Below, piece after piece: positions 1 to 64,000 of a stretch of 64,000 nucleotides of DNA. Under the pieces are notes generated by a model. It searched no databases and had not been told where the DNA came from. It was given only the letters and a program-made list of their open reading frames with translations. A program made the position numbers and the translations under genes. Numbering within the stretch: position 1 is the stretch's first letter; every line of letters begins with the position of its first letter. Origin of the DNA: a virus (lineage: Duplodnaviria; Caudoviricetes); the IMG/VR virus record IMGVR_UViG_3300028581_000010, one strand, 5' to 3'.

Positions 1-151
1 TACGCACTTGGCCATCCTGCATTATGTGCAAAGGCACGAAGGATTCCAGATAGTCACATCTGCGGCATATGAGCTCTTTGCCGCGCTTAACTCTGTAGGC
101 TACCTGCCCACAGTCGCATAGACCTTCTTCGCGTATGGAGTGTTTAGGCAT
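1..151 (-). CDS. Partial Zn-ribbon hypothetical protein (runs off the window start)
   Basis: Manual translation MPKHSIREEGLCDCGQVAYRVKRGKELICRRCDYLE...; CxC...CxxC motif similar to the neighbour at 156-539. Confidence 0.6.
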   Translation of the reverse strand, partial: MPKHSIREEGLCDCGQVAYRVKRGKELICRRCDYLESFVPLHIMQDGQVR

Positions 152-155
152 AGAA

Positions 156-539
156 TTAATTCACGAGCGCACGCCCGCAGGTTCCTTGTACTTTAATCAC
201 TTCCACACCATTTGCGGTTATGGTTACGCTGCCGGAGCTGTATGGCATACAGTAGGCCTCGCAGATACCCTCCTCGCGCCAGCGCAGCTGTTTATCCGCC
301 GCGCGCTCCTCGGCTGTTTGTGCTACAGTACCGTGGAGCTTGTTCAGCTCGCGGCGTGCTGCCGCAGTGTTGAGCCTACCACTCAGAAGGCTGTTGGCAT
401 AGTAGCGGAGCTCCAGCTCCCGACAATGCGCGCAAACGCCGTGCGCATCTTTCTTATTAAACTTCACTGCAACCCGCCCACAGTCGCAGTACTTGACATA
501 CGGCTGGGGCGGTGTGCTCGTTGCTGTGCACATGGGCAT
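156..539 (-). CDS. Hypothetical Cys-rich (Zn-ribbon) protein
   Basis: 127-aa ORF with CDCG...CAHC motif; tiles with its neighbours. Confidence 0.65.
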   Translation of the reverse strand: MPMCTATSTPPQPYVKYCDCGRVAVKFNKKDAHGVCAHCRELELRYYANSLLSGRLNTAAARRELNKLHGTVAQTAEERAADKQLRWREEGICEAYCMPYSSGSVTITANGVEVIKVQGTCGRALVN

Positions 540-543
540 ATCA

Positions 544-876
544 TCAGGCGAACATGATTAGAGCCACAGCACCAACGCCAATGAGCGTAGCAAACCCATA
601 TAGGAGTATTCCCTCGTTGCTGTGCACGGGTTCATACAGTGTGTACTTCCGTGTAGTAGCCTTCGTTGCCGCGTCGTGCTGCTCCGAGTCGAGGTTCTTG
701 CGGAGCAAACGCTCGATGACGAGCCCTGTGCACCAGAGCGTGATCAGTACGACCACGACTCCGAGAAGGACCGAGAGTGTCGAAGCCTGCGACACGAGCC
801 AGGGCACGATAAGGCCCAGAATGATAACGAGTAGAATAGCTGACACAGCTGCCAGCATGAGTTTATTGATGATCAT
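544..876 (-). CDS. Small membrane protein
   Basis: 110 aa, three hydrophobic segments. Confidence 0.7.
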   Translation of the reverse strand: MIINKLMLAAVSAILLVIILGLIVPWLVSQASTLSVLLGVVVVLITLWCTGLVIERLLRKNLDSEQHDAATKATTRKYTLYEPVHSNEGILLYGFATLIGVGAVALIMFA

Positions 877-881
877 ATAGG

Positions 882-1514
882 TTATTTGATTTTGTCTTCG
901 TCTTCGGGATCAGGAGGCTGCGGAGGAGCCCCGGCATCCAGAATGTCCTGGAATACCTCATCCTCGTTCTTTCCTGCGAGTGGCATGCCTAGCACCGTTG
1001 CTGCGCCGCTGTTCAGTGCCTCGATGAGCTTTTCGCTGAGTGCAGCCGCACCGGAGCAGGCCTTTACGTTACCTGTGAGTGCATCGTATTGCGCGATGCC
1101 CACCTGTATGCGAATGTCCGTATGTGCGTCCGCACTGGTGATCTGCTTCATGCTGCCTGACCCGATCTGATTGGCAAGCTGTTCGAGCACATCGCGCTGT
1201 TCCTCGAACTCTCCCTGTGCGGCAAGCTCCATCAGCTCATCGCGGAAGGTATGCACGAGCGTATCGATCATCTCATGCACGTCCTCAGGGTCACCCTGAC
1301 AGCTACGGAAGTGTTTCACCAGTTCGCGGGCCTTTTCAGCCACAACCTCATCCGAGGCATACGCTTCCACGGATGTGATGAGAGACTCGAAGATCTCTTT
1401 GTGTGCATCCATGTGATCTCTCGAAGGCATGTTGCTTCTCCGGCACTCTTGCGCGGCGGCAAGAAACCGGTTAGTAGCATCTTCCATCTTTTTTAGAATG
1501 TCTGACAATTGCAT
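882..1514 (-). CDS. Hypothetical acidic helical protein
   Basis: 210-aa ORF tiling on the minus strand. Confidence 0.7.
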   Translation of the reverse strand: MQLSDILKKMEDATNRFLAAAQECRRSNMPSRDHMDAHKEIFESLITSVEAYASDEVVAEKARELVKHFRSCQGDPEDVHEMIDTLVHTFRDELMELAAQGEFEEQRDVLEQLANQIGSGSMKQITSADAHTDIRIQVGIAQYDALTGNVKACSGAAALSEKLIEALNSGAATVLGMPLAGKNEDEVFQDILDAGAPPQPPDPEDEDKIK

Positions 1515-1516
1515 GG

Positions 1517-1693
1517 TTAGTTCTTGGGTTGCGAGGCGTTGAACGCGTCGATTTCCTTGATGCGCACCTTGGCGACATTGCGCCAGCGTGCTTTGGTTTT
1601 CTTCGAGACCAATTCAAAGGTCTCACCTTGTGCGAAGAGAGCGTCGATCTCCTCGCGGCTATCTGCGTTACGGATTTTATCCACTAGTCCCAT
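1517..1693 (-). CDS. Hypothetical protein (58 aa)
   Basis: Manual translation MGLVDKIRNADSREEIDALFAQGETFELVSKKTKARWRNVAKVRIKEIDAFNASQPKN; fills the gap between genes. Confidence 0.6.
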   Translation of the reverse strand: MGLVDKIRNADSREEIDALFAQGETFELVSKKTKARWRNVAKVRIKEIDAFNASQPKN

Positions 1694-1932
1694 AATAGGA
1701 GTTTGTTTCGAAGTGTGTTGACTCTGTTGTTGTAGCGGACTTCGTCGCGAAGCCCTGTTTCGTTGGTTTGTAGGAAATCGAAGCCCTGCTTGGGGCTGCC
1801 GATCGTCCTGTCGTGAGGTACAAACGTGCTCAATAGCGCGGTATGATAGCCGAAGTCGATGACCTCAGGCCCTATATCACATGCACGTTTCTTCTTAACT
1901 TTTCTTGCGGGTTTGCGTTTTGTAATAGGCAT
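1684..1932 (-). CDS. Hypothetical basic protein
   Basis: 82-aa ORF directly downstream of the tRNA. Confidence 0.55.
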   Translation of the reverse strand: MPITKRKPARKVKKKRACDIGPEVIDFGYHTALLSTFVPHDRTIGSPKQGFDFLQTNETGLRDEVRYNNRVNTLRNKLLLWD

Positions 1933-1948
1933 CTGCGGGGAAAAGAAT

Positions 1949-2020
1949 TGGGGGCGGATGGATTCGAACCAACAACCAACCAGTTATGAGCCGGCTGCTC
2001 TACCGTTGAGCTACACCCCC
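1949..2020 (-). tRNA. tRNA with CAU anticodon (Ile2 or elongator Met)
   Basis: Cloverleaf: acceptor GGGGGTG/CGCCCCC-A, loop CT-CAT-AA, T-loop TTCGAAT; no encoded CCA. Confidence 0.9.
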
Positions 2021-2025
2021 AATGT

Positions 2026-3621
2026 TTAGTCTTTCCGTGGTTCAGGTAACCCGTCGTCCTCGACAGGTATCTCCTCCTGAAATTTGAAGTACGGACAGGC
2101 CTGTTCCTTCTGGGCCTTGATGAGGATTCCGACGTACTTCACGAAGATCCAGCAGTTCTTGATGATCTTATACAGCACGGTGCCAACAGGGCTGATGAGA
2201 TCGTAGCATGGATCTGTAACTTTGTGGCACATGGCCTCCCACTTGGCGGCAATGGCTTTTTTCTCCTTTGCCGCCTCGTTGAGTTGCTTGCGGCAGAGGT
2301 TTACCTCGCGCATGCATGCGACAATAAGCTTTTGACCTTCAACCGAGTCGCGGACCTCCACATCAACCGCGTAGCTGGGAGAGGTGTCACCAGGAACAAG
2401 ATCGTAGATCGTCAGCCATACGCTGGACTCTACGCCGTAACACATGGCGATTGCCGTCTTGGCTACGTTCGAGGAATACCTCTGGCGCACCATGCGCTGC
2501 TTACCTTGCAGCCGATGCGTAAGGTGTACAAGCTTCGCAGCAGGCACAGTAATAGCCTCACCATCAGCCGCCAGCTTTATGGCAGCAGGCTTGACAAGAG
2601 TACGCAACCATGGCAGCATCGCCTTTCTGTAGTAGCGCAACATAATAGCGTCCTCGGCAGTCGGGCGCCCCATTGTGCCGAAGAAATTACCCGGATATTC
2701 TTGGCAGTAATCCTCTGCAGATGAAGCGAGGATTGTGGTCAGGTAGTCAGCCCACTCATCTATGCTTGATGGCTTCGGTTTGGCTGCTTCGACGAACTTT
2801 CCAGCGTCGCCGAACAACATAAACCAAGTAGCTGCAAGTAGTACGAGCCACAATGCGGTGAGGACCAATACCAGTCCAAGATTAGCCATCACAATAGCGG
2901 GAATGGACAGTAGAAAGCCTACGAGCCCAGCCCATATCGCCACAGCCACTACAGCCACAATATGCCACAACCAAGCGGCAATGGAGCATACGAAGCCAAC
3001 AGTAGATGTAAACATTCCTGGTGCAAAGAAAACACCACTCACCACAGCCATGGCGATCCAGGCATAGATGTATATTTCAGAGTGACATCCTTTGTAGGCG
3101 TGGTCGTAGCGGCGTCTGTCACTAACATATGACTTATGTATGAGCACGCATATGCCTGTGATCAGCCCACTCAACAACATTACTATACTATACGTGACGC
3201 TCATCGGAAGAAGCCAGCATACTTTCAACATCTGTATAACACCACAGACGACAATGCTAGCCAGGACCAGTATACTCATCGCCACGATAAGCGCGAGTAT
3301 GGTTACAAAGCCAGGTATCTCGATCTGCGCCAGCGGACTGGCCGTGAACCACTTGGGTCCGTGCTTGCGTATGAGTCTGTCAGGCACGCCGAGCATCTTG
3401 CCGAACACGCGGCACAGCGGAATGATGGTCATGCGAATGACGAACACCGCGGGCATGAAGACGAGAATGGAGAACATCGCCATCCAGAAGTAGGGGCATA
3501 CCGTAAAACCTTGAGGCATGCTGTGGTTCCAGAGCTCATTCTGGAATAGATATTTGAATGCTTTATATATCGTTGAGGAGGGCCGAAACCACTCCTGTAC
3601 GATGTTGCGTGGAACTAACAT
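2026..3621 (-). CDS. Large multi-pass membrane protein with soluble C-terminal domain
   Basis: About 7 hydrophobic helices in the N-terminal half; start moved to MLVPRN (3621) to avoid a long overlap. Confidence 0.75.
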   Translation of the reverse strand: MLVPRNIVQEWFRPSSTIYKAFKYLFQNELWNHSMPQGFTVCPYFWMAMFSILVFMPAVFVIRMTIIPLCRVFGKMLGVPDRLIRKHGPKWFTASPLAQIEIPGFVTILALIVAMSILVLASIVVCGVIQMLKVCWLLPMSVTYSIVMLLSGLITGICVLIHKSYVSDRRRYDHAYKGCHSEIYIYAWIAMAVVSGVFFAPGMFTSTVGFVCSIAAWLWHIVAVVAVAIWAGLVGFLLSIPAIVMANLGLVLVLTALWLVLLAATWFMLFGDAGKFVEAAKPKPSSIDEWADYLTTILASSAEDYCQEYPGNFFGTMGRPTAEDAIMLRYYRKAMLPWLRTLVKPAAIKLAADGEAITVPAAKLVHLTHRLQGKQRMVRQRYSSNVAKTAIAMCYGVESSVWLTIYDLVPGDTSPSYAVDVEVRDSVEGQKLIVACMREVNLCRKQLNEAAKEKKAIAAKWEAMCHKVTDPCYDLISPVGTVLYKIIKNCWIFVKYVGILIKAQKEQACPYFKFQEEIPVEDDGLPEPRKD

Positions 3622-3929
3622 ATTGTTTTGTGTTTTGCCTCGAGCACCACGCCTTCTGCAGGTGTATAAGACCAGGTCATGGAATGAGGTAAGAAGTAGC
3701 GGTGGATTTCGTAGTGCTGCCACGACCCATTAGTCATAATGCGATCGAGCCAGGTGTTTGTTTGAAGGCGCGCCAATGATAGAATGAGCTGTTGGTCAGC
3801 GGCATTCCTGGCAGCGAACTGTCTAAGTCTGTGGTTGATGAGTAGTCTCTTGCAGCCCTCTACGAGCCATAAGAAAAGACCCACGCATAGCCACAGTACG
3901 ATGGCCCAGAGGGCGAGTTGTGTCAACAT
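3615..3929 (-). CDS. Hypothetical protein with N-terminal TM helix
   Basis: 104-aa ORF. Confidence 0.6.
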   Translation of the reverse strand: MLTQLALWAIVLWLCVGLFLWLVEGCKRLLINHRLRQFAARNAADQQLILSLARLQTNTWLDRIMTNGSWQHYEIHRYFLPHSMTWSYTPAEGVVLEAKHKTIC

Positions 3930-4456
3930 ATCTTGGATATAGGCTTTACTTGATTTATACTGGCTGCGAGGTCGGGATGATAGATCACCCAGGCCTTGTT
4001 AATGGGAAACTGCAGCGCCGTAATATAGGCGGCAGATAGTGCTTCGTCGTTGTGATAGAGCACGTTGTTGTAGTACAACAACCACGAGTTATCCTTGGAC
4101 GTTAGCCGTGCATTTATGAGCACGAGATGATGCTGGGTGATTGTGTCTCTGGCCTTGAGTAGCCTTTCCTTCACCTTATCAGTGAGGCAGAGTATATGAA
4201 AGCCAGCTTTCTTCAATTCGCGAATCATGAACGACTCGCTCATGCCTCGCTTGAAATTGTTTCTCCAGCTTATGTCAGATGGAGGACGACCTGTCAGCTT
4301 CGACAGTATTGCTTCCCCGCAGCTACCCGTATCCATCGGGGTGTGTGACGCTAGCCACAACCCCGAGTGAGGGTAACCTTTGGGAAGTATGCGCTTTCTT
4401 CCATAGTAGCCGAGCAGGACAGAGTCCTGCACCGTTCCCTCACTCGAGGTTCTCAT
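3923..4456 (-). CDS. Hypothetical protein, possibly papain/C39-like fold
   Basis: SCGEAILSKLTG resembles a C39-type catalytic Cys helix; catalytic His not clearly placed. Confidence 0.45.
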   Translation of the reverse strand: MRTSSEGTVQDSVLLGYYGRKRILPKGYPHSGLWLASHTPMDTGSCGEAILSKLTGRPPSDISWRNNFKRGMSESFMIRELKKAGFHILCLTDKVKERLLKARDTITQHHLVLINARLTSKDNSWLLYYNNVLYHNDEALSAAYITALQFPINKAWVIYHPDLAASINQVKPISKIC

Positions 4457-4457
4457 G

Positions 4458-4631
4458 CTAGCGCAGGAGGTCGGCGATGGAGAGGCGCGAGGTGGGCGCC
4501 GTCTTGGCTGCCGGATTCTCGGCTTTCTTCGCCGGAGCTGCCTTTGCGGGCGCTGCCTTCTTGGCGGCTGGTTTCTTCACGGGCTTCTTGACAGCCTTGG
4601 GAGCTGCCTTCTTAGCGGTTGCTTTTGGCAT
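4458..4631 (-). CDS. Histone H1-like Lys/Ala/Pro-rich small DNA-binding protein
   Basis: Manual translation MPKATAKKAAPKAVKKPVKKPAAKKAAPAKAAPAKKAENPAAKTAPTSRLSIADLLR. Confidence 0.75.
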   Translation of the reverse strand: MPKATAKKAAPKAVKKPVKKPAAKKAAPAKAAPAKKAENPAAKTAPTSRLSIADLLR

Positions 4632-4690
4632 TGTGTTTTTGTGTTGTGTTTATCTCATGCCTTGCTGTTGGATAAAATATCCCAAGGCAT

Positions 4691-4717
4691 AAAAAAGGCT
4701 GTTATTGCTAACAGCCT
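4691..4717 (-). terminator. Intrinsic terminator
   Basis: AGGCTGTTA-GCAA-TAACAGCCT followed by a T-run on the minus strand. Confidence 0.75.
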
Positions 4718-4721
4718 CTTC

Positions 4722-4736
4722 CAAGTTATTATACCA
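4722..4736 (-). promoter_or_regulatory. Extended -10 promoter motif TGGTATAATAnnTTG
   Basis: Same motif recurs at 23565, 23676 and 43529. Confidence 0.55.
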
Positions 4737-4750
4737 ATAATTGATTGATA

Positions 4751-6262
4751 TTATGCGTAGAAATTAATCACTTCCTTGACGCCCTTGTCACCTATTACCA
4801 GACACGATTGACGCGCCATACAATTCAGTCCAGCCGCCTCGGCATGACCATCTCCAGACAATAATGTAGGAAACATGTAGTGCTCGAACTCAGCATACTC
4901 CTTCATCTCGTAGTGATGCTGATCTGCTGTGAGAAGTACCTTGGATGCCACACCAATCAGCTCCTCCGGATGAGACAGAAACAGATTACCTGCATAGCTC
5001 TCTCTCGCTTTACCGCTAGCTGGAAGTCTGCCCTTGTATTCAGCAGAGTATCCGTGAGATATAACGAACAGTGTGCTGTTAACCTTGAACAGACCGTGGT
5101 CACTCTCAAAGACGTCGAACGCAATATTCTTATCACCACGATAGTATGCTGCCAGCGCCTTGAAGAGAACGTAATCACCGAAGTCATTATGGTTACCCTT
5201 TACCGCTTTGACGCGCACCTTGGGAAACAGCTCGAGCAGAGTATCGATGAACTCCACGATAGCGTCGAACGCCTTGTTGAATTGCTCCTCCTTGATGCAT
5301 GCTGTGGTAAGAGGTGTTCCCTTTGTAGTGAACCCTCTACCAGACGAGTGGAGTATATCTCCCAACGAGGCAAGAATGCACTCGTCGAAGTTATGCACGC
5401 GCTCTTCTACCAGGTTATGAATCTCTTCGCCATATGCGCGCATTGCATTGACAAGGCTGTCAGTTGTCGTGCCCTTGCCTCTGAACGATAGCTTGGAGTT
5501 AGCGAAGGCTCCGATGTGTATATCGGATAGGCCGACCAGCAGTGAGCGACCAGTCTTCTTCGTGTGCTTAACAGCAGCACGATTAACTACTCTGCGTTTA
5601 GGTGGCTGCCATGTTTGAAGAAAGGATTGAAACGGGTTGAACACACCGTCCATCATATTGAACCATTTCTCTGCAGCCTTCTCTGTGTCTACCCAGCTGC
5701 GCTTCTGCACCTTCTGGTATAGCTGGAACTTCTTCTTCTCCAGAATGTCTTCTGCGAGTTCGTCTATGTCTCTCTCGATGAGCTCTTCTTTGCTGACGGG
5801 CTCGGAGTCATGCGTAATACCAAGAGCATCGCGAATCTCGTTGAAGTAGTTGCGAGGAATCTTGTAGTTGCGGCAGATGTCATTGACCGAGGCTGTGTCA
5901 CCATACCAGTCGGAGTAGTTCTCGATGATGCCACGAATGATGTGGCCTGGAATAACTACGTTGCCATTGGCTACCTTGAGATAGATGATGTACTTGTCAT
6001 CAGCCTTGTTGTAGACATACTTCTCTGTGAACTTAAGAGCAGCCTTCCACTCCATGTCGTTCTCTACCGCGGCTACAATCGGTGCTTCATCAGGAGCACC
6101 CAAGAACTCTTCTAACTCCTTGTCGCTGTTAATCTTATCTAGAGCACGTCCGACCTTGTCTGCCTTGGCCTTTGTATAACCCTTTGATACCAAATAACTT
6201 ACTACACCCTTCTTCTGCTGTCTTAGTTTCTTACACTTAACGTATATGTTTTCTTTGTCCAT
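4751..6262 (-). CDS. Calcineurin-like metallophosphoesterase with long N-terminal extension
   Basis: Motifs SDIHIG, GDILH, GNHND, ISHG, DQHH. Confidence 0.85.
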   Translation of the reverse strand: MDKENIYVKCKKLRQQKKGVVSYLVSKGYTKAKADKVGRALDKINSDKELEEFLGAPDEAPIVAAVENDMEWKAALKFTEKYVYNKADDKYIIYLKVANGNVVIPGHIIRGIIENYSDWYGDTASVNDICRNYKIPRNYFNEIRDALGITHDSEPVSKEELIERDIDELAEDILEKKKFQLYQKVQKRSWVDTEKAAEKWFNMMDGVFNPFQSFLQTWQPPKRRVVNRAAVKHTKKTGRSLLVGLSDIHIGAFANSKLSFRGKGTTTDSLVNAMRAYGEEIHNLVEERVHNFDECILASLGDILHSSGRGFTTKGTPLTTACIKEEQFNKAFDAIVEFIDTLLELFPKVRVKAVKGNHNDFGDYVLFKALAAYYRGDKNIAFDVFESDHGLFKVNSTLFVISHGYSAEYKGRLPASGKARESYAGNLFLSHPEELIGVASKVLLTADQHHYEMKEYAEFEHYMFPTLLSGDGHAEAAGLNCMARQSCLVIGDKGVKEVINFYA

Positions 6263-6299
6263 TTTTAAAAATCACAGACAAGTCGACCTCTGCTTATTT

Positions 6300-6662
6300 T
6301 TAGTAAATGGTTGGTATTGTGCTGGTTGCCCCACGTTTTATTACGCGTTTATTTCTGACTGCGTACCTTCCGCGTGACGTTTCCGGCACAACATGAACAA
6401 CCAAATTCTTTCGTCTTAGGTCTTTCCTGTTGTAATTTTCAAACCGTACCACACACGCAGAATCTGTCAAGCCCAATATCTCTCTTTGCAGGAAATGCAC
6501 GCGCCCATTTTCGTAGAAACCTGGATAGCCGCGGGACACCTCGTAAATTTTCTTCGACTTAAAGCGTTCAAAATCTTCAGGATCCACAAGCACCGATACG
6601 CGCCGCTTGTGCTTGCGCCCATCTGTGTACTTGTTCATAAATAATTTTGACGGAGCTGACAT
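6300..6662 (-). CDS. Degenerate HNH endonuclease-like protein
   Basis: LQREILG...VVRFENYNRKDLRRKNL aligns by eye to the LHR.ILG...VDHINGNxLDNRRxNL pattern, but the catalytic His is absent. Confidence 0.55.
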   Translation of the reverse strand: MSAPSKLFMNKYTDGRKHKRRVSVLVDPEDFERFKSKKIYEVSRGYPGFYENGRVHFLQREILGLTDSACVVRFENYNRKDLRRKNLVVHVVPETSRGRYAVRNKRVIKRGATSTIPTIY

Positions 6663-6663
6663 T

Positions 6664-7476
6664 TTAATAGATGAAATCCAGAATTAGAGTCAATTTGTTC
6701 TCCGGCAATCCCTGGTCGTTCACATCAACGTAGTCGATTGGCCAAGGCGCCTGCCCGAGCGCAGAATGTTTCCAGTAAATGCCGTCGACAGTGATCAGTA
6801 TATCAGAGCTGTCCAGAGAAATACCATTGCTGTCGATATATGCGTATGGGAGCTTGTCCGCATTCGGAGGCCACAGTGCGGCCAGTGTAGCATCCTGTGC
6901 AATATTGTATTTGAACTTGCAGCCTTGTGGGTCGGTGTTGATGCAGTTGAGCCAACCAGGTAGGCTCGTATTCTGCGCACCCACATAATGGTTGCTGGGA
7001 ATTGTAACAATGTCATTAGTACCACACGGGCGCGCAAACAATGGCAACCTATAATGCGCCGTGATGACAGATAACGTCTCTCTGACTGCTGTATCACCTG
7101 TTATGGTGTATATACCATCAACGGACAAGTCCTCCATGACGCTCACATCCAAGGCTAGCTTGTTAAGCTCATAGACTATTGAATTGAAGATAGCCTCTAG
7201 CACCTCTGGCGTACGGGCCACTAGCTCTACAAGGCTGTCTCTGAAGTATGATGTACCTGACGCAGGTGACTTCTCATTAAAATCCTGCAGTTGCGTAGGT
7301 GTACAGACCGCGGCAAACACGTCTATGAACTTACCTTTAGCAAAATCATGGATTCTTTGCTTGACAAAAACACTCTTTGATATAGATTGAGTCGATATGA
7401 CTTCCAGAACTAGCTTATACGAGCTTAAATCAGGAATCCATTTTGTGGATTTACGGAGAAGTTGTATACTTGGCAT
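6664..7476 (-). CDS. Hypothetical protein (possibly virion-associated)
   Basis: Long ORF; start set at MPSIQLL. Confidence 0.65.
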   Translation of the reverse strand: MPSIQLLRKSTKWIPDLSSYKLVLEVISTQSISKSVFVKQRIHDFAKGKFIDVFAAVCTPTQLQDFNEKSPASGTSYFRDSLVELVARTPEVLEAIFNSIVYELNKLALDVSVMEDLSVDGIYTITGDTAVRETLSVITAHYRLPLFARPCGTNDIVTIPSNHYVGAQNTSLPGWLNCINTDPQGCKFKYNIAQDATLAALWPPNADKLPYAYIDSNGISLDSSDILITVDGIYWKHSALGQAPWPIDYVDVNDQGLPENKLTLILDFIY

Positions 7477-7521
7477 AACTAAGTTGATTATACTACAACA
7501 GACAGAGCAAACAAACAAAAT

Positions 7522-8127
7522 ATGGAATACCCAGTAATGAGAGGTGACCTAGTCGTGGGCGGAAAGAGTCCCGACGAGGCAGTATTTAGCGAGAGTGGTA
7601 GAAAGATAGCCGACGTAACGGGAGCTGTTGCAGGTACACCACAAGAATTAGCGAGCATTCAGCAGAGGCTCACGAGAATTTCCGCAACTGCGGGAGGCAA
7701 GGCGTTAGAAATAACACCACAGACAAAAGTAACACGTGCAAAAACACAAAAAACAGTGAAGAGACAAGCAAAAGCAGCAATAGTTAGCCCGTTCCACGAA
7801 GACATCGAGGCAGAAAACGAGCAAATAGCTAAATCCTCGCAGCAATATAGAGAGGTTGCCCCCCAAACACCACAAAAACTGACTGTACAGCTGGAAAATG
7901 ACTTCGGCAAGATGAAATTACGTGTCGTTGCGGTGTTAGAACAAGAGCTAGCCTTTGCTCTTGTGTTCGAAAATGAAGAAGATATGGTTTTTGAGCCAAA
8001 AGTTGGAGAATATTTGACATTTTACGACGAAAATAGACAAAAACACACCGTTTATTACCCCGGAGTGACCTTTGATTGGACAAATTCGCAAGAAAAGGTT
8101 ATGATATTGTTTCGGGTCAACGAATAA
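7522..8127 (+). CDS. Hypothetical protein
   Basis: 201-aa ORF, first gene of the plus-strand block. Confidence 0.7.
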   Translation: MEYPVMRGDLVVGGKSPDEAVFSESGRKIADVTGAVAGTPQELASIQQRLTRISATAGGKALEITPQTKVTRAKTQKTVKRQAKAAIVSPFHEDIEAENEQIAKSSQQYREVAPQTPQKLTVQLENDFGKMKLRVVAVLEQELAFALVFENEEDMVFEPKVGEYLTFYDENRQKHTVYYPGVTFDWTNSQEKVMILFRVNE

Positions 8128-8131
8128 CACT

Positions 8132-8290
8132 ATGGAAAAGAACGCGATGCTTACATCTGAGTCACAAAGCGACTTCGACAACACAAAAAAGGCAGAATAC
8201 TACGACGAAGAGGGCTTCATGGTAGCGGACGAGGCTAACAAGGACAAACTTGCCAAGCCTGTACCTGTAACTAAGCTCTCGGAGGAATAA
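8132..8290 (+). CDS. Hypothetical acidic peptide (52 aa)
   Basis: Manual translation MEKNAMLTSESQSDFDNTKKAEYYDEEGFMVADEANKDKLAKPVPVTKLSEE. Confidence 0.55.
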   Translation: MEKNAMLTSESQSDFDNTKKAEYYDEEGFMVADEANKDKLAKPVPVTKLSEE

Positions 8291-8294
8291 TAAT

Positions 8295-10064
8295 ATGGCT
8301 TTAGATCCCAACGGTCCGGGCAACTTCTTCAATTTCGGGCAAAATGCTAAGGATAGGTACTCCAACCCGTTCTATAACATACCTTTACAGTATCTTCCTC
8401 AGAATATTGATGGAATGATGCTCTGGGCGGAGCACTTTTTGTTCCGCAATGGCTTCTACAAGCAAGCGCTGAACCGTATTGCTAACTATTTCATCACATC
8501 TCTCACTATTGAGTGCGATGATAGCGAGGCGAAGGAGAAATATACCAAGGCACTTGACCAGATAGGCTGGAAACATATTCTAGCCAAGGCTGGGCTCAAC
8601 GTATTGGCCTATGGTAACGAGTTTATCACTGTAAACCAGGGGTTTACACGCTATTTGACGTGCCCGGAGTGTGCTAGAGTGCACGCTATTGACAAACTGG
8701 ACGACTTTGAGTTCCAAAGTGGTAAGTATAAGATGACTTGCCAGCAATGCGGCTATCGTGGCAACCACAAGTGCGAGGATAAGTCCTCGAACGATATGGA
8801 GAAGGTCCATGTAGTGCACTGGCCAGCTAAAGAGATCAAGATTAGGCACGAGGACATGACCGGAGAGAGTGAATACTTCTGGGACATACCGCAGACCTAC
8901 ATCAAGAAGATTACAACGAAGAACAACAAGTTCTATAGCAAGAAAACACCACAGGTTGTGTTCGATTGCATCGAGAAGAAGCATATGTTGGCCTTCAACC
9001 CGAAGAACTTTCTGCATCTTACGCTCGACACACCTAATACTATTCGTACTGATGGTAAGGCAGTGCCTCCATGCATGTTCCTGTTCGAAGATTTGTTCAT
9101 GCTACAGACCTTGAAGCGCTACAATGAGGTAATATGCTTCGAAGACATTGCTCCTTTCCGTGTTATCTCTATGGCCAAGGAAGCCAACTCCGCGGCTAAC
9201 CCTATTCTACACCAGAATGGTGGCTTGTGGGCGGCTTCCGTAGACCAGATGATCGAAGAGCACCGCAGAGACCCAGGTTCTTATCATAAATTCCCATTTC
9301 CTGTTGAGTATCAACAGCTTGGTGGTGAGGGTACGAAGCTGGCGCCTGTAGAGCTTATGGAACGTCTGCAAAACAACATCTTAAATGCATTGGATATTCC
9401 GGTGGAGATGTTTCAGATGTCCTTTCAGCAACAAGCTGCTGGTCCTATGCTTCGTATGTTCGAGAATGCCTGGTCTGTCATTCCCGCTAACTATAACAAG
9501 CTACTCAACCACCTAGGTACGGTGATTGGTAAGATACTTGGCCTTGCTGAGGCACAGATATCTCTCATTCCTATTACATTCTCCGACGACATGGAGCGCA
9601 AGTCCGTTGTTGGCCAGCTTGTATCGGCTAATGCTATCGCAAGATCCGAACTGCTCAAGCTATACAACTTCGACTACGAAGATCAGGTGCGCAAAAAGAT
9701 GGAGGAAGATCGTGTTACTGCTGATGTGCAGAAAGAAGAGCAGGAGAAGGACATGATCGCCCAGCAGACAGATGCAGACATCTATAATCTACTCGGGCAG
9801 CAACAGGGTGGACAACAAGGGCAGGGTGGAGCTCCTATGACTCCGCAGGATGCTCTTGCACAGGCCCAGCAGATTGCACAGCAGCTGTTTCCGCTAGACG
9901 GAGCACAACGCAGACAGCAGCTGCAACAACTCAAAGCCCAGGATCAGGGATTGTACGCTCAGGTTAAGTCACAGCTCGACCAGATGACGTCGCAATCTAA
10001 ATCCCAAGGCGTACAGCAAGCCAAGCAGCAAGGGCAGCAAGGCGGACAACCTCCTCAACAGTAA
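8295..10064 (+). CDS. Probable portal protein with Zn-ribbon insert and Gln-rich tail
   Basis: 589 aa; portal-like N-terminus (helix...LAYGNEF), CPEC...CQQC insert, LG(I)P-type segment, Q-rich C-terminus; precedes the tail genes. Confidence 0.6.
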   Translation: MALDPNGPGNFFNFGQNAKDRYSNPFYNIPLQYLPQNIDGMMLWAEHFLFRNGFYKQALNRIANYFITSLTIECDDSEAKEKYTKALDQIGWKHILAKAGLNVLAYGNEFITVNQGFTRYLTCPECARVHAIDKLDDFEFQSGKYKMTCQQCGYRGNHKCEDKSSNDMEKVHVVHWPAKEIKIRHEDMTGESEYFWDIPQTYIKKITTKNNKFYSKKTPQVVFDCIEKKHMLAFNPKNFLHLTLDTPNTIRTDGKAVPPCMFLFEDLFMLQTLKRYNEVICFEDIAPFRVISMAKEANSAANPILHQNGGLWAASVDQMIEEHRRDPGSYHKFPFPVEYQQLGGEGTKLAPVELMERLQNNILNALDIPVEMFQMSFQQQAAGPMLRMFENAWSVIPANYNKLLNHLGTVIGKILGLAEAQISLIPITFSDDMERKSVVGQLVSANAIARSELLKLYNFDYEDQVRKKMEEDRVTADVQKEEQEKDMIAQQTDADIYNLLGQQQGGQQGQGGAPMTPQDALAQAQQIAQQLFPLDGAQRRQQLQQLKAQDQGLYAQVKSQLDQMTSQSKSQGVQQAKQQGQQGGQPPQQ

Positions 10065-10375
10065 TGAGTAAAAAGCATCTATGTGTAGTTAGCGGTAAGG
10101 CTATTCCAAAGGAAAGAGTGGCAGCCCTGCGTATGCTGGGCACACCAGAGAACCAATGGACCTGTGTGGAGTATTCTCTCACAAAACCCAGGCAGGGTAT
10201 CTTCCTGGGTGAGTCGGGCACTAGTCAGCTATTGATGGTTGACCGTGTTTATGATGACTCTGTACGTGCTGTGTTCAAGGCGGCAAGTAATGAGACAGAC
10301 GCCGAGTATAAAGCCAAAGATATTGAGTATTATGCTGGCGAAGAGGACGATAAGGTAGAAGACCCTCTGAAGTAA
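10064..10375 (+). CDS. TraR/DksA C4-finger-like protein (degenerate finger)
   Basis: CVVSGKAIPKERVAAL...TCVEYS matches the CxxCGxxIPxxRLxAL...CVxC pattern, with two Cys replaced. Confidence 0.6.
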   Translation: MSKKHLCVVSGKAIPKERVAALRMLGTPENQWTCVEYSLTKPRQGIFLGESGTSQLLMVDRVYDDSVRAVFKAASNETDAEYKAKDIEYYAGEEDDKVEDPLK

Positions 10376-10395
10376 GAGACAGATTTGCTTGTTTT

Positions 10396-10445
10396 GGTTG
10401 TGTAACTGGGCTATTATTGGGTAGTTCAGTTACACAACCTTTTTT
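10396..10445 (+). terminator. Long-stem intrinsic terminator
   Basis: GGTTGTGTAACTG...CAGTTACACAACC then TTTTTT. Confidence 0.75.
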
Positions 10446-10453
10446 GTACCTAG

Positions 10454-11587
10454 ATGAATCACGATTTCACATATTCCCAGGAGATATCTGGGGTAACAGT
10501 CTTCAAGACAGTTACACTCACGCCCTCCTATTTTGTTAGCATAAACTCCTCGGGAGACCTCAGAGCACAGAGCGCAGCTGACTTTGCGTCCGCAGTTGGC
10601 ATGGTGACAACCTCTACCATGAATGCTGCGTTGACCCCCAAGGCGGCCACTACCTATGTAGATGCCCAGCTCGCTCTTAAGGCGGCCACCACGACGCTTA
10701 CAGCGCATACATCCAGCACCTCCAATCCACACTCTGTAACTAAAGCGCAGGTCGGCTTGAGTAACGTAGACAACACATCGGACGCCAACAAACCTATATC
10801 TATAGCCACGCTGGCCGCATTGAACAACAAGATAGCTACCAGCCATGTATTCACGATCAGTGAGATCAGCTCACTGCAGGACACACTGGACGATAAGGCC
10901 TCTCTGATTCACACGCACCCAATCTCAGGCATTACTGGTCTGCAGGCAGAGCTAGATGCAAAACAGGGTGCCGATGCACTTGCCGACCACGTAACTAATG
11001 TCAGCAACCCGCATGTGGTAACCAAGGCGCAGGTAGGCCTGAGCAACGTCAACAACACAAGTGACGCCAACAAGCCCATATCTACGGCCACACAGACAGC
11101 GCTAGATCTAAAAGCATCTATAAGCAGCGTATCAGCCTGGCTGGCAGACAAAGTTGATAGCGCTACATTCACTGCCCACACCAGCAACGTCAGTAATCCC
11201 CATAGTGTTACAAAGGCACAGGTTGGCCTAGGAAGCGTGGACAATACCAGCGATTTGGATAAGCCCATATCGAACGCTACACGTGCTGCTCTCAACAGTA
11301 TCTCTACATACGGACTGTTCGTAGACACCACCATTACAACTACGGGCACAACCGGAGATCAAACGATAAACAAGCCCTCCGGACGTGTTAACTTCGAGGC
11401 GGCCGCCACTAGCTTGGTGGTCACGAATGACAACGTGACAACAGAGAGCATAGTAATGATTAGTAAGGCCACGGATGACGCTACGGCACTACTTGGTGCG
11501 GTTGTTGTAGACGAAGGCTTCTTTACGATTTATATGGATACAGCTCCTTCTGTTGAATGCGCTGTTAACTTTCTAGTACTTAACTAA
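10454..11587 (+). CDS. Tail fibre/virion protein with NPHxVTKAQVGLxNVDNTSDxxKP repeats
   Basis: Three copies of the tail-fibre repeat; Thr/Ala/Ser-rich. Confidence 0.85.
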   Translation: MNHDFTYSQEISGVTVFKTVTLTPSYFVSINSSGDLRAQSAADFASAVGMVTTSTMNAALTPKAATTYVDAQLALKAATTTLTAHTSSTSNPHSVTKAQVGLSNVDNTSDANKPISIATLAALNNKIATSHVFTISEISSLQDTLDDKASLIHTHPISGITGLQAELDAKQGADALADHVTNVSNPHVVTKAQVGLSNVNNTSDANKPISTATQTALDLKASISSVSAWLADKVDSATFTAHTSNVSNPHSVTKAQVGLGSVDNTSDLDKPISNATRAALNSISTYGLFVDTTITTTGTTGDQTINKPSGRVNFEAAATSLVVTNDNVTTESIVMISKATDDATALLGAVVVDEGFFTIYMDTAPSVECAVNFLVLN

Positions 11588-11588
11588 T

Positions 11589-12377
11589 ATGGCTGAGGAC
11601 ACAATCTTATCAAGACTTCCCGTAAAGGGTGCAACAAAGACAAGCGCCGGTGTAGCTGATGCTGGTAAGGTCCCGATGCTTGGGGCTACAGGCACACTCG
11701 ACCCATCAGTTATTCCACCCAGCGGTGTATTCTCGGTATTCACAGTAGCTGATGAAGCCGCGCGTGTAGCTCTTGTTGCAGAAGTTGGAGACATTGCCAA
11801 GCAAGCCGATAACCAGCGCTCTTATGTGCTGCAGACGTTACCAGCCAGTGTCGAAGGTAACTGGATACAGCTCACACCCGAGCTGATCAACCCTCCATAT
11901 AGTTACATAGCTGATAATGATTTGCTTGTGTCCGGTGGTAGTTATCTTGCAGACACAACGGCTGGAGCTATTAGCTGCACACTGCCAGCTACTCCACTTA
12001 TTGGAGATTGCATACAGATCATAGATCCATCCACTAGCTGGGGTACAAACTCACTCACAGTGGAGCGTAGTGGCAATCTAATCAGTGAGTTAGACGAAGA
12101 CCTTGTTGCAGATGTCTCGGCTTATATCACTCTTGTTTTTGTAGGTGGGTTGGTTGGATGGCGCTTGCTACCCAACGCAACATTCGAAAACTTCATACTT
12201 CCACAGGATATAAACCTAAAGTTGGCAAGTGCACCCGCCCATAACAACAGTGCTTTGTCAGTACCGTACGAGGCAGGCACACAGTATCTGGCATTCAGCA
12301 CTCCGTATATGTACTTTTATACGGGCGACGGCTCCACCCACAGCTGGCTCAAATTTCTAGGCTCAAACTCATTCTAA
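11589..12377 (+). CDS. Tail fibre-associated protein
   Basis: LPATPLIGDCIQIID...WGTNSLTVERSG segment of the T4 gp34-like repeat type. Confidence 0.75.
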   Translation: MAEDTILSRLPVKGATKTSAGVADAGKVPMLGATGTLDPSVIPPSGVFSVFTVADEAARVALVAEVGDIAKQADNQRSYVLQTLPASVEGNWIQLTPELINPPYSYIADNDLLVSGGSYLADTTAGAISCTLPATPLIGDCIQIIDPSTSWGTNSLTVERSGNLISELDEDLVADVSAYITLVFVGGLVGWRLLPNATFENFILPQDINLKLASAPAHNNSALSVPYEAGTQYLAFSTPYMYFYTGDGSTHSWLKFLGSNSF

Positions 12378-12378
12378 C

Positions 12379-15300
12379 ATGGCTAATCTCAGCGATTTAC
12401 TTAAAACATCTGGCAACTTCACTGTAAGTGTCGACGACATTGTTGACGCGGGCGCAAAGGGTAAGGACCTCCTACAGTCCACAACAGCGGCAGAAGCTAA
12501 AGGCTTTCTAGCGCTGGAGACTGTCGATAACACTGCAGACGCTGATAAGCCTGTAAGTGATGCCGCGCAAACGGCGCTAGACCTCAAGGCAGACGCCTCT
12601 ACAACTACAGCAGCTCTTGCCGATAAGTCTGACGTAGGTCACACGCATACAGCTAGTGAGGTTTCGGATAGCACAAGCGTAGGCAGGTCTATACTAACTG
12701 GCACCGACGCCGCTGCAGTAAAAACTACACTAAGCCTTAACTCTGTGGATAATACCGCAGACGCAGACAAGCCTATAAGTGACGACACACAAGCTGCGCT
12801 GGACCTCAAGGCAGACATAACCGCTGTCGAACTCAAAGCTGACGCGACCGCTCTTACAGCTCATACCGGCAATACAGCTAATCCTCATACGGTTACTAAA
12901 ACACAGGTAGGCCTGGGTAATGTGGATAATACGTCCGACGCCAACAAACCAATAAGCAGCGCTACACAGACTGCTCTTGACGGAAAAGCGTCTACTACCC
13001 ACACGCACAGTTCTGAAGATTTGACCGATGTTACAGTGTTGGGTACAAGCATTGTATCCGCTGCAAATCTCACAGGGCTCTACACTATCATAGGCGGCAC
13101 AGCTGTCAAGTATCTCGGAGATACGCCGACCAGTGTCACGCCAGATGCAGTGAACCAGGTGGGCATAGATGTGGAGGGTAAGCTATACACCACAACAGAT
13201 GGTACCAACTGGATAGGTGTTACGGTGGACAATGCTGTTGTGGCTGACACCGCCACGTTAGCAGATACGGCCACAACGGCCTTAAACGCTGGTGGGGACC
13301 TCCTAACTACAATTGCGGGGTTGCAGCCCACCTCAGCTAAAGGACAGCCTAATGGCTATGCTTCTCTGACAGGGGTAGGCAGATTACCTAGTACTCAGCT
13401 GACAATTTTAACAGCCTCGTTTATAAGCGACAGCTCGTCTACAGGACGCACTGTACTGACAGGCTCGGCCTCCGCAGCCAGAACCGCAATAGGGCTTGGT
13501 AATGTAGACAATACCGCAGATTTGTCTAAACCAGTGAGCACAGATATGCAGGCAGCTTTGGATGATAAAGAAGACATGTTGGGCACACCAACAGTCGACG
13601 GCTACGTGTTAAGCTCCATGGTTGACGGCACCCGCAGCTGGATAGAGACCGGTGTTGGCTTGGAGCCTGCCCTAGGTAACCCAGCCGCAGATAACTATGT
13701 ATTAAGCTCATTGGTTGATGGCACCCGCAGCTGGGTGGAAGCTGGCCTTGGTAGCGAACCTTCCTTAGGTACTCCCGCAGCTGACGGCTATGTACTCAGC
13801 TCGCTGACGGATGGTACACGTAGCTGGATAGCTGCTGGAGCACCGACAGGGCCAATACGTGTCGTAACCACGCACGCAAACGTCGTACTGAGCGACGCGG
13901 AGGGCACTATTATCGTAGTGAACAATGCGATCGACTACGACACACATCTAACACTACCGAATCCTTCCATGGAAGATACTTTTCCAATAGGTACAAGAAT
14001 ACAGATTGTGCAAGGAGGCATATCGCCAGTAATTGTCAGATGTGAGGACCCCTATGTTAAGATAAACGGCGTGACATATACAGCTACTAACTATAGCGAG
14101 CGCCCTGTGATTGCCGCTCGCACAGTTGGGCTAAACTCAAGCCTAACGCTAACACAGTTACCAGACGATGCCTGGAGTGTATCTTGCTCAAGCAATAACA
14201 CTGAAGACAGTTTCACCCTTCAACCACGCGAAGCTGCGCTCAGGTTGTTAAGCACCACTACATATACAGATAGCACACAACTACTATATCACTTTGATAA
14301 ACGCACTGATGTAGATGATTTCGAGCCTTACAATATAGGATCGAAATACGCATATTATACACCGGTAGAGCGTACCGCCCCGTGGCCGTCGACTGTGGCG
14401 CTGGATTCTAACGAAGTTAAGTACGGTAGCGACTCATTACATCTGGACGGTACTAGTACGCCAGTGTTAACCGGTATACACATTTCTCTTAGAGAAATGC
14501 TCAGGACTTTTTCATTAAATTTTACGCTTGAGTTTTACATGAGGCTTCCAGCGGACCCTTCTGATGAGCTGAGTGACTTTATAGAAATAACCGATTCAGT
14601 GCTTGGTAACTTTCTACGCCTAGGGTTCGAGGTATCTACACAACAGCTAAAGCTCACACTGGCAGGAAGCACGTACAATACATCGAGCACTTATGCAAAA
14701 GATACATGGAACCATATCGTCATTACACGGCACGGCACAAACATAAAAGTTTATGTGAATGGTGTACTGGAGATAACAGTGGCTCGCCCAACCGCCTTCG
14801 ATGACGCCTGGAGCGACGGCGCATATTTGGATGTAGGTAATACCACAACCGGTAGCGGTTGGGCAACATTACACATTGATGAACTGCGCGTTTCGAATAA
14901 CACGGTATATACTGCTGCTTTTACACCACCGACCGAGCCCTTCGACGCTCTTGGTAAGCTTGATCTCACTGGGGCGAACTTAGCAGAGCTGGCGGATGTG
15001 GATAGTGCTGCCCCTATAGACGGTAGTGCATTAATTTGGAATGAGACGGGCGCTACGTGGACAGCTAGCACTACCGCCTTTGCGCCTAAATATCCGGTAG
15101 TAAATGCACAAACCGACACTACATACATCGCAGTACTCGGCGACGATCAAAAGTTTATTACATGCGACAACGCCGATCCTGTTACTTTCACCGTACCAGC
15201 CGAAGCAGATGTTGCTTTTCCAATAGGCGCTTCAATGACGGTCTATCAGGTTGGAGCGGGTCGTGTAACTTTTGCTGGAGATACTGGCGTCACTGTTGAG

Positions 15301-15402
15301 ACGCGCGGTGGAGCATACTCTATATCTGCACAATACGGCGTAGCAACATTGTTCAAGAGAGCTGCGGATACCTGGGCGTTAATGGGAGACCTATCGGTGT
15401 AA
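12379..15402 (+). CDS. Long tail fibre protein with LamG/concanavalin-like lectin domain
   Basis: VDNTADxxKP repeats, three EPxLGxPAADxYVLSSLxDGTRSW-type repeats, FTLEFY...WNHIVITR...IDELRVS LamG motifs. Confidence 0.85.
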   Translation: MANLSDLLKTSGNFTVSVDDIVDAGAKGKDLLQSTTAAEAKGFLALETVDNTADADKPVSDAAQTALDLKADASTTTAALADKSDVGHTHTASEVSDSTSVGRSILTGTDAAAVKTTLSLNSVDNTADADKPISDDTQAALDLKADITAVELKADATALTAHTGNTANPHTVTKTQVGLGNVDNTSDANKPISSATQTALDGKASTTHTHSSEDLTDVTVLGTSIVSAANLTGLYTIIGGTAVKYLGDTPTSVTPDAVNQVGIDVEGKLYTTTDGTNWIGVTVDNAVVADTATLADTATTALNAGGDLLTTIAGLQPTSAKGQPNGYASLTGVGRLPSTQLTILTASFISDSSSTGRTVLTGSASAARTAIGLGNVDNTADLSKPVSTDMQAALDDKEDMLGTPTVDGYVLSSMVDGTRSWIETGVGLEPALGNPAADNYVLSSLVDGTRSWVEAGLGSEPSLGTPAADGYVLSSLTDGTRSWIAAGAPTGPIRVVTTHANVVLSDAEGTIIVVNNAIDYDTHLTLPNPSMEDTFPIGTRIQIVQGGISPVIVRCEDPYVKINGVTYTATNYSERPVIAARTVGLNSSLTLTQLPDDAWSVSCSSNNTEDSFTLQPREAALRLLSTTTYTDSTQLLYHFDKRTDVDDFEPYNIGSKYAYYTPVERTAPWPSTVALDSNEVKYGSDSLHLDGTSTPVLTGIHISLREMLRTFSLNFTLEFYMRLPADPSDELSDFIEITDSVLGNFLRLGFEVSTQQLKLTLAGSTYNTSSTYAKDTWNHIVITRHGTNIKVYVNGVLEITVARPTAFDDAWSDGAYLDVGNTTTGSGWATLHIDELRVSNNTVYTAAFTPPTEPFDALGKLDLTGANLAELADVDSAAPIDGSALIWNETGATWTASTTAFAPKYPVVNAQTDTTYIAVLGDDQKFITCDNADPVTFTVPAEADVAFPIGASMTVYQVGAGRVTFAGDTGVTVETRGGAYSISAQYGVATLFKRAADTWALMGDLSV

Positions 15403-15403
15403 T

Positions 15404-17077
15404 ATGCGTATATTTGGCTTTGGCGCCGGTAGAAATGGTGCTTCTGCCGACTTATACTTTAGCAGCGTAGCTCTTCTCCTAAACATGGAGGGTGACGCAG
15501 CATCTACTACATTTTTAGATAGCTCGTCACATGAGTTCACTGTTACCGCACATGGTAACGCACAGCTAGACACGGCCCGCTATCGTAATGGGCGTACTTC
15601 TGGTTTATTCGATGGCTTGTCGTATCTCACAGCTCCAGATAATACAGCCTTTGAACTTACTGGGGATTTCACTGTAGAAACATGGGTCTATTGTACCGCG
15701 AACTCTACACATGTTGGTGCCATATTTGATGGTTGCCCTTTAGGTGGCTCCGCAGCTCGCGCTAATACATTTCTGTTAGGGTTAGACGACACCGGGCATC
15801 CTTACGTATACAGCGATGGCGGAATTCTGGGAACGGCGGCCACTGCTTTAACGCTCGATACGTGGCAGCATATAGCATTGGTACGCTTTGGGAGCAACTT
15901 GCAGCTTTATTTGCACGGAACGTCTGTGTTAAACATAGCCTGCACAACAAGCTTTTCTACAGGGGGTTGCGTCATAGGTAGCACTGGAACAGAGGCCGGT
16001 ACAGCAGGGTACGGGTTCATAGGTAATATGGATGGGTTGCGTATAACCAACGGAATAGCCCGCTTTATAGGAAACTTCAACGCAGATAATACACGCTACT
16101 ATACCGAGCGGATACCGGTTGACCTTCCTGAGAGCCTATTTGCTGACAGCATTGCTGAGAATTTCAACAACGCTATAGAGCTCTTTGTCAACTCCCTAGC
16201 TCTTAACGATATACTGTATATCGACGCCGCAATGTCATTAGATAACAGCGGGACACCAGATATCGTAGAAGGAACCATGGCCGTTCCTAGCATAGCTTAT
16301 ATTGTCGGCGTGGCTGAGCACGATGTGGCCGGTACACCAGAAGAGATATCTAACACGGTAGCAGTACCGAGCATCGGCTACGTAATAGGTAACGTAGAAC
16401 AAGACAGCTCGGGAGCACCAGATGAGCTCTCCGCTACACTAGGCGTGGCTTCAATAGACTACCCTACTAGTGCGAGCTCTCACGACGAGTCCGGAGCTCC
16501 AGACGCTTTTGGAAGCACACTTACCATAACAGGAATGCGTTATCTAGGTGTGAGCCCTGACGCGTTTGCGGCCACCCTCAGCCTGAGCGAGTTACTCTAT
16601 GTGGATACTGTTAGCGAGCAGACTATACTGGAGGCTTTCGCCAATACAGTAGCGCTAAACTCCATGACCTACACGACAGACGGGCCTGTAGAGGTTTCTG
16701 CCACGTTAGAGGCCTTTGCTAACACAATTAGTTTAACGGCAATAAGTTATGTGACCGCACTTAATATCATAGACAACTCTGGAACGCCAGAGACATTCTC
16801 TAATACATTAAGCCTTTCCTCAATCACATATGCCACTGCAGCCTATGCGGAAGTTCCTACCAGTGTAGAGGAGTTCTCTGCCACCGTAAGCGCACAATCG
16901 ATGAGCTTCTTTGACGGTTGGGTTATATATACCGCCTCAGGTACTGCCGAGGAGTTTTCTGTAGCTAGCTCAGCGCAATCCTTGAGTTATTTTGACGGGT
17001 GGGTTATTCAAGATAACTCTGGAACTGCTGAAGAGTTTTCTGTTACAATTAGTGCCATAACCCTATCCTACGCTTAA
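15404..17077 (+). CDS. LamG-domain tail protein with acidic repeat region
   Basis: DFTVETWVY...WQHIALVR...MDGLRIT; SGTPE/AEEF repeats in the C-terminal half. Confidence 0.8.
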   Translation: MRIFGFGAGRNGASADLYFSSVALLLNMEGDAASTTFLDSSSHEFTVTAHGNAQLDTARYRNGRTSGLFDGLSYLTAPDNTAFELTGDFTVETWVYCTANSTHVGAIFDGCPLGGSAARANTFLLGLDDTGHPYVYSDGGILGTAATALTLDTWQHIALVRFGSNLQLYLHGTSVLNIACTTSFSTGGCVIGSTGTEAGTAGYGFIGNMDGLRITNGIARFIGNFNADNTRYYTERIPVDLPESLFADSIAENFNNAIELFVNSLALNDILYIDAAMSLDNSGTPDIVEGTMAVPSIAYIVGVAEHDVAGTPEEISNTVAVPSIGYVIGNVEQDSSGAPDELSATLGVASIDYPTSASSHDESGAPDAFGSTLTITGMRYLGVSPDAFAATLSLSELLYVDTVSEQTILEAFANTVALNSMTYTTDGPVEVSATLEAFANTISLTAISYVTALNIIDNSGTPETFSNTLSLSSITYATAAYAEVPTSVEEFSATVSAQSMSFFDGWVIYTASGTAEEFSVASSAQSLSYFDGWVIQDNSGTAEEFSVTISAITLSYA

Positions 17078-17080
17078 ATC

Positions 17081-18181
17081 ATGCAAATACTTAAAAAATC
17101 TTATGTGGAAGCCGACGCCAATATATCTGTCGGTGTGGGAGGCGTGTGGAAGGTCTCCGTCGTAAACGCCAGCACAGGAGCTGAATACTTTCCGTTCGGT
17201 GACGAATTTCGTCCCAACCTCATTCTCAACCAAGGGCTGGATATGCTCGTCGGCTCCTCATCGCAGTGGTTTCAGAGCACCTCTGGATACTCGCAGCAGG
17301 CAGGTACAATTCTGGCAATATCTACCGCACGTTGTGGCACGTCAAGTACCGCAGCCGCCGCCTCGCAAACTGGGCTACAAGCAGCTACAGCTGCTACATC
17401 TGTCACGACCACTCCAGGCTTCACGTGCCTGTCCACAAGAGATACCGTCAGTGGTTTCTCGACGTTCACGAGGTCATTCGACTTCGATATAGTTACTTCA
17501 GGTGTGACCTTGTATGAGGCAGCGCTATCGGCGGATGGTACTAACTCAGGAGGTAGTGGTTCCAGAATATTTACACGCTTCGTATTTCCCTCTCCAGGTG
17601 TTTCTTTGGTTGCAGGCCAGTTTTTGCGACTAGTATACTCGCTCAAATGCTCCATTCCGTCTACGGTTACACCAATCACTGTAACAGTTAACAATGGTGG
17701 CTTCACTGGCGATGGCTCGGTTCAAGCGGTCGGCACATTTGCAGAGCTGTTTGGTACGCTGAACAGCGACGGCACATATGTAGACTCTGGCTGGCACGGT
17801 CAGAAAGGTTACCTGCCCGCTGGCTGGGCGAGCTCGAGTCTGTATGCTCACGCCTACATGGTTAGCTCAGCGGCGAGCTTTCCATCTGTCGACACAGCTG
17901 CATCACTGTCTATAGTCGGGTCGCTTATCAGCGTTGCGCCAAATATAACATCAACAACATACTCGGCAGGCTCTGGTACTAGGGATATCACATATATCTT
18001 TCCAGCTAACAATCCAGGGTCAGACACATCTATTGGTGGTGTGTTATTCAACTCAGCCAGTATGACCGGCACACATAGCAGGCTCACAGACGGCTGGCTA
18101 TGGCTGTTTGATAGCCCGCAAACCAAGCATGCTACCAAGTCGCTGGTCATCAACCTCACTACGACGCTCACCAGAGTATAA
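17081..18181 (+). CDS. Virion structural protein (paralog A)
   Basis: Ser/Thr/Gly-rich; clearly paralogous to 18181-19275 (NLILNQGLD, SRFVFP.GVSLVAGQFLRL.Y.LK). Confidence 0.75.
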   Translation: MQILKKSYVEADANISVGVGGVWKVSVVNASTGAEYFPFGDEFRPNLILNQGLDMLVGSSSQWFQSTSGYSQQAGTILAISTARCGTSSTAAAASQTGLQAATAATSVTTTPGFTCLSTRDTVSGFSTFTRSFDFDIVTSGVTLYEAALSADGTNSGGSGSRIFTRFVFPSPGVSLVAGQFLRLVYSLKCSIPSTVTPITVTVNNGGFTGDGSVQAVGTFAELFGTLNSDGTYVDSGWHGQKGYLPAGWASSSLYAHAYMVSSAASFPSVDTAASLSIVGSLISVAPNITSTTYSAGSGTRDITYIFPANNPGSDTSIGGVLFNSASMTGTHSRLTDGWLWLFDSPQTKHATKSLVINLTTTLTRV

Positions 18182-19275
18182 TGAACATCCTTAAGAGGAA
18201 CTACATAGAGGGCGAGGCAACGGTTGGAGCCAGCTTCGGAGGAACGTGGAAGGTAGCTATTGTTAACGCCAGCACTGGTGCGGTGCACCACCCTTTCGGT
18301 GATAAGTTTCGTCATAACCTCATTCTCAATCAAGGATTAGATCTGTTTGTAGGGTCAGCCACATATTATAATGACAGCAGTGTAGGCGGGGCCACGGCGG
18401 CACATCTGGTCTCCACATTGTCTCGAGCAGGTGTAGGCACATCCACTACGGCGGCAGCAAATAGTCAGACAGGTATACAGGCAGGCGCGGTATACACTCA
18501 AACAGCCACATCTGGGTTTAATCACAGCACTACTGATGATACGGGTGCAGGCTCCAGGACATTTGTCCGCTCATATGACTTTGCACCGGTTGCCTCACCG
18601 GTAACATACAACGAGGCGGTCATTGAAGCCCAACGACAAAATATAGGTGCCCTGTATGCATATTCACGCTTTGTGTTTCCGAGCGGTGTATCTTTAGTAG
18701 CCGGACAGTTTCTACGACTTTCTTACGCATTAAAAATTACTGTCCCCTGTATTGTGACTCCGATTAATGTAACGATCAGTAATGGAGGCTTCACAGGAGA
18801 CGGTACTATAAAGCTTGTAGGCACCTTCAACACAATTTTTGGTTCATTAAACTCGTCCACTGCTGTGGTGGGAGATAATGGCTATGGGTGGAAAAACTTT
18901 CTACCGTTTTGGAATGGTAATAGTACTAGTGGCACTGGAGGCAACAACCGGTTAGCTATGTTAAGTAGCGCAGCCGACTTCCCGGCTGTAGGTGTGGCAC
19001 CTTCGTTGGCGCTTGCCACAAACTCGTCTCATGTGCCCCCTGCCAGTATTACAACAGGAGTATATACAGCTGGGTCAGGTACCCGGGATGCCTCCTATCT
19101 AGTCGCTGCAGGCAACCCATCAGCTACGTCAACCCTTGGCGGGCTTCTGCTCTATACGGATTCTGCGAGCAACCGACTAACAAGTGGGTATCTGTGGAAG
19201 TTTACCACACCGCAATCCAAGGCAGATACAAAGGCGCTCGTACTAGGTATGAGAGTAACAATCACAAGAGGCTAA
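18181..19275 (+). CDS. Virion structural protein (paralog B)
   Basis: Tandem paralog of 17081-18181. Confidence 0.75.
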   Translation: MNILKRNYIEGEATVGASFGGTWKVAIVNASTGAVHHPFGDKFRHNLILNQGLDLFVGSATYYNDSSVGGATAAHLVSTLSRAGVGTSTTAAANSQTGIQAGAVYTQTATSGFNHSTTDDTGAGSRTFVRSYDFAPVASPVTYNEAVIEAQRQNIGALYAYSRFVFPSGVSLVAGQFLRLSYALKITVPCIVTPINVTISNGGFTGDGTIKLVGTFNTIFGSLNSSTAVVGDNGYGWKNFLPFWNGNSTSGTGGNNRLAMLSSAADFPAVGVAPSLALATNSSHVPPASITTGVYTAGSGTRDASYLVAAGNPSATSTLGGLLLYTDSASNRLTSGYLWKFTTPQSKADTKALVLGMRVTITRG

Positions 19276-19556
19276 TGGCTAACAAGGTACAAGAATACAA
19301 CGCCGATGGTAAGAAGCTCGTGGGCTTTCTCTGCCCAGGCTGCAACACAGTACATGTGGTCAACGTAGATACTACTTCTCGTCCAGCATGGTCATTCAAC
19401 GGTGACTTAGAGCATCCTACATTTTATCCCTCCCTTCTAATGAACCTAGCCGGGCTAGTCTGCCATTCTTTTGTTAGAAACGGGCTCATTGCCTTCATGG
19501 GTGACTGCTCCCATGACCTGAAAAATAAAACAGTCGAGCTGGGCGATATTGATTGA
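19275..19556 (+). CDS. DUF6527-like small Cys/His protein
   Basis: FLCPGC...H...WSFNGD...PTF.PSLL...CHSFV..G.I.F..DC.H pattern; start set at MANKV. Confidence 0.7.
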   Translation: MANKVQEYNADGKKLVGFLCPGCNTVHVVNVDTTSRPAWSFNGDLEHPTFYPSLLMNLAGLVCHSFVRNGLIAFMGDCSHDLKNKTVELGDID

Positions 19557-19581
19557 TTTTGGCTTCAGCCAGCGGTAACAT
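19549..19581 (+). promoter_or_regulatory. Possible sigma70 promoter for the lysis cassette
   Basis: TTGATT-17 bp-TAACAT, 6 nt before the ATG at 19588. Confidence 0.4.
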
Positions 19582-19587
19582 ACAGGT

Positions 19588-19821
19588 ATGAAAAATACAG
19601 TACTGATTCTATTCATGTTCCTCGTCGGTTGCTCTTCGTGGCACAAACCACTACAAGCTCCAGGAAGAACTGCACCACCTCCTGCAAGCACAACAAACCT
19701 CAACGAGCAGATCAACACACTAGATACGGCTCTACGTAACGCTACGACAAGAACGGATCGCATTCGCCTGCTTGTGGACGCACTGTCCTTCAAAGACGTA
19801 ATTACTCCTGAAAAAAGATGA
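19588..19821 (+). CDS. Lipoprotein, candidate o-spanin
   Basis: Lipobox LVG|C, Pro-rich linker, then helix; first gene of the lysis cassette. Confidence 0.6.
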   Translation: MKNTVLILFMFLVGCSSWHKPLQAPGRTAPPPASTTNLNEQINTLDTALRNATTRTDRIRLLVDALSFKDVITPEKR

Positions 19822-20315
19822 AAGCCATATATGCCGCAATAGCCATGGTGTTCTGTGCCATGCCCGCCCATGCGCTGACTAACGCACAAATCAGAGACCA
19901 GCTAAAAATAGAGATCACAGGTCTACAGACAGAGCTGACTACTGCAACCAAGACCAACGAGGCGCTTAAGAAAGAGCGCGATGTAATTCAGCAATCGCTG
20001 GATAGTATGCGCACCTGGGGTATGGACCAACAGACAGCGGCTACGACATACTTCAACGAACGTGAAGCTGCAGTGAAAGCACATGAGGCCGAGCGTAAGG
20101 CGCATCTGGCTACCATAGACAGATATCATAGACTGAAGCTGTTGTGTTCGTTGCTGACAGGTATGTTCGCAATGATCTTCTATCTAAGAAGCAACGGCAC
20201 TGGTGCTATTCTTAGCTCTGTGTCTGCCCTATCTCCTTATGCGGGTATCGTCAAGATACTTGCACCTATTCTCGTATTTGTGGCTGGCTTTTTAGTCATT
20301 TGGCTACCTCTCTAA
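19818..20315 (+). CDS. Periplasmic coiled-coil membrane protein, candidate i-spanin-like
   Basis: Signal peptide (AHA|L), coiled coil, two C-terminal TM helices. Confidence 0.5.
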   Translation: MKAIYAAIAMVFCAMPAHALTNAQIRDQLKIEITGLQTELTTATKTNEALKKERDVIQQSLDSMRTWGMDQQTAATTYFNEREAAVKAHEAERKAHLATIDRYHRLKLLCSLLTGMFAMIFYLRSNGTGAILSSVSALSPYAGIVKILAPILVFVAGFLVIWLPL

Positions 20316-20319
20316 GTAT

Positions 20320-20775
20320 ATGTGGACCAAGATTGTCGAATTCAGTAAGAACATTACCTGGCCCCTAGCGCCTGGTATACATCCACCACATGCAACAGAG
20401 GAGCTAGCTAAGTCGATGGATAGCACTGCACATCTGATGTCGAAGAAGTTCTTTATGACTTTCTTTGCATTGCTGTTGGTGACTGGTTTCTTCTTCGCTG
20501 CCGTAGGCTTGCTGTTCATGCTCCCTACAGACGCAGCAATTGCAGGCATGGTTACCATGTTTGTAAAGATCGCGGAGATCGTTGCAATGATCGTATCCGT
20601 TATGATACTTGGGCAGTCTGCTGTTGACCTCAAGTACGGCAGCAACAACAGCACTAACTATAACACAAACACTGTCACCGAGGAAAAAGAGAGCAACATC
20701 AAAAAAGAGATTATCTCGAATACTAAGGAAGACGACTACAGTATTTCAATGGACGACGTATATGAATCCGAGTAA
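20320..20775 (+). CDS. Candidate holin
   Basis: Two TM helices and a charged C-terminal tail; directly upstream of the endolysin. Confidence 0.55.
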   Translation: MWTKIVEFSKNITWPLAPGIHPPHATEELAKSMDSTAHLMSKKFFMTFFALLLVTGFFFAAVGLLFMLPTDAAIAGMVTMFVKIAEIVAMIVSVMILGQSAVDLKYGSNNSTNYNTNTVTEEKESNIKKEIISNTKEDDYSISMDDVYESE

Positions 20776-21361
20776 AGAAGGCATCGATTTTATCATAGAG
20801 TGTGAGACAGGCGGCAAGAGCTACTACGAGCAGGTATACAAGAACACGTTCTGCTGGCCAGGCGAATCCTCCGGGCCTACCGCAATGGTTGGCATAGATT
20901 GTGCCTACTATTCACCCAAGGAGCTCAGAGAGATCTTCGGCCCCTATACCTCACAGCAGGAGCTGGATCTTATTCTAGGCGCAGTCGGCAAGACAGGTTC
21001 CGCTGGAGCCTCCTATACAAAGAAGCTCAAGGGCATCACCTTTACCTGGGACGAGGCTATGGAGGTCTTTAAGAAGTATACCGTACCCAAGTTCTCGGCG
21101 CTCACAGAGAAGGCCTTTCCTGGCGTCTACGAGCTCTGTCCTGACGCCCAGGCAGCCGTACTATCCATTGTATTCAACCGCGGCGTAAAGATGTCTGGTG
21201 ACAGGCGTTTAGAAATGCGCTCTTTAAGAGATGCCGTGGCAGCTAAAAGCTACAAAGGTATGGCCAGCTCCATCCGCGGGATGAAGCGTTTATGGCCAGA
21301 TACCCCGAGTCTACGTAGACGCAGGGAGCAAGAAGCCTTGCTAGTAGAGAAGTGCGCTTAA
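20762..21361 (+). CDS. Endolysin, pesticin-like/T4-lysozyme-fold muramidase
   Basis: MNPSKEGIDFIIECETGG...WPGESSGPT..GID...AVLSIVFNRG...RRREQEA; start set at 20762. Confidence 0.75.
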   Translation: MNPSKEGIDFIIECETGGKSYYEQVYKNTFCWPGESSGPTAMVGIDCAYYSPKELREIFGPYTSQQELDLILGAVGKTGSAGASYTKKLKGITFTWDEAMEVFKKYTVPKFSALTEKAFPGVYELCPDAQAAVLSIVFNRGVKMSGDRRLEMRSLRDAVAAKSYKGMASSIRGMKRLWPDTPSLRRRREQEALLVEKCA

Positions 21362-21609
21362 TTACGATCGCTATCTGCGTCGTGACTCTCTTCATCGCGT
21401 AATGCACAATTACGCAGATGTTTTTGCATTGCAGACACTTGCGCATCTGCATAGTTTAGGACACCAAGCTGGACAACAGGGTTATCAAAGCTCTCATATG
21501 ACTCGAGATTTCCTAGCTCATTGCAGACAACCAAGTAGTATCCTCTCGAGAACTCATTGAGCTGTTCGAGGAATTGTTTGGGTAGTTTGAATCCAGTTCT
21601 TTCTTCCAT
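21358..21609 (-). CDS. Hypothetical protein
   Basis: MEERTGFKLPKQFLEQLNEFSRGYY...; preceded by TGC-TATACT extended -10. Confidence 0.65.
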   Translation of the reverse strand: MEERTGFKLPKQFLEQLNEFSRGYYLVVCNELGNLESYESFDNPVVQLGVLNYADAQVSAMQKHLRNCALRDEESHDADSDRN

Positions 21610-21638
21610 ATTCCTTAAGTATAGCATAACTGCTAGCT

Positions 21639-21663
21639 AAAAAAAGGAGATATTGCACTCCTT
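21639..21663 (-). terminator. Intrinsic terminator
   Basis: AAGGAG-TGCAATAT-CTCCTT then a T-run. Confidence 0.65.
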
Positions 21664-21680
21664 TAATGTCTTTGTGCTGA

Positions 21681-22142
21681 CTATTTGTAAGCGTCCCCCG
21701 TGGAGACATAGCACGGCATTGCAGCCCGCTCAGCGTCAGACAACCGACGGAAGAACTCAGCCTCCGTAATTTCGTTTCCCTTCCTCCACGACTGCAGCGG
21801 AAAGTACTTGCGTTTATACTCGTAGGCGTACTTTGCACCACCCGAGAACTCACAACTCCAGGTCTGCTTGAAGTTCAGATCCCTGTAGAGCTCCCCGCTG
21901 TTTTTATAGCGGCTCCGTACCCACTTCCAAATTTGGGCACGCACGTTCTCCGGAACGTCGCCGTCATCCTGCATCACACGTTCCTCTATCGGAGGCTTGC
22001 GGTTTGCGAAGCTTATTGTACCGAGCTGTCCACCCAACTCATGTACAAGATCTGTAGCTGCTGCGGCTATGCTTGGTGCTGCCGACCTCAAACTGTTGGT
22101 CACCAGACTGAATCCCTTGGTGTGTAGTGCCGCTAGAGCCAT
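21681..22142 (-). CDS. Hypothetical protein
   Basis: 153-aa ORF. Confidence 0.6.
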   Translation of the reverse strand: MALAALHTKGFSLVTNSLRSAAPSIAAAATDLVHELGGQLGTISFANRKPPIEERVMQDDGDVPENVRAQIWKWVRSRYKNSGELYRDLNFKQTWSCEFSGGAKYAYEYKRKYFPLQSWRKGNEITEAEFFRRLSDAERAAMPCYVSTGDAYK

Positions 22143-22173
22143 ACTTTTTGCACACCCAGTTCGCGCTTTTGAA

Positions 22174-22473
22174 TCATCCTTTGGTTTTTTCCCTTTGTCC
22201 AGAAGCTTTTGTTTTCTTTAGCCTCGCGATTTCCTCGCGCAGGCTCTTGTTTGTTTCGTCCAACACTAACACTTTTTCCCGGTGAATCTCACGCCGGTCG
22301 CGCTCTTCCTGACTTATGTATTTCAAGAACTGTCCGAAGAGCAGGACAGTCAGTAGCAGCACCATCAACCCAATGAATATCTTGGGAGTGCCGCAAGTGA
22401 AGCCCGCCAACTCAAGGGCTCCCCAGATTATCAGCAATAGGTTTGTTATGGCAAGCTTGTTCATTGTATGCAA
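22174..22473 (-). CDS. Small membrane protein with C-terminal coiled coil
   Basis: Two TM helices. Confidence 0.65.
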   Translation of the reverse strand: MHTMNKLAITNLLLIIWGALELAGFTCGTPKIFIGLMVLLLTVLLFGQFLKYISQEERDRREIHREKVLVLDETNKSLREEIARLKKTKASGQREKTKG

Positions 22474-22517
22474 GGGGCGGCCGGGAATTACACCCGACCA
22501 CCCCTGCGGTTAAGGGC

Positions 22518-23492
22518 TTACTTGCGCGTGCGCTCGACAGCTGCAACAGCTGCCTGCGCTGCGATCTCTGCAATCACCTCAGCAGAGAACGCCCCGCCGA
22601 AGCGGTTCTGTTTCTGCTGGTGGTTGCGCTGACCGCCCTTCTGGGGCTTGCGCCCCTGATGGGGCTTGCTGACCTCGCCTGACTTCGGCACGTGCATGCC
22701 GATGTTCACGAAGGTCTCCTCGAGGCCATTGCAGGCGACGCGGTCGCGATCCAGACCGGGGTACCAGGCCATCAAGCACTGGTCCTCGATACGGACTTTG
22801 AACGTCACCGCCTGATACCGGCGGACACTCTCGGCCGAGACCGAGGACTCCGTCCCAGGGCCAAACGGCTGCATCTGCCTGCACACTAAGAAGGTGGCAG
22901 GCGCAACGCCTTTCTTCCAGGGCCGAGTGACGTGCACACGAACCCCTTCATGCATGAAGTAATGTGGAGGGATATCCCTCACCATTACACTCGGCACACG
23001 AACCTCATAACCCTGAGGCAGGGTGGCGCGGACGAGCAGCATCTTGCTGCTGTCATGCCCGCAGTATCCCGTCTCCTGGGTTGCTTCGGCAATTGAGCCG
23101 ATGAAGGCCTCGAAGTCATCCTGCTCCAGGACTTGAGACTTCTTGCCGTCGATCGTTTGGAACAACCCAACTCCAGGGCGGTTCGTGATCGATTGCTGAT
23201 GGGGCAGCCACGAGGGGCGCCACTGGGCGGCCGGAATCGAGGCCCGGCGGCGGACTTCGTTCATGTAGGCTGCACGGATCAGGTCCGCATCATCACACAC
23301 GCCGGAGTGAGCCGGAGTGGGGTTGATGTTGACGATCGGTTCCATGGTAGCCGTGTGGGTTGTTTCGGGTTGGATGATGAGATCCTCGTCCGACGCACGT
23401 GCGTGGATGGACTCAGCGCCTAGGTCAATGCCGTGTTCGGCTGCGAGACGGTTTTGCTCCGCCTCTTCTTCTTTGGTCAGTTGGATGGCCAT
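22518..23492 (-). CDS. Hypothetical protein
   Basis: 324-aa ORF, visibly more GC-rich than its flanks. Confidence 0.7.
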   Translation of the reverse strand: MAIQLTKEEEAEQNRLAAEHGIDLGAESIHARASDEDLIIQPETTHTATMEPIVNINPTPAHSGVCDDADLIRAAYMNEVRRRASIPAAQWRPSWLPHQQSITNRPGVGLFQTIDGKKSQVLEQDDFEAFIGSIAEATQETGYCGHDSSKMLLVRATLPQGYEVRVPSVMVRDIPPHYFMHEGVRVHVTRPWKKGVAPATFLVCRQMQPFGPGTESSVSAESVRRYQAVTFKVRIEDQCLMAWYPGLDRDRVACNGLEETFVNIGMHVPKSGEVSKPHQGRKPQKGGQRNHQQKQNRFGGAFSAEVIAEIAAQAAVAAVERTRK

Positions 23493-23564
23493 GCGAGTTT
23501 TATGTTGGTTTTGTGGTTTTGCGTTAGTTTAAAAAAGCCAGTGCCCAATAGGACAAAGTCTTCT

Positions 23565-23580
23565 TCAAATTATTATACCA
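23565..23580 (-). promoter_or_regulatory. TGGTATAATAATTTGA promoter motif
   Basis: Recurrent motif. Confidence 0.55.
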
Positions 23581-23611
23581 GCTTTTGCTGGACGCTGCTT
23601 ATTCGCTAGCT

Positions 23612-23652
23612 AAAAAAAGGTGCGCCAGATTGATTTCTCTCTCTGACGCACC
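23612..23652 (-). terminator. Intrinsic terminator
   Basis: GGTGCGTCAGA...TCTGGCGCACC then TTTTTTT. Confidence 0.75.
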
Positions 23653-23675
23653 TCCGCACCACAACCAAATCTCTT

Positions 23676-23691
23676 TCAATGTATTATACCA
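23676..23691 (-). promoter_or_regulatory. TGGTATAATACATTGA promoter motif
   Basis: 16-bp identity with 43529-43544. Confidence 0.55.
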
Positions 23692-23694
23692 CTT

Positions 23695-24156
23695 TTATTC
23701 GGTTTCGTGGTCCACAGGATGCATGTCCTGCAGGTAGTTCTCGAGTGTGGTTATCGAGAGGCCAAGCTCCTTGAAGAAGATTCCACCGCTACCACCGTAG
23801 TAGCCTTCATATTGCTCCTGTATAACAAATATGGCACGGCTGCCCTTGCTCATAAAGCAGTAGCCCTCCATATCCGATAGAGAGGCAGCTGCAATGAGAT
23901 ACTCCGCATACGCCTTTGTCTTCTTGAAGGCCTTGGCGCTCAGTGTATAGGGGCTATCTATTACGTTGGACTCTCCCAGCGTGATGTCTCTATACGTACC
24001 GTCAGTCAACTGATGGAGAGGTATGGTGAACTGAATCTCTCCAGCGTGCCACTCTATACCTTTCTCCGTCAGCTGCTTAAGTGCTTTCTTCGAGACGCCG
24101 AAGTGCTTGTATACTTGTGTGAGAATCTTGGAGCGTGTGAGGTTTAGTTTAGACAT
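23695..24156 (-). CDS. Hypothetical protein
   Basis: 153-aa ORF. Confidence 0.65.
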   Translation of the reverse strand: MSKLNLTRSKILTQVYKHFGVSKKALKQLTEKGIEWHAGEIQFTIPLHQLTDGTYRDITLGESNVIDSPYTLSAKAFKKTKAYAEYLIAAASLSDMEGYCFMSKGSRAIFVIQEQYEGYYGGSGGIFFKELGLSITTLENYLQDMHPVDHETE

Positions 24157-25232
24157 TGGAATAGAAGCTTCTTCATATCATCGTTATCCAGTGTACCTCC
24201 GTCAAGCAATTTAAATGCGAAGCCTGCACGGTTCGTATTGCCGTAGGCCTGCGTAATTGCCAGAGCCGCTTCCTTGCGCCCCGAGCGCTCCTTACCATCG
24301 AAGCCACGTACAAACTGCTCCATGTGTGTCGTTATTCTGTTAACCGTCACCATGGCATCACATATCTTGGAGGCATCTGCCGAGGCTCTGAGCATGCACT
24401 CGAAGTCCAGCTCGTCCTGCAGGTAGGCCATGAAGTCTATGTAATGCGGTCTGCCCTGTTGAAGGTACAAGTCGATGACTCGCTCCACAGAGTAGTCAGA
24501 CTTGAACCGGTGCTTAGCCAGGTAGTCGTCACTCTTGACCTTCTTAATGTCCTGATCGTTATGGTAGTATATGCAGTAGCCCTCGATGCCCAGCACGGTC
24601 TTCATTTCATCCGTAAGCTTGTACAGGTCGCTGTACGTGGCTGTCTTAGGTCTCTTGAGCTTGTACTCCCGCGCAATCTGATCCAGCTCGTGCTGCGGCA
24701 GATACGAATAGTCCAGGTGCTGCACAACACCAACCAGACGTATGTCTGGAATAGCGCCGTAGTCCAGCACTATGACGTTTGTAGGAGTAGTGAACTCATA
24801 CAGAAACGTGTACTGCTCGGAGTTAATCTGAGGGTTGTCGAACGCCATAGGATAGAAGTCCTTGAGCAACTGTAGCTCATCGGCGTTTGCTTGCTCGGCA
24901 AAATCTACCGTACCCCTCGTGCGCACTATCTCATGCCCCTTGTGTTTGGAGACGATGAGGCACGTGCCGTCGAGCTTCTCCACGACTGTGCACTTCTCCA
25001 GCGACACCGGATCGGCGCATATATGAGGAGCTTCACCCAGGTTAAAGAATTTTTTGAAACCCAGAGAGACAGGCTTGCCGTCTCTTGTCCACATGCTTGA
25101 TCTGTAGATCATATTCTCTGCGCCCCACTTGACGCCTATCTTCGTTGGGTAGACCAGATAGAGCTCCTCGCCCTTTATGACTCTGGTCTTAACCGCAAAT
25201 TCCTGTTCTTTGAGTTTCTCTAAGTTAATCAT
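24144..25232 (-). CDS. RNA ligase, T4 Rnl1-like
   Basis: FKKFFNLGE, motif I EKLDGT, FLYEF, motif IV IEGY, motif V KVKSDDY. Confidence 0.85.
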   Translation of the reverse strand: MINLEKLKEQEFAVKTRVIKGEELYLVYPTKIGVKWGAENMIYRSSMWTRDGKPVSLGFKKFFNLGEAPHICADPVSLEKCTVVEKLDGTCLIVSKHKGHEIVRTRGTVDFAEQANADELQLLKDFYPMAFDNPQINSEQYTFLYEFTTPTNVIVLDYGAIPDIRLVGVVQHLDYSYLPQHELDQIAREYKLKRPKTATYSDLYKLTDEMKTVLGIEGYCIYYHNDQDIKKVKSDDYLAKHRFKSDYSVERVIDLYLQQGRPHYIDFMAYLQDELDFECMLRASADASKICDAMVTVNRITTHMEQFVRGFDGKERSGRKEAALAITQAYGNTNRAGFAFKLLDGGTLDNDDMKKLLFQCLN

Positions 25233-25561
25233 TGTTGTATGTGTTCCTCTATCGCTGCGTCAAACTCTTCCGGGCGGCATTGGATAATATCGGCAAGTGC
25301 CTCTGTTCTGTAATCACTCTCCTCAGGAGCCTCGGGTAGGCCTGCCTCTTCGTTAGCCTCCTGAAGCGCATCACGAGCCTCGTCTGTAAGAAAACCGAAG
25401 CGTGGTCCTATCGCATAGGCCAACGCATCAGCCGCCTTATCAAGATCCCTGACGGCTTTACGCAGCTCCTTTGCCTGGGCCTTGTGTACCCAGTACTCTC
25501 TGTTAACCTCCTTGCAAATAGCTACTTGCGCAGGAGTAAGAACTAACGGAATGTTATCCAT
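25229..25561 (-). CDS. Hypothetical protein
   Basis: 110-aa ORF. Confidence 0.6.
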   Translation of the reverse strand: MDNIPLVLTPAQVAICKEVNREYWVHKAQAKELRKAVRDLDKAADALAYAIGPRFGFLTDEARDALQEANEEAGLPEAPEESDYRTEALADIIQCRPEEFDAAIEEHIQQ

Positions 25562-25817
25562 GTACTTTGTAGAGCTTGCGCTTACTCAGCACGAAGTTTG
25601 TATTGGCGTGCTGCTTCAGATCCAAAGGGGCCACTACTCGCGCCCCTATGTGCACGTGCATGATGCCTGGCGTAGTAGAGGCATTCTCGGGAGGAACCGA
25701 CATAACCCACTGCAATGGTCGCGGAGGGTCGAATTCATATACGCCAGGGACTTTAAACAACTCCTTGCATTTAAAGTTCTTAAGCAGTGTACTGCTCGTA
25801 TCTGGTGATTGTCTCAT
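25554..25817 (-). CDS. Hypothetical protein
   Basis: Start set at MRQSPD. Confidence 0.5.
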   Translation of the reverse strand: MRQSPDTSSTLLKNFKCKELFKVPGVYEFDPPRPLQWVMSVPPENASTTPGIMHVHIGARVVAPLDLKQHANTNFVLSKRKLYKVHG

Positions 25818-25995
25818 CAAGCTCCTCCTCGTCTGTGTTGTAAACCAGATCAAATATCAGGTTCTCTTCACGTCCCTCCTCCACCTGTACTACGTTGAGT
25901 AATGCATGGTAGATGAAGTCTTGCTTGGCGGAAAGCTCAGCAATCTTTGCGCTTGCTTCCTTAACTGCTTTTCTTTGGCTGTCTGTTAGTTTCAT
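25780..25995 (-). CDS. Hypothetical protein
   Basis: 71-aa ORF. Confidence 0.6.
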   Translation of the reverse strand: MKLTDSQRKAVKEASAKIAELSAKQDFIYHALLNVVQVEEGREENLIFDLVYNTDEEELDETITRYEQYTA

Positions 25996-26297
25996 TTTGG
26001 TTGTTTCTTTTTCTTTGGTGCTTTAGGTGGTCTGGGATGGTGCTCCTTGAACATGTACTCCATGTCGGCGTCACCATACCAATCGTCCACAACGTACTCC
26101 GCAGCGGTCTCATCAATTTCTAGAAGGCCATGCGCTCTGCAATGGGCGACGGCGTCCTTAGAGAGTTTCATCTGAACTTCGTCAAGTGCATTGGCCTTGT
26201 CTCTTAACTCCTGGGTTATTTCATCGAGCTGCCTGTACGCCTTTCTTGCATTGCGCAAGATGCTCTCTATCTCTGGGTTACAGTATCCAAGTCCCAT
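25992..26297 (-). CDS. Hypothetical protein
   Basis: 101-aa ORF. Confidence 0.6.
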   Translation of the reverse strand: MGLGYCNPEIESILRNARKAYRQLDEITQELRDKANALDEVQMKLSKDAVAHCRAHGLLEIDETAAEYVVDDWYGDADMEYMFKEHHPRPPKAPKKKKQPK

Positions 26298-26303
26298 ATA
26301 ACA

Positions 26304-26519
26304 CTAGGGCAGAGAATGCCCGCAGTAGGGGCAGAAGCGCTGCGGTGTATTCGTTTCCACAGGTACAGGAGCACCCATGGGGTTAGCGTAATAGCGCGTA
26401 TGCTTCTTCTTGGTCACGTCTACTATATTAGGTATAGCTATTGAAACTATGATTGCGATTACAGATATCACCACGAGCAGCTCGAGGAGACTAAATGCTT
26501 TGTGTTTAAGTTTTTTCAT
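26304..26519 (-). CDS. Miniature prepilin-like (type IV pilin N-methylation motif) protein
   Basis: KHKA|FSLLELLVVISVIAIIVSIAIP is a class III signal with F1 and E5; C-terminal CPYCG. Confidence 0.8.
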   Translation of the reverse strand: MKKLKHKAFSLLELLVVISVIAIIVSIAIPNIVDVTKKKHTRYYANPMGAPVPVETNTPQRFCPYCGHSLP

Positions 26520-26706
26520 TGTCGTTCGTTAAAAAGTATTCGATGTCGGCGTGTGCCAGCTTTAAAGCTCGTTGCTTTTCATCTTTGGTCTTGTAGCTGA
26601 ACTTGCATGTGCTGACTTGCATAAGTTTTCCATCCACATTTTCACATATAGCTTCCACGTAGACAACAGCTCCGTCATCGCGTGCATTTGTTTCGATTAT
26701 TTTCAT
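26506..26706 (-). CDS. Hypothetical protein
   Basis: 66-aa ORF. Confidence 0.55.
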   Translation of the reverse strand: MKIIETNARDDGAVVYVEAICENVDGKLMQVSTCKFSYKTKDEKQRALKLAHADIEYFLTNDNEKT

Positions 26707-26709
26707 TGT

Positions 26710-27249
26710 TTAAGTTGGTGGGCAGAGTAGCATATGCTGCTCCGCATGACAGTTGCGGCACAGTATTTGCAGGTTATTTAAGTCGGAGTTACGCCTATTT
26801 TTATCTTTATGGTGCACTTCTAGCAATTTGGGGAATTTATCATAACTACATAACTCACAGCAGCTTGCTTTATGTTTAAACGCCTTAGCTCTATAGCGGC
26901 TGTAGCCTTCTTCCCCAAGGGTCCCGTAGTGCTCGGGTAAAAACTCCAAGGGGCCACCTACGTGCTGCGCACTAGCCCTACAGGTATTAGAGCAAAAGTA
27001 TAAGCCGCTTTTAGATAGCTTCAACCTACGCGGTGAGCGGTATAGTGCTTTTGCGCAAGCTGCGCACTTTACGTTACTACCCATCCGTTCTTTTCTTTCA
27101 GCTGTTTCTTTTTTACGACGGGCTGCTATGTCCTCTCGGACACAAGCAGCAGAGCAGTATAGCCCCCAACCACGGGCCACATCTCTGGCGGTGGTTAAGA
27201 AGGATTTAGAACAGCGCTTACAGTTTCTGTGTACATTTTTCGTTAACAT
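26710..27249 (-). CDS. HNH homing endonuclease with N-terminal Zn fingers
   Basis: CELC...LEVHHKDKNRRNSDLNNLQILCRNCHAEQH; own promoter TTGTGA-16-TATATT. Confidence 0.85.
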   Translation of the reverse strand: MLTKNVHRNCKRCSKSFLTTARDVARGWGLYCSAACVREDIAARRKKETAERKERMGSNVKCAACAKALYRSPRRLKLSKSGLYFCSNTCRASAQHVGGPLEFLPEHYGTLGEEGYSRYRAKAFKHKASCCELCSYDKFPKLLEVHHKDKNRRNSDLNNLQILCRNCHAEQHMLLCPPT

Positions 27250-27315
27250 AACTACGAATATACACGGTAGATAGAAAATCACAATCTAAATCTGCGTCTA
27301 CCCTGTTGGAAAGAA

Positions 27316-27386
27316 TGGGAGGTGAGGGGATCGAACCCCCGCTTTCTCCGTGTAAAGGAGACTCGCTACCATTACAACAACCCCGC
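27316..27386 (-). tRNA. tRNA-Val(UAC), 5' half overlapping the HNH gene end
   Basis: Loop TT-TAC-AC in stem TCTCC/GGAGA; canonical T-arm; acceptor has a C2:C71 mismatch and the D-stem is weak. Confidence 0.75.
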
Positions 27387-27698
27387 GTGTATTTCGGCGT
27401 GGCAATTTGCACACACCAAATCACATTTGTCTAGCTCGTCAGTAACCTTAGCCCAGGCTCGATTGAATCCAGTACCTATTCCGAAGTCCTTCTTATCCGG
27501 ATCCCTGTGGTGGAAATGCAGTGCAGCTAAGCATTTATCATAGTTGCAATATTTACATTTTCCTCCTTTGTACTCGACAGCTTTACCTTTAATCCTTAGA
27601 TTTTTTGCTTTAGTGAAACACGAGTTGCACATTGTTACTCTGTGCCCGCGACTTCTGGCGTACGCGTATTCCCTGCCGCATTTTTTGCATGTGGTCAT
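27372..27698 (-). CDS. HNH homing endonuclease inserted in tRNA-Val
   Basis: CKYC...LHFHH...ELDKCDLVCANCHAEIH; stop codon lies inside the tRNA D-arm. Confidence 0.85.
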   Translation of the reverse strand: MTTCKKCGREYAYARSRGHRVTMCNSCFTKAKNLRIKGKAVEYKGGKCKYCNYDKCLAALHFHHRDPDKKDFGIGTGFNRAWAKVTDELDKCDLVCANCHAEIHAGLL

Positions 27699-27733
27699 TC
27701 ATAATATTTACCACACACGGTAGACTTAGTCAA

Positions 27734-27757
27734 GCTCTACCGCTGAGCTAACCTCCC
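27734..27757 (-). pseudogene. Orphan 5' half of tRNA-Val (acceptor strand plus D-arm)
   Basis: GGGAGGT-TA-GCTC-AGCGGTA-GAGC; GGGAGGT is the perfect complement of ACCTCCC at the tRNA-Val 3' end (27317-27323). Confidence 0.85.
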
Positions 27758-27769
27758 GGTTGTTAAATT

Positions 27770-27846
27770 TGGTGGGCGCGGTAGGATTCGAACCTACGAC
27801 CTATCGCCTATCAAGCGATTGCTCTAACCAGCTGAGCTACGCGCCC
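27770..27846 (-). tRNA. tRNA-Ile(GAU)
   Basis: Cloverleaf, loop TT-GAT-AG, encoded CCA. Confidence 0.93.
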
Positions 27847-27847
27847 G

Positions 27848-27925
27848 TGGGGTACTCGATGGGGCTCGAACCCACAACCGCCCGACCCACAATCGGGAGC
27901 TCTAACCAATTGAGCTACGAGTACC
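27848..27925 (-). tRNA. tRNA-His(GUG)
   Basis: G-1:C73 pair, loop TT-GTG-GG, encoded CCA. Confidence 0.93.
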
Positions 27926-27930
27926 GTTTG

Positions 27931-28245
27931 TTATGTTGCTTTGTATTTTTCGCAAAGATCCCGCATTGGAACGTATACGATAGGCGCAAGCAGGTTTTCC
28001 ACTTCCTCGGCTGCGATCTTGATTACGTCTCTGTTGTAAGCACTTATAGCGTACGTCCTTTTTCGGAGATGGTGTTCCAACTTGTGTACTTGAAAATAGG
28101 ATACATACAGGCTTTTCTTGCTGGCCACCTCCTTAACCACAGCGAAGCGCATGACTGTATTCACAGGAAACATCACGTAGTCTCCTGGAAACACCGGGCG
28201 CTTAAATAAGTCTAAAAATACTTCTGGTTGTCGTTTGTCATCCAT
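27931..28245 (-). CDS. Hypothetical protein
   Basis: 104-aa ORF; DLFKRPVFPGDYVMF is an SH3-like start common in phage small proteins. Confidence 0.6.
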   Translation of the reverse strand: MDDKRQPEVFLDLFKRPVFPGDYVMFPVNTVMRFAVVKEVASKKSLYVSYFQVHKLEHHLRKRTYAISAYNRDVIKIAAEEVENLLAPIVYVPMRDLCEKYKAT

Positions 28246-28383
28246 TGTTGTTAAATTTACTTGCCTAATTTATTGATTTTGGGCATAGTTGCCGTATGAA
28301 TAAAGGATTTAAAGATAAGATGCGTATTTGTCTTTGTGCAAAAAGTACTCGAGCATAACGGATATACTATCTCGAAGAAAAAG

Positions 28384-28467
28384 CAGCGTCGCTAGGGGTC
28401 GAACCTAGAATGCCTAATAGGCTCTATCTCCAAAGGATAGTGTGTCTACCAATTTCACCACGACGCT
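28384..28467 (-). tRNA. Class II tRNA with UUG (Gln) anticodon on a Leu-type scaffold
   Basis: AGCGTCG/CGACGCT-G73; D-arm GTGAAATTGGTAGACAC; loop CT-TTG-GA; variable hairpin GCCT-ATT-AGGC. Confidence 0.8.
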
Positions 28468-28505
28468 AAAGCTGTCAGCCATATCTATGTGCTGTAAGTA
28501 AATTA

Positions 28506-28578
28506 TAGGAGCTCTGGGACTCGAACCCAGAACCAAGAGCTTAAAGGGCTCCTGCTCTACCAATTGAGCTAAACTCCC
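28506..28578 (-). tRNA. tRNA-Lys(UUU) with C33
   Basis: Cloverleaf; loop CC-TTT-AA. Confidence 0.88.
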
Positions 28579-29003
28579 TGTAATTTATTGTTAGCTAAGT
28601 AATGCAATTCTCTGTGGCAGTTAGCGCAGAGCACCTCACATTTAGCAATCTCGCGTAGAAGTGTGGTCCTTGAATATTTTGCGTACATCACGGATACTTC
28701 ATGAAGTTTATCTTCAGCCTTGTGGTGAAAGTCTAATACATAGTGTCTTGCGTCTCCACATTTAGAGCACTTTAATGTTTGCTTATACTCTATAAACCAC
28801 GTTTTGTTTTCTTGTACGCGCGCAGCTCTCTTGCCGACCTCCGTTTGTTTATTACGCAAATAATAGGCTGTACGGCGCTGTGAAGAGCACGTCTTGCACA
28901 TACACTGCCTGCTCACATATATACTGCCGTCCTTGCGCTTTTTATTTTTTATCCAAAACTGAGACAGGTCCAGCTGCTTCTTACATTTGCTGCATATTTT
29001 CAT
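28569..29003 (-). CDS. HNH homing endonuclease
   Basis: CSKCG...LDFHH...EIAKCEVLCANCHRELH; stop TAG = tRNA-Lys positions 8-10. Confidence 0.85.
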   Translation of the reverse strand: MKICSKCKKQLDLSQFWIKNKKRKDGSIYVSRQCMCKTCSSQRRTAYYLRNKQTEVGKRAARVQENKTWFIEYKQTLKCSKCGDARHYVLDFHHKAEDKLHEVSVMYAKYSRTTLLREIAKCEVLCANCHRELHYLANNKLQGV

Positions 29004-29009
29004 TCTGTA

Positions 29010-29038
29010 AATATACAGCTAAAAAGCAGTGCTGTCAA
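29010..29038 (-). promoter_or_regulatory. sigma70-like promoter (leaderless HNH transcript)
   Basis: TTGACA-17-TATATT, ATG 7 nt downstream. Confidence 0.7.
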
Positions 29039-29066
29039 ACTTTAAAGATGCTGACAGTCTATTGGA

Positions 29067-29138
29067 CGGAGCCTACGGGATTTGAACCCGTGTTACAGCC
29101 GTGACAGGGCTGCGTGTTAACCACTACACTAAGACTCC
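29067..29138 (-). tRNA. tRNA-Asp(GUC)
   Basis: Cloverleaf, loop CT-GTC-AC, G73. Confidence 0.93.
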
Positions 29139-29147
29139 AAGACCTTG

Positions 29148-30281
29148 TTAAATATCCAGGTCCATGCAGGACAGCCCGTTACCCATAAAGCGGTTTCCAC
29201 CACCACGGAACACTCTGTTGTAAGAGCTGCGAGGCTCGATACGCAGAGTACGAATGGGCTGCTTGCAGATGTCGAGTTCCGTATCATTTTCCTCAGCATC
29301 AATAATCTCCTTCTCAGTGAATGCGGAGTATATGTTGATCAGATCCGTGTCGAGTACCTCGGCGATCTGGCCGAGCTCGTCGCGGTTGGCCCAGAGGTCG
29401 TAGCCCACACAGCCATAATTGAGCGGAGCGGGCCGCAGCTTGATGTTATCGTGCAGCAGCTTCTCGCCAATAGGCGTGCCATTCTCATCCTTGATAACCT
29501 CGTAGACGGCGTGCAGATCCGCGATCTTCTTGACGTTGAACACGTCTTCGAAGGCGGAAGGAGCCTCGTGGTGAATGTTCACCTCATCGATGATGGCGCA
29601 CACGGAGTCCACCGTAATAAGCTCCAGCTCGGAGACGAAGTCGATGACAGACTGCCGCAGCTCGGTATACTTCAGCCGGTCATCCACGATCTGGTAGATG
29701 ATGTCCGGATGCAGGTTGCCGAATGTCTTCACGTACCGAATACGTCCTGGCCGCTGTATCATGTTGGGCTCGATGTTGAGCTCGTTGGTTGTAAGCAGAA
29801 ACAGCTTGCGGTAGGCACCCTTGGTAACGCCGTCCATAAGCATGAGCAGTTTACTTGGGTGGCCGTATTCCCGAGGAAATACCTTCTCGAACTCGTCGAA
29901 GAAGAGCACCACGTCCTGCTGAATGTTACCGACGAACTCATTGATGTCGTCGTAGGCAGCGTCCACGATGATCACGGGCAGCTGCAGCTTGTTGGCAAGA
30001 ATCTCGCAGGTAACCGTCTTGCCGGTACCCCGAATGCCGTTTAGCAGCGCTCCGAGGTTGGTAGTTGTATTGTTCCAGGTACGGATGACACGTGCGATAA
30101 AGTCGTCGCACAGGCCATATACCTTCGGTGGCAGAGGGAACTCCTTGGAGATGTGCTCCAGAAAGAATCCCATGCGTTGGTTCCACCGAAGGATGTATAT
30201 TCCAATCGGTAGTAGTTCTAGTTGCTGGCTAACCTCTTCGATGCGGAAGATGTTGCCACTCTGTGACCAGTTGTTTTTCAT
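29148..30281 (-). CDS. AAA+ ATPase
   Basis: Walker A GIRGTGKT, Walker B FFDEFEK, sensor TTN, Arg finger RPGRI. Confidence 0.9.
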   Translation of the reverse strand: MKNNWSQSGNIFRIEEVSQQLELLPIGIYILRWNQRMGFFLEHISKEFPLPPKVYGLCDDFIARVIRTWNNTTTNLGALLNGIRGTGKTVTCEILANKLQLPVIIVDAAYDDINEFVGNIQQDVVLFFDEFEKVFPREYGHPSKLLMLMDGVTKGAYRKLFLLTTNELNIEPNMIQRPGRIRYVKTFGNLHPDIIYQIVDDRLKYTELRQSVIDFVSELELITVDSVCAIIDEVNIHHEAPSAFEDVFNVKKIADLHAVYEVIKDENGTPIGEKLLHDNIKLRPAPLNYGCVGYDLWANRDELGQIAEVLDTDLINIYSAFTEKEIIDAEENDTELDICKQPIRTLRIEPRSSYNRVFRGGGNRFMGNGLSCMDLDI

Positions 30282-30309
30282 TTATGTGTTGTGGTGTGTT
30301 GGTTGTTTA

Positions 30310-30972
30310 TTAGTAGGTCTTTCCCTCGGCATAACGCTTCCTGCGATATGCCCGCCCTTTTCCTTTATTCTTGTTCTTATACGTTGGTAGCTGCATGTCG
30401 CAGTTTCCGCAAACTAAGCGGATGTTATTTATCTTGTTGTTGCCGGAGTCTCCATCAATGTGGTCCATGATTAACGGAATAGGTTGTCCTTGCCATGTTG
30501 TATTCTTACATATGGCGCAGTTGTGTCCTTGTTTTTCCAGCATATAACGCTTAGCTGGGCCTTTTGATCTGGCTGCTATAAAGCTGCCACTCTCGATAAT
30601 TTTGGCGCGCGACGCTGCTCGCCGTGCTTCTGTAGCGCATTCCTGTGAGCAGTACTTAGTGTAAGTCATCACCTTTTTGCAGGTTGCGCATGCCTGTTGT
30701 GTACGTTGCAGCCTAGCTACAGTTACAATATCTAGCGAGCCTGCGCCACGCCGATATCGGCCTACATTGTTGTGGCTTACAGCGCAACCGCAGCTACAAA
30801 ACTTATTATGTCTTTTAGCGTATATAAGTTCCCGTTTACAGGTAGTGCAGTGTGCAGGGTTATCTTTATATTGTTGCTTGCGCTTTAAGCATATAGCTTG
30901 TTGCGTTTCTCTGGATTTTAGCCAACCTAGCCTCCCAGCTTCGGTATGGCTCATTTTATTAGTTGAGTTCAT
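30310..30972 (-). CDS. HNH homing endonuclease with Zn fingers
   Basis: CAIC...MDHIDGDSGNNKINNIRLVCGNC; promoter TTGAAT-16-TAGACT, 7 nt before ATG. Confidence 0.85.
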   Translation of the reverse strand: MNSTNKMSHTEAGRLGWLKSRETQQAICLKRKQQYKDNPAHCTTCKRELIYAKRHNKFCSCGCAVSHNNVGRYRRGAGSLDIVTVARLQRTQQACATCKKVMTYTKYCSQECATEARRAASRAKIIESGSFIAARSKGPAKRYMLEKQGHNCAICKNTTWQGQPIPLIMDHIDGDSGNNKINNIRLVCGNCDMQLPTYKNKNKGKGRAYRRKRYAEGKTY

Positions 30973-31017
30973 GCAACAAGTCTACCAACCATTGCAAAAC
31001 ATTCAAGTATAAAGATG

Positions 31018-31091
31018 AGCCCTTGCTCAGATTCGAACTGAGGACATCCTCATTACAGGTGAGGTGCTCTAACCAACTGAGCTACAAGGGC
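31018..31091 (-). tRNA. tRNA-Thr(UGU) with C33
   Basis: Cloverleaf; loop CC-TGT-AA. Confidence 0.9.
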
Positions 31092-31094
31092 TTA

Positions 31095-31165
31095 TGGAGC
31101 TGTCGAGGGTCGAACTCGAGAATCCGGCTTGCAGGGCCAGTGTTTTACCACTAAACTACAACCCC
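31095..31165 (-). tRNA. tRNA-Ala(UGC) with C33
   Basis: G3:U70 Ala identity pair; loop CC-TGC-AA. Confidence 0.9.
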
Positions 31166-31176
31166 ATGTAAAAATC

Positions 31177-31250
31177 TCGGAGAAACAGGATTTGAACCTG
31201 CGGCCTCCTGGTCCCAAACCAGGCGCTCTACCAAGCTAAGCTACTCTCCG
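31177..31250 (-). tRNA. tRNA-Pro(UGG)
   Basis: C1:G72, loop TT-TGG-GA. Confidence 0.93.
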
Positions 31251-31273
31251 TTGTCTGTAAATACTAACAGGTA

Positions 31274-31594
31274 TTACGAATCTTTGTCAACTTCTTCCAG
31301 CCATTCGAGAACCTTCATCCTCTTGGCTAGCAGCCATGTGCCTCCCTGACTCTCAGGTCTTGAAAACTCTTGGTAGTCATCTACTTCTACCTTAAACCAA
31401 GCTCTCTTCTTCTTTGAAAGATGCGGAGCTGTGGGTTTTTTCAAGGCATGAAAGCCTGGGCGGACTGCAAAGCCTTTTGTGGGGTGGTTCTCCGCCACCA
31501 TCCACTCGTTAAAAGCTATCTTCTTTGTCTTGTTGATGAACAGGGACTTTACGTCCCCGTTCTTCAACACGCGCATTAACTTGTAGGCGATCAT
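31274..31594 (-). CDS. Hypothetical protein (conserved phage type)
   Basis: 106-aa ORF with a GFHA motif. Confidence 0.65.
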   Translation of the reverse strand: MIAYKLMRVLKNGDVKSLFINKTKKIAFNEWMVAENHPTKGFAVRPGFHALKKPTAPHLSKKKRAWFKVEVDDYQEFSRPESQGGTWLLAKRMKVLEWLEEVDKDS

Positions 31595-31600
31595 TATCCT

Positions 31601-31936
31601 TTAAGCAGGAGACTCATCTACAGCGCAAGCCTCCCCTACCGTATTGCGTGTAGCGCGCACCACATCAACCATGGTTGCTCTACTTGCCCCTAGCGACGCA
31701 CTTGCCCCGCAGCATTCATGCACTTCTCCTCTTGCCTCAGCCACTGTCGCAATGCCGTCAATGTGCTTGCTGTTAAGGCTGGTGGCCAGCATTTTCACCT
31801 CTTTGTCTGTAGGGTTGGCGTAGTATTCATGTAACCCGTCGAGTAACCCAGATACCGAGGTGTAGACCACTCGTTGGCATCCTACCTTGACTATGAAGCC
31901 GTTTAATACGGCTGTTATGTGTATGTCTCTAATCAT
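31601..31936 (-). CDS. Hypothetical protein
   Basis: 111-aa ORF; NGFIVKVGCQ. Confidence 0.6.
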   Translation of the reverse strand: MIRDIHITAVLNGFIVKVGCQRVVYTSVSGLLDGLHEYYANPTDKEVKMLATSLNSKHIDGIATVAEARGEVHECCGASASLGASRATMVDVVRATRNTVGEACAVDESPA

Positions 31937-31943
31937 ATTGTTT

Positions 31944-32549
31944 TTAGCTTAACTGCAGGCTCTTTGGTAATCCATCGCCTTCGATGGTCTTCTTGAAGCA
32001 CATGTTTGCGGCGATATGGTAGCACACGATGCCCTCAGGGTTCATGAAGCCTGGTGCGGCTGCGCTGCCGTTTTCCTTTAGCTTGGCTAGCGTATCGTCA
32101 CATGCTTCTGTTGTAAATGGTCCCCTGTATAACACAGGCGCCAAGTGGCAGCAGGCAGGCAGCACTTCCTGGAGCTTGCTACCAACCAAAGCGGGCTCTG
32201 TGCCGTGAGCGCACCATCTGGAGACGTTGAATAGGCTCCAGCGCTTTTCCTTCATGTTGTATTTTCTCTGAATACCCAAGCCCCACCATTCTCCAAAGTG
32301 GCGGCCAGGCCCAAGAGTAATGAGCTCGTCACGGTGCTCTGTTACCCAGCGGGCAAACCCAGCATTATCATCCTGAGGTGTAATCCACCTCGTACGGGAG
32401 CCGATCAACAGCTTGCCCTCGTCAGTGATGTACACACAGGCGTTGGTCCCATCGATTTTTTCACTAATTATTACTTCTCTTGACAATCTCGCCATCTTTG
32501 GGAAAGCAAGAAACTCGTCATTTATTGTTGTTTGATTTGTGTTTTCCAT
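31944..32549 (-). CDS. RNA ligase (Rnl2-like adenylyltransferase domain only)
   Basis: EKIDGTN, GSRTRWI, FGEWWG, PEGIV, FKKT. Confidence 0.85.
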   Translation of the reverse strand: MENTNQTTINDEFLAFPKMARLSREVIISEKIDGTNACVYITDEGKLLIGSRTRWITPQDDNAGFARWVTEHRDELITLGPGRHFGEWWGLGIQRKYNMKEKRWSLFNVSRWCAHGTEPALVGSKLQEVLPACCHLAPVLYRGPFTTEACDDTLAKLKENGSAAAPGFMNPEGIVCYHIAANMCFKKTIEGDGLPKSLQLS

Positions 32550-32991
32550 GTCCTGTTTTACGATCTCGTGTTCTTATTCTATGGCAGTTGGCGCAAACTA
32601 AGTCACACTTGTCTAGTTCCATCTGGATTAGCTCTCGGCTATAATGGTGTGCAAACATAGTACCAACATTGTACTTTTTCTTTGCACCGCGGCAGTGATC
32701 AAAGTCCATGCAGCATGTTGGGAACTTTCCGCCGCAGTCTATGCACACCTTAGATTTTAGCTCTATCATCCACGTTTTGAGTGCCTTAGCCTTATCCCCC
32801 TCCTCTCGCCAGTTCCCCTCTGCAGCGTAACGCCTTGCACGATATTTTCGTACTGCTTCATTAAGCTTATCTCTATTGTTTTTCCTCCAATACTTGTGTC
32901 GGCAACGTGCAGAGCAGAATTTTGGCGGATGACTACGATATTTGCGTACTGACTTATTTAAGCATTCGGGGCATATTAGCGTTATTTCCAT
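32518..32991 (-). CDS. HNH homing endonuclease
   Basis: CIDCG...MDFDH...ELDKCDLVCANCHRIRT; start set at MEITL from the promoter position. Confidence 0.85.
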   Translation of the reverse strand: MEITLICPECLNKSVRKYRSHPPKFCSARCRHKYWRKNNRDKLNEAVRKYRARRYAAEGNWREEGDKAKALKTWMIELKSKVCIDCGGKFPTCCMDFDHCRGAKKKYNVGTMFAHHYSRELIQMELDKCDLVCANCHRIRTRDRKTGHGKHKSNNNK

Positions 32992-32997
32992 ATATGC

Positions 32998-33026
32998 ATT
33001 ATGGTTCAAACGCTAAATTATGTCAA
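32998..33026 (-). promoter_or_regulatory. sigma70-like promoter (leaderless HNH transcript)
   Basis: TTGACA-17-CATAAT, ATG 7 nt downstream. Confidence 0.7.
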
Positions 33027-33043
33027 TAAGTATTTGGGCTTAA

Positions 33044-33775
33044 CTAGACTAGTAGTTTTTTGTAGGCCCTCTTACAGATGTCGACTGCGACATCAGTGTC
33101 GAAGGTCATTACAACACCTGGGGCTTTTCTAGCCTCGTCGAATTCGTTCATGGCTCCTGTCGCCCAGACCTGCAGCTCCTCCACACTGAATAGCTCAGGG
33201 TTTGTTCTTATCTTAAGTAGTTGGTCCGCCAATGCAGGCTTCCACTTGCGCACATGCACAGGATAGACACCGGTTCTTAGAAACTCAGCGCTGCATAGCA
33301 ATATGCGTATAGCGTGCGCTACGTTCTTCGGAGAGAAGCCGTATTTGGCTAGGAGCTCTTTTCTACTCGCGCCTAGGTCACCAGCCTTCTGGCCGAAGCC
33401 CACCATGATCTCGTTTGAGGCATACCCCATCGAGGCATGGCCGTAGTGGTTGGTGTCTATGAGCTGCGACCTGTGTTGGAGTATGTCCTTCAGCACGTCG
33501 CTGCTATAGAGCCACGTATCGTTGAACATCAGCTCGACGGTCTTGACCGTTGATCTGCGACACAGATGTAGAAAGTGGCGCAGTTCCCAGTACGACTCGT
33601 TCTCCGTTGTAGTGTTGTGCACCCAGCTATCGTCTGTGGCTAGGCCGAACAGTGCGCCTGGTTTGTCTGTGAGGTATATACCAGCATAGTCATGATCGCT
33701 GTCCTCGGTATTGATCCCATACATTCGAGATCCGTTTAGGTAAAGTCCTACGTAATTAAGTTTTTCATTTGGCAT
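33044..33775 (-). CDS. RlaP-like (Pol beta superfamily) nucleotidyltransferase
   Basis: GSRMYGINTEDSDHDYAGIY (GS...DxD), E-x-x-x-F, KNVAHAIRIL. Confidence 0.8.
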   Translation of the reverse strand: MPNEKLNYVGLYLNGSRMYGINTEDSDHDYAGIYLTDKPGALFGLATDDSWVHNTTTENESYWELRHFLHLCRRSTVKTVELMFNDTWLYSSDVLKDILQHRSQLIDTNHYGHASMGYASNEIMVGFGQKAGDLGASRKELLAKYGFSPKNVAHAIRILLCSAEFLRTGVYPVHVRKWKPALADQLLKIRTNPELFSVEELQVWATGAMNEFDEARKAPGVVMTFDTDVAVDICKRAYKKLLV

Positions 33776-33817
33776 ATTGTCAATAGCTAAGACTTGCTCG
33801 GTGCAGACTACAATGCT

Positions 33818-34321
33818 TTATGGCTCTTGTAGTAAATACTGCGTCATCTCTTCGATCGAGTAGCAAATCACACCGTTGTAACCAAAACAGGCAGCTCGAA
33901 CGATAACTTCTTGCCCGTATTGGTAGGTCATAGGAAAGCCGACCACCAGCTTCTGCTTTACAGCGTCCACTTCATGGGACTCGCTGACACACTCCTGCCT
34001 TTGTAAAATAGCACCTAGCTCAAACATAGCCAGGTCTTTACAAAAGTCATCCTCGAACCACAGCACTACAGTAGATGCGCTCTTGCATCTCTTGTGCTGC
34101 CATTCTATATCCGTGTACTGCTCCTCCGCGGTCTGACGATGCAGAACCTGCCAAGTGGGTTTGGGTACATAGATTGTTGTTGCGGTGTGTTGCAACCCTC
34201 CGTTGACTAGCCTGTCTCTCCAGTTGTCTTCCACATACTGTGAGGGGCTGCCGCCTAGGTATATTGTCTTAGGAAATCTCGCCTTCTCGTAGTTCGGGCT
34301 TACTATTATCTGTGCTATCAT
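33818..34321 (-). CDS. Nucleoside 2-deoxyribosyltransferase-like protein
   Basis: TIYLGGS...WRD...EWQH...VVLWF...MFELGA. Confidence 0.7.
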   Translation of the reverse strand: MIAQIIVSPNYEKARFPKTIYLGGSPSQYVEDNWRDRLVNGGLQHTATTIYVPKPTWQVLHRQTAEEQYTDIEWQHKRCKSASTVVLWFEDDFCKDLAMFELGAILQRQECVSESHEVDAVKQKLVVGFPMTYQYGQEVIVRAACFGYNGVICYSIEEMTQYLLQEP

Positions 34322-34709
34322 GATTGAATATTATGCGCATGTGATTGTCGAGTATATTTGAGGCCTCTTCCTTGGTTACCCATAGAAAGCTGTCCAGCTC
34401 GGGCTCGCCGTTAGGGCACAAGGCTATGCACCTTATATCCTCGGGGACCTCCTGCAGCTCTGCAGCAAATACGACAATCTCCTTCTTGTGGCGCTTGGTT
34501 GTGTAGCGCATTATCGGCGTTACACCAATGTCGCCAGGCTGGAGAGTTATGTTCGTCTCCTCCTTGAGCTCACGCAGGGCAGTCTCGGCCTCTGTCTCGC
34601 CTTCCTCTTGCTTACCTTTAGGTATGCTGTAGCTCTTGAAAGTACCGCTGGCTCTACCCAGCAGGTACTTGTCCTTCACCTTCAGCAGAACCCCACACGA
34701 CTTTATCAT
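34269..34709 (-). CDS. Nudix hydrolase
   Basis: Nudix box GKQEEGETEAETALRELKEETNI. Confidence 0.9.
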   Translation of the reverse strand: MIKSCGVLLKVKDKYLLGRASGTFKSYSIPKGKQEEGETEAETALRELKEETNITLQPGDIGVTPIMRYTTKRHKKEIVVFAAELQEVPEDIRCIALCPNGEPELDSFLWVTKEEASNILDNHMRIIFNHDSTDNSKPELREGEIS

Positions 34710-35499
34710 TTTTGTATTTGATTATGTTGATGGTACCGTTTTCGATTGTCAGATACTCCTCACCCAGAGTATCTATGAAGTAGCCGTTAGCGATGCTATC
34801 CTTCTTGTTTGGAAACCAGCTCTGTACCACGTGCCTGTTCGGCGTATGGCCCATGATCTGGTCAATGCCGCGGATTGGTGTGAACTGTGTCATGTGTAGC
34901 CAGTACGGCCCGCCATGACCAGGTTCTCCGCACCTGTAGCCTTGATACATGAAGTGATGGTAGCCGCTCTTCTCCGCCGCTTCGCGCCACCTCGGCTCCT
35001 GCTTCTTCATCTCAAAGAGATGCTCGTCCACAGTGAGGTCCATCAGGTGCCTAAACTTGCCACCCTTCTTCACGTACTCCATGTGGCGGAATCCGTATAG
35101 GTTGGCTAGCGTGAAGCCTGCGTGGCTTATGACTATGGGCCGCTCGTCTCTACCGCGTTGAATCTCGTAGTAGAGCCTCAGCTGCCGGAAGTCCAGCTCG
35201 TTTATAATGCTTCGTATGGCCCTGTTCTTCTCTGGGCTGTATCCTGGACACCACAACGCACTATTATGACAGAAGGCGTAGGCTGCGTCGTGGTTGCCTA
35301 GGAGATGTATGCGGTTTGGCCTGGTAAGAGACCTCTTGAGCCAGTTGGCCGTCTTTCTTGCTATGTGCTCGTCATCTCCCCAGCCGTCGAAGTAGTCACC
35401 ACAAAATATGATCTTGTGAGTGTCCTCGTACTTGGAAGCAACGTGCTCAGCCGCATCTATTCTGTTGTGTATGTCTCCGTATACGAGGTACTTATCCAT
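34654..35499 (-). CDS. Calcineurin-like metallophosphoesterase
   Basis: GDIHN, GDYFD, GNHD, SHAG, GHTP. Confidence 0.9.
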   Translation of the reverse strand: MDKYLVYGDIHNRIDAAEHVASKYEDTHKIIFCGDYFDGWGDDEHIARKTANWLKRSLTRPNRIHLLGNHDAAYAFCHNSALWCPGYSPEKNRAIRSIINELDFRQLRLYYEIQRGRDERPIVISHAGFTLANLYGFRHMEYVKKGGKFRHLMDLTVDEHLFEMKKQEPRWREAAEKSGYHHFMYQGYRCGEPGHGGPYWLHMTQFTPIRGIDQIMGHTPNRHVVQSWFPNKKDSIANGYFIDTLGEEYLTIENGTINIIKYKNDKVVWGSAEGEGQVPAG

Positions 35500-35705
35500 T
35501 ATGTGGCCATTGCTGCCCGCCGCTCCTTGTTTCTTCTGCGCAGCTTGATCGTATCCTTGCGGTCGCGCTTGCCTCTGTATGGGCGCGGAGGGTCAACTCT
35601 AATGAGAGAGCCGTCTACCATGCGCTCGTACGAGCTGTTGGAGAATGTCACGGTCTCTACGGCCGTATTCTTGTCAATGTAGTCAAAAGGGAATTGTCTT
35701 TTCAT
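35499..35705 (-). CDS. Hypothetical basic protein
   Basis: 68-aa ORF. Confidence 0.55.
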   Translation of the reverse strand: MKRQFPFDYIDKNTAVETVTFSNSSYERMVDGSLIRVDPPRPYRGKRDRKDTIKLRRRNKERRAAMAT

Positions 35706-35706
35706 G

Positions 35707-35940
35707 TTATCTTGGTCCTTTCGGGCTGTATAGCTCGCTATGTATTTCGGAGTCTTTTAGCAGTGCAGCTATCTCCACGTATGGCTGCTTGGCTAGAAAA
35801 GAGCCGTTGGTTGTAAAGATCCACGTGTGGTTCTCAAACGTGTCAGAGGCCGTGGCGGACACGATTGAATCTAGGTTCAGGCATACGCGTTCGTCTGTCT
35901 GTGTGACTATCTCAATAAATCTTGGTCGTCTTATGCTCAT
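35707..35940 (-). CDS. Hypothetical protein
   Basis: 77-aa ORF. Confidence 0.55.
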   Translation of the reverse strand: MSIRRPRFIEIVTQTDERVCLNLDSIVSATASDTFENHTWIFTTNGSFLAKQPYVEIAALLKDSEIHSELYSPKGPR

Positions 35941-35941
35941 G

Positions 35942-36163
35942 TTAGTCTCCTATGTAAGGAAAGGCTCGCTGGAGCATACGCAAGGCGTATTCGCCCTCGT
36001 TCAGTATTTCTCCGTCAGTTCCCTCAGCTTGGTCATAGTCCGTGCGCTGCATAAATAGCGCAACCACGGAGTTAGAGATTACTTGTAAGTTGTGGGCGAT
36101 TTCATCGGGAGTTAGCTCCAGCCCTGCATCAATTTCTGCATCAGTTCTTATGATTGCTTTCAT
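35942..36163 (-). CDS. Hypothetical protein
   Basis: 73-aa ORF. Confidence 0.55.
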   Translation of the reverse strand: MKAIIRTDAEIDAGLELTPDEIAHNLQVISNSVVALFMQRTDYDQAEGTDGEILNEGEYALRMLQRAFPYIGD

Positions 36164-36608
36164 TTATGAATGTTTTGTTGTTGAATACCGTTATGTGCGT
36201 GCCGTCCCAGTCCGGATAGTCTGGGTGCTGGTAGCTGTCTTCCACTACTCCTACGAGCTGTTTTATATCATTGATCAATTGGCAATGAACAGGTAGGTAA
36301 AAATTTAGAAAGCCTCTTGACCTTCCCCCGTATACGCCGTCGGGGTAGTAATGAAAGGTTACCTGCATATCATGTAGGTGTAGAATAGGTGTTGTATCTA
36401 TTCCTGGATGCAGCCGCTCATTGATTATCGTTATGTGCCCGTCATGGGCAGGAGACCCCACCTTAATCGTGTTAAAGGAGGCCTTCCTGAATAACCATAT
36501 GTAGTACTTGCAGAAGTCTACACCCACATAGATGCGTATGTCTCCGGTTGTTACCCGGAGTGTGCCGGTCGCTTCTATCCAGCTGCCGTCTATAGGAAAA
36601 GGCGCCAT
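36141..36608 (-). CDS. 2H phosphoesterase superfamily protein
   Basis: Two HxT motifs, GHITII and THITVF, about 80 aa apart. Confidence 0.7.
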   Translation of the reverse strand: MAPFPIDGSWIEATGTLRVTTGDIRIYVGVDFCKYYIWLFRKASFNTIKVGSPAHDGHITIINERLHPGIDTTPILHLHDMQVTFHYYPDGVYGGRSRGFLNFYLPVHCQLINDIKQLVGVVEDSYQHPDYPDWDGTHITVFNNKTFINESNHKN

Positions 36609-36697
36609 ACCATGAACGTCAGATACTCAGCCAGATACATGGTTGTCACCATTATCGGTACAACTACTGTCAAATATAGCTTTGTTAGAATTCGCAT
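36590..36697 (-). CDS. Small hydrophobic peptide (35 aa)
   Basis: Manual translation MRILTKLYLTVVVPIMVTTMYLAEYLTFMVWRLFL. Confidence 0.45.
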   Translation of the reverse strand: MRILTKLYLTVVVPIMVTTMYLAEYLTFMVWRLFL

Positions 36698-36927
36698 TAT
36701 TGTTCCTCTCTGAAGCCGAACATTATGCGGGCCATCTCTCTCATCTTCTGTTCGGCGTAGTACATGCCTCCCTCGGTGAGTTTGTACCCATGCGGAGCAT
36801 CAGCATCCTCCTCGATGAAGCCCTCCGCTAGGAGGTACTTCTTCTTGGTCTCAAAGTAGGCCTTTGCCTGTTCGAGTTGCTGGTCCTCTGAGCCACCCTG
36901 CGACGCTTGTTCCTCCGGATCTTCCAT
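36697..36927 (-). CDS. Small winged-helix-like protein
   Basis: LLAEGFIEE...GYKLTEGG wing motif; start set at MEDPE. Confidence 0.5.
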   Translation of the reverse strand: MEDPEEQASQGGSEDQQLEQAKAYFETKKKYLLAEGFIEEDADAPHGYKLTEGGMYYAEQKMREMARIMFGFREEQ

Positions 36928-37051
36928 TTTTAAGTGCTTTCTTTCCAGCTGCGGTGATTTTGTAGCTGAGCTCGCCGCCCTTCTCGCAGACGGCGACGTG
37001 GCCGGCAATGATAAGGTTGCTGAGTGCTGTTTTTATTTCCTTGATGTTCAT
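36851..37051 (-). CDS. Small winged-helix-like protein
   Basis: LSNLIIAGHV...YKITAAGKKAL wing motif. Confidence 0.5.
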   Translation of the reverse strand: MNIKEIKTALSNLIIAGHVAVCEKGGELSYKITAAGKKALKNGRSGGTSVAGWLRGPATRTGKGLL

Positions 37052-37359
37052 GTGGTTGTTCCTGTCTTGAGTTGTAGCAGTGCTTTAGCCCGCCTTTTTG
37101 CAGGTGCGAACCATAGCCATACCAGGCTTGTGCGCCCCACTATGTCGTTGTACTTCATACGCTCGTCATAGGTGAGTGCGGCTTCTTCCTCGCAGATCGC
37201 ATCAAGGTCCGTGCAGAAGTTCTTCACTTCCTTCAGCCCTAATGCAGCGGATAGCTCTTTGTTGATCTGTGCTTCTTCCTGCTTGTTTGTTTGTTTAGGT
37301 TTTTTGTTTTTCGAAAACATGGCTCCAATATTGGCTGCTGTTTTGTCCTTGCTTTGCAT
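37048..37359 (-). CDS. Hypothetical protein
   Basis: 103-aa ORF. Confidence 0.5.
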   Translation of the reverse strand: MQSKDKTAANIGAMFSKNKKPKQTNKQEEAQINKELSAALGLKEVKNFCTDLDAICEEEAALTYDERMKYNDIVGRTSLVWLWFAPAKRRAKALLQLKTGTTT

Positions 37360-38083
37360 CCCAGTACAGGCATCTAGCGATATATGGAGGGATATTCCAC
37401 ATCTTGGACATCTCTACCCAGTGGCGTTCCAGATCTGCGTACTGCCTGGCATGCTTGGTTTGATCCAAACCATAGGCCTGAAACATGTGCGTGTCCAGGC
37501 AAACTACATTTGTTTCGTTAGGGTAGCACATCTCTATGGCAAAGCTCGTCTTAGCCTTGCCTAGCCCTAGAGTGACGCGCTCAAGTCTATCGCGGTATTG
37601 CACCCACGTTTCATTGTCACCCTTGCTATAAAATTTTGGGTTCTTCCAAAAGCTTGTAGCAAAGGTGTTCAGATACTTGGCCCGATTATTCTGCATGCCC
37701 ACTCTGGAGTCAACCAGGCGGTCCTGCAGCTCGGTTGCGTTGTTAATCCACTCCCACCAGTTCTCTATCGCTTTATAGCCCGTTACGTTTGCCTTCCATG
37801 ACGTGTGTACGCTCATAAAGGCAAACAGAAAGCGCTTAAAGACCTCAGACAGATCCTTTGGTGATATGTGTGTCCAGTAGCCTGTGTAATCTCCTACAAG
37901 GCTTGGGTTTATGTTGACGAAGAACGGCTCCACTCCTGTGTAATCAGGCTTGGCGCTATAGTCAACGACGGACAGAAGCCCGTCAAAGATTTCATACTGC
38001 TCCTCTACTCTGGGGGGTAGGTAACCCCCCAGAAAGTCGAGTTGAGGAATGCTATTCCGTTGGTCCTCTATATATTTTTCCAT
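37295..38083 (-). CDS. HhH-superfamily DNA glycosylase/AP lyase (Ogg-like)
   Basis: GLGKAKTSF HhH motif with Lys; VVCLDTHM catalytic Asp-His. Confidence 0.7.
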   Translation of the reverse strand: MEKYIEDQRNSIPQLDFLGGYLPPRVEEQYEIFDGLLSVVDYSAKPDYTGVEPFFVNINPSLVGDYTGYWTHISPKDLSEVFKRFLFAFMSVHTSWKANVTGYKAIENWWEWINNATELQDRLVDSRVGMQNNRAKYLNTFATSFWKNPKFYSKGDNETWVQYRDRLERVTLGLGKAKTSFAIEMCYPNETNVVCLDTHMFQAYGLDQTKHARQYADLERHWVEMSKMWNIPPYIARCLYWDAKQGQNSSQYWSHVFEKQKT

Positions 38084-38450
38084 ACTTTTTTCTGAATGCT
38101 TTCTTCTTCATCGTGAGCAGCGCTTCCTTTAGCTCGGTCTCTAGTTTGCCGTGCTGCTCCATCATGCGCTTCTCGATTAGTTCGTCTGACCACTCCACGG
38201 TGGCTACTATCTCGTACTTTGTACTCCATGAGCCTCCGTGGTTTACCGTCACGCTTATGATATTCTCCGCATCATCGCGCTTGTCTATTTCATGCAGTAG
38301 CTCCTGGAGCTTCTCCGTAAGTACTTTGTTCTTGGCGATTTCGTTGTTGATAACGTCGCTGGGCCGTGAGAATAGTGTTGAGGTAGGCCAGGCTGCTGCT
38401 GTGATCCATGTGTTCTCTTTCTGTACGTAACGGGGTTTCCGTGCGGCCAT
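38052..38450 (-). CDS. Hypothetical coiled-coil protein (possibly the 3' part of a frameshifted gene)
   Basis: 132-aa ORF overlapping 38285-38611 by 166 nt. Confidence 0.5.
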   Translation of the reverse strand: MAARKPRYVQKENTWITAAAWPTSTLFSRPSDVINNEIAKNKVLTEKLQELLHEIDKRDDAENIISVTVNHGGSWSTKYEIVATVEWSDELIEKRMMEQHGKLETELKEALLTMKKKAFRKKYGKIYRGPTE

Positions 38451-38611
38451 TCGGCTAGCCTCTTGTTCGTAGTTGGCCTGTTCTTGTAGAAGTATGCGCG
38501 CTCCTTCTCCAGGCGCTCCATACCTCTCTGGCGCTTCTTGTCAAGCGCCTGATAGTCAGTCAGCCTGAGCTCTATGTTGTCGAACAGTATTTTAGCGTCT
38601 AATTCGTTCAT
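38285..38611 (-). CDS. Hypothetical protein (possibly the 5' part of a frameshifted gene)
   Basis: Helical N-terminal 60 aa; tail looks out of frame. Confidence 0.45.
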   Translation of the reverse strand: MNELDAKILFDNIELRLTDYQALDKKRQRGMERLEKERAYFYKNRPTTNKRLAEWPHGNPVTYRKRTHGSQQQPGLPQHYSHGPATLSTTKSPRTKYLRRSSRSYCMK

Positions 38612-39290
38612 TTATAAGCTCGCTTATGTTGATGAAGTCCTTCAGCTGAGGCACGTTCCAGTAGTCGTAGTCGACTTCCGCCACATATGCCACTTTGTTC
38701 TTTTGTTTGTACAGCGCAGCTAGTTCCTTACGCAGCTCGTGTCGAATGAGCTTATCGAACGAGATGGCCATCTTCTCTATTCTTGCACGAAACTTATCCG
38801 CGGACTCCTTGTTGGCTACAGCCCTGGTTTCATACTCGATAAAGATATTGATGTCGCGGTCGTTGTCTTCGTAAGTTAAAGCCGCGTCGACCATATCCTT
38901 ATCATCGAGATCCTTGAACTTATCGTTGATCGCTTTGATGAGCCCTGCAGCGCGCTCCTTGGTCTTAGCTACGGTGAGCATGACGCCGGACTCGAGAAAT
39001 GGGCGAATGTTAAGCTCCATGCGCTTGGTTCCTCTAGTAGTGGTCTGGCCTGCCTCGATAGCCTTCTTAAGCTTGGACACGTAGTTCTCTATGTACTTGG
39101 CTAGCTTCTGGTGCAGCTCGGCATGAATCACCGTCTGCTTCACCAGCATGGCTTGCTGTACCTTAGCCGCGTCCTCGATGAGCTTGCTCAACTTTTTTAT
39201 CGACCCTGGCTTACCAGCCCAGGCACCTCCTACAACCTTGGCGTCGATCATCTGCCGCAGGAGCTTGTCTACATCTAGTTGTTCGTTCAT
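38592..39290 (-). CDS. Hypothetical helical protein
   Basis: 232-aa ORF. Confidence 0.7.
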   Translation of the reverse strand: MNEQLDVDKLLRQMIDAKVVGGAWAGKPGSIKKLSKLIEDAAKVQQAMLVKQTVIHAELHQKLAKYIENYVSKLKKAIEAGQTTTRGTKRMELNIRPFLESGVMLTVAKTKERAAGLIKAINDKFKDLDDKDMVDAALTYEDNDRDINIFIEYETRAVANKESADKFRARIEKMAISFDKLIRHELRKELAALYKQKNKVAYVAEVDYDYWNVPQLKDFINISELINERIRR

Positions 39291-39380
39291 AGTTTACGAT
39301 TTTGTTGCTTTCGCATAAACTCAGCCAGCAGTAAGCCGTCTGCGTCTCCTGTTAGTTTCAGTTTCTTGTTTTCATTTTTG
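39287..39380 (-). pseudogene. C-terminal remnant of a RuvC-like resolvase gene
   Basis: Start-less frame ...KKLKLTGDADGLLLAEFMRKQQNRKL*; its stop overlaps the next ATG (ATGA); resembles KKDADPLAIAWYLKK of 40004-40507. Confidence 0.55.
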
Positions 39381-39396
39381 ATTGTTGAATTAATAC

Positions 39397-39424
39397 TTGA
39401 CAGTTCTTGGGGTTCAGCTATTCT
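39397..39424 (+). promoter_or_regulatory. sigma70-like promoter for the inverted cassette
   Basis: TTGACA-16-TATTCT, ATG 9 nt downstream. Confidence 0.6.
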
Positions 39425-39432
39425 AAGCTAAT

Positions 39433-40002
39433 ATGAAACCTATGCAAAAAGTTAAACTACACCACAATTGCAAAGATCTTACCGGCAAGCGCTTTGGTAA
39501 ACTGTGGGTGGTAGCATACACTCCACAAAGGAATAGAACACACTCAGTGCTATGGAGGTGTATGTGTGGATGCGGCAATGAAAAGCTTTTATCTTCAGCA
39601 GCATTACTGCACGACAAAACGCGCTCTTGCGGATGTGTGCGCAAAGCTGTAGGCCGAAACAGTATAAAATGGCAAGGTTGGGGCGAGATCAGTTTATCGT
39701 ATTTCAATAAGATTAAACGCGAAGCTACTACCCGTGGGCATGTCTGGAGCCTAGATATAAAGTATGTCTGGAGGTTGTTCCTAAAGCAGGGAGGAAGGTG
39801 CCGGTTTTCGCGTCAGCCGTTAACATTCGACGTTAGCCAAAGCGCACACGGACGCACGGCCTCATTGGACAGAATTGACTCAATGGGCGGCTATACCAAG
39901 GGAAACGTACAGTGGTGCCATACTAAATTAAATATGATGAAAGGTGCATTATCTGACCAAGAATTTATTGACCTTTGCAAAGCAGTGGCGAATAATAACT
40001 AA
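39433..40002 (+). CDS. HNH-type homing endonuclease
   Basis: DLTGKRFGKL.V...WRCMCGCG...SCGC N-terminus; SLDRIDS.GGY.KGNVQW....NMMK nuclease motif. Confidence 0.85.
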   Translation: MKPMQKVKLHHNCKDLTGKRFGKLWVVAYTPQRNRTHSVLWRCMCGCGNEKLLSSAALLHDKTRSCGCVRKAVGRNSIKWQGWGEISLSYFNKIKREATTRGHVWSLDIKYVWRLFLKQGGRCRFSRQPLTFDVSQSAHGRTASLDRIDSMGGYTKGNVQWCHTKLNMMKGALSDQEFIDLCKAVANNN

Positions 40003-40003
40003 C

Positions 40004-40507
40004 ATGAAAACTATATTTATTGGTGTCGATAATGGTGTTTCAGGTGGGGTAGGCATACTCACACCAACTGAGTCTTTTTATTATCGCACTCCGACAATAA
40101 AGCAGCGCAGCTACACTAAAGAGAAAAAGTTTATCAGCAGGCTGGATGTAGAGAAATTCAAAGATCTATTAAAGGCACATGTGCAAGACCCGCGTGATGT
40201 GCTTCTCATGTTTGAGAGGCCTATGGTCAACCCTAGAAGATTTGCGGCCACAATGTCGGCAGTTAGATGTGCGGAAGCTGCGCTCATAGTGGTTGAGGCT
40301 TTGGGGTATACCTACGAGTGGATAGACTCGCGCAAATGGCAGCATGCGCTTTTACCGGATGGAATAACCGGGTCATCTGCGTTGAAAGCAGCTAGTTTAG
40401 CTTTTGGAAAGAAAACATTTCCACAACTAGCTGAGGAGCTTAAAAAAGACGCCGACCCCCTGGCTATAGCATGGTATTTGAAAAAGATGGAGCACCGTAC
40501 ATTATAG
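40004..40507 (+). CDS. RuvC-like Holliday junction resolvase
   Basis: IFIGVDNG, FERP, WQHALL, DADPL acidic motifs. Confidence 0.8.
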   Translation: MKTIFIGVDNGVSGGVGILTPTESFYYRTPTIKQRSYTKEKKFISRLDVEKFKDLLKAHVQDPRDVLLMFERPMVNPRRFAATMSAVRCAEAALIVVEALGYTYEWIDSRKWQHALLPDGITGSSALKAASLAFGKKTFPQLAEELKKDADPLAIAWYLKKMEHRTL

Positions 40508-40583
40508 CTTTCAATCGCTAAGAATAACATGTGTTAAAATGGATCCCGGAGAGCAGCCGTAGCCACTCTCCGGGACGATTGGG

Positions 40584-41084
40584 TTACACGTTCGAGACGA
40601 GCTCGGTGAGCTCATCCTTCGTGAGGTGTTCGAGAGCCTGCCGCACGCCCTCCTTGTAGCAGTAGTTGTCCTGCGCGGAGCATTCGGCAGACACGAAGTA
40701 CACCTTACCGGTGGTCTTGTGTTTGATCTGGATATGCGTGTACCCGCCGAACGGGTCCAGGTCATAGTCCATACTCTTCTTGAAGCCGGCGGGAAGAACG
40801 ACGCTGTGGCGCCCGTCCTCGTGCATCGCGAATCCATGGCCGTATTGCAGGCCCTGGCGCAGATACACACCCCACCGCTGGTGCATCACTCGGACCTTGT
40901 GGCCGAGCTCGAGCAACCGCTTCATTGATACCCCGTGTGAGGGTACGTAGTTGCGACGGGTGGTCTGGGGGTCCTTTGCAGGCCAGATCCACTGACGTCC
41001 TGTTCCAACTTCCGTGCGGACGAACTGTTTGTTAACAGAGTCCAGCACCGTTTCATACCCTTCCGATTTACTTGTTTGTGTCAT
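40584..41084 (-). CDS. Hypothetical protein
   Basis: 166-aa ORF; followed by a strong hairpin at about 40543-40575. Confidence 0.65.
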   Translation of the reverse strand: MTQTSKSEGYETVLDSVNKQFVRTEVGTGRQWIWPAKDPQTTRRNYVPSHGVSMKRLLELGHKVRVMHQRWGVYLRQGLQYGHGFAMHEDGRHSVVLPAGFKKSMDYDLDPFGGYTHIQIKHKTTGKVYFVSAECSAQDNYCYKEGVRQALEHLTKDELTELVSNV

Positions 41085-41099
41085 TTGTAGTGTGAAACG

Positions 41100-42323
41100 C
41101 TAGGAGCCGTCGAGATCCTCCTCTAGATTCGACTTCTTCTTGCGCTTCTTTTTGTTTGTTTGTTCGATTTCTCGCCTAGCGGCCTCACTAGGCATGTCGG
41201 GTAGCCCGAAGGCTTGCCGGCATATTTCCTTGGCCTGAGGACTGTTCTGGATGAGGAAACCCAGTTCGCCCTCCCTATATTTTTTGATCTTCTCTTCACC
41301 ACCCACGACGTGCTTAGTCTGGATGACACCTACCGCACCTGTTTCTGGGTCGATATACTCCGTTCCTTCTGTCTTCCAAGAGTAGTATCCACCTGCGTGC
41401 GAGCCCACGATATGTGGGTAATTAGGAGCCAGTGTGGCTCTTACGAGTGGGGAGTACCAATCTATGCCTCCCTCGATGTGGATGTCGAACTCGATCTTCT
41501 GGCTGTTGCCTTCTCTACCGAGCTTATTCCGCTTGACGGTCAATGTATGTATCGACCCTGACTTTCTCTGGACGCCGTTGCTATCCGGTGAAGTAACGTC
41601 CTTAATTCGAGCGACCTTGAATTGATAGGTCGAATTAAAGCGTTGAGCCTCACCACCGATGAGCGCCTCGGGCTTCTCTGTGCCGAACCCCTGCATGCCA
41701 CCAATCTGCTCGCGCAGCTGGTTCGTGGCTACAAAGATGACCTTTTCTGTTTCCAGGTATGGAATGACGTTCCTGTAGAAGTTAGCCATAAGCTTGGCAT
41801 GTTCGCCAACCTTTGTCTCACCAACCATGTCCTTGTCGCGTTCGTACTCTGTGCAAGTACCGGCGATGGAGTCAAGCGCCACCATAATGGGAGTGGTCTG
41901 CTCAGGATCGAACTTGGGCACGTTCATGATGATATTCTTACATAATGTCAGTGCCTGCTCTAGCGTGCGCGGATTGTGGTAGTGCACACGCTCATCATCT
42001 ACACCCTGCTTACGCATATAGTCGAAGTCTGGGGCCGACTCCGTCTCAATCCAGAACATCATGCCACCAGCCTTCTGGAATATCTTAGCCAGATCGAACA
42101 GAAGCGTCGTCTTAGAGCAACCCTTCTTGCCATAGATCAGGTAGCACCGACCGTAGGCCATAAACCTACGGTCAAATGCATACTCCAATAGAGGGTTGTC
42201 CAGCACTATACCAGTAGCTGGTGGCTCCTTCGATACCGGATTGAGGTCCATCTTCTCGTCAAACTTCTTATTGAACGAGGTCTTAATGGTCTCCAGGTAT
42301 TTCTTGAAGTTGTCTGGGTCCAT
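41100..42323 (-). CDS. RecA/UvsX-like recombinase
   Basis: YGKKGCSKTT, WIETE, VALDSIAG, ATNQLR, IGGEAQRF. Confidence 0.9.
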   Translation of the reverse strand: MDPDNFKKYLETIKTSFNKKFDEKMDLNPVSKEPPATGIVLDNPLLEYAFDRRFMAYGRCYLIYGKKGCSKTTLLFDLAKIFQKAGGMMFWIETESAPDFDYMRKQGVDDERVHYHNPRTLEQALTLCKNIIMNVPKFDPEQTTPIMVALDSIAGTCTEYERDKDMVGETKVGEHAKLMANFYRNVIPYLETEKVIFVATNQLREQIGGMQGFGTEKPEALIGGEAQRFNSTYQFKVARIKDVTSPDSNGVQRKSGSIHTLTVKRNKLGREGNSQKIEFDIHIEGGIDWYSPLVRATLAPNYPHIVGSHAGGYYSWKTEGTEYIDPETGAVGVIQTKHVVGGEEKIKKYREGELGFLIQNSPQAKEICRQAFGLPDMPSEAARREIEQTNKKKRKKKSNLEEDLDGS

Positions 42324-42324
42324 C

Positions 42325-43383
42325 TTATTCCTCTGGTGTCTCTAGCAGTCTACGTGCCTGTTCCCGTGACAACCCTGCTATGGGGTTGGCTGGCAGCTTA
42401 GAAGCCTTTTTAGGGGCAACTGGGGCCGCAGGCTTGGGTGCTGAGAATGTGGGCTTCGCGACCTCGAAGTCGTCTTCCTCCTTAACTTCTTCCTCCACTA
42501 CACGCACAGGAGGGCTGACGTAGTCAACTTCTTGCTCTTCCTCGTATTCAGGTTCCGGCGGTCTAGCCAGAGGTTTCCTCGCAGGTGCCTTAGGGGCTAC
42601 CTTGATGACCTCTCTGGGCAAACCATCATAACCATCCATGCACTCGTTAAATACCTCACGCGAGTACATTTTGCGCAATCCTGCAATGATCTCTTCCGTG
42701 CTCTTGAACTGGAGTACGTCGTCCAAGTTATACAGATAGTCCGCATCTGCGAGCTTATCTGGTAGCTTGATCGCTTGACTTGGATCAGGTGCGATCGACC
42801 ACGGGTTGGAGCTATTCTCTTTCAGCTTCACGTGTACCGCTAGACAGCGCTCGGGATCATTGATGAGCGGGCGGTCATTACCATGCAGATCTTTCTCTGC
42901 CAGCCAGTTATGGAGCGAGTCCGCACCATTCTTTAGCGGTAGGTCGAGGACGTGGGCCCCTGCCTTTAGGTTGTTTGCGAACGCGACATTATATAGCACG
43001 CGCTGCGTGATTCTCCCGAAGTTGGGATACTTCTTGAACTTCTTACCATTCACATCTACCTCGCCTACAGCGGCTTCATCTGGATAGAGTAGCTTGAAGT
43101 TATTTGCAAAGTACTCGGCTGGATCTTCCGCCTTGTTGAGTACGATATATTTCTCTTTGTAGTTGTCGCCGAAGTTATCACGAATCGTGATCACCTTGAA
43201 CCACACACCGTTGCCGGCACCGTCATCTGTATAGCCGGGCAGGAAGTAAAGATATGCACCTTCCTGGTTTGTTGTCTTATTGAATACCGCGCGGCGCACA
43301 CCCTCGCGGATATACTGCGCACTATTGGAGCCTAACTGCATTTCCGACCCCTGGAATGTTTTCGATGGTTTTATAATCGCCAT
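42325..43383 (-). CDS. Probable single-stranded DNA-binding protein (gp32-like position and architecture)
   Basis: Adjacent to the recombinase; aromatic-rich core and acidic/Pro-rich tail. Confidence 0.55.
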   Translation of the reverse strand: MAIIKPSKTFQGSEMQLGSNSAQYIREGVRRAVFNKTTNQEGAYLYFLPGYTDDGAGNGVWFKVITIRDNFGDNYKEKYIVLNKAEDPAEYFANNFKLLYPDEAAVGEVDVNGKKFKKYPNFGRITQRVLYNVAFANNLKAGAHVLDLPLKNGADSLHNWLAEKDLHGNDRPLINDPERCLAVHVKLKENSSNPWSIAPDPSQAIKLPDKLADADYLYNLDDVLQFKSTEEIIAGLRKMYSREVFNECMDGYDGLPREVIKVAPKAPARKPLARPPEPEYEEEQEVDYVSPPVRVVEEEVKEEDDFEVAKPTFSAPKPAAPVAPKKASKLPANPIAGLSREQARRLLETPEE

Positions 43384-43528
43384 TTTGTATTACTGTCGTC
43401 TGTCACTGTCTTTTTGCTTGTTTGCTATGTTTGCTATGTGCACTATTCCCGATAGCAAGCGGGATGTCAACCACATTATTTGCCCCTGGCCCGGCTCTGT
43501 TTTTCACAGAGCCGTAAGCCGGGCAGCA

Positions 43529-43544
43529 TCAATGTATTATACCA
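43529..43544 (-). promoter_or_regulatory. TGGTATAATACATTGA promoter motif overlapping the E1 stop codon
   Basis: Identical 16-mer to 23676-23691. Confidence 0.55.
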
Positions 43545-44142
43545 TCAGAATCTTTTTATCTGTGCGTTGACCACGCAGATAATTCAGGAAGGTTTGTAGC
43601 ATCATACCTGAGATGATGATGGGCAATGCATGCGAGATGTTCTCCTCTTTCTCCCATGCGAGCAGGCAGCCGCCTGTCTCCTTCGAGTCGTCGATGTACG
43701 GCTCCAGCTGGTTCTTAGGCAGTTCCGAGTTGAACAGCGCACCGGTACGTGACGTACAGCGGCCGTCGATCCAGAACGGAGCATCCTTGCCATGCTTCCA
43801 GCCATAGTTGTAGAGCATCTTGCGGAACTCCATGGAGTCCACACACGAGAACACAACATCATATTTCTTCAAGTCCTTCTCAGTCATGAATTTGGTGATA
43901 CCATTGACCACGAACTTCTCCTCGAGCACCTTCACCTTATGCTTGCCGACATCGTCGAGCGTAAAGCGCTGGTGCAGCAGGTTGGATGTATCCACAACGT
44001 CGTCGTCATAGATGTCAACCTCCATGCCGGAGTAGTCAAACTGCTTTCTGTTGTAGCCGTAGTCGAACAGGACCGCAAGCAAATTGCTTCCAATCCCTCC
44101 CGCTCCAGCAATGCCGATTTTCTTGATTTTCTTAATGTCCAT
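43537..44142 (-). CDS. E1/ThiF-family adenylyltransferase
   Basis: GAGGIGS, DDDVVDTSNLLHQ, GKHKV, SCVDS, WIDGR, candidate catalytic Cys in TGGCLL; no CxxC Zn pairs. Confidence 0.9.
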   Translation of the reverse strand: MDIKKIKKIGIAGAGGIGSNLLAVLFDYGYNRKQFDYSGMEVDIYDDDVVDTSNLLHQRFTLDDVGKHKVKVLEEKFVVNGITKFMTEKDLKKYDVVFSCVDSMEFRKMLYNYGWKHGKDAPFWIDGRCTSRTGALFNSELPKNQLEPYIDDSKETGGCLLAWEKEENISHALPIIISGMMLQTFLNYLRGQRTDKKILMV

Positions 44143-44581
44143 TTGATAGGAGAGCCTCCATGGAGCTCTTGGGTAGATAGTAAATGTACAGGTCCTCGTA
44201 GGCCTCACCCATCCACTCGGAAGCAGAATAGTATCCGCGCTCCGTAGCATAGATGTAGTTGTACTTGAACCCCATAAACAGTTTGTTTAGGTCCAGCGAG
44301 CTTGGAGACGGGCTGAACGACGGGTGAGTGTGAAAGCTGCCGTGCAACTTCCATCCTTCCTGCACACGCGGTACGATCAGCTCACCGAAGTCTCCCTCGT
44401 GGGCCTCATATAGCCCAAGCGCTGTGGTCGAACCTGTGTATATGTTACGCAACTTGACAAACTCGAAGTCTTCGTCGCGATGCAGGAGTAATCCGCCCTC
44501 TTCTTCCGAGGACTTGCTGCACAGAGCAGCTGCTCTGTATAATTCTTGGGCTAGGTTGTAACTGATTCTTTCTCTAAGCAT
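44132..44581 (-). CDS. JAB/MPN+ metallo-isopeptidase
   Basis: EEEGGLL (catalytic Glu); FHTHP...PSSLD JAMM motif. Confidence 0.85.
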   Translation of the reverse strand: MLRERISYNLAQELYRAAALCSKSSEEEGGLLLHRDEDFEFVKLRNIYTGSTTALGLYEAHEGDFGELIVPRVQEGWKLHGSFHTHPSFSPSPSSLDLNKLFMGFKYNYIYATERGYYSASEWMGEAYEDLYIYYLPKSSMEALLSNGH

Positions 44582-44643
44582 TATAGGTTTGGTTGTTGGT
44601 TATGCTGGGCCGCGGAGTCTCACCACGGCCCAGCCTGTCTCGT

Positions 44644-45021
44644 TTAGTACGCAGGGTATTCCTGCTTCTTGTGAACACCCATCTCTCCAAGGTGCTCATC
44701 GCCCAGTCCTTCCGGGTCAAACTCCTCGTCGTCGAATGCTGTGTCCCGTATTGGGTCGAACAGCAAGGCTTCGATGTCAGGATCGTCCATAATCTCCTTG
44801 TCAGCATTCTCGAGCTCCACAGCCACCGGCTGCAGTACGCTGGCATCTTCTTCTGCCGCGTAGATGCGATCCAACGCCTTCTCGAGGAACAACGCCAAGG
44901 CGTTCTCCACTTCGACTGGGTTGGTCTGCAGCCGCTCAAGCGCCTGTGTTATGGTTAGGGTTTCATCCAAGGCTGCTGTAAGCACCTCGGCCAATAGGTC
45001 GTCTTGTATTTCGATTTGCAT
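44644..45021 (-). CDS. Hypothetical highly acidic protein
   Basis: 125-aa ORF, coupled to the upstream gene; GC hairpin follows the stop. Confidence 0.65.
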   Translation of the reverse strand: MQIEIQDDLLAEVLTAALDETLTITQALERLQTNPVEVENALALFLEKALDRIYAAEEDASVLQPVAVELENADKEIMDDPDIEALLFDPIRDTAFDDEEFDPEGLGDEHLGEMGVHKKQEYPAY

Positions 45022-47213
45022 TATGCTGGAATTAGGTTGTCTTTAATCTTAGCGATGTCTTCGATAACTGCGTCATCCGGCAGGGCAGCGAGAGCTGCAA
45101 GGCCGTTGTCACGTTCAGGGTGATAGTCATCGTGGGCGTTCTCAGCACCTGGCTGAGCATGACCCTTGAGCGTACCGATCTTGTTCTGAACTGCAGAATC
45201 ATTCTTTAGGGCGAGTAGCCGAGAAGCGATGTCATCGTAGCCAGCACCTTTGTAGTGATAGTCATTGACGATACATCTGTATTGCTGAGTGTCATAGTCA
45301 TACACCTTAGCATTCTCAACCACAACTGCATACTTGCGCAGCTTGCCTTGGACGATATACGCGTCCTTGCCCTTGAACTTCTCCATCACGGCACCAGTCA
45401 TCTTGATCGCAGCGTTCAAGAACTCCTTCGAGCGCTCGATAGCCTTGCTCTTGTTCTCGATAACCAGACCAACCACTTTCTCAATGTCCTTGAGTGTGAT
45501 CTTTGCCTTAACGACTTTGTTGCCGTCCTCATCCTTGGTAGTCTCGGACGTGGTATCGATCAGTGCCTGAGCGGTCTCCTTCCTGGCCCACTCGAAGTCA
45601 CGACGTTTGTAATCGTAGCCCTGGCGGCCGTACTGATTGTTCGTGCGCTTGTTGACGCTGTTGACCTTGGCAATGAGCGAGCGCAGCGATACACGCAGGC
45701 TACGTTCCTTATCAACCTCCAGCATGATGTGATGCTTCTCCGCATCGAAGTAGAACTTGAGCGCAGGTGCATTCAGCCCTGGTATCTCGTCGTTGTACTC
45801 ATCGTTCGTGATGTTCTTGTGAATCTTCACCGGCAGCCCGTTAGCGATGACGTCATGCCACTTGATGGACATGCGACTGGTCGCCTTGAGGAACAGCTTG
45901 TAGTCCTCTGCACTGCGGTAGCAGGACGCACGATGGATAACCTGCCCAATCTCGTCCTTGTTGATGCGCGTTCCGTTAACCTTGCGCTGGTGATCCTTCG
46001 TAATGGAGGCCTCGATGTCGATGCCGTTGATCTTGATTGCCGGTAGCTTGTACTCCTTGGGAGCCTCTTCGCCGGCTTTCTTCGCGGTAAACGCGTCAGC
46101 AGGGAGTGCTCCGTTGGCGAGCTTCGCCGTCAGCTCTCCACCAACCAGGTCGACGATCGTGTAGATGTCGAACTCGCCGTTGAAGTTCAGCTTGTTGTAG
46201 AGCACGTCGATCAGGTTTGGATACTCGACCGATACGTTCTCATATGTAGCTGTATCTTGCTTGATGGTGATGTCGTTGATCTTGATCTGCTGGATCTCAC
46301 CTGCCTTGAGCTTACCCACGACCACGAGGTTGGAGCTTCTGCGGTAGTCGTTCTCCATCTTTACATGGGCAGCGGCATACGCCTCCTTAACCTTCTTGGT
46401 CAGCTTCTTTTCCATACGCAGGCGTAGAATATCTCCGTCGTGCGAGTTGATGAAGCACTTCTTAACAAGCAGCTTGGTCAGCGCAGGCTGCAGCAAGCAC
46501 ATCAGCATGATGTGGGCTGTGTTGATGTCGTAGTTGTTCGTGACAATATACGACGGCTTGCCTAGCCGTGTTGCCGATGGCGCCTTCATGAGGAAGAAGC
46601 CCTTGTCTAGGTAGTCGTACAGCGGCTCAGTCTCCTTCACCATCATACACAGCATCGGAGAGTCACCGGAGTAGCTCACCTCAGTCCTGTTTGTGTCGAA
46701 GTGCTGACCTGTCAGAATACGATATGTATTTCCCTTGGACAGATGCTCAATAGGCTCGTGCTGAATCAGCGTCGGCGTATAGGCGATGTCCAGCTCCTGT
46801 GGCACCAGCTTGATGCTCTTGTGCAGGGCCGGTAGATCTTTCCGAATGTGCGTCAGCGTGAGGTTCTTCTGCGGAGCAGGGTAGTTCGTATTGGTGTTCT
46901 CATAGAACCCGCGTACGCCATACTCCACACCTCCGCCACCAGCGCTCTTGCGAATCTTGTCAGGAAGCTCCCTGTCGGCGGTTGTGAGCTTTAAATTGTG
47001 CAGAAACAGCGGTGAGCCGCCTGCTGCGAAGTATGCATGCATCTTGTGCGCGTCGGCAAAAGAGGCAGCCTCGAGATACAACACGTGAGATAGCCCGCCC
47101 TGCACTGTGTTGTTGTACTTAAAGTCAAAAACTACAGCGCCGTCAGACAACGCCCCTGAGGACTTGCTGAACGAGCTGATTAGCTTTTTAAATTCTGGTA
47201 ATGTTAATTTCAT
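45021..47213 (-). CDS. Large (730 aa) hypothetical protein of the Ubl module
   Basis: C-terminal YIVQGKLRKY...QYRCIV...RLLALKND segment resembles a conserved domain found at the C-termini of DUF4132-type proteins (by recall). Confidence 0.75.
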   Translation of the reverse strand: MKLTLPEFKKLISSFSKSSGALSDGAVVFDFKYNNTVQGGLSHVLYLEAASFADAHKMHAYFAAGGSPLFLHNLKLTTADRELPDKIRKSAGGGGVEYGVRGFYENTNTNYPAPQKNLTLTHIRKDLPALHKSIKLVPQELDIAYTPTLIQHEPIEHLSKGNTYRILTGQHFDTNRTEVSYSGDSPMLCMMVKETEPLYDYLDKGFFLMKAPSATRLGKPSYIVTNNYDINTAHIMLMCLLQPALTKLLVKKCFINSHDGDILRLRMEKKLTKKVKEAYAAAHVKMENDYRRSSNLVVVGKLKAGEIQQIKINDITIKQDTATYENVSVEYPNLIDVLYNKLNFNGEFDIYTIVDLVGGELTAKLANGALPADAFTAKKAGEEAPKEYKLPAIKINGIDIEASITKDHQRKVNGTRINKDEIGQVIHRASCYRSAEDYKLFLKATSRMSIKWHDVIANGLPVKIHKNITNDEYNDEIPGLNAPALKFYFDAEKHHIMLEVDKERSLRVSLRSLIAKVNSVNKRTNNQYGRQGYDYKRRDFEWARKETAQALIDTTSETTKDEDGNKVVKAKITLKDIEKVVGLVIENKSKAIERSKEFLNAAIKMTGAVMEKFKGKDAYIVQGKLRKYAVVVENAKVYDYDTQQYRCIVNDYHYKGAGYDDIASRLLALKNDSAVQNKIGTLKGHAQPGAENAHDDYHPERDNGLAALAALPDDAVIEDIAKIKDNLIPA

Positions 47214-47245
47214 TGGTTAGGTTGGTCTCCATGCCTCGGCATGAT

Positions 47246-47279
47246 AAAACAAAAAGGGTGGGGAAGTTATCCCCACCCT
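47246..47279 (-). terminator. Intrinsic terminator after the Ubl gene
   Basis: AGGGTGGGGA-TAACT-TCCCCACCCT then TTTTGTTTT. Confidence 0.8.
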
Positions 47280-47370
47280 CTTGTTCAAAAACTCACCCCC
47301 GATTACGCATAGCTGCTTGATACAGCCAGAGGCGGGGGGTGACGTAGTCAGTGGCCCTTAGGGCCGTACA

Positions 47371-47667
47371 TTAGAGCTTGTACAGAGCTGTGTAGAAGTC
47401 GTACGCCTCCTGGGCAGTACCACCAACCAGCACACCAGTCAGAAGGATCATCGGATCATTCTCGGCAGCGAGCTTGTTGCGGAGCTTATTGACGTTTGCG
47501 TTGTCGCGCACGTCAGCGCCCTCGAACTCGAACTTCTCACCGTTGATGAAGACCCAGCGTTGGTTCTTCTCGGCGTTATCGCAGATTGTGTCGACGGCGG
47601 CGTCGAGTTCTAGATCTGCTACTGTGGTGTGACCAGTGCGGTCAGCGATGTCGATTTTGTATGTCAT
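47371..47667 (-). CDS. Ubiquitin-like (beta-grasp) protein with GG and a 15-aa C-terminal propeptide
   Basis: MTYKIDIADRTGHTTV...WVFINGE...MILLTGVLVGG|TAQEAYDFYTALYKL; upstream of JAB and E1. Confidence 0.7.
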   Translation of the reverse strand: MTYKIDIADRTGHTTVADLELDAAVDTICDNAEKNQRWVFINGEKFEFEGADVRDNANVNKLRNKLAAENDPMILLTGVLVGGTAQEAYDFYTALYKL

Positions 47668-47723
47668 ATTACTTTTCTCTTTGGTTTGGTTTGTCTTTAT
47701 ACTAACGCTTAAGTTCGTTGAAC

Positions 47724-48464
47724 TCAAGATTTAAATAGCACAATCGCGAGGTTGTGCAGGTCACTCAAAAGCCCAGCTTTTGCCACTAGATTCACGTATG
47801 CTTCCGTGCTATCTGTTTGGTGAAAGCCAAGGTTGAGCTTGTTAATGCTGTGCCCGGTTTTTGCAAGCTTCCGCGTTAGCAACCGGTCGAACTCTCTATA
47901 TAGAATGTAATAGGGTTCTCTGTAGGCCCACTTGTCCGTCTTCTCGATGTAGGCCTTAGTCATTGGGTGAGCTGCAAGCTGCTTCTTTGTGTAAGCAGTG
48001 CATATGCGTTTGATATCCGCCTTTAGTACAGCCTCTTGAACACGACTGAACCGCTCGCCAGGATATTTTGTGGCCCTGACAACCACCTTTTTCTTCTTAG
48101 CCTTTCGCGCTACTTTCTTGGGGCGTTTCTTCAACTTTCCCTTTGCAGCTACGATGTGCGGCAGCTTGGCCCAGGCAGGAAGCCGCTCTCTAACTCCGGC
48201 TACCGTCTTCTTCTCCGCGGCGTGAATCTTCGGGTAGGTCTTCAGCTGCCGTGTGTTCAGGTGCAACGGGCTTGCGATGACCACATTTCTAACTACGTTT
48301 GGCCTACGCAGCGCGCCGTTCTTGCTCTTGTCATACAGGTTGTTAGTGGATAGCACCCCTTTCACCGCCTTTGTTACGGACGGGTTGGTGTAATCGGCCC
48401 TAAGGTCGCTGATGACATAGCACCTAACTCCATTCATAAGATAGTAAGGTTTTGTCTTTATCAT
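47724..48464 (-). CDS. Hypothetical basic protein
   Basis: 246-aa Lys/Arg-rich ORF. Confidence 0.65.
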   Translation of the reverse strand: MIKTKPYYLMNGVRCYVISDLRADYTNPSVTKAVKGVLSTNNLYDKSKNGALRRPNVVRNVVIASPLHLNTRQLKTYPKIHAAEKKTVAGVRERLPAWAKLPHIVAAKGKLKKRPKKVARKAKKKKVVVRATKYPGERFSRVQEAVLKADIKRICTAYTKKQLAAHPMTKAYIEKTDKWAYREPYYILYREFDRLLTRKLAKTGHSINKLNLGFHQTDSTEAYVNLVAKAGLLSDLHNLAIVLFKS

Positions 48465-49196
48465 TTATTTGTGGATAGGGAATCTTATATGCCGTATGGA
48501 CCCATCTTTCAGAGTTCTGTCTACGCAGGCACGGCATCTCAAACACGCACCACTATCCTTTGTGTTCTTCATCTTGCCTGTAATTTCCGGACAGACCAAC
48601 ACAGGCCTGTCGTTGAGTTGGGCAGGAAACTCGTCGCCCATGAACGCCACAGATATGTTCTTACAATCCTTATACTTCTCGTTATACTCAGCCAGCACCT
48701 CAGCTTGATTCACAGGGTCGCAGCTCAGCAGTATTGTAAGGTGCTCGCAGTCCTTCAGGGCATGGACAGCAAAAAGACTTCTGGTATACAGCCAAAACCG
48801 TATATCAGAATTCTTTTTGATGACCCTGCTCCAGGCGTGCGCATATGCGTCGTTGAATAGGTCTCCAGATGTGTGCAGCCTGAAATATGGTGAGCGGTCG
48901 CCGCCGTTTAAACGCCACTTTGTTACAGTGTTGTCCAGTATCTCAAACAGCTCCTCTGCCGTTTTATCTTGCAGTAGTGCAGTATTCTCGTCTTCAACCG
49001 CAGCGTAGCCCTTGTAGCGCTTTCGTAGAGAGGCTGCGTAGCATACCTTGAGGCAGCCACCTTTACCTTCTGTAGCACATGGACAGCTTCCTCCATCTTC
49101 TGGCTTGCCAGAACGTAAGCTGAACGTATTGAAGTGTCCGTCGTAACTTCTTACTTTTGAATTATTTGTTAATTTTAATGACTTGTATTTTTCCAT
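48465..49196 (-). CDS. Gp88-like (radical-SAM-related) protein
   Basis: FSL...SCP...GCLKVCYA, YFRLHTSGD, FWLYTRS. Confidence 0.75.
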   Translation of the reverse strand: MEKYKSLKLTNNSKVRSYDGHFNTFSLRSGKPEDGGSCPCATEGKGGCLKVCYAASLRKRYKGYAAVEDENTALLQDKTAEELFEILDNTVTKWRLNGGDRSPYFRLHTSGDLFNDAYAHAWSRVIKKNSDIRFWLYTRSLFAVHALKDCEHLTILLSCDPVNQAEVLAEYNEKYKDCKNISVAFMGDEFPAQLNDRPVLVCPEITGKMKNTKDSGACLRCRACVDRTLKDGSIRHIRFPIHK

Positions 49197-49296
49197 AAGC
49201 TATTTTAATAAGCCCATTTTTATTGTGTTTAAATCAATATCGTGTACAATGTTTATATGGTCTCTATTTATAGTTTAAAGCACCCATGGCGGGGAA

Positions 49297-49737
49297 ATGA
49301 TAGACCCCCTCTTTGCTAGGCTTGGAGGCTATAATGCGCGAGGCATAAAGCCCACCACGCGACAATTTACATCTAAGTTTGTTGGAGTGCGCTGGCACAC
49401 ACAAAGAAAAAAGTGGCAAGCATATATTAGCTTAGGGAAGAAGCAGCTGCACCTCGGTATGTACGCCACAGAGGATGAAGCCGCCCGCGCATATGATAAA
49501 GCTACATTGCTTTTTGTGAAAACCGGCGTCATTAACCTTAACTTCAGTAAAAAGGACTATGCCGCGCTTGATCTAGCGGCATGGTACGCCTCCATTCAGC
49601 GTACATATACCTCCAAGCATAAACACGTTAGTTTCTGCCACACTCATAAGCGCTGGCTTGTAAAATACCCTCCAACGAAGGTGCGCCGCTTCAAAACGGA
49701 GGCTGAGGCAGTTAGCTATGCCTCTACCCTAGCTTAA
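49297..49737 (+). CDS. AP2-domain protein, probably a decayed homing endonuclease
   Basis: SKFVGVRWHTQRKKWQAYI...HLGMYATEDEAARAYDKA; no intact nuclease domain; opposite strand to its neighbours. Confidence 0.75.
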   Translation: MIDPLFARLGGYNARGIKPTTRQFTSKFVGVRWHTQRKKWQAYISLGKKQLHLGMYATEDEAARAYDKATLLFVKTGVINLNFSKKDYAALDLAAWYASIQRTYTSKHKHVSFCHTHKRWLVKYPPTKVRRFKTEAEAVSYASTLA

Positions 49738-52460
49738 TCATCCCACACCCATAGCCCGTTCTTAAAATCCCACTTGGTAGCTTTGTCGAATACCGCATCT
49801 TTCCCTTTCCAAGCGTTCGCAGCTACTATCTCGCAGCCAAGCGCGTCGCCGGTGACCAGCCGCACTTTATCGCAAAACATATACTTTAAAACCTCCGGAA
49901 AGTAGTTGTCTTTAAACAGAGCTTTGTGCACTATCCATATTGCTGCGTCATGAATAGTGTTAACTGGATACACGTATTTCATCCAGAGCCCTTCTTTTTT
50001 TAAAAAGGTCCTTAACTGCACTAAAGCATCCCATAGGTAGCAGGCGAGCTCTGATGCTATAGGAAATGCAAGAGATTCATTCAGCCAACCGGCTTTGATG
50101 CCGAAGTTGTCTGTATCCTCGTACAGCAAGCGCATTCCTCGCGCATTGGTTATACGGTTGTGTGCCTCCACTTCATGTGTACACTCCTCACGGTACGCCA
50201 TGTAGCGCTCATACCTTCTCCAGGTACCTAGCGCATATTTGATTGTTTCGATGTCCACCATCAGCCCGTTCTCGGCATAGATGTCTGCCTTGATAGGCTC
50301 GGCAGCAAAGTCTAGTCCTGCTGTGTAGGACACGCGGAATGTAATCCCCTTCGAGATAACATACTTGGCGATATCCTTCTTTGTCAGCTCCGGATCGTTG
50401 AAGTACTCCCGCATCTTTGTTTGGTGGAAGTTGCCCGCACGTATGTCTGCAATGAACAGCGGGTCTTGTGAGATAAACGCCATGATAGCAAGGTCTGCTC
50501 CTGCTATGTCTAGCTCCACCCAGTGAAAGTCAGGGTCTCCTGGGTAGAAGATCTGCCTGATGTTGTTGGGTAGGAACTTCTCCGCGGCCTTTAACTCTGA
50601 GCCGGAGAGCTTCGATATGCCTGGCACAAATATCTCTGGTATATACGACAAAACCTTCGAAGCAGGATTCTGTACGTTAGGCGAGCTCGACGACCTAAAG
50701 TTTTTCAAGAGCTCGAAGAACGAGGCATGTATTCTACCATCTTTTGCGATCGCTGCCCAGTAACTTTGCTTTAAAGGAACCTCCAGATTAGCTAGCTCCT
50801 CCTCGTCGTCCTCTTCCTCTTCCTGCTCAACATCTAGTACCAAACCCTTCTTGGATAAGAACTTAGTGGCAAAGACGCTTACTCGGTTGAAGTTAAGCAT
50901 CAACGAGATGAGATCTAATTTATCTTGTAGGTCTCTATTATGTGGCATGAATTCCAGTTGTTCAGCCAGATTAAACTTGATCGTCGCCAGTGACTTACCG
51001 TTCGACGACGGCGCAAATTGCGCCTGTATGTTTTTCTTCTGCTTGTTGTACCAAGCAGCAGATTTCGGGGATTTGCCGGCCTTAGTGTAATACGCAGGCT
51101 CTAATTCCAAGGTTTTGAACAGAAGCTCTCTTTTCTGTATCGACGAGTTCGGGTTGAACTCCTCTATACCGTAGCGCTCCTTGAGCAATCCCGCGAGCTG
51201 CATCTTCAGCTCCATGTACTTCTCCATGTACTTGTTAGTGACGTCATCGAGAAGTTCCTTATCCACTGGTATGCCGGTATACTCCATGTCTGTGAAGTAA
51301 CTCGTCAGCGGAAGATATACGTTGAAATAGTAATCCTGTAAATGCTCGGGAAAGGCACGCATCATCTTGAGGCAGGCCCTGCGGTGAGATACTGCGTCAC
51401 CAGCACAATAATCATAGTAGACTTCTGGCTCGAGAAATTTCATCTTGGCCATCTCTTTCTTATTGATCTTATGCTCCTTCATCTTTCTAGCAAACTCGAC
51501 GTAGTAGGGCTTGTAGCTGGTGAACAGCCTAATGCCGGTCTCCAACCCTTTACCTAGTCGTGAGTCAAAGAAGGCCACTGCCTTCATGCCGTCGAACGCC
51601 AGCGTTTCATCTGGAAGCTTGAAGCCTCTATGCATGAGCCGCAGGTCGTCAGCGCGGATGTTCCATCCAAGCCTCTCTGCCTGTGGGTGCTCCAATATCA
51701 TCTTCATCGTATCGAGCAGCTCTCTGTTCTCGGTCTTACCGTCTGGAGAGATGTTCAGTATGACGGCGACGTGATCTTCACAGCTATACTGGAACTCATA
51801 CATCACTTCATCGTCAGCCCACTTCTCACCACACCACTCAGCGTCATACCCAATCTTAAACGCACCCTTGTCGATGTAGTCTTGAAGAATCTTCTTGTTC
51901 TCCTCTGGGTCGTTGATGATCCTGTACGTGTAGGGCACGAAGTGCAGGTCGTCGTCGAGCAGTCGTGTGACCATCTCGAAGCTTCTCCGGAACGCGGGTC
52001 TCTTTGTCGGGTCCTGTGCAACAATGAATCCTGGGGCATAGGTAGGCATGAGCTTACCGTAGGGTGAGTCAACAAACTCACCTATGTAGTCGCCCATCTT
52101 GATGTTGGTCTTCATCATTCGCTTGAATACCTCTGCCCCTAGAGTAATGATCACTTTTGGGTTTACATCCTTGACCTCCTGGTCGAACTCCTCTGCAAAG
52201 AACTCTATGTCCTCTGCTGTGGGTTTCTTACCTGCTCCCAACCCACATTTAACCATTCCAGTGAAGTAGACCTTCTCCTGTGGAATGCCAGCCAGATCCA
52301 GTGCTTGGTGCACCTCTGCTGCTGCAAACCCTGCCACACCAAATGCACGCTCTGTTAGGTCATCTGGACTAGGGTGTGAGAAGACTACCATTACCTCAGC
52401 CTCCTCAGGGTCGCCGTTAGGCTCCACTCTTACTTTATCCTCTATAGGTATTCCTGCCAT
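49734..52460 (-). CDS. Family A DNA polymerase with N-terminal uracil-DNA glycosylase-like domain (SPO1-type)
   Basis: UDG4-like N-terminus (VKC..., PKVIITLG); exonuclease YDAE, DAVSH; polymerase motifs LDIAGAD, KGITF...Y, IHDA. Confidence 0.9.
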   Translation of the reverse strand: MAGIPIEDKVRVEPNGDPEEAEVMVVFSHPSPDDLTERAFGVAGFAAAEVHQALDLAGIPQEKVYFTGMVKCGLGAGKKPTAEDIEFFAEEFDQEVKDVNPKVIITLGAEVFKRMMKTNIKMGDYIGEFVDSPYGKLMPTYAPGFIVAQDPTKRPAFRRSFEMVTRLLDDDLHFVPYTYRIINDPEENKKILQDYIDKGAFKIGYDAEWCGEKWADDEVMYEFQYSCEDHVAVILNISPDGKTENRELLDTMKMILEHPQAERLGWNIRADDLRLMHRGFKLPDETLAFDGMKAVAFFDSRLGKGLETGIRLFTSYKPYYVEFARKMKEHKINKKEMAKMKFLEPEVYYDYCAGDAVSHRRACLKMMRAFPEHLQDYYFNVYLPLTSYFTDMEYTGIPVDKELLDDVTNKYMEKYMELKMQLAGLLKERYGIEEFNPNSSIQKRELLFKTLELEPAYYTKAGKSPKSAAWYNKQKKNIQAQFAPSSNGKSLATIKFNLAEQLEFMPHNRDLQDKLDLISLMLNFNRVSVFATKFLSKKGLVLDVEQEEEEDDEEELANLEVPLKQSYWAAIAKDGRIHASFFELLKNFRSSSSPNVQNPASKVLSYIPEIFVPGISKLSGSELKAAEKFLPNNIRQIFYPGDPDFHWVELDIAGADLAIMAFISQDPLFIADIRAGNFHQTKMREYFNDPELTKKDIAKYVISKGITFRVSYTAGLDFAAEPIKADIYAENGLMVDIETIKYALGTWRRYERYMAYREECTHEVEAHNRITNARGMRLLYEDTDNFGIKAGWLNESLAFPIASELACYLWDALVQLRTFLKKEGLWMKYVYPVNTIHDAAIWIVHKALFKDNYFPEVLKYMFCDKVRLVTGDALGCEIVAANAWKGKDAVFDKATKWDFKNGLWVWDD

Positions 52461-52463
52461 ATG

Positions 52464-53909
52464 TTATTTCTTCTTTCCTTTTTTCTTAGTTTCCCAGCCG
52501 TCTGCCTCTGGAAGATTACCAACCTTCTCCCTTCCGGGAATGTTGGCGAATAGCCCGTCTGCTCCTGCAGCGGCCTTGCGCTTTCGTTCTTTAATAGCGG
52601 TGTTGATGCGCTCGTCGGCAGCCTTGTCGTATGGCTCAAAGCACATGAACTCCAGCTCAGCGCGGTAGTCCTTGGCGAAGGCCGCTCCGTGACGTACCTT
52701 CAACGAGAAGATGTTTACAATCTTGTCGGTAGGGGCGTCCTTGCCTATACCTATCATGTAGTCAGCTGGTTTCAGAATTCCCTTGAAGCCTGATATCTCG
52801 TTATTGCTGAATGTTCTACGCATCTTACCAGTAGCCTGGTGTACAAGCCATACCGCAATAGGATGCTCTCCACCTGTCTTATGTTGGCGTGCCATCTGTT
52901 GCACCTCATTAGACAAGCTCTCGTAGTTCTGCCATCTATCATCTACAGGATTTGCAGCTTCGAGAAAGTCCATCTGGTCAATATATACAAGGTCTGGATA
53001 CCAGCCCGTAGCTTGATACTCCTCCTCAATGGCATCCCTAAGCGTGTCCACTCGGATAGGAGCGGCCATGCTTAGGTCCTTCAAACGAAAGTTATCACCG
53101 AGGGCTTCTATCAACTTAGGGTCGGCAAACTCCATGGCCTGCTTCAGCTCTTCCTGTACTGCGAAGTTGCCTTTGTGCAACTCTGTGTACGGCAGCTTAA
53201 ATATATGAGCGTATGCTCTGTTGTTTAGGTTCTCGCCAGGTTCCTCAATAGAGAAGTAGAGCACCTTGGTACCCTGCATAGCTCTGCGGACCGCAGAGAA
53301 TACAGCCAGCGCAGTCTTACCTGTGCCTGAGTAACCGATCATGATTCCAAACTCGGAGTACTTGAGCCCGTAGGAGACTTCATCAATGGTAGGTAGCCCA
53401 AGCCCCATAGTCTGTTCTAGCTTCTTGAACGTTAGTTTTTTAAATGGCTCGAAGCTACGCATCTGCGCCCACTTGTCCACTCCAGCTAAATCCTTGTCAA
53501 GCTGAATAGCCTTCATGGCCACCTCCTTGGCGGTCGAGGAAGACTCGCGGATAATGTCGAAGCGCCTTACTTCTAGAAACGGCTTTATCTGCTTCAACAT
53601 GTAATCCTCGTTGTTCAGCTCATCGGAATACATGAAGGATAGCAGCTCTGCTACTTCATCTATCTGCTCCCGCAGTATCTCGCCGCTCTTAATCGCCTCT
53701 TTGATCTGCATGGCGAGTAGCTCCTGATCCACAGGGGCTGCGCCTATATCCAGAATGAGTTTGGTCAGCACTCGGTATACGTTAACGCTACCAACGTCTG
53801 CTGGTGCTAGCTTGGAGGCTCTGGCTAACTCAAATACCTTGGGGCTGCGAGCTATGTACTTGAGCAATAGCTCGATGAAATCTGCTGAATTGTATGTTGC
53901 TTCTATCAT
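52464..53909 (-). CDS. DnaB-like replicative helicase
   Basis: GYSGTGKT, FSIEE, YIDQMD, VHQAT, KVRHG; start set at MIEAT. Confidence 0.88.
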   Translation of the reverse strand: MIEATYNSADFIELLLKYIARSPKVFELARASKLAPADVGSVNVYRVLTKLILDIGAAPVDQELLAMQIKEAIKSGEILREQIDEVAELLSFMYSDELNNEDYMLKQIKPFLEVRRFDIIRESSSTAKEVAMKAIQLDKDLAGVDKWAQMRSFEPFKKLTFKKLEQTMGLGLPTIDEVSYGLKYSEFGIMIGYSGTGKTALAVFSAVRRAMQGTKVLYFSIEEPGENLNNRAYAHIFKLPYTELHKGNFAVQEELKQAMEFADPKLIEALGDNFRLKDLSMAAPIRVDTLRDAIEEEYQATGWYPDLVYIDQMDFLEAANPVDDRWQNYESLSNEVQQMARQHKTGGEHPIAVWLVHQATGKMRRTFSNNEISGFKGILKPADYMIGIGKDAPTDKIVNIFSLKVRHGAAFAKDYRAELEFMCFEPYDKAADERINTAIKERKRKAAAGADGLFANIPGREKVGNLPEADGWETKKKGKKK

Positions 53910-54442
53910 TTGAAGAATAACCTTTCTGTGTCGTAACCTTTGCTGTCCAGGAACTTTTTTAACTCGGGAGTACATTCAAGCCTGGCTATCTCCCTATATT
54001 TATCCAGAATCTCCTGATCGTTCTTGTTCGATGCTATGATTCTGAACCAGCCGTACAGGCCGTTTTCCGGATATAGCAAGACTTCTCGCTCGCTCCAACC
54101 ACTCTTAATTACGTAGTTGCTTACTATCTCTAGCTGGTTGGCTATCATTCCAGCGAAGCTCTCCTCATCCACGGTCGCCATCTTATTGGCCGGGTTCTTG
54201 CCGTGAGCTACCAGCGTGATGTTGTCCGGAGAGAACTTCATCTTGTTAGGTGCATCATTCCACGCAGCCTGTATGTAACCATCAGCTGGTAGGTCGTTAT
54301 CGATACAGATCTTAGCCATCTTCTCAAACAGCTTATCGTATCGCGGAGAGCTTACATATTGGTATTGTGGGTTGGCTATGCGCTTCTTCTCCACGTAGTA
54401 CTCGATTAACTCTGTTTTGACTTGTTCGATATCTCTTTCCAT
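53906..54442 (-). CDS. Hypothetical protein (possible helicase loader by position)
   Basis: Lies between primase and helicase; ATGA coupling. Confidence 0.6.
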   Translation of the reverse strand: MERDIEQVKTELIEYYVEKKRIANPQYQYVSSPRYDKLFEKMAKICIDNDLPADGYIQAAWNDAPNKMKFSPDNITLVAHGKNPANKMATVDEESFAGMIANQLEIVSNYVIKSGWSEREVLLYPENGLYGWFRIIASNKNDQEILDKYREIARLECTPELKKFLDSKGYDTERLFFK

Positions 54443-55347
54443 TCTTCCTCGATCATGAACTGCAGTTGTTCTGTTGTGGCTTCATCCGGAGATGGGAAGC
54501 CGTATTCCATCGGATTTACGTTGACACAGGTGCGCCCACTGAACGTGAACTCTCGCTGCAGTTGTCTTGCGAGTAGCTGCGTCTTATCGTCTCCATCTAG
54601 AATCAACGTAATCTTTTTCCATCCTAGAATCAACTGTTTTTGTGTGTCTGCTATTCCCTTACCGAGCGTTGCAACCGCATTGGGTAGTTTAAGAGCCTTC
54701 TTAACTCCCTCCACCACAACAACGTTATCGTGCTTCTTGGCCTCATCATAGTTGAATAAATAATTTCCCTTTGGAAACAGGTGCATGTATCTCATGAACT
54801 GAAATCTATCACCGTTCCATGTTCCAGGAATAAACCTAAGCTGCCAGCCTACGAACTCGCCCATGTGGTACACGGGAAAGAACAAGCTCTCTGACGTATT
54901 AAGCGTAAACCCTGAGTCGAATTGAATATTCTCACCGCCGCCACACGGTATGTAGCCTATACCCAGGCTCGAGTAATATTTCATCTTGTACAGCCAGTCT
55001 TTTGTAAGGAACTGGATCACGGGCTCGTCGAAGTCTAGCTCGTGGAGCTGCACAATGTTCTTGTACGGAAGCTTTCTTGCAAAAGGGTGTTCCGTTACCT
55101 CCTTGTCCTCCGCGGATACCTCGAAGCGGAGGGCGAGCTGATCATCGCTCAGCAGTTCCCGTATAGGAACCACCTTGTTGCAGATGAAGCAGTTGCTCAC
55201 AGTCCAGGCTGGAGATAAATATCTTTTCATCTTCTTTGCGTCATGTGCCGTGCAAGTGGGACACACAATGCGGTAACCGCCTCCGGTCACCATCTTTGCC
55301 TTACCAAATTTATCCCGTAGGGATTTTAGTACTGTTGTGTTTCCCAT
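54406..55347 (-). CDS. DNA primase (Zn finger plus TOPRIM)
   Basis: CPTC...CFIC, FFPVY...GWQLR, VVEG, ILDGD. Confidence 0.88.
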   Translation of the reverse strand: MGNTTVLKSLRDKFGKAKMVTGGGYRIVCPTCTAHDAKKMKRYLSPAWTVSNCFICNKVVPIRELLSDDQLALRFEVSAEDKEVTEHPFARKLPYKNIVQLHELDFDEPVIQFLTKDWLYKMKYYSSLGIGYIPCGGGENIQFDSGFTLNTSESLFFPVYHMGEFVGWQLRFIPGTWNGDRFQFMRYMHLFPKGNYLFNYDEAKKHDNVVVVEGVKKALKLPNAVATLGKGIADTQKQLILGWKKITLILDGDDKTQLLARQLQREFTFSGRTCVNVNPMEYGFPSPDEATTEQLQFMIEEEWKEISNKSKQS

Positions 55348-55370
55348 TTGTTATTAGCGTTGTCCTCGGC

Positions 55371-56840
55371 TTATAGCAGCCTTTGCTCAAATGAATGCCA
55401 GTCTATTTCATCTGGTGTATTCACTATCTTAATCGTCCACCCCTGCTGCTTGTAGTATTCCATGCGCTTCTTGGCCATAGACTCGAGGACCGTATCATGG
55501 TTATCCATGAAGTCCACAAGCACGAAGTGTGTTTTTTCTGGAAGGTCGAACTTCTCTCTTTGCTCGGTTGTTAGTATGCGGCTGCCTCTGTAGGCCTCCT
55601 GCAGCACCTCAACCTTGGAGGAACCTCCCGATGCCTGTATCACTACACGGCAGTTAGGAATGTCCACACCTGCTCGGAAAGCGTCTGACGCCACCAGAGT
55701 CTCAAACCTATTGTTCGAAAAGTCGTCAATGGTTTGGTTTTGTTCCTTCGGACTCAGCGCAAACGTACCAACATTCTTCTTGCTCGTCTCCCTGTGCAAA
55801 TACCTGGCCCCTTTGGGTAGATACTTGAACAGAGGTACAAGATGATCTTTCACATGATCTATGAATACGATTGCCTGCCATTTATCAGGTATCTTGCTGC
55901 ATACCTTGCCGATGAGCTCGTTGCGTGTGGCGTTTCTCTTAATGCCGTTGCGCAGCCTCGTCTCTATGCTCATCTGGCTGTCTGGTAGGAATATGTTTGG
56001 CATACGCACCATGTATACCACGCCTGGCACTACAGCACCGGCATCTTCCGCCTCGTCGTAGGGAAAGTAGATTAAGTCATCGCCGAAAATACCCTTCAGC
56101 AACTTATCTGTATTGTTGAACATGCCTTCAGTCGTCGCAGAGTAACCGAATATTCTATACGGCTTTATCTGGTTGAGACACGACTGGAACGTAGGCTGCC
56201 CTGCCGACTGCATCTCGTCTACTAGGAGCAGTTCGCACTTCTCGAGGGCGCAGTTCTTTAGTGACCTAAACGTTGCGATGGTTATGTCGCTGCTTATGTC
56301 ATTTTTACCGTCACCAACTATACCGATGTGCTTGTCGGGAAATAGCTGCTTAAACTTCTCGTAGGTCTGTATGACCACCTGCTTAAGCGGAATGGTGAGG
56401 ATTGTGTTCAGGTTGTTCCAGGCTGCATATGTAATGGCCTGTAGATATGTCTTGCCCGAGCCTCCTGTGGCGTTGACCACGCCACTGTCTGCCTGCCCTT
56501 TGAAGAGCATGTCGAGCACCATATCCACCTGGTAGTCGCGCAGTTTGATCTGTTTGACCCGTGCCCAGTCCGGTGCCGGCATGGGAGTGCGCAGGTCTAT
56601 CATCTTGCACGTATCTAGATTCTTCTCGATGAGCGCCTGTATAGCATGCGCAAATCCTGGAAACGTGTACAGGTCATTCTCGCTGCCGACAGTATAAAGT
56701 AACCGTTGCTCGAAGACACATTGCCGCTTCCAATTAACCGTCTTCATCTCACGATGCTGATACTTCAGAAACTTCTGTATGTATGGTGGGCCGGGCTTGA
56801 TCCGCAGCCCACCGTCGAACCTGGTTACCTCAATGTTCAT
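55371..56840 (-). CDS. SF2 helicase, UvsW-like
   Basis: LRDYQ, TGGSGKT, DEMQ, SAT, GVDIP, QEAYRGSR. Confidence 0.9.
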   Translation of the reverse strand: MNIEVTRFDGGLRIKPGPPYIQKFLKYQHREMKTVNWKRQCVFEQRLLYTVGSENDLYTFPGFAHAIQALIEKNLDTCKMIDLRTPMPAPDWARVKQIKLRDYQVDMVLDMLFKGQADSGVVNATGGSGKTYLQAITYAAWNNLNTILTIPLKQVVIQTYEKFKQLFPDKHIGIVGDGKNDISSDITIATFRSLKNCALEKCELLLVDEMQSAGQPTFQSCLNQIKPYRIFGYSATTEGMFNNTDKLLKGIFGDDLIYFPYDEAEDAGAVVPGVVYMVRMPNIFLPDSQMSIETRLRNGIKRNATRNELIGKVCSKIPDKWQAIVFIDHVKDHLVPLFKYLPKGARYLHRETSKKNVGTFALSPKEQNQTIDDFSNNRFETLVASDAFRAGVDIPNCRVVIQASGGSSKVEVLQEAYRGSRILTTEQREKFDLPEKTHFVLVDFMDNHDTVLESMAKKRMEYYKQQGWTIKIVNTPDEIDWHSFEQRLL

Positions 56841-57046
56841 CTAGGTGCCCGTTGCTTTGCTTTCTTTTTCTTCTTAGGCGGACGGTTTTGCTGCTGCTTA
56901 GGCGCGCGTTGACCAGTCTCCTGATCAACAACGCGCCCAACAGCAATCTTAGCTAGGTCCGCCAGGCTATTGCCTTGCCGCTTGATACCGAAGTATACTG
57001 CGGCCCCAGTCAGTAGTGCTGGAATTATGGGTGTTTCGTCTGGCAT
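56837..57046 (-). CDS. Small basic protein with N-terminal hydrophobic segment
   Basis: 69-aa ORF. Confidence 0.5.
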   Translation of the reverse strand: MPDETPIIPALLTGAAVYFGIKRQGNSLADLAKIAVGRVVDQETGQRAPKQQQNRPPKKKKKAKQRAPR

Positions 57047-57189
57047 ATTTCATATGTGGTATGTATGTGGTCGAAGTGTTGCAGCTTTCTGTCGAGCGCG
57101 GCTATAGCATCCTGTTCGGTGTAAGCCTGCCCAAAGATCTGGAACTTGTTAACTCCGTCCTCTGATACGGTGCATCCTGCTCTAAACAT
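57025..57189 (-). CDS. Hypothetical protein (54 aa)
   Basis: Manual translation MFRAGCTVSEDGVNKFQIFGQAYTEQDAIAALDRKLQHFDHIHTTYEICQTKHP. Confidence 0.5.
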   Translation of the reverse strand: MFRAGCTVSEDGVNKFQIFGQAYTEQDAIAALDRKLQHFDHIHTTYEICQTKHP

Positions 57190-57191
57190 AC

Positions 57192-59255
57192 CTATAGACG
57201 CAGGACGTTGTCAACAGCATCTTCCAATGCTGGATCGTGGTCAATTACTATGATCTGTTTCAACTTGCTCATGTTTTTGAGGTTACGTATGATGTCAAAG
57301 TATTGTTTTTTTGCTGAAGGAGCCAGCCCGTCGGAGCCCTCGTCTACAATCATAAACGGAAAGGATCCACCGAACAGCTCGTGAACGGCTAGCCGCATAC
57401 TCATGCCGACCATAACTTCCTGTCCCCCTGATACAGAGGGCAGTTTGTTACCGGACGAGTCGAATACGTCTATACCGAAGTTATCATTGACTTCCACCGT
57501 ATAAGGGAAGTCGAACGCCGTTAGTATGTTACTCATGCCGACAGACACGTTATTGGCGTATGTCTGAATGAGTAGCCTGGGCAACTTAGATGTGTGGAGC
57601 ACATCGTAGATCTCCTCAAGTACCTTAGCGTAGCGCTGTCTGCGCGCATTGATCTTCACGTCTGTGGCGTGCTTCTCTATCAGGCTGTCGAGCTTATCCA
57701 GCTCTCTCAGTGTCACAGACTCCTGTACCACAAGCTCGGAGCGCTGCTTGTTTTGCTCCTTATACCTAGCTAGCCGTGCCTCGACGCTGAGCAGCTCCGC
57801 ATGCGCGGTGGTGTCTCTGTTGTCGTACGCTGTCGTGCCTGCCAGCTCCACAGTAATGTTCACCTTATGGTTCTCTTCGTTGCGCAACTCAGCCTCAAGC
57901 CTATTCTTCTTCTCTAGCAGCTTGTCGAACACGCCTAGAGTATCGGCGTATTCCTTGTGCGTGTCTGCGTCATACTCGAGGTCTTCAAGAGCATCTAGAG
58001 ATGATTGCTTCTCGCGCCACGAGTTCTGCAGCTGATCCAGTATAGTCAGGTTACGCTTCATTATCTCCAAAGCACGCTTATCGTTCTCAAGCTGCGCTCT
58101 TAGCTCGGAGCCATGGGCCTGCTGCTTAGCAAGGTCCTCCTGTATGTGCGCGATCACGGTTTTGAGATCGTGTATCTCGCTACCACAAGTAGGGCAGGAT
58201 TCAACTTCTGCGCTAAGCCCTTTGCTAGCGTAGCCAGCGAGTCTATCCTTGTCCTTGTTGTACTGCGCCCGAAGTGCAGTTAATATAGCCTCGTCGCCAC
58301 GGATCTTCTGGTCCAAGACAGCGTACTCATCGCGCGTCTGTTCTGTAGCTTCGCATTCAGCCAATCCGCGCTCAATGTTACGCATCGACGCCTGCAAGGC
58401 CTCTTTCTTAGCTACTCTAGGCTTCAGTAGGTCCAGCGTGTAGACCTCCTTCTTGATCAGCTCGTGCTGCTCGGCGTTGTAATAAGCGGACACGGCGGTG
58501 ACCTCCGCCTGCAGCTGCGCAATGGTTTCCTCTAAGCGCGCCAAGCTAGCTTCATGAATGGCTACTGTGAATTCCGACCCAAGGCACTTTTGCAGATAGG
58601 CCTGGCGCACCAACGCCTCCTCCATATCTACTGTGTTATCAGGTGTTGCGGCGAGCTGCGCACGTATAGCAGTCAATGAGGCGGTTGTCTGTGTCTTGGT
58701 CTGCTCCAACGAGCCTGTGGGATGCACTGGTATAAGCGGCGGGGCATTCTTGATGTAATCCTTCCAGACTATATCCCTGAGCCTGGTTGTGTTGGGGACC
58801 ATGAAGATCTTCTGAAAGAGCTTCTCTCTTACAGCAGCATCTCCTGAGAACAGTAGCGCGATGTCTTTCTGCTTGGAGATAACCACGTTCTTCATGATGT
58901 GCTTGTCTATCTGAAACAAGCTATCCCAGAGATCGTTGACCTCGCCGGACTTCTTCAACACCTTGCCATCGTACTTCAAGCTAACCTTGGATGTGTCCAG
59001 GTGTCGCTCGAGAATAGCCAGCTTGCCGTTGATCTTGAAGTGGCCAATGGCGTAGCCGGTGACCTCACCTGTGGTGATGACCGACTGCTTGCTCTCTCCG
59101 TAGTAATCCCCTGTGAGCAGGAACAGAATAGCTTCTACGATACTAGACTTTCCTGCTCCGTTTGTTCCGGAAATACCGGTAACACCGCTTGAGAAATTAA
59201 ACTCCGCCTTGCGATGGTTGCGGAAGTTTCTAAGTATCAGTTTCAGCAGTTCCAT
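57192..59255 (-). CDS. SbcC/Rad50/gp46-like SMC ATPase
   Basis: GTNGAGKSS, Zn hook CPTCG, signature VSGGQ, Walker B IVDEGSDGL, VIDHD. Confidence 0.92.
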   Translation of the reverse strand: MELLKLILRNFRNHRKAEFNFSSGVTGISGTNGAGKSSIVEAILFLLTGDYYGESKQSVITTGEVTGYAIGHFKINGKLAILERHLDTSKVSLKYDGKVLKKSGEVNDLWDSLFQIDKHIMKNVVISKQKDIALLFSGDAAVREKLFQKIFMVPNTTRLRDIVWKDYIKNAPPLIPVHPTGSLEQTKTQTTASLTAIRAQLAATPDNTVDMEEALVRQAYLQKCLGSEFTVAIHEASLARLEETIAQLQAEVTAVSAYYNAEQHELIKKEVYTLDLLKPRVAKKEALQASMRNIERGLAECEATEQTRDEYAVLDQKIRGDEAILTALRAQYNKDKDRLAGYASKGLSAEVESCPTCGSEIHDLKTVIAHIQEDLAKQQAHGSELRAQLENDKRALEIMKRNLTILDQLQNSWREKQSSLDALEDLEYDADTHKEYADTLGVFDKLLEKKNRLEAELRNEENHKVNITVELAGTTAYDNRDTTAHAELLSVEARLARYKEQNKQRSELVVQESVTLRELDKLDSLIEKHATDVKINARRQRYAKVLEEIYDVLHTSKLPRLLIQTYANNVSVGMSNILTAFDFPYTVEVNDNFGIDVFDSSGNKLPSVSGGQEVMVGMSMRLAVHELFGGSFPFMIVDEGSDGLAPSAKKQYFDIIRNLKNMSKLKQIIVIDHDPALEDAVDNVLRL

Positions 59256-59396
59256 TTATTTATCCAAGTATAGAATGACACCCTTCTCAGTGATGTCTGC
59301 GGGCAGCGCAGGCCCAGGCTTCTTAGCCGTGTGTGAACATGCTGTGCCCAACAACAGCAAGCCTACTAGCGCGATTATATTTCTTGTTCTGTGCAT
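59256..59396 (-). CDS. Small lipoprotein (46 aa)
   Basis: Manual translation MHRTRNIIALVGLLLLGTA|CSHTAKKPGPALPADITEKGVILYLDK. Confidence 0.6.
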   Translation of the reverse strand: MHRTRNIIALVGLLLLGTACSHTAKKPGPALPADITEKGVILYLDK

Positions 59397-60496
59397 GGTT
59401 CTAACAGTTTATGTTTCAGTTCGTCGAGTACGGATTTGGGGTCCTCGGTGCCAAGCATTCTGTGCAGGGCATCGTAGAGCATATCCGGCTCGCTCGTGGG
59501 TTTAACCAACTCTTTCAGCACCGCGGTAATGCGGTCACCTGTCTTGAGCTCGGAGCGTATGTTGATTAGCTCCGCACCCAGTGCGCTGTCGTCCTTTATG
59601 CGACTCATCTTTACAAAGCCGTATTCATACAGGAAGTCCAGGCGCCCTGCTACGTTGACTCCGTGCAGCAGGCATAGAAAGACCGGTCTATTGGCCTCTC
59701 CAGTATACTCTGCAAAGTCTTGCTCTGTAACCTTTTGCAGATACTCTTCAGTCACGTCTATGCGGACAAACTTTCTAGGCAGCTCGTAGTCAATCAGGTT
59801 CAGCGTCTCGCCGTTCCAGTAATACAAACCCTCCTTGTTAGTCTCGTTCGAGGCTGTTACGCCAAGCGAGCCGCAGTAGCCTGCAAATATCTGCTTGTCG
59901 CAGTTTGTGTCGAAGAACTTCGTCTCCTTGCGAATGTGTATGTCCCCCAACATCAGCCCTACCAGTGACTCACAATGATTGGAAAAGTCCATGTCTTTCA
60001 TGGAGATCTTCTTCTTGTCGTCACAGAAGGGCCAAAGCTCGGGAAGCTGTGCGTGCAGAAATACAAACCTTACTGTGTTGTTAGGTCTGCTGTTCAAAGT
60101 GTTGTTGAGCTCCTCTAGAACAACGGCTGGATTGTCGTTGTAGTTTACACCGACGAAGCTCTGGTGCCCATCGGAGATATTCTCGAAGCCGCAGATCTTC
60201 TCCCAGGTGACGCCGTGCACCGCCTTGGAGTGGTCTCCGCAGATGGCCAGCGGTTTAATACCGGCCTGCTTCAAGCGTACTAGCTCTGAGCGCACGAAGT
60301 CCACGAGCTCGGAGGTAGGCTCGTTGTCGTCGAACAGATCTCCAACGGAGATCAAATAGTCTACCTTAAGTTCTATCGCAGTGTCCACCACTTGAGAGAA
60401 AAGCGACCTGTTATCCTGCTCCAGCTCAGGAATGTTGTACAGCTTTGCTCCCAGATGCTCGTCTGCGAACGCTATGAAGCGTGGGTTGTCTGTCAT
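59375..60496 (-). CDS. SbcD/Mre11/gp47-like nuclease
   Basis: ADEHLG, GDLFD, CGDH, FLHAQ, GDIH, YCGS. Confidence 0.92.
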   Translation of the reverse strand: MTDNPRFIAFADEHLGAKLYNIPELEQDNRSLFSQVVDTAIELKVDYLISVGDLFDDNEPTSELVDFVRSELVRLKQAGIKPLAICGDHSKAVHGVTWEKICGFENISDGHQSFVGVNYNDNPAVVLEELNNTLNSRPNNTVRFVFLHAQLPELWPFCDDKKKISMKDMDFSNHCESLVGLMLGDIHIRKETKFFDTNCDKQIFAGYCGSLGVTASNETNKEGLYYWNGETLNLIDYELPRKFVRIDVTEEYLQKVTEQDFAEYTGEANRPVFLCLLHGVNVAGRLDFLYEYGFVKMSRIKDDSALGAELINIRSELKTGDRITAVLKELVKPTSEPDMLYDALHRMLGTEDPKSVLDELKHKLLEPCTEQEI

Positions 60497-61044
60497 TATA
60501 TTGGTAATTTGCGGTGTTCCGCCTCGTGCTCGAGTTTGCTAGCTTTCTCCTGTGCTTTCTTGGCGACCATAAGCTCCTCTGTTGCTCTGCTTAGCATATC
60601 TTCGAGCTCCTCGATTTTTCTCTGTTCCGGTGAGCGTATGTCCAGCACACCGGAGTATACCCGCAGCCCATTGGTGGCTGTTGTTACCATACCTGTGGTA
60701 ACCCCAAATCCGTCATACTGACCTGGCTCCGACCACTGCACAAACCTATCTCCGTTGGCGTTGATATACGTTACCTCATTGGTCTGCATCCAGTTCATAG
60801 GAGCCGGAATAGTAACGTTCGCTGTTACCACATTATTCACCACGTTCATCATGGACTGATCTATCTCCACACCAGTGACCTCGGTCATGGCTTCTGCTGT
60901 TTGTGCGCGCACGTCGACCGTATTCGGCTGGCCTATATAAGGGCGCAATCGTTCTTGTAGTGCCTCTTCTATCACTTGCAGATAACCCTGCGGTTGCTCT
61001 TCGTTCATATCCGCTGATACTATACACAGCCCGACGGCTGTCAA
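60496..61044 (-). CDS. Hypothetical protein
   Basis: 182-aa ORF (true start may be MNEEQ). Confidence 0.6.
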   Translation of the reverse strand: MTAVGLCIVSADMNEEQPQGYLQVIEEALQERLRPYIGQPNTVDVRAQTAEAMTEVTGVEIDQSMMNVVNNVVTANVTIPAPMNWMQTNEVTYINANGDRFVQWSEPGQYDGFGVTTGMVTTATNGLRVYSGVLDIRSPEQRKIEELEDMLSRATEELMVAKKAQEKASKLEHEAEHRKLPI

Positions 61045-61046
61045 GA

Positions 61047-61430
61047 TTAAACAGGCAGTCTTCTGACTGTTTCCTCTGCTCCGGCAGGAGAATCTTCTAC
61101 GTTCTTCTTGCCAGCTTGTTTCATACGTCTTTCGCTATCCTTGGCCGCAGCCAGAATAGCGGGAAAGCCAGGTATGTCTAACGCGGCTCCTTGTCTGACC
61201 TGATCGTAGCCTTCCCGCGTCTTGGAGGCCACGATGCTGTTGAACTCTGCCAATGCAGCAGCATATGAACTCGTCGTAAGCTTAAGCTGCTTGATGAGGT
61301 TCTTCATAGCACGCTTGCCGTAGTTGGCATAGACGTAGTACGCGTCGTCCACCTGCAGCAATTCGACGATATAAACTTTATCGCTACTACCTGCCTTGTA
61401 ATGCAGTATTTCTAGTTTCTTGTGTTTCAT
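61047..61430 (-). CDS. WGR-domain protein
   Basis: SSDKVYIVEL...YANYGKR...A..EF...VASKTREGY. Confidence 0.8.
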   Translation of the reverse strand: MKHKKLEILHYKAGSSDKVYIVELLQVDDAYYVYANYGKRAMKNLIKQLKLTTSSYAAALAEFNSIVASKTREGYDQVRQGAALDIPGFPAILAAAKDSERRMKQAGKKNVEDSPAGAEETVRRLPV

Positions 61431-61671
61431 CCGCTTCGAGTTGCTTGTTTAGGTAATTGCGCTCGATAAGAATCAGGGAGGCACGATCTGTGTGCCTCCC
61501 GATTTCCACACCATCCTTCGTGGTAGCCACCCATTCCTGGGCGACCTCATCGAACTCTATATCTGACACGCGGCGCACTTCTCTGCGCCCTAGAACACCA
61601 AGCTTGTCGAAAAGCTCGTCTGACAGTCCAGTAATGTTCCCCTCGGTGTCGATGTAGAGAGTCGACTCCAT
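61387..61671 (-). CDS. Conserved hypothetical protein of the DUF2997/DUF1257 module
   Basis: LYIDTEGNI...VRRVSDIEFDE...W. Confidence 0.65.
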   Translation of the reverse strand: MESTLYIDTEGNITGLSDELFDKLGVLGRREVRRVSDIEFDEVAQEWVATTKDGVEIGRHTDRASLILIERNYLNKQLEADETQETRNTALQGR

Positions 61672-61871
61672 TAGATTCTTATGCCGTCCGGCTTAACCTC
61701 TACAGGCTCGTTGTATTCCTCTGTGAACTTCCTCGAGGATTCGTCTGGTATGCCCATACGCTTCTCGAGCGGGGCTGTAAAGTCAGCGCAGCCCTCGCCA
61801 AAGCCTTCCAGCTTATCAATCGACAGGTTGCCTTCCTTGTCGATTGTGAACTCACCGTATTTATCAGACAT
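61671..61871 (-). CDS. DUF2997-like protein
   Basis: FTIDKEGNLSI...GFGEGCADFTAPLEKRMG. Confidence 0.75.
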   Translation of the reverse strand: MSDKYGEFTIDKEGNLSIDKLEGFGEGCADFTAPLEKRMGIPDESSRKFTEEYNEPVEVKPDGIRI

Positions 61872-62133
61872 AGGTCATGGTGCTGCGCAAGAACTTGCCC
61901 GAGGGATTCTCGTACTTGAACTTGATGTTCACGGTGTGCACCTTCCGCCCTGGGCAGTTCACGACATACGTGACGCGTGCTGTGGCTGTGTCCTCTTCGT
62001 CCGGGACCGGATGAATTGCCGCATACGGAATGCGGAGCTCATCAGGCGGAGGATTGTTCTCCCGATACAGTGTGTTGTACAAAGACCGGGCCATTACTGA
62101 TTTGATTTGATCAAACGTTAGCGTTTTTTTCAT
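61864..62133 (-). CDS. Hypothetical protein
   Basis: 89-aa ORF. Confidence 0.55.
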   Translation of the reverse strand: MKKTLTFDQIKSVMARSLYNTLYRENNPPPDELRIPYAAIHPVPDEEDTATARVTYVVNCPGRKVHTVNIKFKYENPSGKFLRSTMTYV

Positions 62134-62773
62134 GATGTTCTGCTGTTGCGTTTAAGGTTACTCTGTCGATGCCCCATCTCTGGGCAATATCCGTCTTCTC
62201 CGGAATATAATTCAGCTGCAGGCAGGCCTCCTTACACAGCGTCCTGCGCCAGCCGTGGCCTGTGCCGTCGTTGGGTAGGCACAGGGCAGTATTTGATGCG
62301 CCTGTGACCTCGCAGGTAAATGAGGCTTTGCGCTCATAATGGTCTAAGACTGCCCGAAAGATCGGATATATCTCCTTTGGTAGATGGTGGTTTCCCTGCC
62401 ACACCATACTCCCGAACTTCTCCTTGAAGATGAACCCGTGAATGTAGTATTCCTGCGGGGAGGTCGCAGAAGGCAACCCACAGGCGGGCTGACCGCGTAC
62501 AAGCTCTATAAGCGTAGATAGTTGTTCGGAGAGGTCGGCTGCTATGGGAAGCCAACCCGCACCAAACTCAAAGCCATATCTCAGGTTGACGTAGCTGCCA
62601 TCCTGCTGCATCTTTGCAGCCACTGCCGCACCGAGAATGGTCTCTATCTGCGTGTCCATCTCGGTGTAGATCAATGGGTTGTCCTCTACAATCTTGCGCC
62701 CTGCCTCGGCCAGGTGTATCTTGTCAAACTCAATCATACGGCTAAGCCCGCGCGATAACTTTAAGCTTTCCAT
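62111..62773 (-). CDS. Hypothetical protein (conserved phage type)
   Basis: GFEFGAGWLPI...KEKFGS...CEVTG...GWRRTLC. Confidence 0.65.
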   Translation of the reverse strand: MESLKLSRGLSRMIEFDKIHLAEAGRKIVEDNPLIYTEMDTQIETILGAAVAAKMQQDGSYVNLRYGFEFGAGWLPIAADLSEQLSTLIELVRGQPACGLPSATSPQEYYIHGFIFKEKFGSMVWQGNHHLPKEIYPIFRAVLDHYERKASFTCEVTGASNTALCLPNDGTGHGWRRTLCKEACLQLNYIPEKTDIAQRWGIDRVTLNATAEHHEKNANV

Positions 62774-63128
62774 TTGGAAGCTCCTGTATCTCGCAGCTCA
62801 TCTCCTGCTCTCGCAGGAACTTCTTGAGCTCGAGCTTTGTGTAACCCTGCTTGACCTTGCTGAGACCGTTGCCCAGCTGACGCTCGATGGAGGCATCCCA
62901 CGGATCGTACTTGAACGATGCGCAGCCGTCCTCCATGTTAACACCTATGTCGAACTTGCCCGCAGGGTTAATTGCGACCAGGTCATAGGTCAGTGTGCCG
63001 GCTACGTCCGAGGAATACATTCTTGCCTTGGAGTTAACCGCAAACTTTGTCCATCCGCTCTCGGCGAATGCCTTCTTAAGCACTTCTATATTTTTGAATT
63101 GTGTCTTTACTGCTACAGCGTGACTCAT
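62742..63128 (-). CDS. DUF1257 (Ycf35-like) protein
   Basis: MSHAVAVKTQFKNIEVLKKAF...YDLV...DIG...F.YDPW...LKQ.Y. Confidence 0.8.
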   Translation of the reverse strand: MSHAVAVKTQFKNIEVLKKAFAESGWTKFAVNSKARMYSSDVAGTLTYDLVAINPAGKFDIGVNMEDGCASFKYDPWDASIERQLGNGLSKVKQGYTKLELKKFLREQEMSCEIQELPNGKLKVIARA

Positions 63129-63436
63129 AGTATTTTGATCTGGTCGTATGTTTGTTTGACCTGAACACTCAGCTTGATTATGTCTTTTGTGGCGAAGCTC
63201 TTCTCGATCAACGCCGTGAACTCCGCGCAAGATAGCTTGATCGGAGGTACATCTTGATTGGCGGACTTGATGCAGATCTCGTCCAACTCGGCGTTTACAG
63301 AGAAGATGTCTCCGTTAGCCACTTCACAATATGGTAGTATCGTCGGCGTTGTGTCGCCCCTGAACCACACGTATAACATGTCGTTCTGGGGCGTATCGGC
63401 CAACGTATCACCTGATTCGAATTCGTTCATTTCCAT
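63125..63436 (-). CDS. Hypothetical protein
   Basis: 103-aa ORF. Confidence 0.55.
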   Translation of the reverse strand: MEMNEFESGDTLADTPQNDMLYVWFRGDTTPTILPYCEVANGDIFSVNAELDEICIKSANQDVPPIKLSCAEFTALIEKSFATKDIIKLSVQVKQTYDQIKIL

Positions 63437-63439
63437 GGT

Positions 63440-64000
63440 TTAAACCGCAAGTCTTCTGAAGTACTCACCAGAGATGTCTCTGACATCCGACAAGTCCTCG
63501 GCTTCTTTGATCAGGTCTTCAAGGTGAGTGCGCAGTACAACTGCTGCTTCCTTGTCGTCCTGTACCGCACTGTCCTTGGTCAACAGCGTCTCAATCTCGT
63601 TGAGCTTGTTGTTGATCTTTGTGTCCTCCACAAAGTTGAGAGTGCGAAACTCGGATATGTGCTGTAGCAGCGTCTTTACGCTGGCCTCGGAGGCTACCTC
63701 CTTTTTCTTTAGCTTGTCTACAACAACCGTGCAGTGCTCGACTACCTTGCCGCGCAGTTCTGCAACAACGTCCGCAACGAACGTATTGATCTTGCCCAGG
63801 TGGTTATCCAGCTGCTCCTGGTAGATGTCGGCGTACTTAGCCTGCTCCTCCTGCTTGGCCTGGTCGGCTGCGCGCTCTCTGTCGATCTCCTTGTGGACAT
63901 CAACAGCAGCGAACTCCGTAGGCATTGCAATCTCGTAGGAGATGATCTCGAAGTAGAACTTGGTCCGGACGTCTTCCTTGGAAGGATAGAGTGTGTCCAG
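63440..64000 (-). CDS. DUF3150-like protein, C-terminal part (starts beyond the window)
   Basis: Frame is open to the window edge: LDTLYPSKEDVRTKFYFEI...; FRTLNFVED; RRLAV end. Confidence 0.65.
   Translation of the reverse strand: MDTLYPSKEDVRTKFYFEIISYEIAMPTEFAAVDVHKEIDRERAADQAKQEEQAKYADIYQEQLDNHLGKINTFVADVVAELRGKVVEHCTVVVDKLKKKEVASEASVKTLLQHISEFRTLNFVEDTKINNKLNEIETLLTKDSAVQDDKEAAVVLRTHLEDLIKEAEDLSDVRDISGEYFRRLAV

Follow-up and report, generated by a model that had tools for sequence, protein, structure and literature searches.

A free-standing HNH endonuclease cassette interrupts a host-like tRNA-Val(UAC) gene of an uncultured lake-water phage (IMG/VR record IMGVR_UViG_3300028581_000010; the 64,000-nt stretch analysed is referred to here as the window). 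We propose that this arrangement is the scar of an ectopic homing event that created a hybrid tRNA (probability about 0.75). The elements follow one another in the order orphan half (positions 1-25), HNH gene, substitute half (positions 1-26) and original tRNA positions 27-73, with the 373-nt insert sited between positions 25 and 26. On the prevailing view, only a self-splicing intron or an intein gives a homing endonuclease entry to an essential gene, and all others occupy intergenic sites; here, in the one instance described, a free-standing endonuclease lies inside a 71-nt RNA gene, and the damage would be offset by an imported segment that also encodes the tail of the enzyme.

Anatomy of the tRNA-Val locus

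The features of the locus, all on the minus strand, are as follows.

27770-27846, minus: tRNA-Ile(GAU), the intact upstream neighbour (ARAGORN; Rfam tRNA score 74.1 bits)
27769-27758, minus: 12-nt spacer between tRNA-Ile and the orphan half
27734-27757, minus: orphan 5' half, positions 1-25 of tRNA-Val(UAC), GGGAGGT-TA-GCTC-AGCGGTA-GAGC (from the sequence)
27705-27733, minus: sigma-70-like promoter of the HNH cassette (read by eye)
27372-27698, minus: free-standing HNH endonuclease gene, 108 aa (PHROG 2255, E 7.5e-27)
27362-27386, minus: substitute 5' half, positions 1-26, 25 nt, GCGGGGT-TG-TTGT-AATGGTA-GCGA-G (ARAGORN structure)
27316-27361, minus: original 3' part of tRNA-Val (sequence and ARAGORN)
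26710-27282, minus: second, unrelated HNH gene directly downstream of tRNA-Val (Pfam HNH and PHROG 1271)
28506-29003, minus: paralogous HNH gene, 144 aa (PHROG 2255), abutting tRNA-Lys

ARAGORN calls a tRNA-Val(tac) gene at 27386-27316. A first-pass annotation of the window had already placed the elements of the interrupted gene, including a TTGACT that begins directly at the junction, and the sequence bears out each position and the strand.

The orphan consists of an acceptor strand (GGGAGGT), U8 and A9, and a D arm (GCTC/AGCGGTA/GAGC). Its acceptor strand pairs at 7/7 positions, all Watson-Crick, with the acceptor 3' strand ACCTCCC (27323-27317) located 410 nt downstream; the first-pass annotation had reported this pairing, and a 7/7 match is found in just 0.046% (4.6e-4) of 84,390 non-cognate tRNA acceptor-strand pairs. 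The orphan 24-mer is the exact start of a tRNA-Val gene in 118 of 120 bacterial genome matches (tRNA-Val(UAC) in 114 bacterial genomes and tRNA-Val(CAC) in 4), so it is a real tRNA-Val fragment and not a chance likeness, nor the remains of some other deleted tRNA, as had been considered. Its G15 is compatible with C48 of the 3' part, which comprises an anticodon arm (TAC at 27354-27352), a variable loop of 4 nt, a T arm, ACCTCCC and A73; CCA is not encoded. Over the T arm, the acceptor strand and A73, the 3' part matches the tRNA-Val of Hyphomicrobium MAGs at 25/25 positions; that tRNA links orphan-type and 3' parts via G26, and the cloverleaf of the rebuilt original (-30.1 kcal/mol) is essentially the minimum free energy (MFE) structure. 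By these comparisons the orphan and the 3' part are the halves of one original tRNA-Val. Pattern scans of the window revealed no further tRNA fragments.

Chimeric assembly at a repeated tRNA sequence would be conceivable in a metagenome sample with phage coverage of 2-6x and tRNA sequences that recur. However, the HNH protein is present in the same context in eight independently assembled contigs (Logan and ENA), and a single contig from run X6 covers 27201-27787 without a difference, spanning orphan, HNH gene and tRNA, and we give the artefact hardly any credence. The window stretch was matched in ten lake-water DNA runs, with no RNA run among them. Contigs of four runs were compared, and their phage-derived parts do not differ from the window; all contigs of the phage carry the HNH gene, and at 2-6x coverage a rare allele lacking it could go undetected in these four runs. 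Joints from 27341 to 27734 were examined as a possible HNH-less allele and were rejected as tRNA-Val genes of other organisms, since they match over only 20-24 letters on their shorter side and have foreign anticodon arms.

The first-pass annotation had suggested comparison with relatives lacking the HNH gene, and none was found in INPHARED, IMG/VR, JGI contigs or the protein collection, where no close relative of this phage turned up. Searches for an exact uninterrupted allele (orphan, N0-3 and anticodon arm) gave nothing in IMG/VR or JGI metagenome contigs, the exact tRNA-Val 3' part has no match in IMG/VR, and DNA comparison with INPHARED returned generic tRNA matches only. The neighbouring ATPase (29148-30281) has a best identity of 36% in IMG/VR and 61%, 55% and 54% in a large protein collection. 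The contigs examined are not syntenic; L069/L070, whose ATPase is 55% identical to that of the phage, and L071 each have an intact tRNA-Val. Because no uninterrupted phage relative was found, the direction and age of the event are read from the anatomy alone.

The HNH gene and the habit of its family

The insert is a self-contained HNH cassette, as first supposed, with a promoter-like site and an ORF that is apparently intact. All invariant Cys, His and Asn columns of 32 homologues are present in the 108-aa protein, including H63, H64, N98, H100, H104 and the Cys columns, which are invariant or nearly so. There is a weak profile match to the HNH region of McrA (6ghc) and no match to the Pfam HNH model. 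An Ala-Gly-Leu sequence behind the final His (CANCHxEIH) is a motif of the family in the 32 homologues.

The promoter-like site starts directly behind the orphan with TTGACT (27733-27728), followed by a 17-nt spacer containing TCTACCGTGT and by TG-n-TAAATA (hexamer at 27710-27705). Only 6 nt separate TAAATA from the HNH ATG (27698), and an mRNA from this promoter would be leaderless or nearly so. A consensus promoter scan missed the site because its -10 element lacks a T at position 6. The other three HNH genes have the same promoter layout, and the second HNH gene has a promoter-like site at 27284-27257 in which the spacer contains the identical 10-mer TCTACCGTGT.

Members of this HNH family have their usual home just upstream of tRNAs in phage tRNA clusters, and often read into the tRNA. 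The 144-aa paralogue serves as an in-genome model of how they abut tRNA genes, its stop codon TAG being U8-A9-G10 of tRNA-Lys; the same 10-nt overlap occurs at seven other loci (L002, L239, L242, L251, L260, L267 and L286). Among IMG/VR loci with an HNH homologue, 17/26 and 71/80 hold tRNAs. A same-strand tRNA starts between -25 and +200 nt from the end of the homologue ORF at 41 of the 80; twelve of these 41 tRNAs overlap the ORF end and 16 more start at most 22 nt past it. tRNA genes flank the homologues of Cronobacter phage CR3, Erwinia phage Kaldavass and Bacillus phage Anthony on both sides, and the three best homologues are found in the context of tRNA-Thr, tRNA-Arg and tRNA-Ile.

Automated screening of 51 other HNH-tRNA junctions (10 + 41) gave no orphan half (0/51), and the present locus is a single case. 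Two candidates were rejected, that at L260 having no D arm and that at L009 (TCCCCCG) being within chance.

The substitute half and the fate of the hybrid tRNA

The first 15 nt of the substitute coincide with the 3' end of the HNH ORF, four codons plus the stop (GCG GGG TTG TTG TAA), such that the stop (27374-27372) is tRNA positions 13-15 and the first nine bases encode the conserved Ala-Gly-Leu tail. The substitute and orphan are identical at 14/24 positions (counted by eye). We note that the substitute appears foreign, of another lineage than the orphan, and resembles the 5' halves of tRNA-Gly(UCC/CCC) types: among tRNAs in a metagenome search the pattern GCGGGGT-TG-N4-AATGGTA-N4-G occurs only in Gly types (6 matches, 3 distinct), and across 392 distinct tRNAs the mean similarity is highest for Gly. 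The Gly likeness may partly result from the coding constraint of Ala-Gly-Leu. A Val donor is also possible, since the tRNA-Val of L069/L070, the nearest related phage found, has the same T8-G9, AATGGTA loop and G26.

The first-pass annotation held that the end of the ORF rebuilds the tRNA 5' half. For the acceptor strand, formed from the last codons, this is correct; the D arm has a 4-bp stem, a 7-nt loop and canonical tRNA bases in register, and the whole 25-mer is Gly-like. The substitute probably did not come from coding sequence alone and was probably imported with the cassette from another tRNA. No donor was recovered: no HNH protein more than 60% identical was found and none adjoins a tRNA with the substitute 5' half, the substitute-half pattern matches a single coding region in IMG/VR, and none of the tRNA-Gly genes matching the pattern in metagenomes adjoins a close HNH relative. 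The tRNA start GCGGGGTTG would mark the donor tRNA.

Whether the hybrid works is a separate question. The same insertion may simply have killed the tRNA-Val gene, with the hybrid an accidental look-alike and the phage using the host tRNA-Val, a reading to which we assign somewhat less than even odds. The earlier view that the tRNA was restored is not upheld by folding: the hybrid cloverleaf (-17.3 kcal/mol) falls short of the rebuilt original by 12.8 kcal/mol and differs from the MFE structure, a point against function. The C2·C71 mismatch and weak D stem recognised at the outset are present in the ARAGORN structure, the stem having two G·U pairs, and a G4·U69 wobble and A15·C48 are further faults. 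E. coli ValRS is said to require a regular acceptor helix, which also counts for a dead gene, and in a fold of the read-through transcript the orphan beats the substitute for the 3' strand. The Rfam tRNA score of the hybrid (49.9 bits) is the lowest of nine tRNAs scored in the cluster, yet is far above the threshold of 29. Several observations speak against a dead gene. In pairing with ACCTCCC the substitute outdoes 97-98% of random tRNA 5' strands, and the codon choice GCG-GGG-TTR, in which all three free choices favour pairing, has p about 0.006 under the phage's codon usage; the two imperfect pairs, at C2 and G4, fall where the codons for Ala and Gly leave no choice of base. The hybrid keeps U8, A14, G18, G19, A21, G26, A35, C36, A73 and the T loop, and a UAC tRNA should be useful to the phage because GTA makes up 28% of the Val codons in its ORFs. 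On balance, the chance that the hybrid is still matured and charged with valine is, in our estimate, a shade under one half.

Two further readings depart from an imported and possibly functional half. In one, raised in the first-pass annotation, the 373-nt insert is excised and the original halves are rejoined as RNA, the ends being sealed by phage RNA ligases. The MFE fold of 27760-27310 does pair GGGAGGU with ACCUCCC, the orphan is undiverged from bacterial sequence, and an Rnl1-like RNA ligase gene lies ~2 kb from the tRNA-Val gene, with a second, weak RNA-ligase-like match ~7 kb away. However, the insert has a promoter-like site of its own, a complete ORF and no intron or ribozyme family (Rfam, E up to 1), the complementarity beside the halves does not extend beyond CUACC/GGUAG (5 bp, by eye), and the fold z-score is only -1.97 with a long-range helix that is just the acceptor stem. 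We know of no intron site at position 25/26 in bacterial or phage tRNAs, and to our knowledge no bacterial enzyme excises such an insert; rejoining at the RNA level is highly improbable. In the other, a plain insertion took place without a tRNA donor, and the substitute evolved in place from the 3' end of the HNH gene. The attraction of this reading is that the Ala-Gly-Leu tail native to the family is encoded by GCG GGG TTG, so at least the acceptor strand need not be tRNA-derived, but without a working tRNA under selection there is very little chance of a D arm forming with A14, R15, G18, G19 and A21 in register. Homologue tails past Ala-Gly-Leu are moreover unlike any D arm, and ORFs of the family commonly run into a pre-existing tRNA, and we regard origin in place as quite unlikely.

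Proposed origin and comparison with known systems

Ectopic homing is in our view the best explanation of the locus as a whole, a judgement we hold only slightly less firmly than that of the scar itself. The data establish the anatomy, the identity of the two halves, the family's habit and the intact state of the ORF, from which we infer how the break was repaired, which donor was used and whether the HNH protein is active. The mobile cassette would consist of the promoter-like site, the 108-aa ORF with little or no leader, and 25 nt from the 5' end of a tRNA that it previously abutted. A double-strand break in the tRNA-Val gene would have been repaired from a donor whose HNH ORF ran into a tRNA with a small D-loop, probably of the Gly(UCC/CCC) type. 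The right join would lie within a short stretch common to both tRNAs (GGTAG....G-TC), and the left join would be illegitimate. The product would be a stranded old 5' half, the HNH gene, and a hybrid tRNA whose foreign 5' quarter doubles as code for Ala-Gly-Leu-Leu-stop, and the insertion would destroy the presumed HNH target site. RNase P cleavage at G1 would take the HNH stop codon off the shared transcript, and tRNA maturation and HNH translation would therefore compete.

Mobile ORFs (mORFs) in fungal mitochondria make hybrid genes, as in atp6 of Allomyces macrogynus and atp6, atp9, cox2 and nad3 of Glomus (PMC3630166). As in those genes, an endonuclease ORF lies in the gene and supplies, in register, a foreign version of the segment that it displaces, and a native remnant is kept that is nearer to relatives than the inserted copy is (orphan 24/24 and substitute 14/24, the comparison here being made with bacterial genes). 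Unlike in mORFs, an RNA gene (about 71 nt) rather than a protein gene is the target, the 5' end and not the 3' end is replaced, the enzyme is of the HNH rather than the LAGLIDADG or GIY-YIG type, and the replacement, which shares sequence with the 3' end of the endonuclease ORF, seems to come from a different tRNA type. The phage locus would extend this 'bring your own gene end' strategy of fungal mitochondria to phage tRNA genes.

[quoted passage not shown] HNH genes occur in mycobacteriophage tRNA arrays (PMC5966550), and one-sided illegitimate break repair can take endonuclease elements to ectopic sites (PMC2988022). SegB differs in being a GIY-YIG enzyme encoded between intact tRNA genes; in the literature searched we found no account of a nuclease gene that lies within a tRNA and leaves a stranded half and a hybrid, and no direct precedent for a nuclease-split, interrupted or chimeric phage tRNA gene. 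Group I introns with homing endonucleases occupy tRNA anticodon loops (PMC3984707), and they too are mobile nuclease elements that invade a tRNA gene and limit the damage. Here the site is 25/26 rather than the anticodon loop, there is no ribozyme (no Rfam intron in 26000-32000, E up to 1), and damage would be limited by replacement of a DNA segment instead of splicing.

The incoming DNA brings a copy of the displaced tRNA segment, as with integrases that restore tRNA 3' ends at attB. In contrast to these, no integrase is present, it is the 5' end that is replaced, the copy is non-identical, and the route would be break repair rather than site-specific recombination. The split tRNAs of Nanoarchaeum and the permuted tRNAs of red algae have complementary flanks and bulge-helix-bulge motifs and depend on the archaeal or eukaryal splicing machinery. 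The phage gene shares with them the separation in the DNA of the halves of one tRNA, but neither complementary flanks nor a bulge-helix-bulge motif is seen.

The locus suggests how nuclease genes could reshuffle phage tRNA repertoires, making hybrids across isoacceptor types. It is tempting, if rather doubtful, to regard the cassette as an adapted mobile unit that lands in tRNA bodies and hands back a usable 5' half, the conserved Ala-Gly-Leu codons doubling as an acceptor strand. Were this true, tRNA genes would be safe homing sites without an intron, and RNase P cleavage of the tRNA would shut off the nuclease's own mRNA; were it general, it would add to self-splicing introns and inteins a third harmless route into essential genes. 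A concrete prediction of the HNH cut site follows from where the orphan ends (position 25/26), and the hybrid is a natural test of how far acceptor-stem and tertiary-pair mismatches are tolerated in tRNA-Val.

Two minor features of the locus can be added. The second HNH gene, called as 179 aa, has its likely start at an ATG at 27249, and AATTTAACAACC is a phage-specific spacer at the tRNA-Val locus.

The interrupted tRNA-Val locus

The tRNA-Val gene is split by an HNH insert and carries a patched 5' half. All of the features lie on the minus strand:

Ends at 27770, minus: tRNA-Ile gene, followed by a 12-nt spacer before the orphan half
27757-27734, minus: orphan half (GGGAGGT-TA-GCTC-AGCGGTA-GAGC, 24 nt), a perfect tRNA 5' half up to position 25
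27733-27728, minus: -35-like TTGACT, immediately 3' of the orphan
17-nt spacer after TTGACT, minus: -10-like TG-n-TAAATA, 6 nt before the ATG at 27698
ATG at 27698, minus: HNH ORF of 108 codons with the 3' end GCG GGG TTG TTG TAA (stop 27374-27372)
27386-27316, minus: hybrid tRNA-Val(tac) called by ARAGORN, a substitute 5' half joined to the original 3' part

The hybrid begins at 27386 on this call, and so its first 15 nt coincide with the final four codons of the ORF plus its stop. The first-pass annotation had described these codons and the bases after them as a substitute acceptor strand and D arm with a C2:C71 mismatch and a weak D stem, and the ARAGORN structure bears this out, with the mismatch C2·C71, a wobble G4·U69 and two G·U pairs in the D stem. 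The hybrid scores 49.9 bits against the Rfam tRNA model, the lowest of the cluster and well over the threshold of 29. Eight contigs, assembled separately in Logan and ENA, have the HNH protein in the same context, and one lake-metagenome contig spans 27201-27787 without any difference, ruling out an assembly artefact. The structural reading of the locus is sound, and is sharpened here.

Origins of the two 5' halves

The orphan forms 7/7 Watson-Crick pairs with the ACCTCCC of the 3' part, as do only 0.046% of 84,390 non-cognate acceptor-strand combinations from 291 distinct tRNAs, and none of the 291 distinct 5' strands pairs perfectly with ACCTCCC. Its G15 is compatible with C48 of the 3' part, and the rebuilt tRNA (orphan, G26 and 3' part) has a cloverleaf of -30.1 kcal/mol, essentially its minimum free energy (MFE) structure. 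The exact 24-mer is present in at least 120 bacterial genomes, and among the matches listed it starts tRNA-Val in 118, with the anticodon UAC in 114 and CAC in four. Judging by sequence and predicted folding, the orphan and the 3' part truly belong to one tRNA, of valine identity, as had been proposed; the orphan's valine matches, pairing and fold rule out derivation from some other, deleted tRNA. Among the matches listed, the rebuilt gene (27316-27361 plus 27734-27757) is closest to the tRNA-Val(UAC) of 15 genomes, nearly all labelled Hyphomicrobium and including metagenome-assembled genomes, in which a half identical to the orphan is joined via G26 to an anticodon arm with one compensatory pair unlike that of the window. 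The T arm, acceptor strand and A73 are identical (25/25), a weak hint as to the host lineage.

The substitute half matches the orphan at only 14/24 positions and puts A15 opposite C48. A pattern search of JGI metagenomes (acceptor strand, T8-G9, AATGGTA loop and G26, with the anticodon left free) matched, among tRNAs, only the Gly(CCC/UCC) type (six matches, three distinct sequences), and two of the distinct sequences carry the exact stem GCGGGGT/ACCCCGC. Bacterial tRNA-Gly usually begins GCGGG, and among 392 distinct tRNAs the Gly isotype has the highest mean similarity to the substitute. In the nearest relative found among phages (L069/L070; ATPase 55% identical), an intact 71-nt tRNA-Val shares T8-G9, AATGGTA and G26 with the substitute, so a Val-type donor is possible too. 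The Ala-Gly-Leu following CANCHxEIH is a conserved C-terminal tail of the HNH family, and GCG GGG TTG is therefore native coding sequence as well. Ala and Gly fix the codon positions at which the flawed pairs C2 and G4 fall; where the codon choice is free (GCG, GGG, TTR), all three choices pair with the 3' strand of tRNA-Val (probability 0.006 under phage codon usage). The substitute's pairing with ACCTCCC surpasses that of 97-98% of random tRNA 5' strands. On these sequence features the substitute half is both foreign and dual-coding.

The first-pass annotation had the whole 5' half rebuilt from the HNH coding end. This holds for the acceptor strand, formed by the Ala-Gly-Leu codons, and it fails for the D arm, in which the tRNA bases U8, A14, R15, G18, G19, A21 and G26 are in register; judging from these bases, such an arm cannot reasonably have arisen by chance or from nothing. 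Evolution of the substitute in place, out of the HNH coding sequence, accounts for the acceptor strand but leaves the D arm unexplained, and we regard it as improbable. Less credible still is the other suggestion made earlier, that the original halves are rejoined at the RNA level: the insert lacks a ribozyme and a processing motif, the position of the split is without precedent, and an Rfam search (E up to 1) found no intron or other RNA family in the insert.

An HNH family at the 5' edges of tRNA genes

The 108-aa ORF matches PHROG 2255 (HNH endonuclease; E 7.5e-27) and keeps all of the Cys, His and Asn residues that are invariant across an alignment of 32 homologues, the N-terminal Cys pairs among them, indicating that this reading is right and that the gene looks intact. 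Homologues are accompanied by tRNAs in 17 of 26 IMG/VR loci and in 71 of 80 further loci; in 41 of these 80 a same-strand tRNA starts in the interval from 25 nt upstream to 200 nt downstream of the ORF end, 12 of these tRNAs overlapping that end and another 16 beginning within the 22 nt that follow it. Six of the 80 (L239, L242, L251, L260, L267 and L286) have an exact 10-nt overlap in which the conserved U8-A9-G10 is the TAG stop, as do locus L002 and the window's paralogous PHROG 2255 gene (29003-28569, minus) at tRNA-Lys (overlap 28569-28578). In L271 and L009 the ORF stops within the tRNA D loop, and L009 shares the register of the tRNA-Val locus. Among the cultured phages examined, Cronobacter CR3, Erwinia Kaldavass and Bacillus Anthony have homologues between tRNA genes. 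By these placements, the insert is an HNH cassette from a family located at the 5' edge of tRNA genes.

Several individual junctions are of note. The 10-nt overlap recurs with Lys, Ile, Asn, Trp and Pro tRNAs. The window tRNA-Lys (28506-28578) has wobbles G1·U72 and U6·G67, and the tRNA-Lys of L002, arranged alike, likewise has two G·U pairs, although two tRNAs are too few to link overlap with stem decay. At L009:3337-3412 a homologue (45% identical) overlaps a tRNA-Asn-like sequence by 15 nt, with TAA at tRNA positions 13-15; ARAGORN does not call this sequence because its anticodon stem is broken. At L006:3307-3383 a homologue ends exactly at the start of a tRNA-Val(UAC) whose 5' part is aberrant, with G8 G9 and no clear stem in the D region; this may be another patched 5' end, and no orphan half lies within 400 nt upstream. 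In L016 (3225-3335), downstream of the homologue, the 3' part of a tRNA (T arm, acceptor strand TCGCCCC, CCA) lies 5 nt ahead of a matching 5' half (GGGGCGA-TA-D arm), an arrangement that looks permuted or like a tandem-duplication remnant, and other tRNA debris is present on the upstream side of that HNH gene. Among 51 junctions screened, only that in the window has a stranded tRNA half.

Function, history and expression

It is somewhat doubtful, at a little under even odds, that the hybrid tRNA-Val is functional. In favor are its score over the tRNA-model threshold, the Val anticodon, A73, most tertiary bases and better-than-chance pairing, together with the use of GTA for 28% of Val codons in window ORFs. 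Against it, the predicted cloverleaf (-17.3 kcal/mol) is 12.8 kcal/mol weaker than the original and less stable than the hybrid's own non-cloverleaf MFE of -20.3 kcal/mol, C2·C71, G4·U69, A15·C48 and two D-stem G·U pairs are imperfect, and the orphan wins the 3' strand in the predicted fold of a read-through transcript. Cleavage by RNase P at G1 would take away the HNH stop codon, so that a single transcript could serve either tRNA maturation or HNH translation but not both. The same would apply to the window tRNA-Lys junction, and wherever TAG is U8-A9-G10 cleavage would leave mRNAs without a stop codon.

The most likely history, we infer, is donor fusion followed by break repair. In the donor, the HNH ORF would already have been fused to the 5' end of its downstream tRNA, easily so given the nine bases GCGGGGTTG common to the HNH coding tail and the Gly-type acceptor strand; recombination of T6 segB and tRNA-Tyr at microhomology offers a parallel (PMC13096335). 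Next, a broken tRNA-Val gene would have been repaired from this donor, the right join falling within the short common stretch GGTAG....G-TC at the D arm/anticodon stem boundary and the left join being illegitimate. The orphan end (25/26) would mark the region of the endonuclease cut, and the unchanged orphan suggests a recent insertion. In T4, endonuclease breaks are documented to undergo one-sided, microhomology-mediated repair, which was proposed as the route to ectopic sites (PMC2988022, citing Parker et al. 1999).

Nuclease genes within phage tRNA clusters are already well known, including SegB (PMC2330249) and HNH genes in tRNA arrays (PMC5966550), and our literature search found no published description of replacement-end nuclease insertion in tRNA genes. 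The nearest match in logic is with the mobile endonuclease ORFs of fungal mitochondria, which insert into atp6, atp9, cox2 or nad3 and bring a foreign copy of the gene end, leaving the native end as a remnant that is closer to relatives than the inserted copy (PMC3630166). The tRNA-Val locus is a mirrored version in an RNA gene, and adds the coding overlap and a hybrid of different tRNA types.

Each of the four HNH genes in the window tRNA cluster (26710-30972) has a promoter-like site that lies 6-7 nt upstream of its ATG. All four sites are sigma-70-like with no Shine-Dalgarno sequence, and the predicted mRNAs are therefore leaderless or nearly so. The exact 10-mer TCTACCGTGT has only two copies in the 64 kb (27715-27724 and 27262-27271, minus), both in the -35/-10 spacer of promoter-like sites ahead of two unrelated HNH genes, and may be a common regulator site or a trace of shared cassette ends.

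What the first reader, a model, noticed from the sequence alone, without database searches (positions are those of the whole stretch)
28384..28467. Class II tRNA with Leu-type body, Gln anticodon (UUG) and G73
The D-arm (GTGAAATTGGTAGACAC) and long variable hairpin are typical of tRNA-Leu, and loop CT-TTG-GA is one substitution from Leu(UAG). Bacterial tRNA-Gln is normally class I. The discriminator is G (LeuRS needs A73; SerRS reads the long arm and accepts G73; GlnRS prefers G73 and a weak first pair, here A1:U72). It could be a re-engineered, nuclease-resistant tRNA-Gln, or a missense tRNA putting Ser/Leu at CAA/CAG codons.
Basis: partly seen in the sequence, partly recalled or inferred. 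Interest (0 to 1): 0.7.

Follow-up and report, generated by a model that had tools for sequence, protein, structure and literature searches.

The report
Phage glutamine tRNA on leucine scaffold
A lake-water jumbo phage carries an intact tRNA that reads the glutamine codon CAA but has the core and extra arm of a leucine tRNA and the acceptor end of a glutamine tRNA; it looks like a tRNA rebuilt from one amino acid to another, and its charging has not been tested.

Summary
Window 28467->28384 (minus strand) is a perfect 84-nt cloverleaf with anticodon UUG, a 15-nt variable arm, A1:U72, G73 and G37. The sequence is identical in a second assembly and in contigs of four further lake-water runs, so TTG is not an assembly error.

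It is a mosaic.
- The core (D-arm, anticodon stem, variable arm, G37) is tRNA-Leu(CUN) type. My class II Leu model gives 57.8 bits, the Ser model 39.9 and the canonical Gln model 30.0.
- All 8 IMG/VR tRNAs that share its D-arm 3' half and anticodon stem are tRNA-Leu.
- The acceptor end (A1:U72, G2:C71, C3:G70, G73) is tRNA-Gln type. It matches the ordinary tRNA-Gln of a related phage at 6 of 7 positions and carries none of the Leu marks (A73, C2:G71).
- The phage places CAA where homologues conserve Gln (13 of 15 conserved columns, none Leu or Ser).

Best reading (about 0.58): a working CAA-reading tRNA-Gln remoulded from a Leu scaffold. Ser or Leu missense, a decoy role and a dead relic remain possible.

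This scan had already noted long-armed phage tRNA-Gln on other DNA. The Leu-derived core here, and a phage-only tRNA-Gln family sharing that D-arm, are the additions. I found no paper describing either.

The parts
28384..28467 (-). Whole tRNA gene, 84 nt from A1 to G73. Class II shape with anticodon UUG.
   Evidence: ARAGORN; Rfam RF00005 50.7 bits; Leu-type model R1 57.8 bits
28461..28467 (-). Acceptor stem, 5' strand AGCGUCG (A1, G2, C3 ...)
   Evidence: The top three pairs plus position 73 match the class I tRNA-Gln of related phage L074 at 6 of 7 positions.
28442..28458 (-). D-arm GUG-AAAUUGGUAGA-CAC: 3-bp stem and 11-nt loop, the tRNA-Leu architecture with A15 and an extra A after U20
   Evidence: Identical to the D-arm of the class II tRNA-Leu genes in L078 and L082; 16 of 17 with E. 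coli leuU
28424..28440 (-). Anticodon arm: stem CUAUC/GAUAG, loop CUUUGGA
   Evidence: The stem matches E. coli leuU at 8 of 10 positions through one compensatory pair change.
28431..28433 (-). Anticodon UUG (plus strand CAA). It is followed by G37 at 28430.
   Evidence: Read directly; unchanged in four further runs; G37 in 0 of 28 phage tRNA-Gln and 13 of 30 tRNA-Leu
28409..28423 (-). Variable arm, 15 nt: one unpaired A, a 3-4 bp stem GCC(U)/(A)GGC, a small loop, then three unpaired nt AUU (U48 could pair with A15)
   Evidence: 11 of 15 with the E. coli leuU arm and 10 of 15 with the long-armed phage tRNA-Gln of L054, L059 and L083. Same 1-3-5-3 geometry as that lineage.
28392..28408 (-). T-arm CUAGG-UUCGACC-CCUAG
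   Evidence: Identical (17 of 17) to the T-arm of the phage tRNA-Gln in L047. The CUAGG stem is seen in 3 of 15 family tRNA-Gln from the scan and in 0 of 30 tRNA-Leu.
28384..28391 (-). Acceptor stem 3' strand CGACGCU plus discriminator G73 (28384). It is followed by CUUUUU, with no encoded CCA.
   Evidence: A73 in 30 of 30 tRNA-Leu and G73 in 23 of 28 tRNA-Gln of the phage set.
29010..29038 (-). Promoter-like site TTGACA-17-TATATT upstream of the HNH gene, tRNA-Lys and this tRNA. A possible transcription start for the unit; consensus match only.
   Evidence: 11 of 12 matches; the number of sites in the region is not above the shuffled expectation

Best explanation
This is a functional phage tRNA that decodes CAA (and probably some CAG) as glutamine, built on a class II tRNA-Leu(CUN)-type scaffold. 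That makes it an alloacceptor-remoulded, or mosaic, tRNA.

Shown:
- The gene is intact, and it is identical in every assembly that covers it.
- Its D-arm, anticodon stem, variable arm and G37 are Leu-type.
- Its anticodon, discriminator and top three acceptor pairs are Gln-type.
- The phage writes CAA where glutamine is conserved.

Inferred mechanism:
- G73 and the loss of C2:G71 and G1:C72 remove leucine identity.
- U35, G36, G10:C25, G2:C71, G73 and a weak A1:U72 pair let the host GlnRS charge it, or ND-GluRS followed by GatCAB.
- G36-G37 would make it a substrate for the host TrmD (m1G37).
- The host adds CCA.

Likely use:
- It supplies CAA decoding, together with the other U34 tRNAs of the array, for a genome rich in A-ending codons.
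- Its non-standard body may also escape host enzymes that cut or recognise normal tRNA-Gln.

I put about 0.65-0.7 on glutamine function and about 0.6 on a Leu-derived core.
For: Real and intact:
-. All stems are fully paired, and U8, A14, G18G19, U33 and the T-loop GTTCGA are present.
- It is identical in L064 and in four further runs.

Leu-type core:
- Model scores are Leu 57.8, Ser 39.9 and canonical Gln 30.0 bits. The Gln score is the lowest of the nine tRNAs in the array.
- An anticodon-blind pattern scan gave 8 of 8 class II tRNA-Leu, two of them with the identical D-arm.
- Against E. coli leuU: D-arm 16 of 17, anticodon stem 8 of 10, variable arm 11 of 15.
- Similarity of D-arm plus anticodon stem: unbiased Leu mean 17.0, canonical Gln 11.9, other tRNAs 11.8, out of 27.

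Gln-type ends:
- 1:72 is weak (U:A or A:U) in 26 of 28 phage tRNA-Gln and G:C or G:U in 27 of 30 Leu.
- C2:G71 in 27 of 30 Leu; the target has G2:C71.
- A73 in 30 of 30 Leu; G73 in 23 of 28 Gln.
- 6 of 7 identity with the class I tRNA-Gln of related phage L074 over pairs 1-3 plus position 73.
- A weak FastTree tree puts the target among the phage tRNA-Gln, not among the Leu.

Established knowledge (review PMC9976931):
- GlnRS reads U35, G36, 10:25, the acceptor pairs and position 73.
- A class II amber tRNA-Ser became a Gln acceptor after two acceptor-pair changes, so a long arm does not block GlnRS.

Coding and context:
- Of the CAA codons that fall in columns at least 60% conserved, 13 of 15 are Gln and none is Leu or Ser.
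- CAA is 35% of Gln codons. Six of the ten tRNAs in the window, the target included, have U34 and pair with A-ending codons.

Precedent:
- Another long-armed tRNA-Gln(UUG) with the same D-arm type, G73 and the same arm geometry is conserved across three phages about 80% identical (L054, L059/L084, L083).
Against: - No charging, expression or modification data exist. No RNA run holds the phage.
- The tRNA departs from the E. coli GlnRS identity set at 3:70 (C:G, not G:C), at 37 (G, not A) and at 38 (A, not U).
- A1:U72 is not the U1:A72 that GatCAB and GluRS2 are reported to read.
- G73, G2:C71 and a long arm are also serine marks.
- G37 is unique among the 29 tRNA-Gln I compared.
- No close relative carries this gene. 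Phages with 47-55% identical ATPase lack it, and in L073 tRNA-Lys and tRNA-His are adjacent where this gene sits.
- So there is no covariation evidence and no test of purifying selection for this particular sequence.
- The host is unknown.
- Parts of my comparison set were retrieved with patterns taken from the target. This biases similarity to the 'family' and to the eight Leu genes.
- The origin could instead be a Gln-lineage tRNA that gained an arm.
Confidence: 0.58

Rival explanations
1. It is a missense or ambiguous tRNA. SerRS charges it (long arm, G73, G2:C71), or LeuRS still does to some degree, so Ser or Leu enters at CAA/CAG codons, either in addition to Gln or instead of it.
For: - The anticodon is not read by SerRS or LeuRS.
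- G73 and G2:C71 are serine determinants, and C2:G71, the E. coli tRNA-Leu antideterminant against SerRS, is absent.
- Replacing A73 by G73 is part of reported Leu-to-Ser identity switches (review PMC9976931).
- The Leu tertiary set (A15, U48, G18G19, extra A after U20) is intact.
Against: - A1:U72 replaces the G1:C72 that the review calls absolutely conserved in bacterial tRNA-Ser. It is G:C in 14 of 17 phage tRNA-Ser.
- 3:70 is C:G, against A:U in 14 of 17 Ser.
- The arm is 15 nt with three unpaired 3' bases. Ser arms are 14-23 nt, mostly 16-20, and those ARAGORN could parse have mostly one unpaired 3' base.
- The Ser model score of 39.9 bits is below that of three class I tRNAs of the same array.
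- G73 is listed as an antideterminant against LeuRS.
- CAA lies at conserved-Gln columns, 13 of 15, none Leu or Ser. Heavy substitution would therefore damage the phage's own proteins.
Confidence: 0.13
2. It is mainly a counter-defence RNA and not a translation component. It could be a decoy or sponge for a host tRNA-Gln-directed nuclease or sensor, or a nuclease-proof spare that matters only when host tRNA-Gln is cut.
For: - RNA-repair genes flank the array: a T4 Rnl1-type ligase, a second RNA ligase (PF09414), an RlaP nucleotidyltransferase and a metallophosphoesterase.
- Three neighbouring tRNAs carry C33.
- Published cases show phage tRNAs escaping or neutralising tRNA-cutting defences (PMC10264068, PMC11464382, PMC11555353).
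Against: - There is no evidence for any nuclease that targets tRNA-Gln in the unknown host.
- A spare tRNA that resists cutting is still a working tRNA-Gln, so this reading overlaps with the best explanation.
- A pure decoy would not need a perfect acceptor stem with Gln-type identity pairs.
Confidence: 0.1
3. It is a decaying or neutral copy of a tRNA-Leu(UAG) gene that happened to acquire A35U and A73G. It is not charged and has no role.
For: - The loop is one substitution from a Leu(UAG) loop.
- The gene is a singleton: no homologue with G37 turned up in IMG/VR or in JGI metagenomes, and related phages lack it.
- An earlier unchecked note places a tRNA-Leu(UAG) elsewhere in this phage.
Against: - All 24-25 stem pairs and all conserved tertiary bases are intact.
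- The differences from Leu sit at exactly the identity positions (35, 73, 1:72, 2:71), and all point to one other identity, Gln.
- Random decay would also hit the stems.
Confidence: 0.1
4. A rival on origin only. The tRNA is not Leu-derived. It belongs to the phage-only tRNA-Gln family with a Leu-like D-arm and gained its hairpin by a roughly 10-nt insertion in the variable loop. On this reading its likeness to Leu in the anticodon stem and arm is convergent.
For: - At least 16 phage tRNA-Gln share the D-arm type, G73 and a weak 1:72 pair, with 4-8 nt variable loops.
- 6 of 7 tRNAs sharing both the D-loop and the CUAGG T-stem are tRNA-Gln and none is Leu.
- L069 ends its 5-nt variable loop in GCAUU, the same letters that end the target's arm.
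- The tree places the target among these.
Against: - The anticodon stem, the arm (11 of 15 with leuU) and G37 match Leu(CUN) tRNAs. They do not match family members, which have anticodon stems 2-4 of 10 identical and always A37.
- The family itself scores higher with the class II Leu model than with the canonical Gln model in most members, so it may itself be Leu-derived.
- The tRNA tree rests on about 70 sites and shows no support values.
Confidence: 0.25

Closest known systems
Alloacceptor tRNA remoulding / anticodon shift (metazoan mitochondria, PMC4783518; eukaryotic nuclear genomes, PMC3923123)
   Same: [quoted passage not shown] The anticodon and identity positions have changed while the scaffold was kept.
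   Different: - It occurs in a bacteriophage and crosses the class II to class I boundary, keeping the long arm.
- The acceptor end has also been converted (1:72, 2:71, 73), not only the anticodon.
- The donor gene and the duplication step were not observed here.
Bacterial and phage class II tRNA-Leu(CUN), e.g. E. coli leuU tRNA-Leu(GAG)
   Same: - D-arm 16-17 of 17 identical
- anticodon stem 8-9 of 10
- 15-nt variable arm 11 of 15
- G37
- best model score of the three tested
   Different: - anticodon UUG, not NAG
- G73, not A73
- A1:U72 and G2:C71, not G1:C72 and C2:G71

These are the marks that define or protect leucine identity.
Canonical bacterial and phage class I tRNA-Gln(UUG)
   Same: - anticodon UUG
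- G73
- weak first pair
- G2:C71
- G10:C25
- acceptor top identical at 6 of 7 positions to the tRNA-Gln of related phage L074
   Different: - long variable arm, against 4-5 nt
- Leu-type 17-nt D-arm, against the 15-nt GUGUAAYGGUAGCAC type
- G37, not A37
- lowest score of the array with the canonical Gln model
Engineered identity switches on class II scaffolds: amber tRNA-Ser converted to a Gln acceptor by two acceptor-helix pair changes (review PMC9976931, its reference 82)
   Same: A long-armed tRNA becomes a GlnRS substrate when the central anticodon base is U and the top acceptor pairs are changed. This is the logic inferred here.
   Different: That was a laboratory suppressor reading UAG on a Ser body. 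This is a natural gene reading a sense codon on a Leu body, and it is untested.
Nuclease-evading or defence-neutralising phage tRNAs (PMC10264068, PMC11464382, PMC11555353)
   Same: A phage-encoded tRNA with non-host features, in an array next to RNA-repair genes.
   Different: Those cases involve anticodon-loop changes or specific tRNAs (Lys, Tyr) with a demonstrated defence partner. Here the whole body differs and no defence partner is known.
allo-tRNAs (8/4 or 9/3 acceptor/T-stem tRNAs with long arms and varied anticodons; PMC5389517)
   Same: A long-armed tRNA carrying an anticodon that does not belong to Ser, Leu or Tyr, and a candidate for missense use.
   Different: The target has the canonical 7/5 architecture and Gln-type, not Ser-type, acceptor pairs.

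Membership tests
tRNA (Rfam RF00005) | Cloverleaf with conserved U8, A14, G18G19, U33 and the GTTCRA T-loop; score above the gathering threshold | tested here: met
   50.7 bits against 29; ARAGORN call; 7/3/5/5 stems all paired
Bacterial class II tRNA-Leu | Long variable arm and Leu-type D-arm (3-bp stem, A15, G18G19 placement, extra A after U20; U48) | tested here: met
   Leu model 57.8 bits, 20 bits above any other tRNA of the array; 8 of 8 pattern hits are tRNA-Leu
Bacterial class II tRNA-Leu | Discriminator A73 (major LeuRS determinant) | tested here: not met
   G73. A73 in 30 of 30 tRNA-Leu of the set. The review lists G73 as an antideterminant against LeuRS.
Bacterial class II tRNA-Leu | Leucine anticodon (NAG or NAA, with A35) | tested here: not met
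   Anticodon UUG; unchanged in 5 further assemblies
Bacterial tRNA-Gln | Anticodon YUG with U35 and G36 | tested here: met
   UUG
Bacterial tRNA-Gln | Acceptor-end identity: G73, weak 1:72 pair, G2:C71, plus G10:C25 | tested here: met
   A1:U72, G2:C71, G73 and G10:C25. Frequencies in phage tRNA-Gln. 6 of 7 with the L074 tRNA-Gln.
Bacterial tRNA-Gln | E. coli-type G3:C70, A37 and U38 | tested here: not met
   C3:G70, G37 and A38. However, C3:G70 occurs in 14 of 28 phage tRNA-Gln. A37 is in 28 of 28.
Bacterial tRNA-Gln | Class I shape (4-5 nt variable loop) and the usual Gln D-arm | tested here: not met
   15-nt arm and 17-nt Leu-type D-arm; canonical Gln model 30.0 bits, the lowest of nine tRNAs
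Bacterial tRNA-Gln | Charged with glutamine, directly or through Glu plus amidation | not testable with these tools
   Needs aminoacylation assays. Indirect support only: CAA at conserved-Gln columns.
Bacterial tRNA-Ser | G1:C72, G2:C71 and (A3:U70), G73, long arm of Ser geometry | tested here: not met
   G73 and G2:C71 are present. But 1:72 is A:U and 3:70 is C:G, and the arm is 15 nt with three unpaired 3' bases. The Ser model score of 39.9 bits is not distinctive.
Phage-only tRNA-Gln family with Leu-like D-arm (a grouping made here) | G-N-G-G/A-AAUUGGUAGA-C-N-C D-arm, UUG or CUG anticodon, G73, weak 1:72 pair; found in phages, not in cells | tested here: met
   One tRNA among 185,579 cell genomes, in a 6.8-kb MAG contig with 5 tRNAs. 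The target differs by G37 and, like the L054 lineage, by the long arm.
allo-tRNA | 8/4 or 9/3 acceptor/T-stem configuration | tested here: not met
   Canonical 7/5

The most novel reading that the evidence does not exclude
The tRNA is deliberately dual-identity. GlnRS and SerRS (or LeuRS) both charge it, so that during infection CAA/CAG codons are read ambiguously. This could, for example, corrupt host or competitor proteins or diversify phage proteins. Alternatively, it is a chargeable decoy that disarms a host system sensing or cutting tRNA-Gln. Either would be a natural phage use of an identity-hybrid tRNA.
Probability: 0.1. Interest if true: 0.85.

Novelty: new variant of a known kind. Interest (0 to 1): 0.55.

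Why it matters
If it is charged with glutamine, this is a natural case of a tRNA moved between amino-acid identities across the class II/class I divide while keeping the long arm. It would show which few positions (35, 73, 1:72, 2:71) are enough to do that in nature.

It also points to a phage-restricted lineage of tRNA-Gln that carries a leucine-type core and is absent from 185,579 cell genomes. Phages therefore appear to maintain their own tRNA designs instead of copying host genes.

Such bodies are candidates for tRNAs that host tRNA-directed defences do not recognise, and they could serve as scaffolds for orthogonal tRNA engineering.

If it were instead charged with Ser or Leu, it would be a natural missense tRNA in a virus.

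Tried and rejected
- **Close homologues.** An exact 35-mer of the tRNA in IMG/VR gave 0 hits. BLAST against INPHARED at E 0.01 gave none, and at E 10 only weak tRNA-Leu pieces.
- **Metagenome scan.** The scan for Leu-type D-loop plus CUUUGRA plus a long arm found only the L054/L059/L083 lineage. No G37 form was found. These scans need exact motif matches, so diverged relatives would be missed.
- **Walking off the window.** I tried to reach the second tRNA island and the reported tRNA-Leu(UAG). Two look-ups found no exact product. Two returned only contigs of 1-4 kb.
- **Expression.** No RNA holder is listed for this phage, so nothing can be said about expression.
- **Single-strand MFE fold.** It does not give the cloverleaf (z -1.2). 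That is usual for tRNAs and was not used as evidence.
- **Variable-arm geometry.** ARAGORN leaves most Leu arms unparsed, so the Leu versus Ser comparison is only partial.
- **tRNA tree.** It has about 70 sites and no support values; I treat it as weak.
- **Synteny.** Relatives by ATPase (47-55% identity: L065, L067, L071-L074) have tRNA arrays but not this gene.
- **Literature.** Searches for long-armed or class II tRNA-Gln in phages found no description. The library is partial.
- **Other codes and gene types.** Stop-codon recoding, an intron and an 8/4 or 9/3 allo-tRNA were considered and rejected. The anticodon is a sense anticodon, the loop has 7 nt and the stems are 7/5.
- **Phage-encoded charging enzymes.** No aminoacyl-tRNA synthetase or amidotransferase turned up among the 46 ORFs screened, 28 of them against Pfam.
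Full report
**What is there**

The window is part of an uncultured phage of about 215 kb from lake-water metagenomes. Its DNA polymerase is only about 25% identical to those of cultured phages, and the longest contig carrying its ATPase is 215,276 bp.

On the minus strand, ARAGORN finds ten tRNA genes: tRNA-Met at 1948-2021, and nine between 27.3 and 31.3 kb (Val, Ile, His, Gln, Lys, Asp, Thr, Ala, Pro). The nine are interspersed with four HNH endonuclease genes.

The finding is the gene at 28467->28384. ARAGORN calls it tRNA-Gln(UUG). Rfam's tRNA model gives 50.7 bits against a threshold of 29 in the permissive search; the default filtered run had skipped it.

The cloverleaf is flawless:
- a 7-bp acceptor stem AGCGUCG/CGACGCU, then U8 G9
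- a 3-bp D-stem with an 11-nt loop (GUG-AAAUUGGUAGA-CAC)
- a 5-bp anticodon stem CUAUC/GAUAG with the 7-nt loop CUUUGGA
- a 15-nt variable region with a 3-4 bp hairpin and three unpaired bases, AUU
- the T-arm CUAGG-UUCGACC-CCUAG
- discriminator G73

No CCA is encoded. That holds for 8 of the 10 tRNAs here.

**Is TTG real?**

An independent ENA contig from another sample is 100% identical over 13,163 bp including the gene (L064). Logan contigs of four further lake-water runs cover 28384-28467 with no differences. Contigs cannot exclude rare variants.

**What kind of body is it?**

I built three covariance models from phage tRNAs that had not been selected by similarity to the target: 12 class II Leu, 15 Ser and 8 ordinary class I Gln.

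| Model | Target score | Rank among the nine tRNAs of the array |
|---|---|---|
| Class II Leu | 57.8 bits | first; next best 38.3 |
| Ser | 39.9 bits | fourth, below three class I tRNAs |
| Canonical Gln | 30.0 bits | last |

Further evidence points the same way:
- BLAST of the gene against 5,426 E. coli genomes hits only leuU, the tRNA-Leu next to secG. Against INPHARED the best hits with an annotated feature are mostly tRNA-Leu. All these hits are weak.
- I scanned IMG/VR with a pattern that fixes the D-arm 3' half and the anticodon stem and leaves the anticodon free. It returned eight tRNAs, and all are class II tRNA-Leu (GAG seven times, CAG once) with A73. Two have exactly the target's D-arm.
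- Against E. coli leuU the D-arm is 16 of 17, the anticodon stem 8 of 10 (one compensatory pair) and the variable arm 11 of 15.
- G37 occurs in 13 of 30 tRNA-Leu and 0 of 28 tRNA-Gln in my set of 295 distinct phage tRNAs.

**What kind of ends?**

The identity-bearing ends are not Leu-like.

| Group | 1:72 | 2:71 | 3:70 | 73 |
|---|---|---|---|---|
| tRNA-Leu (30) | G:C or G:U in 27 | C:G in 27 | mixed (C:G 14, G:C 10) | A in 30 |
| tRNA-Ser (17) | G:C in 14 | G:C in 16 | A:U in 14 | G in 12 |
| tRNA-Gln (28) | U:A or A:U in 26 | G:C in 18 | C:G in 14 | G in 23 |
| Target | A:U | G:C | C:G | G |

The target therefore has the Gln pattern. Over the top three pairs plus position 73 it matches 6 of 7 positions of the ordinary class I tRNA-Gln(UUG) of a related phage. 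That phage is L074, with an ATPase 55% identical, and its tRNA-Gln also begins A1:U72.

Similarity of D-arm plus anticodon stem to the target, out of 27:
- unbiased Leu: mean 17.0
- canonical Gln: mean 11.9
- all other tRNAs: mean 11.8

Similarity of acceptor plus T-arm to the target, out of 31:
- Leu: mean 11.9
- Gln: mean 15.8
- all other tRNAs: mean 14.1

The gene is thus a mosaic with a Leu core and Gln ends.

**A wider family**

A scan of IMG/VR for the D-loop motif followed by a CUUUGRA loop gave 23 loci. At least 16 distinct tRNA-Gln (UUG or CUG) in them have the same Leu-type D-arm, mostly U1:A72 and G73, and always A37. Their variable loops are mostly only 4-8 nt.

- Several share the target's CUAGG T-stem. 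One, in L047, shares the whole T-arm. No tRNA-Leu in my set has that stem.
- Most members score higher with the class II Leu model than with the canonical Gln model, although they lack the arm.
- The same motif scan over one genome for each of 185,579 bacterial and archaeal species gave 23 matches. About 35 would be expected by chance (my own estimate from database size). Only one match is a tRNA, and it lies in a 6.8-kb MAG contig with five tRNAs that looks viral.

This D-arm on a tRNA-Gln is therefore a phage feature, not a host one.

One lineage keeps a long arm (L054, L059/L084, L083). These three phages are about 80% identical in DNA and carry a nearly unchanged 85-87 nt tRNA-Gln(UUG). 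Its 15-nt arm ends in GCAUU and has the same 1-3-5-3 layout as the target's. A different long-armed tRNA-Gln(CUG), not Leu-like, is in L020.

Earlier agents of this scan had already recorded long-armed phage tRNA-Gln on other DNA. I did not rely on those notes, but my loci agree with them.

**Origin**

The simplest account is that a class II tRNA-Leu(CUN) gene was converted to glutamine identity. The arm was then kept in the target and in the L054 lineage and lost in most family members.

The alternative is a Gln-lineage tRNA that acquired an arm. That would have to explain the Leu-like anticodon stem, arm sequence and G37 as convergence.

A FastTree tree on about 70 sites groups the target with the family tRNA-Gln and not with the Leu genes. 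It has no support values, and its deep branches are not credible.

Part of my comparison set was retrieved with motifs taken from the target, which inflates similarity on both sides. The model scores and the E. coli and INPHARED BLAST results are free of that bias.

An earlier first-reader note, unchecked, says the same phage has a tRNA-Leu(UAG) about 14 kb beyond this window. I could not fetch it. That comparison would settle the origin.

**Which amino acid?**

This cannot be computed, only argued.

From the identity review (PMC9976931):
- E. coli LeuRS ignores the anticodon and the arm sequence. It depends on A73 (minimal tRNA-Leu lost leucylation when A73 became C73) and on elbow tertiary contacts, and G73 is listed as an antideterminant against LeuRS in tRNA-Ser.
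- GlnRS reads U35, G36, 10:25, the acceptor pairs 1:72 to 3:70 and position 73.
- A class II amber tRNA-Ser became a glutamine acceptor after two acceptor-pair changes, so a long arm does not exclude GlnRS.
- SerRS relies on the arm and tertiary shape, with G73, G1:C72 and G2:C71.

The target has lost the Leu marks and has most of the Gln marks. It lacks G3:C70, A37 and U38 of the E. coli set, although half of the phage tRNA-Gln also have C3:G70. It has only some of the Ser marks: G73, G2:C71 and an arm, but A1:U72, C3:G70 and a short arm with three unpaired 3' bases.

The positions that differ from Leu are exactly the identity positions, and all point to one other identity. That argues for selection and against decay.

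**What the phage's own genes expect**

CAA makes up 35% of the Gln codons in 74 ORFs. Six of the ten tRNAs in the window, the target included, have U34 and pair with A-ending codons: GUA, ACA, GCA, CCA, AAA and CAA.

I aligned three phage proteins each with about 120 homologues and looked at the columns where the phage uses CAA.

| Protein | CAA codons in columns at least 60% conserved | Conserved residue there |
|---|---|---|
| 589-aa protein (20 CAA scored) | 13 | Gln 11, Asn 1, Lys 1 |
| DNA polymerase | 1 | Gln |
| ATPase | 1 | Gln |

No such column is Leu or Ser, and CAG behaves the same way. CAA is therefore meant as glutamine. A tRNA that put Ser or Leu there efficiently would harm the phage. 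This does not exclude low-level ambiguity.

**Surroundings**

Next to the array lie:
- a T4 Rnl1-type RNA ligase (24144-25232)
- a second RNA ligase domain protein (31944-32549)
- an RlaP RNA-repair nucleotidyltransferase (33044-33775)
- a metallophosphoesterase (34654-35499)
- NUDIX and deoxyribosyltransferase-like genes

tRNA-Lys, tRNA-Thr and tRNA-Ala have C33 in place of U33; another agent has also noted this.

This is the setting expected for a phage that contends with host tRNA-cutting defences (PMC10264068, PMC11464382, PMC11555353). It makes a role in evading nucleases plausible for an unusual tRNA-Gln body, but nothing here tests it.

A promoter-like site at 29038-29010 could drive the HNH gene, tRNA-Lys and this tRNA as one unit. 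It is a consensus match only.

**Comparison with what is known**

- In mechanism this resembles alloacceptor tRNA remoulding, documented in mitochondria and in eukaryotic nuclear genomes (PMC4783518, PMC3923123).
- It also resembles laboratory identity switches on class II suppressor tRNAs.
- It is not an allo-tRNA, because its stems are 7/5 (PMC5389517).
- It fails membership of tRNA-Leu (A73, anticodon).
- It fails membership of canonical tRNA-Gln (shape, D-arm, A37).
- It fails membership of tRNA-Ser (1:72, 3:70, arm).
- It fits the phage-only Leu-core tRNA-Gln grouping defined here.
- I found no paper describing long-armed or Leu-core tRNA-Gln in phages. The searchable library is partial.

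**Verdict**

- Most likely (about 0.58): a working CAA-reading tRNA-Gln on a Leu-derived class II scaffold.
- Ser or Leu missense: about 0.13.
- Mainly a counter-defence decoy or spare: about 0.10.
- Inactive relic: about 0.10.

It is a new variant of a known kind. I score interest at 0.55. The design is unusual and apparently undescribed, but similar long-armed phage tRNA-Gln have already turned up repeatedly in this scan, and the key property, charging, is untested.

Noticed in passing
window 24144-25232(-), 31944-32549(-), 33044-33775(-), 34654-35499(-), 34269-34709(-), 33818-34321(-): A set of RNA-repair-type genes flanks the tRNA array: a T4 Rnl1-family RNA ligase (PF09511), a second RNA ligase domain protein (PF09414), an RlaP 'RNA repair pathway' nucleotidyltransferase (PF10127) and a calcineurin-like phosphoesterase. 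NUDIX and nucleoside deoxyribosyltransferase-like genes sit beside them.
   Followed up: partly
window 28506-28578(-), 31017-31091(-), 31094-31166(-): tRNA-Lys(UUU), tRNA-Thr(UGU) and tRNA-Ala(UGC) have C at position 33 (loops CCUUUAA, CCUGUAA, CCUGCAA), in place of the near-universal U33. Another agent has also noted this.
   Followed up: no
window 26710-27282(-), 27372-27698(-), 28569-29003(-), 30310-30972(-): Four HNH endonuclease genes are interleaved with the tRNA genes. In the related locus L073, tRNA-Lys and tRNA-His are 18 nt apart. Here the odd tRNA-Gln and a 104-aa ORF with no family match (27931-28245) lie between them.
   Followed up: partly
L001 15547-15632; L018 3272-3361 and 3970-4062; L020 414-502 and 1438-1525; L027 8110-8193; L034 8107-8187; L065 2567-2655; L083 4499-4583 and 4679-4767: Many other phage contigs carry tRNAs of 81-93 nt with class I anticodons (Cys, Asn, Ile-UAU, Gln-CUG, Lys, Met, Thr, Glu) and long variable arms. 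The L020 tRNA-Gln(CUG) has U1:A72, G73 and an encoded CCA, but it is not Leu-like.
   Followed up: partly
L067 5278-6042 and 9137-9526: A 211-kb relative (ATPase 47% identical) encodes a Thg1-family tRNA-His guanylyltransferase and a PTH2 peptidyl-tRNA hydrolase beside its tRNA array.
   Followed up: no
L105 5716-5790: The only cell-genome hit for the Leu-core tRNA-Gln family lies in a 6.8-kb contig of an Ignavibacteria MAG that holds five tRNA genes. It is probably a phage contig binned into the MAG.
   Followed up: no
window 49734-52460(-): The DNA polymerase belongs to a large clade of freshwater phage contigs of about 190-220 kb. Homologues are 50-68% identical, and their precomputed Pfam domains are a family-4 uracil-DNA glycosylase fused to a family A polymerase.
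   Followed up: no
window 8295-10064(+): A 589-aa protein with about 10% glutamine (21 CAA, 40 CAG) and no Pfam or PHROG match. It is conserved at 70-75% identity in more than 70 freshwater phage contigs, and some sources call it a Zn-ribbon protein.
   Followed up: partly

Follow-up and report, generated by a model that had tools for sequence, protein, structure and literature searches.

U33 is taught as being among the most invariant nucleotides of tRNA. Within 64,000 nucleotides of phage DNA (hereafter the window), three of ten tRNA genes encode C at this position, and the question raised by the locus is why U33 was given up in these three and kept in the other seven. The window is 64 kb of the ~215-kb genome of an uncultured lake-water jumbo phage, and the stretch is present in eleven lake-water metagenome runs. 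A second tRNA island of this genome lies outside the window; C33 counts given here for the phage refer to the window's ten tRNAs. Our tentative answer, to which we assign a probability of roughly 0.4, is that C33 is a tolerated swap whose retention is due to a blunting of host enzymes that read U33. Near-neutral drift comes close behind in likelihood: phage tRNAs may be under looser constraint, and a cheap pyrimidine swap may have drifted to fixation or been favoured in a C33-tolerant host, with no defensive role.

Three intact elongator tRNAs carry C33

The ten tRNAs found by ARAGORN all lie on the minus strand (Table 1). [quoted passage not shown] The RF00005 scores of the three exceed the gathering score of 29. 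Their 5-bp anticodon stems are intact (GGAGC/GCTCT in tRNA-Lys, CCTCA/TGAGG in tRNA-Thr, CTGGC/GCCGG in tRNA-Ala), the loops have 7 nt, and no stem mismatch occurs in the cloverleaves. G18G19 is present, and the amino-acid identity elements match the anticodons: discriminator A73 in tRNA-Lys, which has no encoded CCA; G1:C72, C2:G71, G35 and U36 in tRNA-Thr; and, read from the sequence, the alanine identity pair G3:U70 in tRNA-Ala. These assignments follow identity rules that we take to apply here (UUU and A73 for Lys, the Thr elements, G3:U70 for Ala). The T-arm positions G53, T54, T55, C56, A58 and C61 are canonical in all ten tRNAs. The U expected at position 33 of a canonical elongator is absent from the Lys, Thr and Ala tRNAs. 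Single-sequence MFE folds of the Thr and Ala tRNAs did not return a cloverleaf; this is common for unmodified tRNA sequences and carried no weight against the two genes. The three genes are best explained as working elongator tRNAs in which U33 is replaced by C.

An unusual G38 in tRNA-Ile (loop TTGATAG) and tRNA-His (loop TTGTGGG), also pointed out in the sequence-only reading, is indeed present. Among viral tRNAs, 2.2% have G38, almost always together with U32. The tRNA-Gln(UUG) gene is 85 nt long with a long extra arm.

Table 1. Features of the window; positions are counted from its first nucleotide
Feature	Position	Strand	Evidence and remarks
T4 Rnl1 (RnlA)-family RNA ligase	24144..25232	-	PF09511 E = 2.2e-14; phrog_562 E = 1.7e-35
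Other HNH genes	26710-27282, 27372-27698, 28569-29003, 32518-33009		C-x-x-C-A-N-C-H motifs read from sequence
tRNA-Val(UAC)	27316..27386	-	ARAGORN, Rfam; U33; HNH-type ORF directly upstream
tRNA-His(GUG) and tRNA-Ile(GAU)	27770..27924	-	ARAGORN, Rfam; both U33, U32/G38
tRNA-Gln(UUG)	28383..28467	-	ARAGORN; Rfam 50.7 bits with permissive filters; loop CUUUGGA, U33
tRNA-Lys(UUU)	28506..28578	-	ARAGORN, Rfam 65.9 bits; loop CCUUUAA, C33 at 28546
tRNA-Asp(GUC)	29063..29139	-	ARAGORN, Rfam; loop CUGUCAC, U33
AAA+ ATPase within tRNA cluster	29148..30281	-	PF00004; phrog_2376 E = 2e-53
HNH homing-endonuclease gene, tRNA-Thr/ATPase interval	30310..30972	-	PF13392/PF01844
tRNA-Thr(UGU)	31017..31091	-	ARAGORN, Rfam 68.2 bits; loop CCUGUAA, C33 at 31058
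tRNA-Ala(UGC)	31095..31165	-	ARAGORN, Rfam 60.3 bits; loop CCUGCAA, C33 at 31134
tRNA-Pro(UGG)	31177..31250	-	ARAGORN, Rfam; loop UUUGGGA, U33; 10 nt upstream of tRNA-Ala
RNA ligase (PF09414)	31944..32549	-	Pfam E = 5e-14; phrog_548 E = 1.5e-31; beside Pro-Ala-Thr tRNAs
RlaP-type nucleotidyltransferase of RNA-repair operons (PF10127)	33044..33775	-	Pfam E = 8.8e-14; phrog_388
Calcineurin-like phosphoesterase, possible RNA end-healing enzyme	34654..35499	-	PF00149 E = 1.6e-8

The C33 changes are real and derived

The same letters were found in further assemblies. Logan contigs span the Lys, Thr and Ala tRNAs in runs X3 and X4 and the Lys loop in run X8, in each case with 0 differences, and the Pro-Ala-Thr tRNA genes of ENA contig L262 are identical to those of the window. 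No variants were listed at the three C33 sites in the contig comparison across runs, which used contigs at about 5x depth per run rather than raw reads, so that rare variants are possible. This low depth is what could speak for an assembly or sequencing artefact; the agreement of contigs from at least three further runs with a separate ENA assembly, and the occurrence of the same change in three separate genes, leave such an artefact with practically no weight. The view that sequencing error is unlikely thus stands, as does the independence of the three changes: the tRNAs are not paralogues, and the changes are real.

Other tRNA positions undergo C-to-U editing in organelles, trypanosomes and archaea. 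That C33 of the gene becomes U33 in the mature tRNA by editing, as the sequence-only reading had also proposed, is nevertheless very improbable. No deaminase domain was found among the ~50 window ORFs scanned, which cover 64 kb of the ~215-kb genome, and editing of position 33 was not found described in the literature searched. Furthermore, a C33 tRNA-Ala is encoded in rRNA operons of lineages without known editing of this kind (see below). No RNA run containing the window stretch was listed.

Comparison with homologues gives the direction of the change. T33 is present in every homologue that shares the Lys anticodon arm, 74 from metagenomes and 4 from viruses. Among 95 Thr tRNAs sharing the window's anticodon arm, T33 is found in 91, including all of the closest ones (89-91% identity). 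The Lys and Thr tRNAs depart from their closest relatives in nothing but compensated changes in stems, a single indel in the D-loop and U33 to C. The exchange at position 33 is the sole substitution at an unpaired site, an argument against purely neutral change. On these alignments the C33 state is derived.

There is no near match among cultured phages, the best polymerase identity to any of them being ~25%. Relatives in IMG/VR (62-66% polymerase identity) have their tRNA clusters in corresponding places with different tRNAs, all T33, and this speaks against evasion. No close relative carrying the window's Lys, Thr and Ala tRNAs was found among the IMG/VR relatives and cultured phages, a search of metagenome contigs for the tandem Ala-Thr pattern gave no match, and the flanking RNA-repair genes are absent from the retrieved relatives' loci. 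Lineage conservation of C33 is therefore not demonstrable among the relatives found, a point on the side of near-neutral drift. A comparison of tRNA similarity gave no host assignment for the phage.

C33 is recurrent among viral tRNAs and very infrequent in the sampled cells

In an unbiased set of 1602 viral tRNAs, C33 was present in 51 (3.2%), compared to 5 with G and 3 with A at this position. This preference for C of ~6 to 1 over G and A together is expected if the mildest substitution is simply tolerated. When one identical pattern was applied to both, viral contigs gave 13 C to 273 T and 301 Pseudomonadota genomes 3 C to ~4750 T (p = 2e-14), an excess of ~75 times for this matched pattern. 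Among ~158 Lys and Thr matches listed in 120 Bacteroidota genomes, none had C33; the cellular baseline thus comprises these two phyla. The strong viral excess is among the points in favour of the nuclease evasion proposed in the sequence-only reading, an interpretation that was borne out in part.

C33 is also clustered by genome beyond chance, which neutral drift does not readily explain. Four loci with at least three C33 tRNAs were observed where 1.1 were expected (p = 0.014), and bystander C33 reached 7.3% in loci chosen for one C33 tRNA versus 2.1% otherwise (p = 3e-6). For the window itself, at least three C33 among ten tRNAs would arise by chance with P ~0.001-0.003 at a viral C33 rate of 2.3-3.2%; the window was selected from many, and a coincidence of 0.1-0.3% is possible. 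In phage tRNAs C33 is a recurrent feature that clusters by genome; the sampled cellular genomes have it very rarely. We found no description of C33 in phage tRNAs in the literature searched.

The shared U34, A37 and A38 of the three tRNAs had been pointed out in the sequence-only reading. This context is the most frequent loop type and no signature of C33, as C32 with A37A38 occurs in 65% of C33 and 58% of T33 viral tRNAs (p = 0.53) and U34 in 61% of C33 viral tRNAs versus 51%, so that the C32/U34/A37/A38 context is not enriched. C33 occurs across many isoacceptors, and overall no preference among them is significant (p = 0.13); a contrast of Ala, Glu and Lys with Met and Arg (p = 0.0007) was picked post hoc and is not usable as evidence. 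The lack of isoacceptor bias and of a special loop context counts against evasion and agrees with drift.

Other invariant positions were compared with position 33. In viral tRNAs, G53, T54, T55, C56, A58 and C61 deviate at 1.6-4.7%, comparable to 2.7% at position 33, and the viral excess over cells may thus reflect looser constraint. In the window, however, three of ten tRNAs are changed at position 33 and none of 60 sites at these six T-arm invariants (Fisher p = 0.002), a point against neutral relaxation. Decay of the C33 genes was considered and rejected, as any T-arm deviation is seen in 17% of C33 and 12% of U33 viral tRNAs; the absence of greater degeneration also argues against drift.

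C33 is compatible with cellular life. Some Bacteroidia encode a tRNA-Ala(UGC) with C33 between the 16S and 23S rRNA genes, in 16S-Ile-Ala-23S operons, and its loop, CCUGCAA, is identical to that of the window's tRNA-Ala. C33 tRNA-Ala was found in these operons and in Ile-Ala pairs of many Clostridia bins (L326, L334, L342 and ~50 more). Unlike the phage tRNA-Ala, to which they are only 77-80% identical, these copies are chromosomal housekeeping genes. C33 is thus not lethal, and because such cells exist we infer that it still allows decoding, in these tRNAs of GCN codons. Compatibility with an essential function is also what near-neutral variation would require.

Several C33 members occur in long arrays of accessory tRNAs in bacterial bins and mobile elements (L271, L275, L282, L338, and L314 of Acidithiobacillus ferrivorans), for example in 8 of 21 tRNAs of L271 and 8 of 24 of L282, often with CC-NNN-AA loops. 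On their cellular contigs these arrays pack 13-29 tRNAs into 8 kb, whereas the window has nine tRNAs in 4 kb of phage DNA, interrupted by HNH genes.

RNA-repair genes surround the cluster

The cluster is flanked by two RNA ligase genes, one of Rnl1 type, and by genes for an RlaP-type protein and a phosphoesterase (Table 1), and this setting fits a conflict over tRNAs. The Rnl1-family ligase scored 65 bits with TIGR02308, under the equivalog cut-off. No polynucleotide kinase domain was found in the window ORFs scanned, and ORFs of 153 and 324 aa near the repair genes matched no family. Homologues of the AAA+ ATPase lie in or beside tRNA clusters at 20 of 38 viral loci. The HNH gene at 32518-33009 matches PHROG HNH families.

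Host enzymes that read U33 as candidate targets

If C33 serves evasion, it would remove a handle used by host anticodon-loop enzymes while decoding would still be allowed. Its most likely benefit would be that the three tRNAs are poor substrates, either for a PrrC/RloC-like host anticodon nuclease that recognises or cleaves the 33|34 junction, or for a host loop-modifying enzyme whose product such nucleases need, for example TsaBCDE and t6A37. The phage could then keep translating AAA/AAG, ACA and GCA codons during an attack on host tRNAs; a second line of defence would be provided by the RNA ligases and repair enzymes next to the cluster.

PrrC cleaves immediately 3′ of U33 and RloC likewise at 33p34 (PMC2610378), so that C33 is the nucleotide 5′ of their cut. 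On the other hand, the K. lactis gamma-toxin cleaves a C33 stem-loop as well as a U33 one (PMC2275089), and AriB of the PARIS system cuts at 40|41, away from position 33 (PMC12409363). Lys(UUU) and Thr(UGU), targets of PrrC and PARIS in E. coli, are the main ones of AriB there, and T5 answers with variant tRNAs (PMC12409363), which fits the conflict setting. No bacterial nuclease blocked by C33 is known from the literature searched, in which tRNA-Ala(UGC) was also not found as a named nuclease target. Among modification enzymes, E. coli TsaBCDE and yeast KEOPS leave U33C tRNAs unmodified, with the t6A37 block by TsaBCDE seen in vitro (PMC8887486), and Elongator, which modifies U34, requires U33 (PMC11096365). 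TrmJ of S. acidocaldarius requires U33 as well, while E. coli TrmJ is indifferent to U33C (PMC4105751), a further point against evasion.

The TsaBCDE block and the U33 requirement of Elongator make it likely that the modification state of the C33 tRNAs differs. They are also consistent with a role other than evasion, which we regard as unlikely: C33 might tune U34 decoding through a changed U-turn and absent t6A37 or xm5U34, or it might be a self-mark against a phage-encoded U33-dependent tRNase. All three tRNAs read A-ending codons via U34, and ACA leads the Thr codons of the window genes (37%). However, AAA is the minor Lys codon there (26%), three other U34 tRNAs of the cluster (Val, Gln and Pro) keep U33, and C33 viral tRNAs show no enrichment of U34. 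As for the self-mark, no HEPN, PrrC or colicin-type nuclease was found among the ~50 window ORFs scanned.

Relation to known phage and cellular systems

A close parallel to evasion is T5, whose Lys(UUU), Thr(UGU) and Asn(GUU) tRNAs are insensitive to PARIS AriB (PMC12409363, PMC11464382). Both phages carry Lys(UUU) and Thr(UGU) copies with a substitution in the anticodon stem-loop, both encode RNA-repair genes, and the proposed logic, continued translation while host tRNAs are cut, would be the same. The protective changes of T5 lie at 39 and 41, around the 40|41 cut, rather than at 33, and the window's set includes tRNA-Ala, which is not a reported target in the literature searched. Resistance is shown for T5 and hypothetical for the window tRNAs. 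A general hypothesis of nuclease-insensitive phage tRNAs has been put forward by van den Berg et al. (eLife 2023; PMC10264068), without mention of position 33.

T4 answers PrrC by repair with Pnkp and Rnl1 (PMC2610378), and the window's Rnl1-family ligase lies 3.3 kb from tRNA-Lys(UUU). T4, however, repairs the host tRNA-Lys and encodes no Lys tRNA, and in the window a phosphoesterase and an RlaP nucleotidyltransferase are present while no Pnkp-type kinase was found. A natural, functional C33 is known from the initiator tRNA-Met of multicellular eukaryotes, which is rejected by the bacterial and yeast t6A machineries, so that C33 alters the range of enzymes accepting the tRNA (PMC8887486); these are cytoplasmic CAU initiators, unlike the bacterial-type Lys, Thr and Ala elongators of the window.

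A broader proposal would be that bacterial anticodon-loop enzymes, defence nucleases and modification enzymes alike, share U33 as a handle for recognising tRNAs, and that its repeated exchange for C gives phages and mobile arrays stealth tRNAs with decoding intact. The layered kit of this phage against tRNA-targeting immunity would then consist of the three C33 tRNAs, the two RNA ligases, RlaP and the AAA+ ATPase. In a stronger version, the phage would itself destroy host tRNAs with U33 while sparing its own. We consider this proposal doubtful.

Implications

Our counts suggest that viral and mobile tRNAs regularly have C in place of U33, often several times in one genome. If it is tolerated drift only, the view of U33 invariance would still be revised, and the Lys(UUU), Thr(UGU) and Ala(UGC) tRNAs would then not need the classical U-turn hydrogen bond for decoding. 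If, on the other hand, C33 weakens the action of host nucleases or modification enzymes, it would offer a simple and portable route to tRNAs that resist tRNA-targeting immunity. U33 would then be a recognition element for bacterial enzymes, as has been shown for TsaBCDE and Elongator, with consequences for phage host range, for orthogonal tRNA design and for the use of phage therapy where strains carry PrrC-, RloC- or PARIS-type systems.

Three tRNA genes carry C33

ARAGORN places ten tRNA genes in the window, each of them on the minus strand; nine are grouped within 4 kb (27316-31250) and tRNA-Met lies apart (1948-2021). Nine of the ten score above the threshold of the Rfam tRNA model, the tenth being a long-armed tRNA-Gln. 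[quoted passage not shown] Stem mismatches are absent from the three C33 tRNAs, and G53, T54, T55, C56, A58 and C61 are canonical in all ten. In this window, which was picked as odd-looking, position 33 is altered in 3 of 10 tRNAs versus 0 of 60 cases at these six T-arm invariants (p = 0.002). G3:U70 in tRNA-Ala, A73 in tRNA-Lys and G1:C72 with C2:G71 in tRNA-Thr were read from the sequence, and we take them to be identity elements for the respective amino acids. Since the three tRNAs are alike only in the common tRNA core, the C33 changes are independent, as had also been claimed. The unusual G38 reported for tRNA-Ile(GAU) and tRNA-His(GUG) was found as described; both combine it with U32, and tRNA-His also has G37. 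Among sampled viral tRNAs, G38 occurs in 2.2% and is nearly always accompanied by U32.

The window belongs to an uncultured lake-water phage, whose genome of roughly 215 kb has a second tRNA/tmRNA island beyond the window. The stretch is present in 11 lake-water metagenome runs, and an exact copy of the RNA-ligase protein adjoining the cluster was observed on contigs that reach 215 kb. Logan contigs of the lake-water runs X3 and X4 contain identical Lys, Thr and Ala tRNAs, and a Logan contig of a further run, X8, also covers the Lys loop. The Pro-Ala-Thr genes are identical in a separate ENA assembly contig (L262). No variants are listed at the three C33 positions in the Logan contigs (~5x depth). 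An assembly or sequencing artefact might be considered, as the support comes from contigs at this depth and not from raw reads. However, the identical letters recur in three genes and across several assemblies, and the same error in all of them is very unlikely. The probability of an artefact is very low, in line with the earlier judgement on sequencing error, and the C33 observation itself is secure.

Features of the window on and around the tRNA cluster (anticodon arms read from the sequence)
Feature	Position	Strand	Remarks
tRNA-Lys(UUU)	C33 = 28546	minus	stem GGAGC/GCTCT, loop CCTTTAA
tRNA-Thr(UGU)	C33 = 31058	minus	stem CCTCA/TGAGG, loop CCTGTAA
tRNA-Ala(UGC)	C33 = 31134	minus	stem CTGGC/GCCGG, loop CCTGCAA
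tRNA-Ile(GAU), tRNA-His(GUG)	27770-27924	minus	U32 with G38
tRNA-Gln(UUG)	28383-28467	minus	85 nt
tRNA-Val to stranded tRNA 5′ piece	27316-27757 (minus strand)		
Stranded tRNA 5′ piece	~27757-27734		GGGAGGTTAGCTCAGCGGTAGAGC
Insert of 392 nt	joint 27341-27734		
HNH-type ORF	27372-27698	minus	between stranded piece and tRNA-Val
Second small HNH-type ORF	28569-29003	minus	C-x-x-C-A-N-C-H motif
AAA+ ATPase, phrog_2376	29148-30281	minus	inside tRNA cluster
T4 Rnl1-family RNA ligase	24144-25232	minus	opposite flank of cluster
RNA ligase, PF09414	31944-32549	minus	cluster flank
RlaP RNA-repair nucleotidyltransferase	33044-33775	minus	cluster flank
Calcineurin-like phosphoesterase	34654-35499	minus	cluster flank
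Nudix hydrolase	within 31944-35499	minus	cluster flank
Nucleoside 2-deoxyribosyltransferase-like protein	in RNA-repair set (24144-25232 and 31944-35499)	minus	
ThiF/E1-like protein, PF00899	43537-44250	minus	

Gene content of the tRNA cluster and its flanks

The cluster is broken up by HNH homing-endonuclease genes and one AAA+ ATPase gene. Of 38 unrelated viral contigs with homologues of this ATPase, 20 have them within or immediately next to a tRNA cluster; for example, in loci L084-L092 they are flanked by tRNAs on both sides, and in L058 and L064 they follow 26-27 tRNAs. The protein may be a companion of tRNA clusters. One HNH-type ORF separates tRNA-Val from a stranded tRNA 5′ piece. Pairing of the tRNA-Val 3′ acceptor strand is perfect with this piece but includes a mismatch with the present 5′ end of the tRNA, and the 392-nt insert is absent from other contigs of the same metagenomes. 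The stop codon of the second HNH-type ORF lies in the first 10 nt of tRNA-Lys (GGGAGTTTAG), so this endonuclease gene overlaps a C33 tRNA. tRNA-Gln(UUG) has a Leu-like D-arm and an extra arm that forms a stem-loop of 3 bp with a 5-nt loop; the Rfam tRNA model gave it 50.7 bits with permissive filters only. In bacteria, long extra arms are normally restricted to Leu, Ser and Tyr tRNAs; G73, a weak A1:U72 pair and G2:C71 in this tRNA resemble tRNA-Gln identity elements.

The RNA-repair set on the two flanks holds two RNA ligases from different families, Rnl1-type and PF09414, and no recognisable polynucleotide kinase was found. The remainder of the window carries replication and recombination genes (UDG-PolA, DnaB-like helicase, RecA-like, SbcCD-like). 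Neither a deaminase nor a tRNA-modifying enzyme nor a recognisable tRNase was found among the ~50 window ORFs scanned. The lack of a deaminase in this set speaks against the proposal that C33 is edited to U33, which we consider very improbable.

C33 is recurrent in viral tRNAs

Viral samples were drawn blind to position 33, using search patterns with Y or N there and counting all bystander tRNAs in the loci. Position 33 is C in 51 (3.2%), G in 5 and A in 3 of 1602 unique viral tRNAs. For the comparison with cells, an identical pattern (canonical D-arm, fixed spacing, GTTCRA T-loop) was applied to both sets. It matched 13 C33 versus 273 T33 viral tRNAs, and gave three C33 matches in 301 evenly drawn Pseudomonadota genomes, for which a T33 total of ~4750 was calculated from 15.8 per genome (331 matches in 21 genomes). 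C33 is ~75-fold commoner in viral tRNAs than in these genomes (p = 2e-14). A narrower C33 pattern had no match in 150 Pseudomonadota genomes, and no C33 was seen among ~158 Lys/Thr matches listed for 120 Bacteroidota genomes. C33 clusters by genome: four loci with at least three C33 tRNAs were observed versus 1.1 expected (p = 0.014), and bystander tRNAs carry C33 in 7.3% of cases in loci chosen for one C33 tRNA versus 2.1% otherwise (p = 3e-6). Grouping of C33 tRNA-Thr genes at 88% identity gives over 50 clusters, indicating that the change arose many times. The recurrent pattern is real.

Deviations at the T-loop "invariants" of these viral tRNAs run at 1.6-4.7%, which is the range of position 33, also where the D-arm is canonical. 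Enrichment over cells alone cannot tell adaptation from generally looser constraint. These deviations favour the view that C33 is a tolerated, near-neutral change, a serious possibility that falls short of an even chance. The loop context C32/U34/A37/A38, which had been stressed for the three tRNAs, turned out to be simply the commonest loop (58% of T33 versus 65% of C33 tRNAs, p = 0.53). No enrichment of U34 was found among C33 viral tRNAs, and isoacceptor differences are not significant overall (p = 0.13). C33 tRNAs were also considered as degenerate genes and are no more degenerate than other tRNAs.

In cells, a C33-specific pattern was searched in one genome per species. Among the matches listed, at least ~50 are Ile(GAU)-Ala(UGC) pairs in Clostridia and Bacteroidales bins with the Ala loop CCTGCAA (among loci L263-L382); in three Bacteroidia (L326, L334, L342) the two genes sit between 16S and 23S rRNA. 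Such positions imply that C33 is compatible with housekeeping decoding. This chromosomal tRNA-Ala(UGC) seems to be a cellular exception to U33 that is specific to certain lineages, and no mention of it was found in the literature searched. The matches listed also include long arrays on bacterial contigs, with 13-29 tRNA genes in 8 kb and C33 in up to one third of the members (L271, L275, L282, L338, L363, L314; Actinomycetota, Eremiobacterota, Methylomirabilota, Acidithiobacillus ferrivorans). Outside the Clostridia and Bacteroidia lineages, C33 is found mainly in accessory tRNA sets that are probably mobile.

C33 is derived in this lineage

No close phage relative was found, cultured phages reaching at most ~25% polymerase identity. 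Polymerase identity is 51-66% in 17 IMG/VR contigs; the five of these examined have tRNA clusters in the same relative positions, with different tRNAs that all carry T33. Homologues were searched with patterns that fixed the anticodon arm and left only the D-loop, the T-loop, positions 8-9 and position 73 free to vary. With either pyrimidine allowed at position 33, the Lys arm was found in 9 viral and 74 metagenome contigs, all with T33. The Thr arm is of a type common to many phage tRNA-Thr genes, including those of T-even phages, and 91 of 95 unique viral copies have T33, among them the closest relatives (89-91% identity). T33 throughout the Lys homologues and in the closest Thr relatives shows that C33 is derived in this lineage. 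Compared with the nearest homologues recovered by these patterns, the Lys and Thr tRNAs show compensated stem changes, a single D-loop indel and the replacement of U33 by C. C33 arose under purifying selection that preserved the rest of the tRNA.

Possible consequences for anticodon-loop enzymes

PrrC cuts tRNA-Lys 3′ of U33, and RloC also cleaves at the 33p34 junction (PMC2610378). Neither E. coli TsaBCDE nor yeast KEOPS places t6A37 on U33C tRNAs (PMC8887486), and U34 modification by Elongator requires U33 (PMC11096365). On the other hand, gamma-toxin is indifferent to C33 (PMC2275089), and U33 is required by one TrmJ but dispensable for another (PMC4105751). Anticodon-loop enzymes thus often, but not always, read U33. 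[quoted passage not shown]

Nuclease-insensitive phage tRNAs are the closest known kind (T5 versus PARIS and retron effectors; the van den Berg hypothesis). Their changes are at positions 32 and 37-41, whereas those of the window tRNAs are at position 33, which the van den Berg paper leaves unmentioned (PMC10264068). Full-text literature searches found no description of C33, U33C or "position 33" in phage tRNAs. It is improbable that C33 serves another function, such as decoding or self-marking against the phage's own nuclease.

Our preferred reading is that, with C33, some host enzyme directed at the anticodon loop would accept the three phage tRNAs only poorly; the most plausible such enzyme is a nuclease that acts at 33|34 or that needs U33-dependent modifications. 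If the host enzyme behaves like that of E. coli, t6A37 is predicted to be missing from the Lys and Thr tRNAs, which have U36-A37-A38. The neighbouring repair genes show that the phage is equipped against RNA damage. To the reading that C33 may blunt the action of a host loop-directed enzyme on these three tRNAs we assign a probability of roughly 40%.
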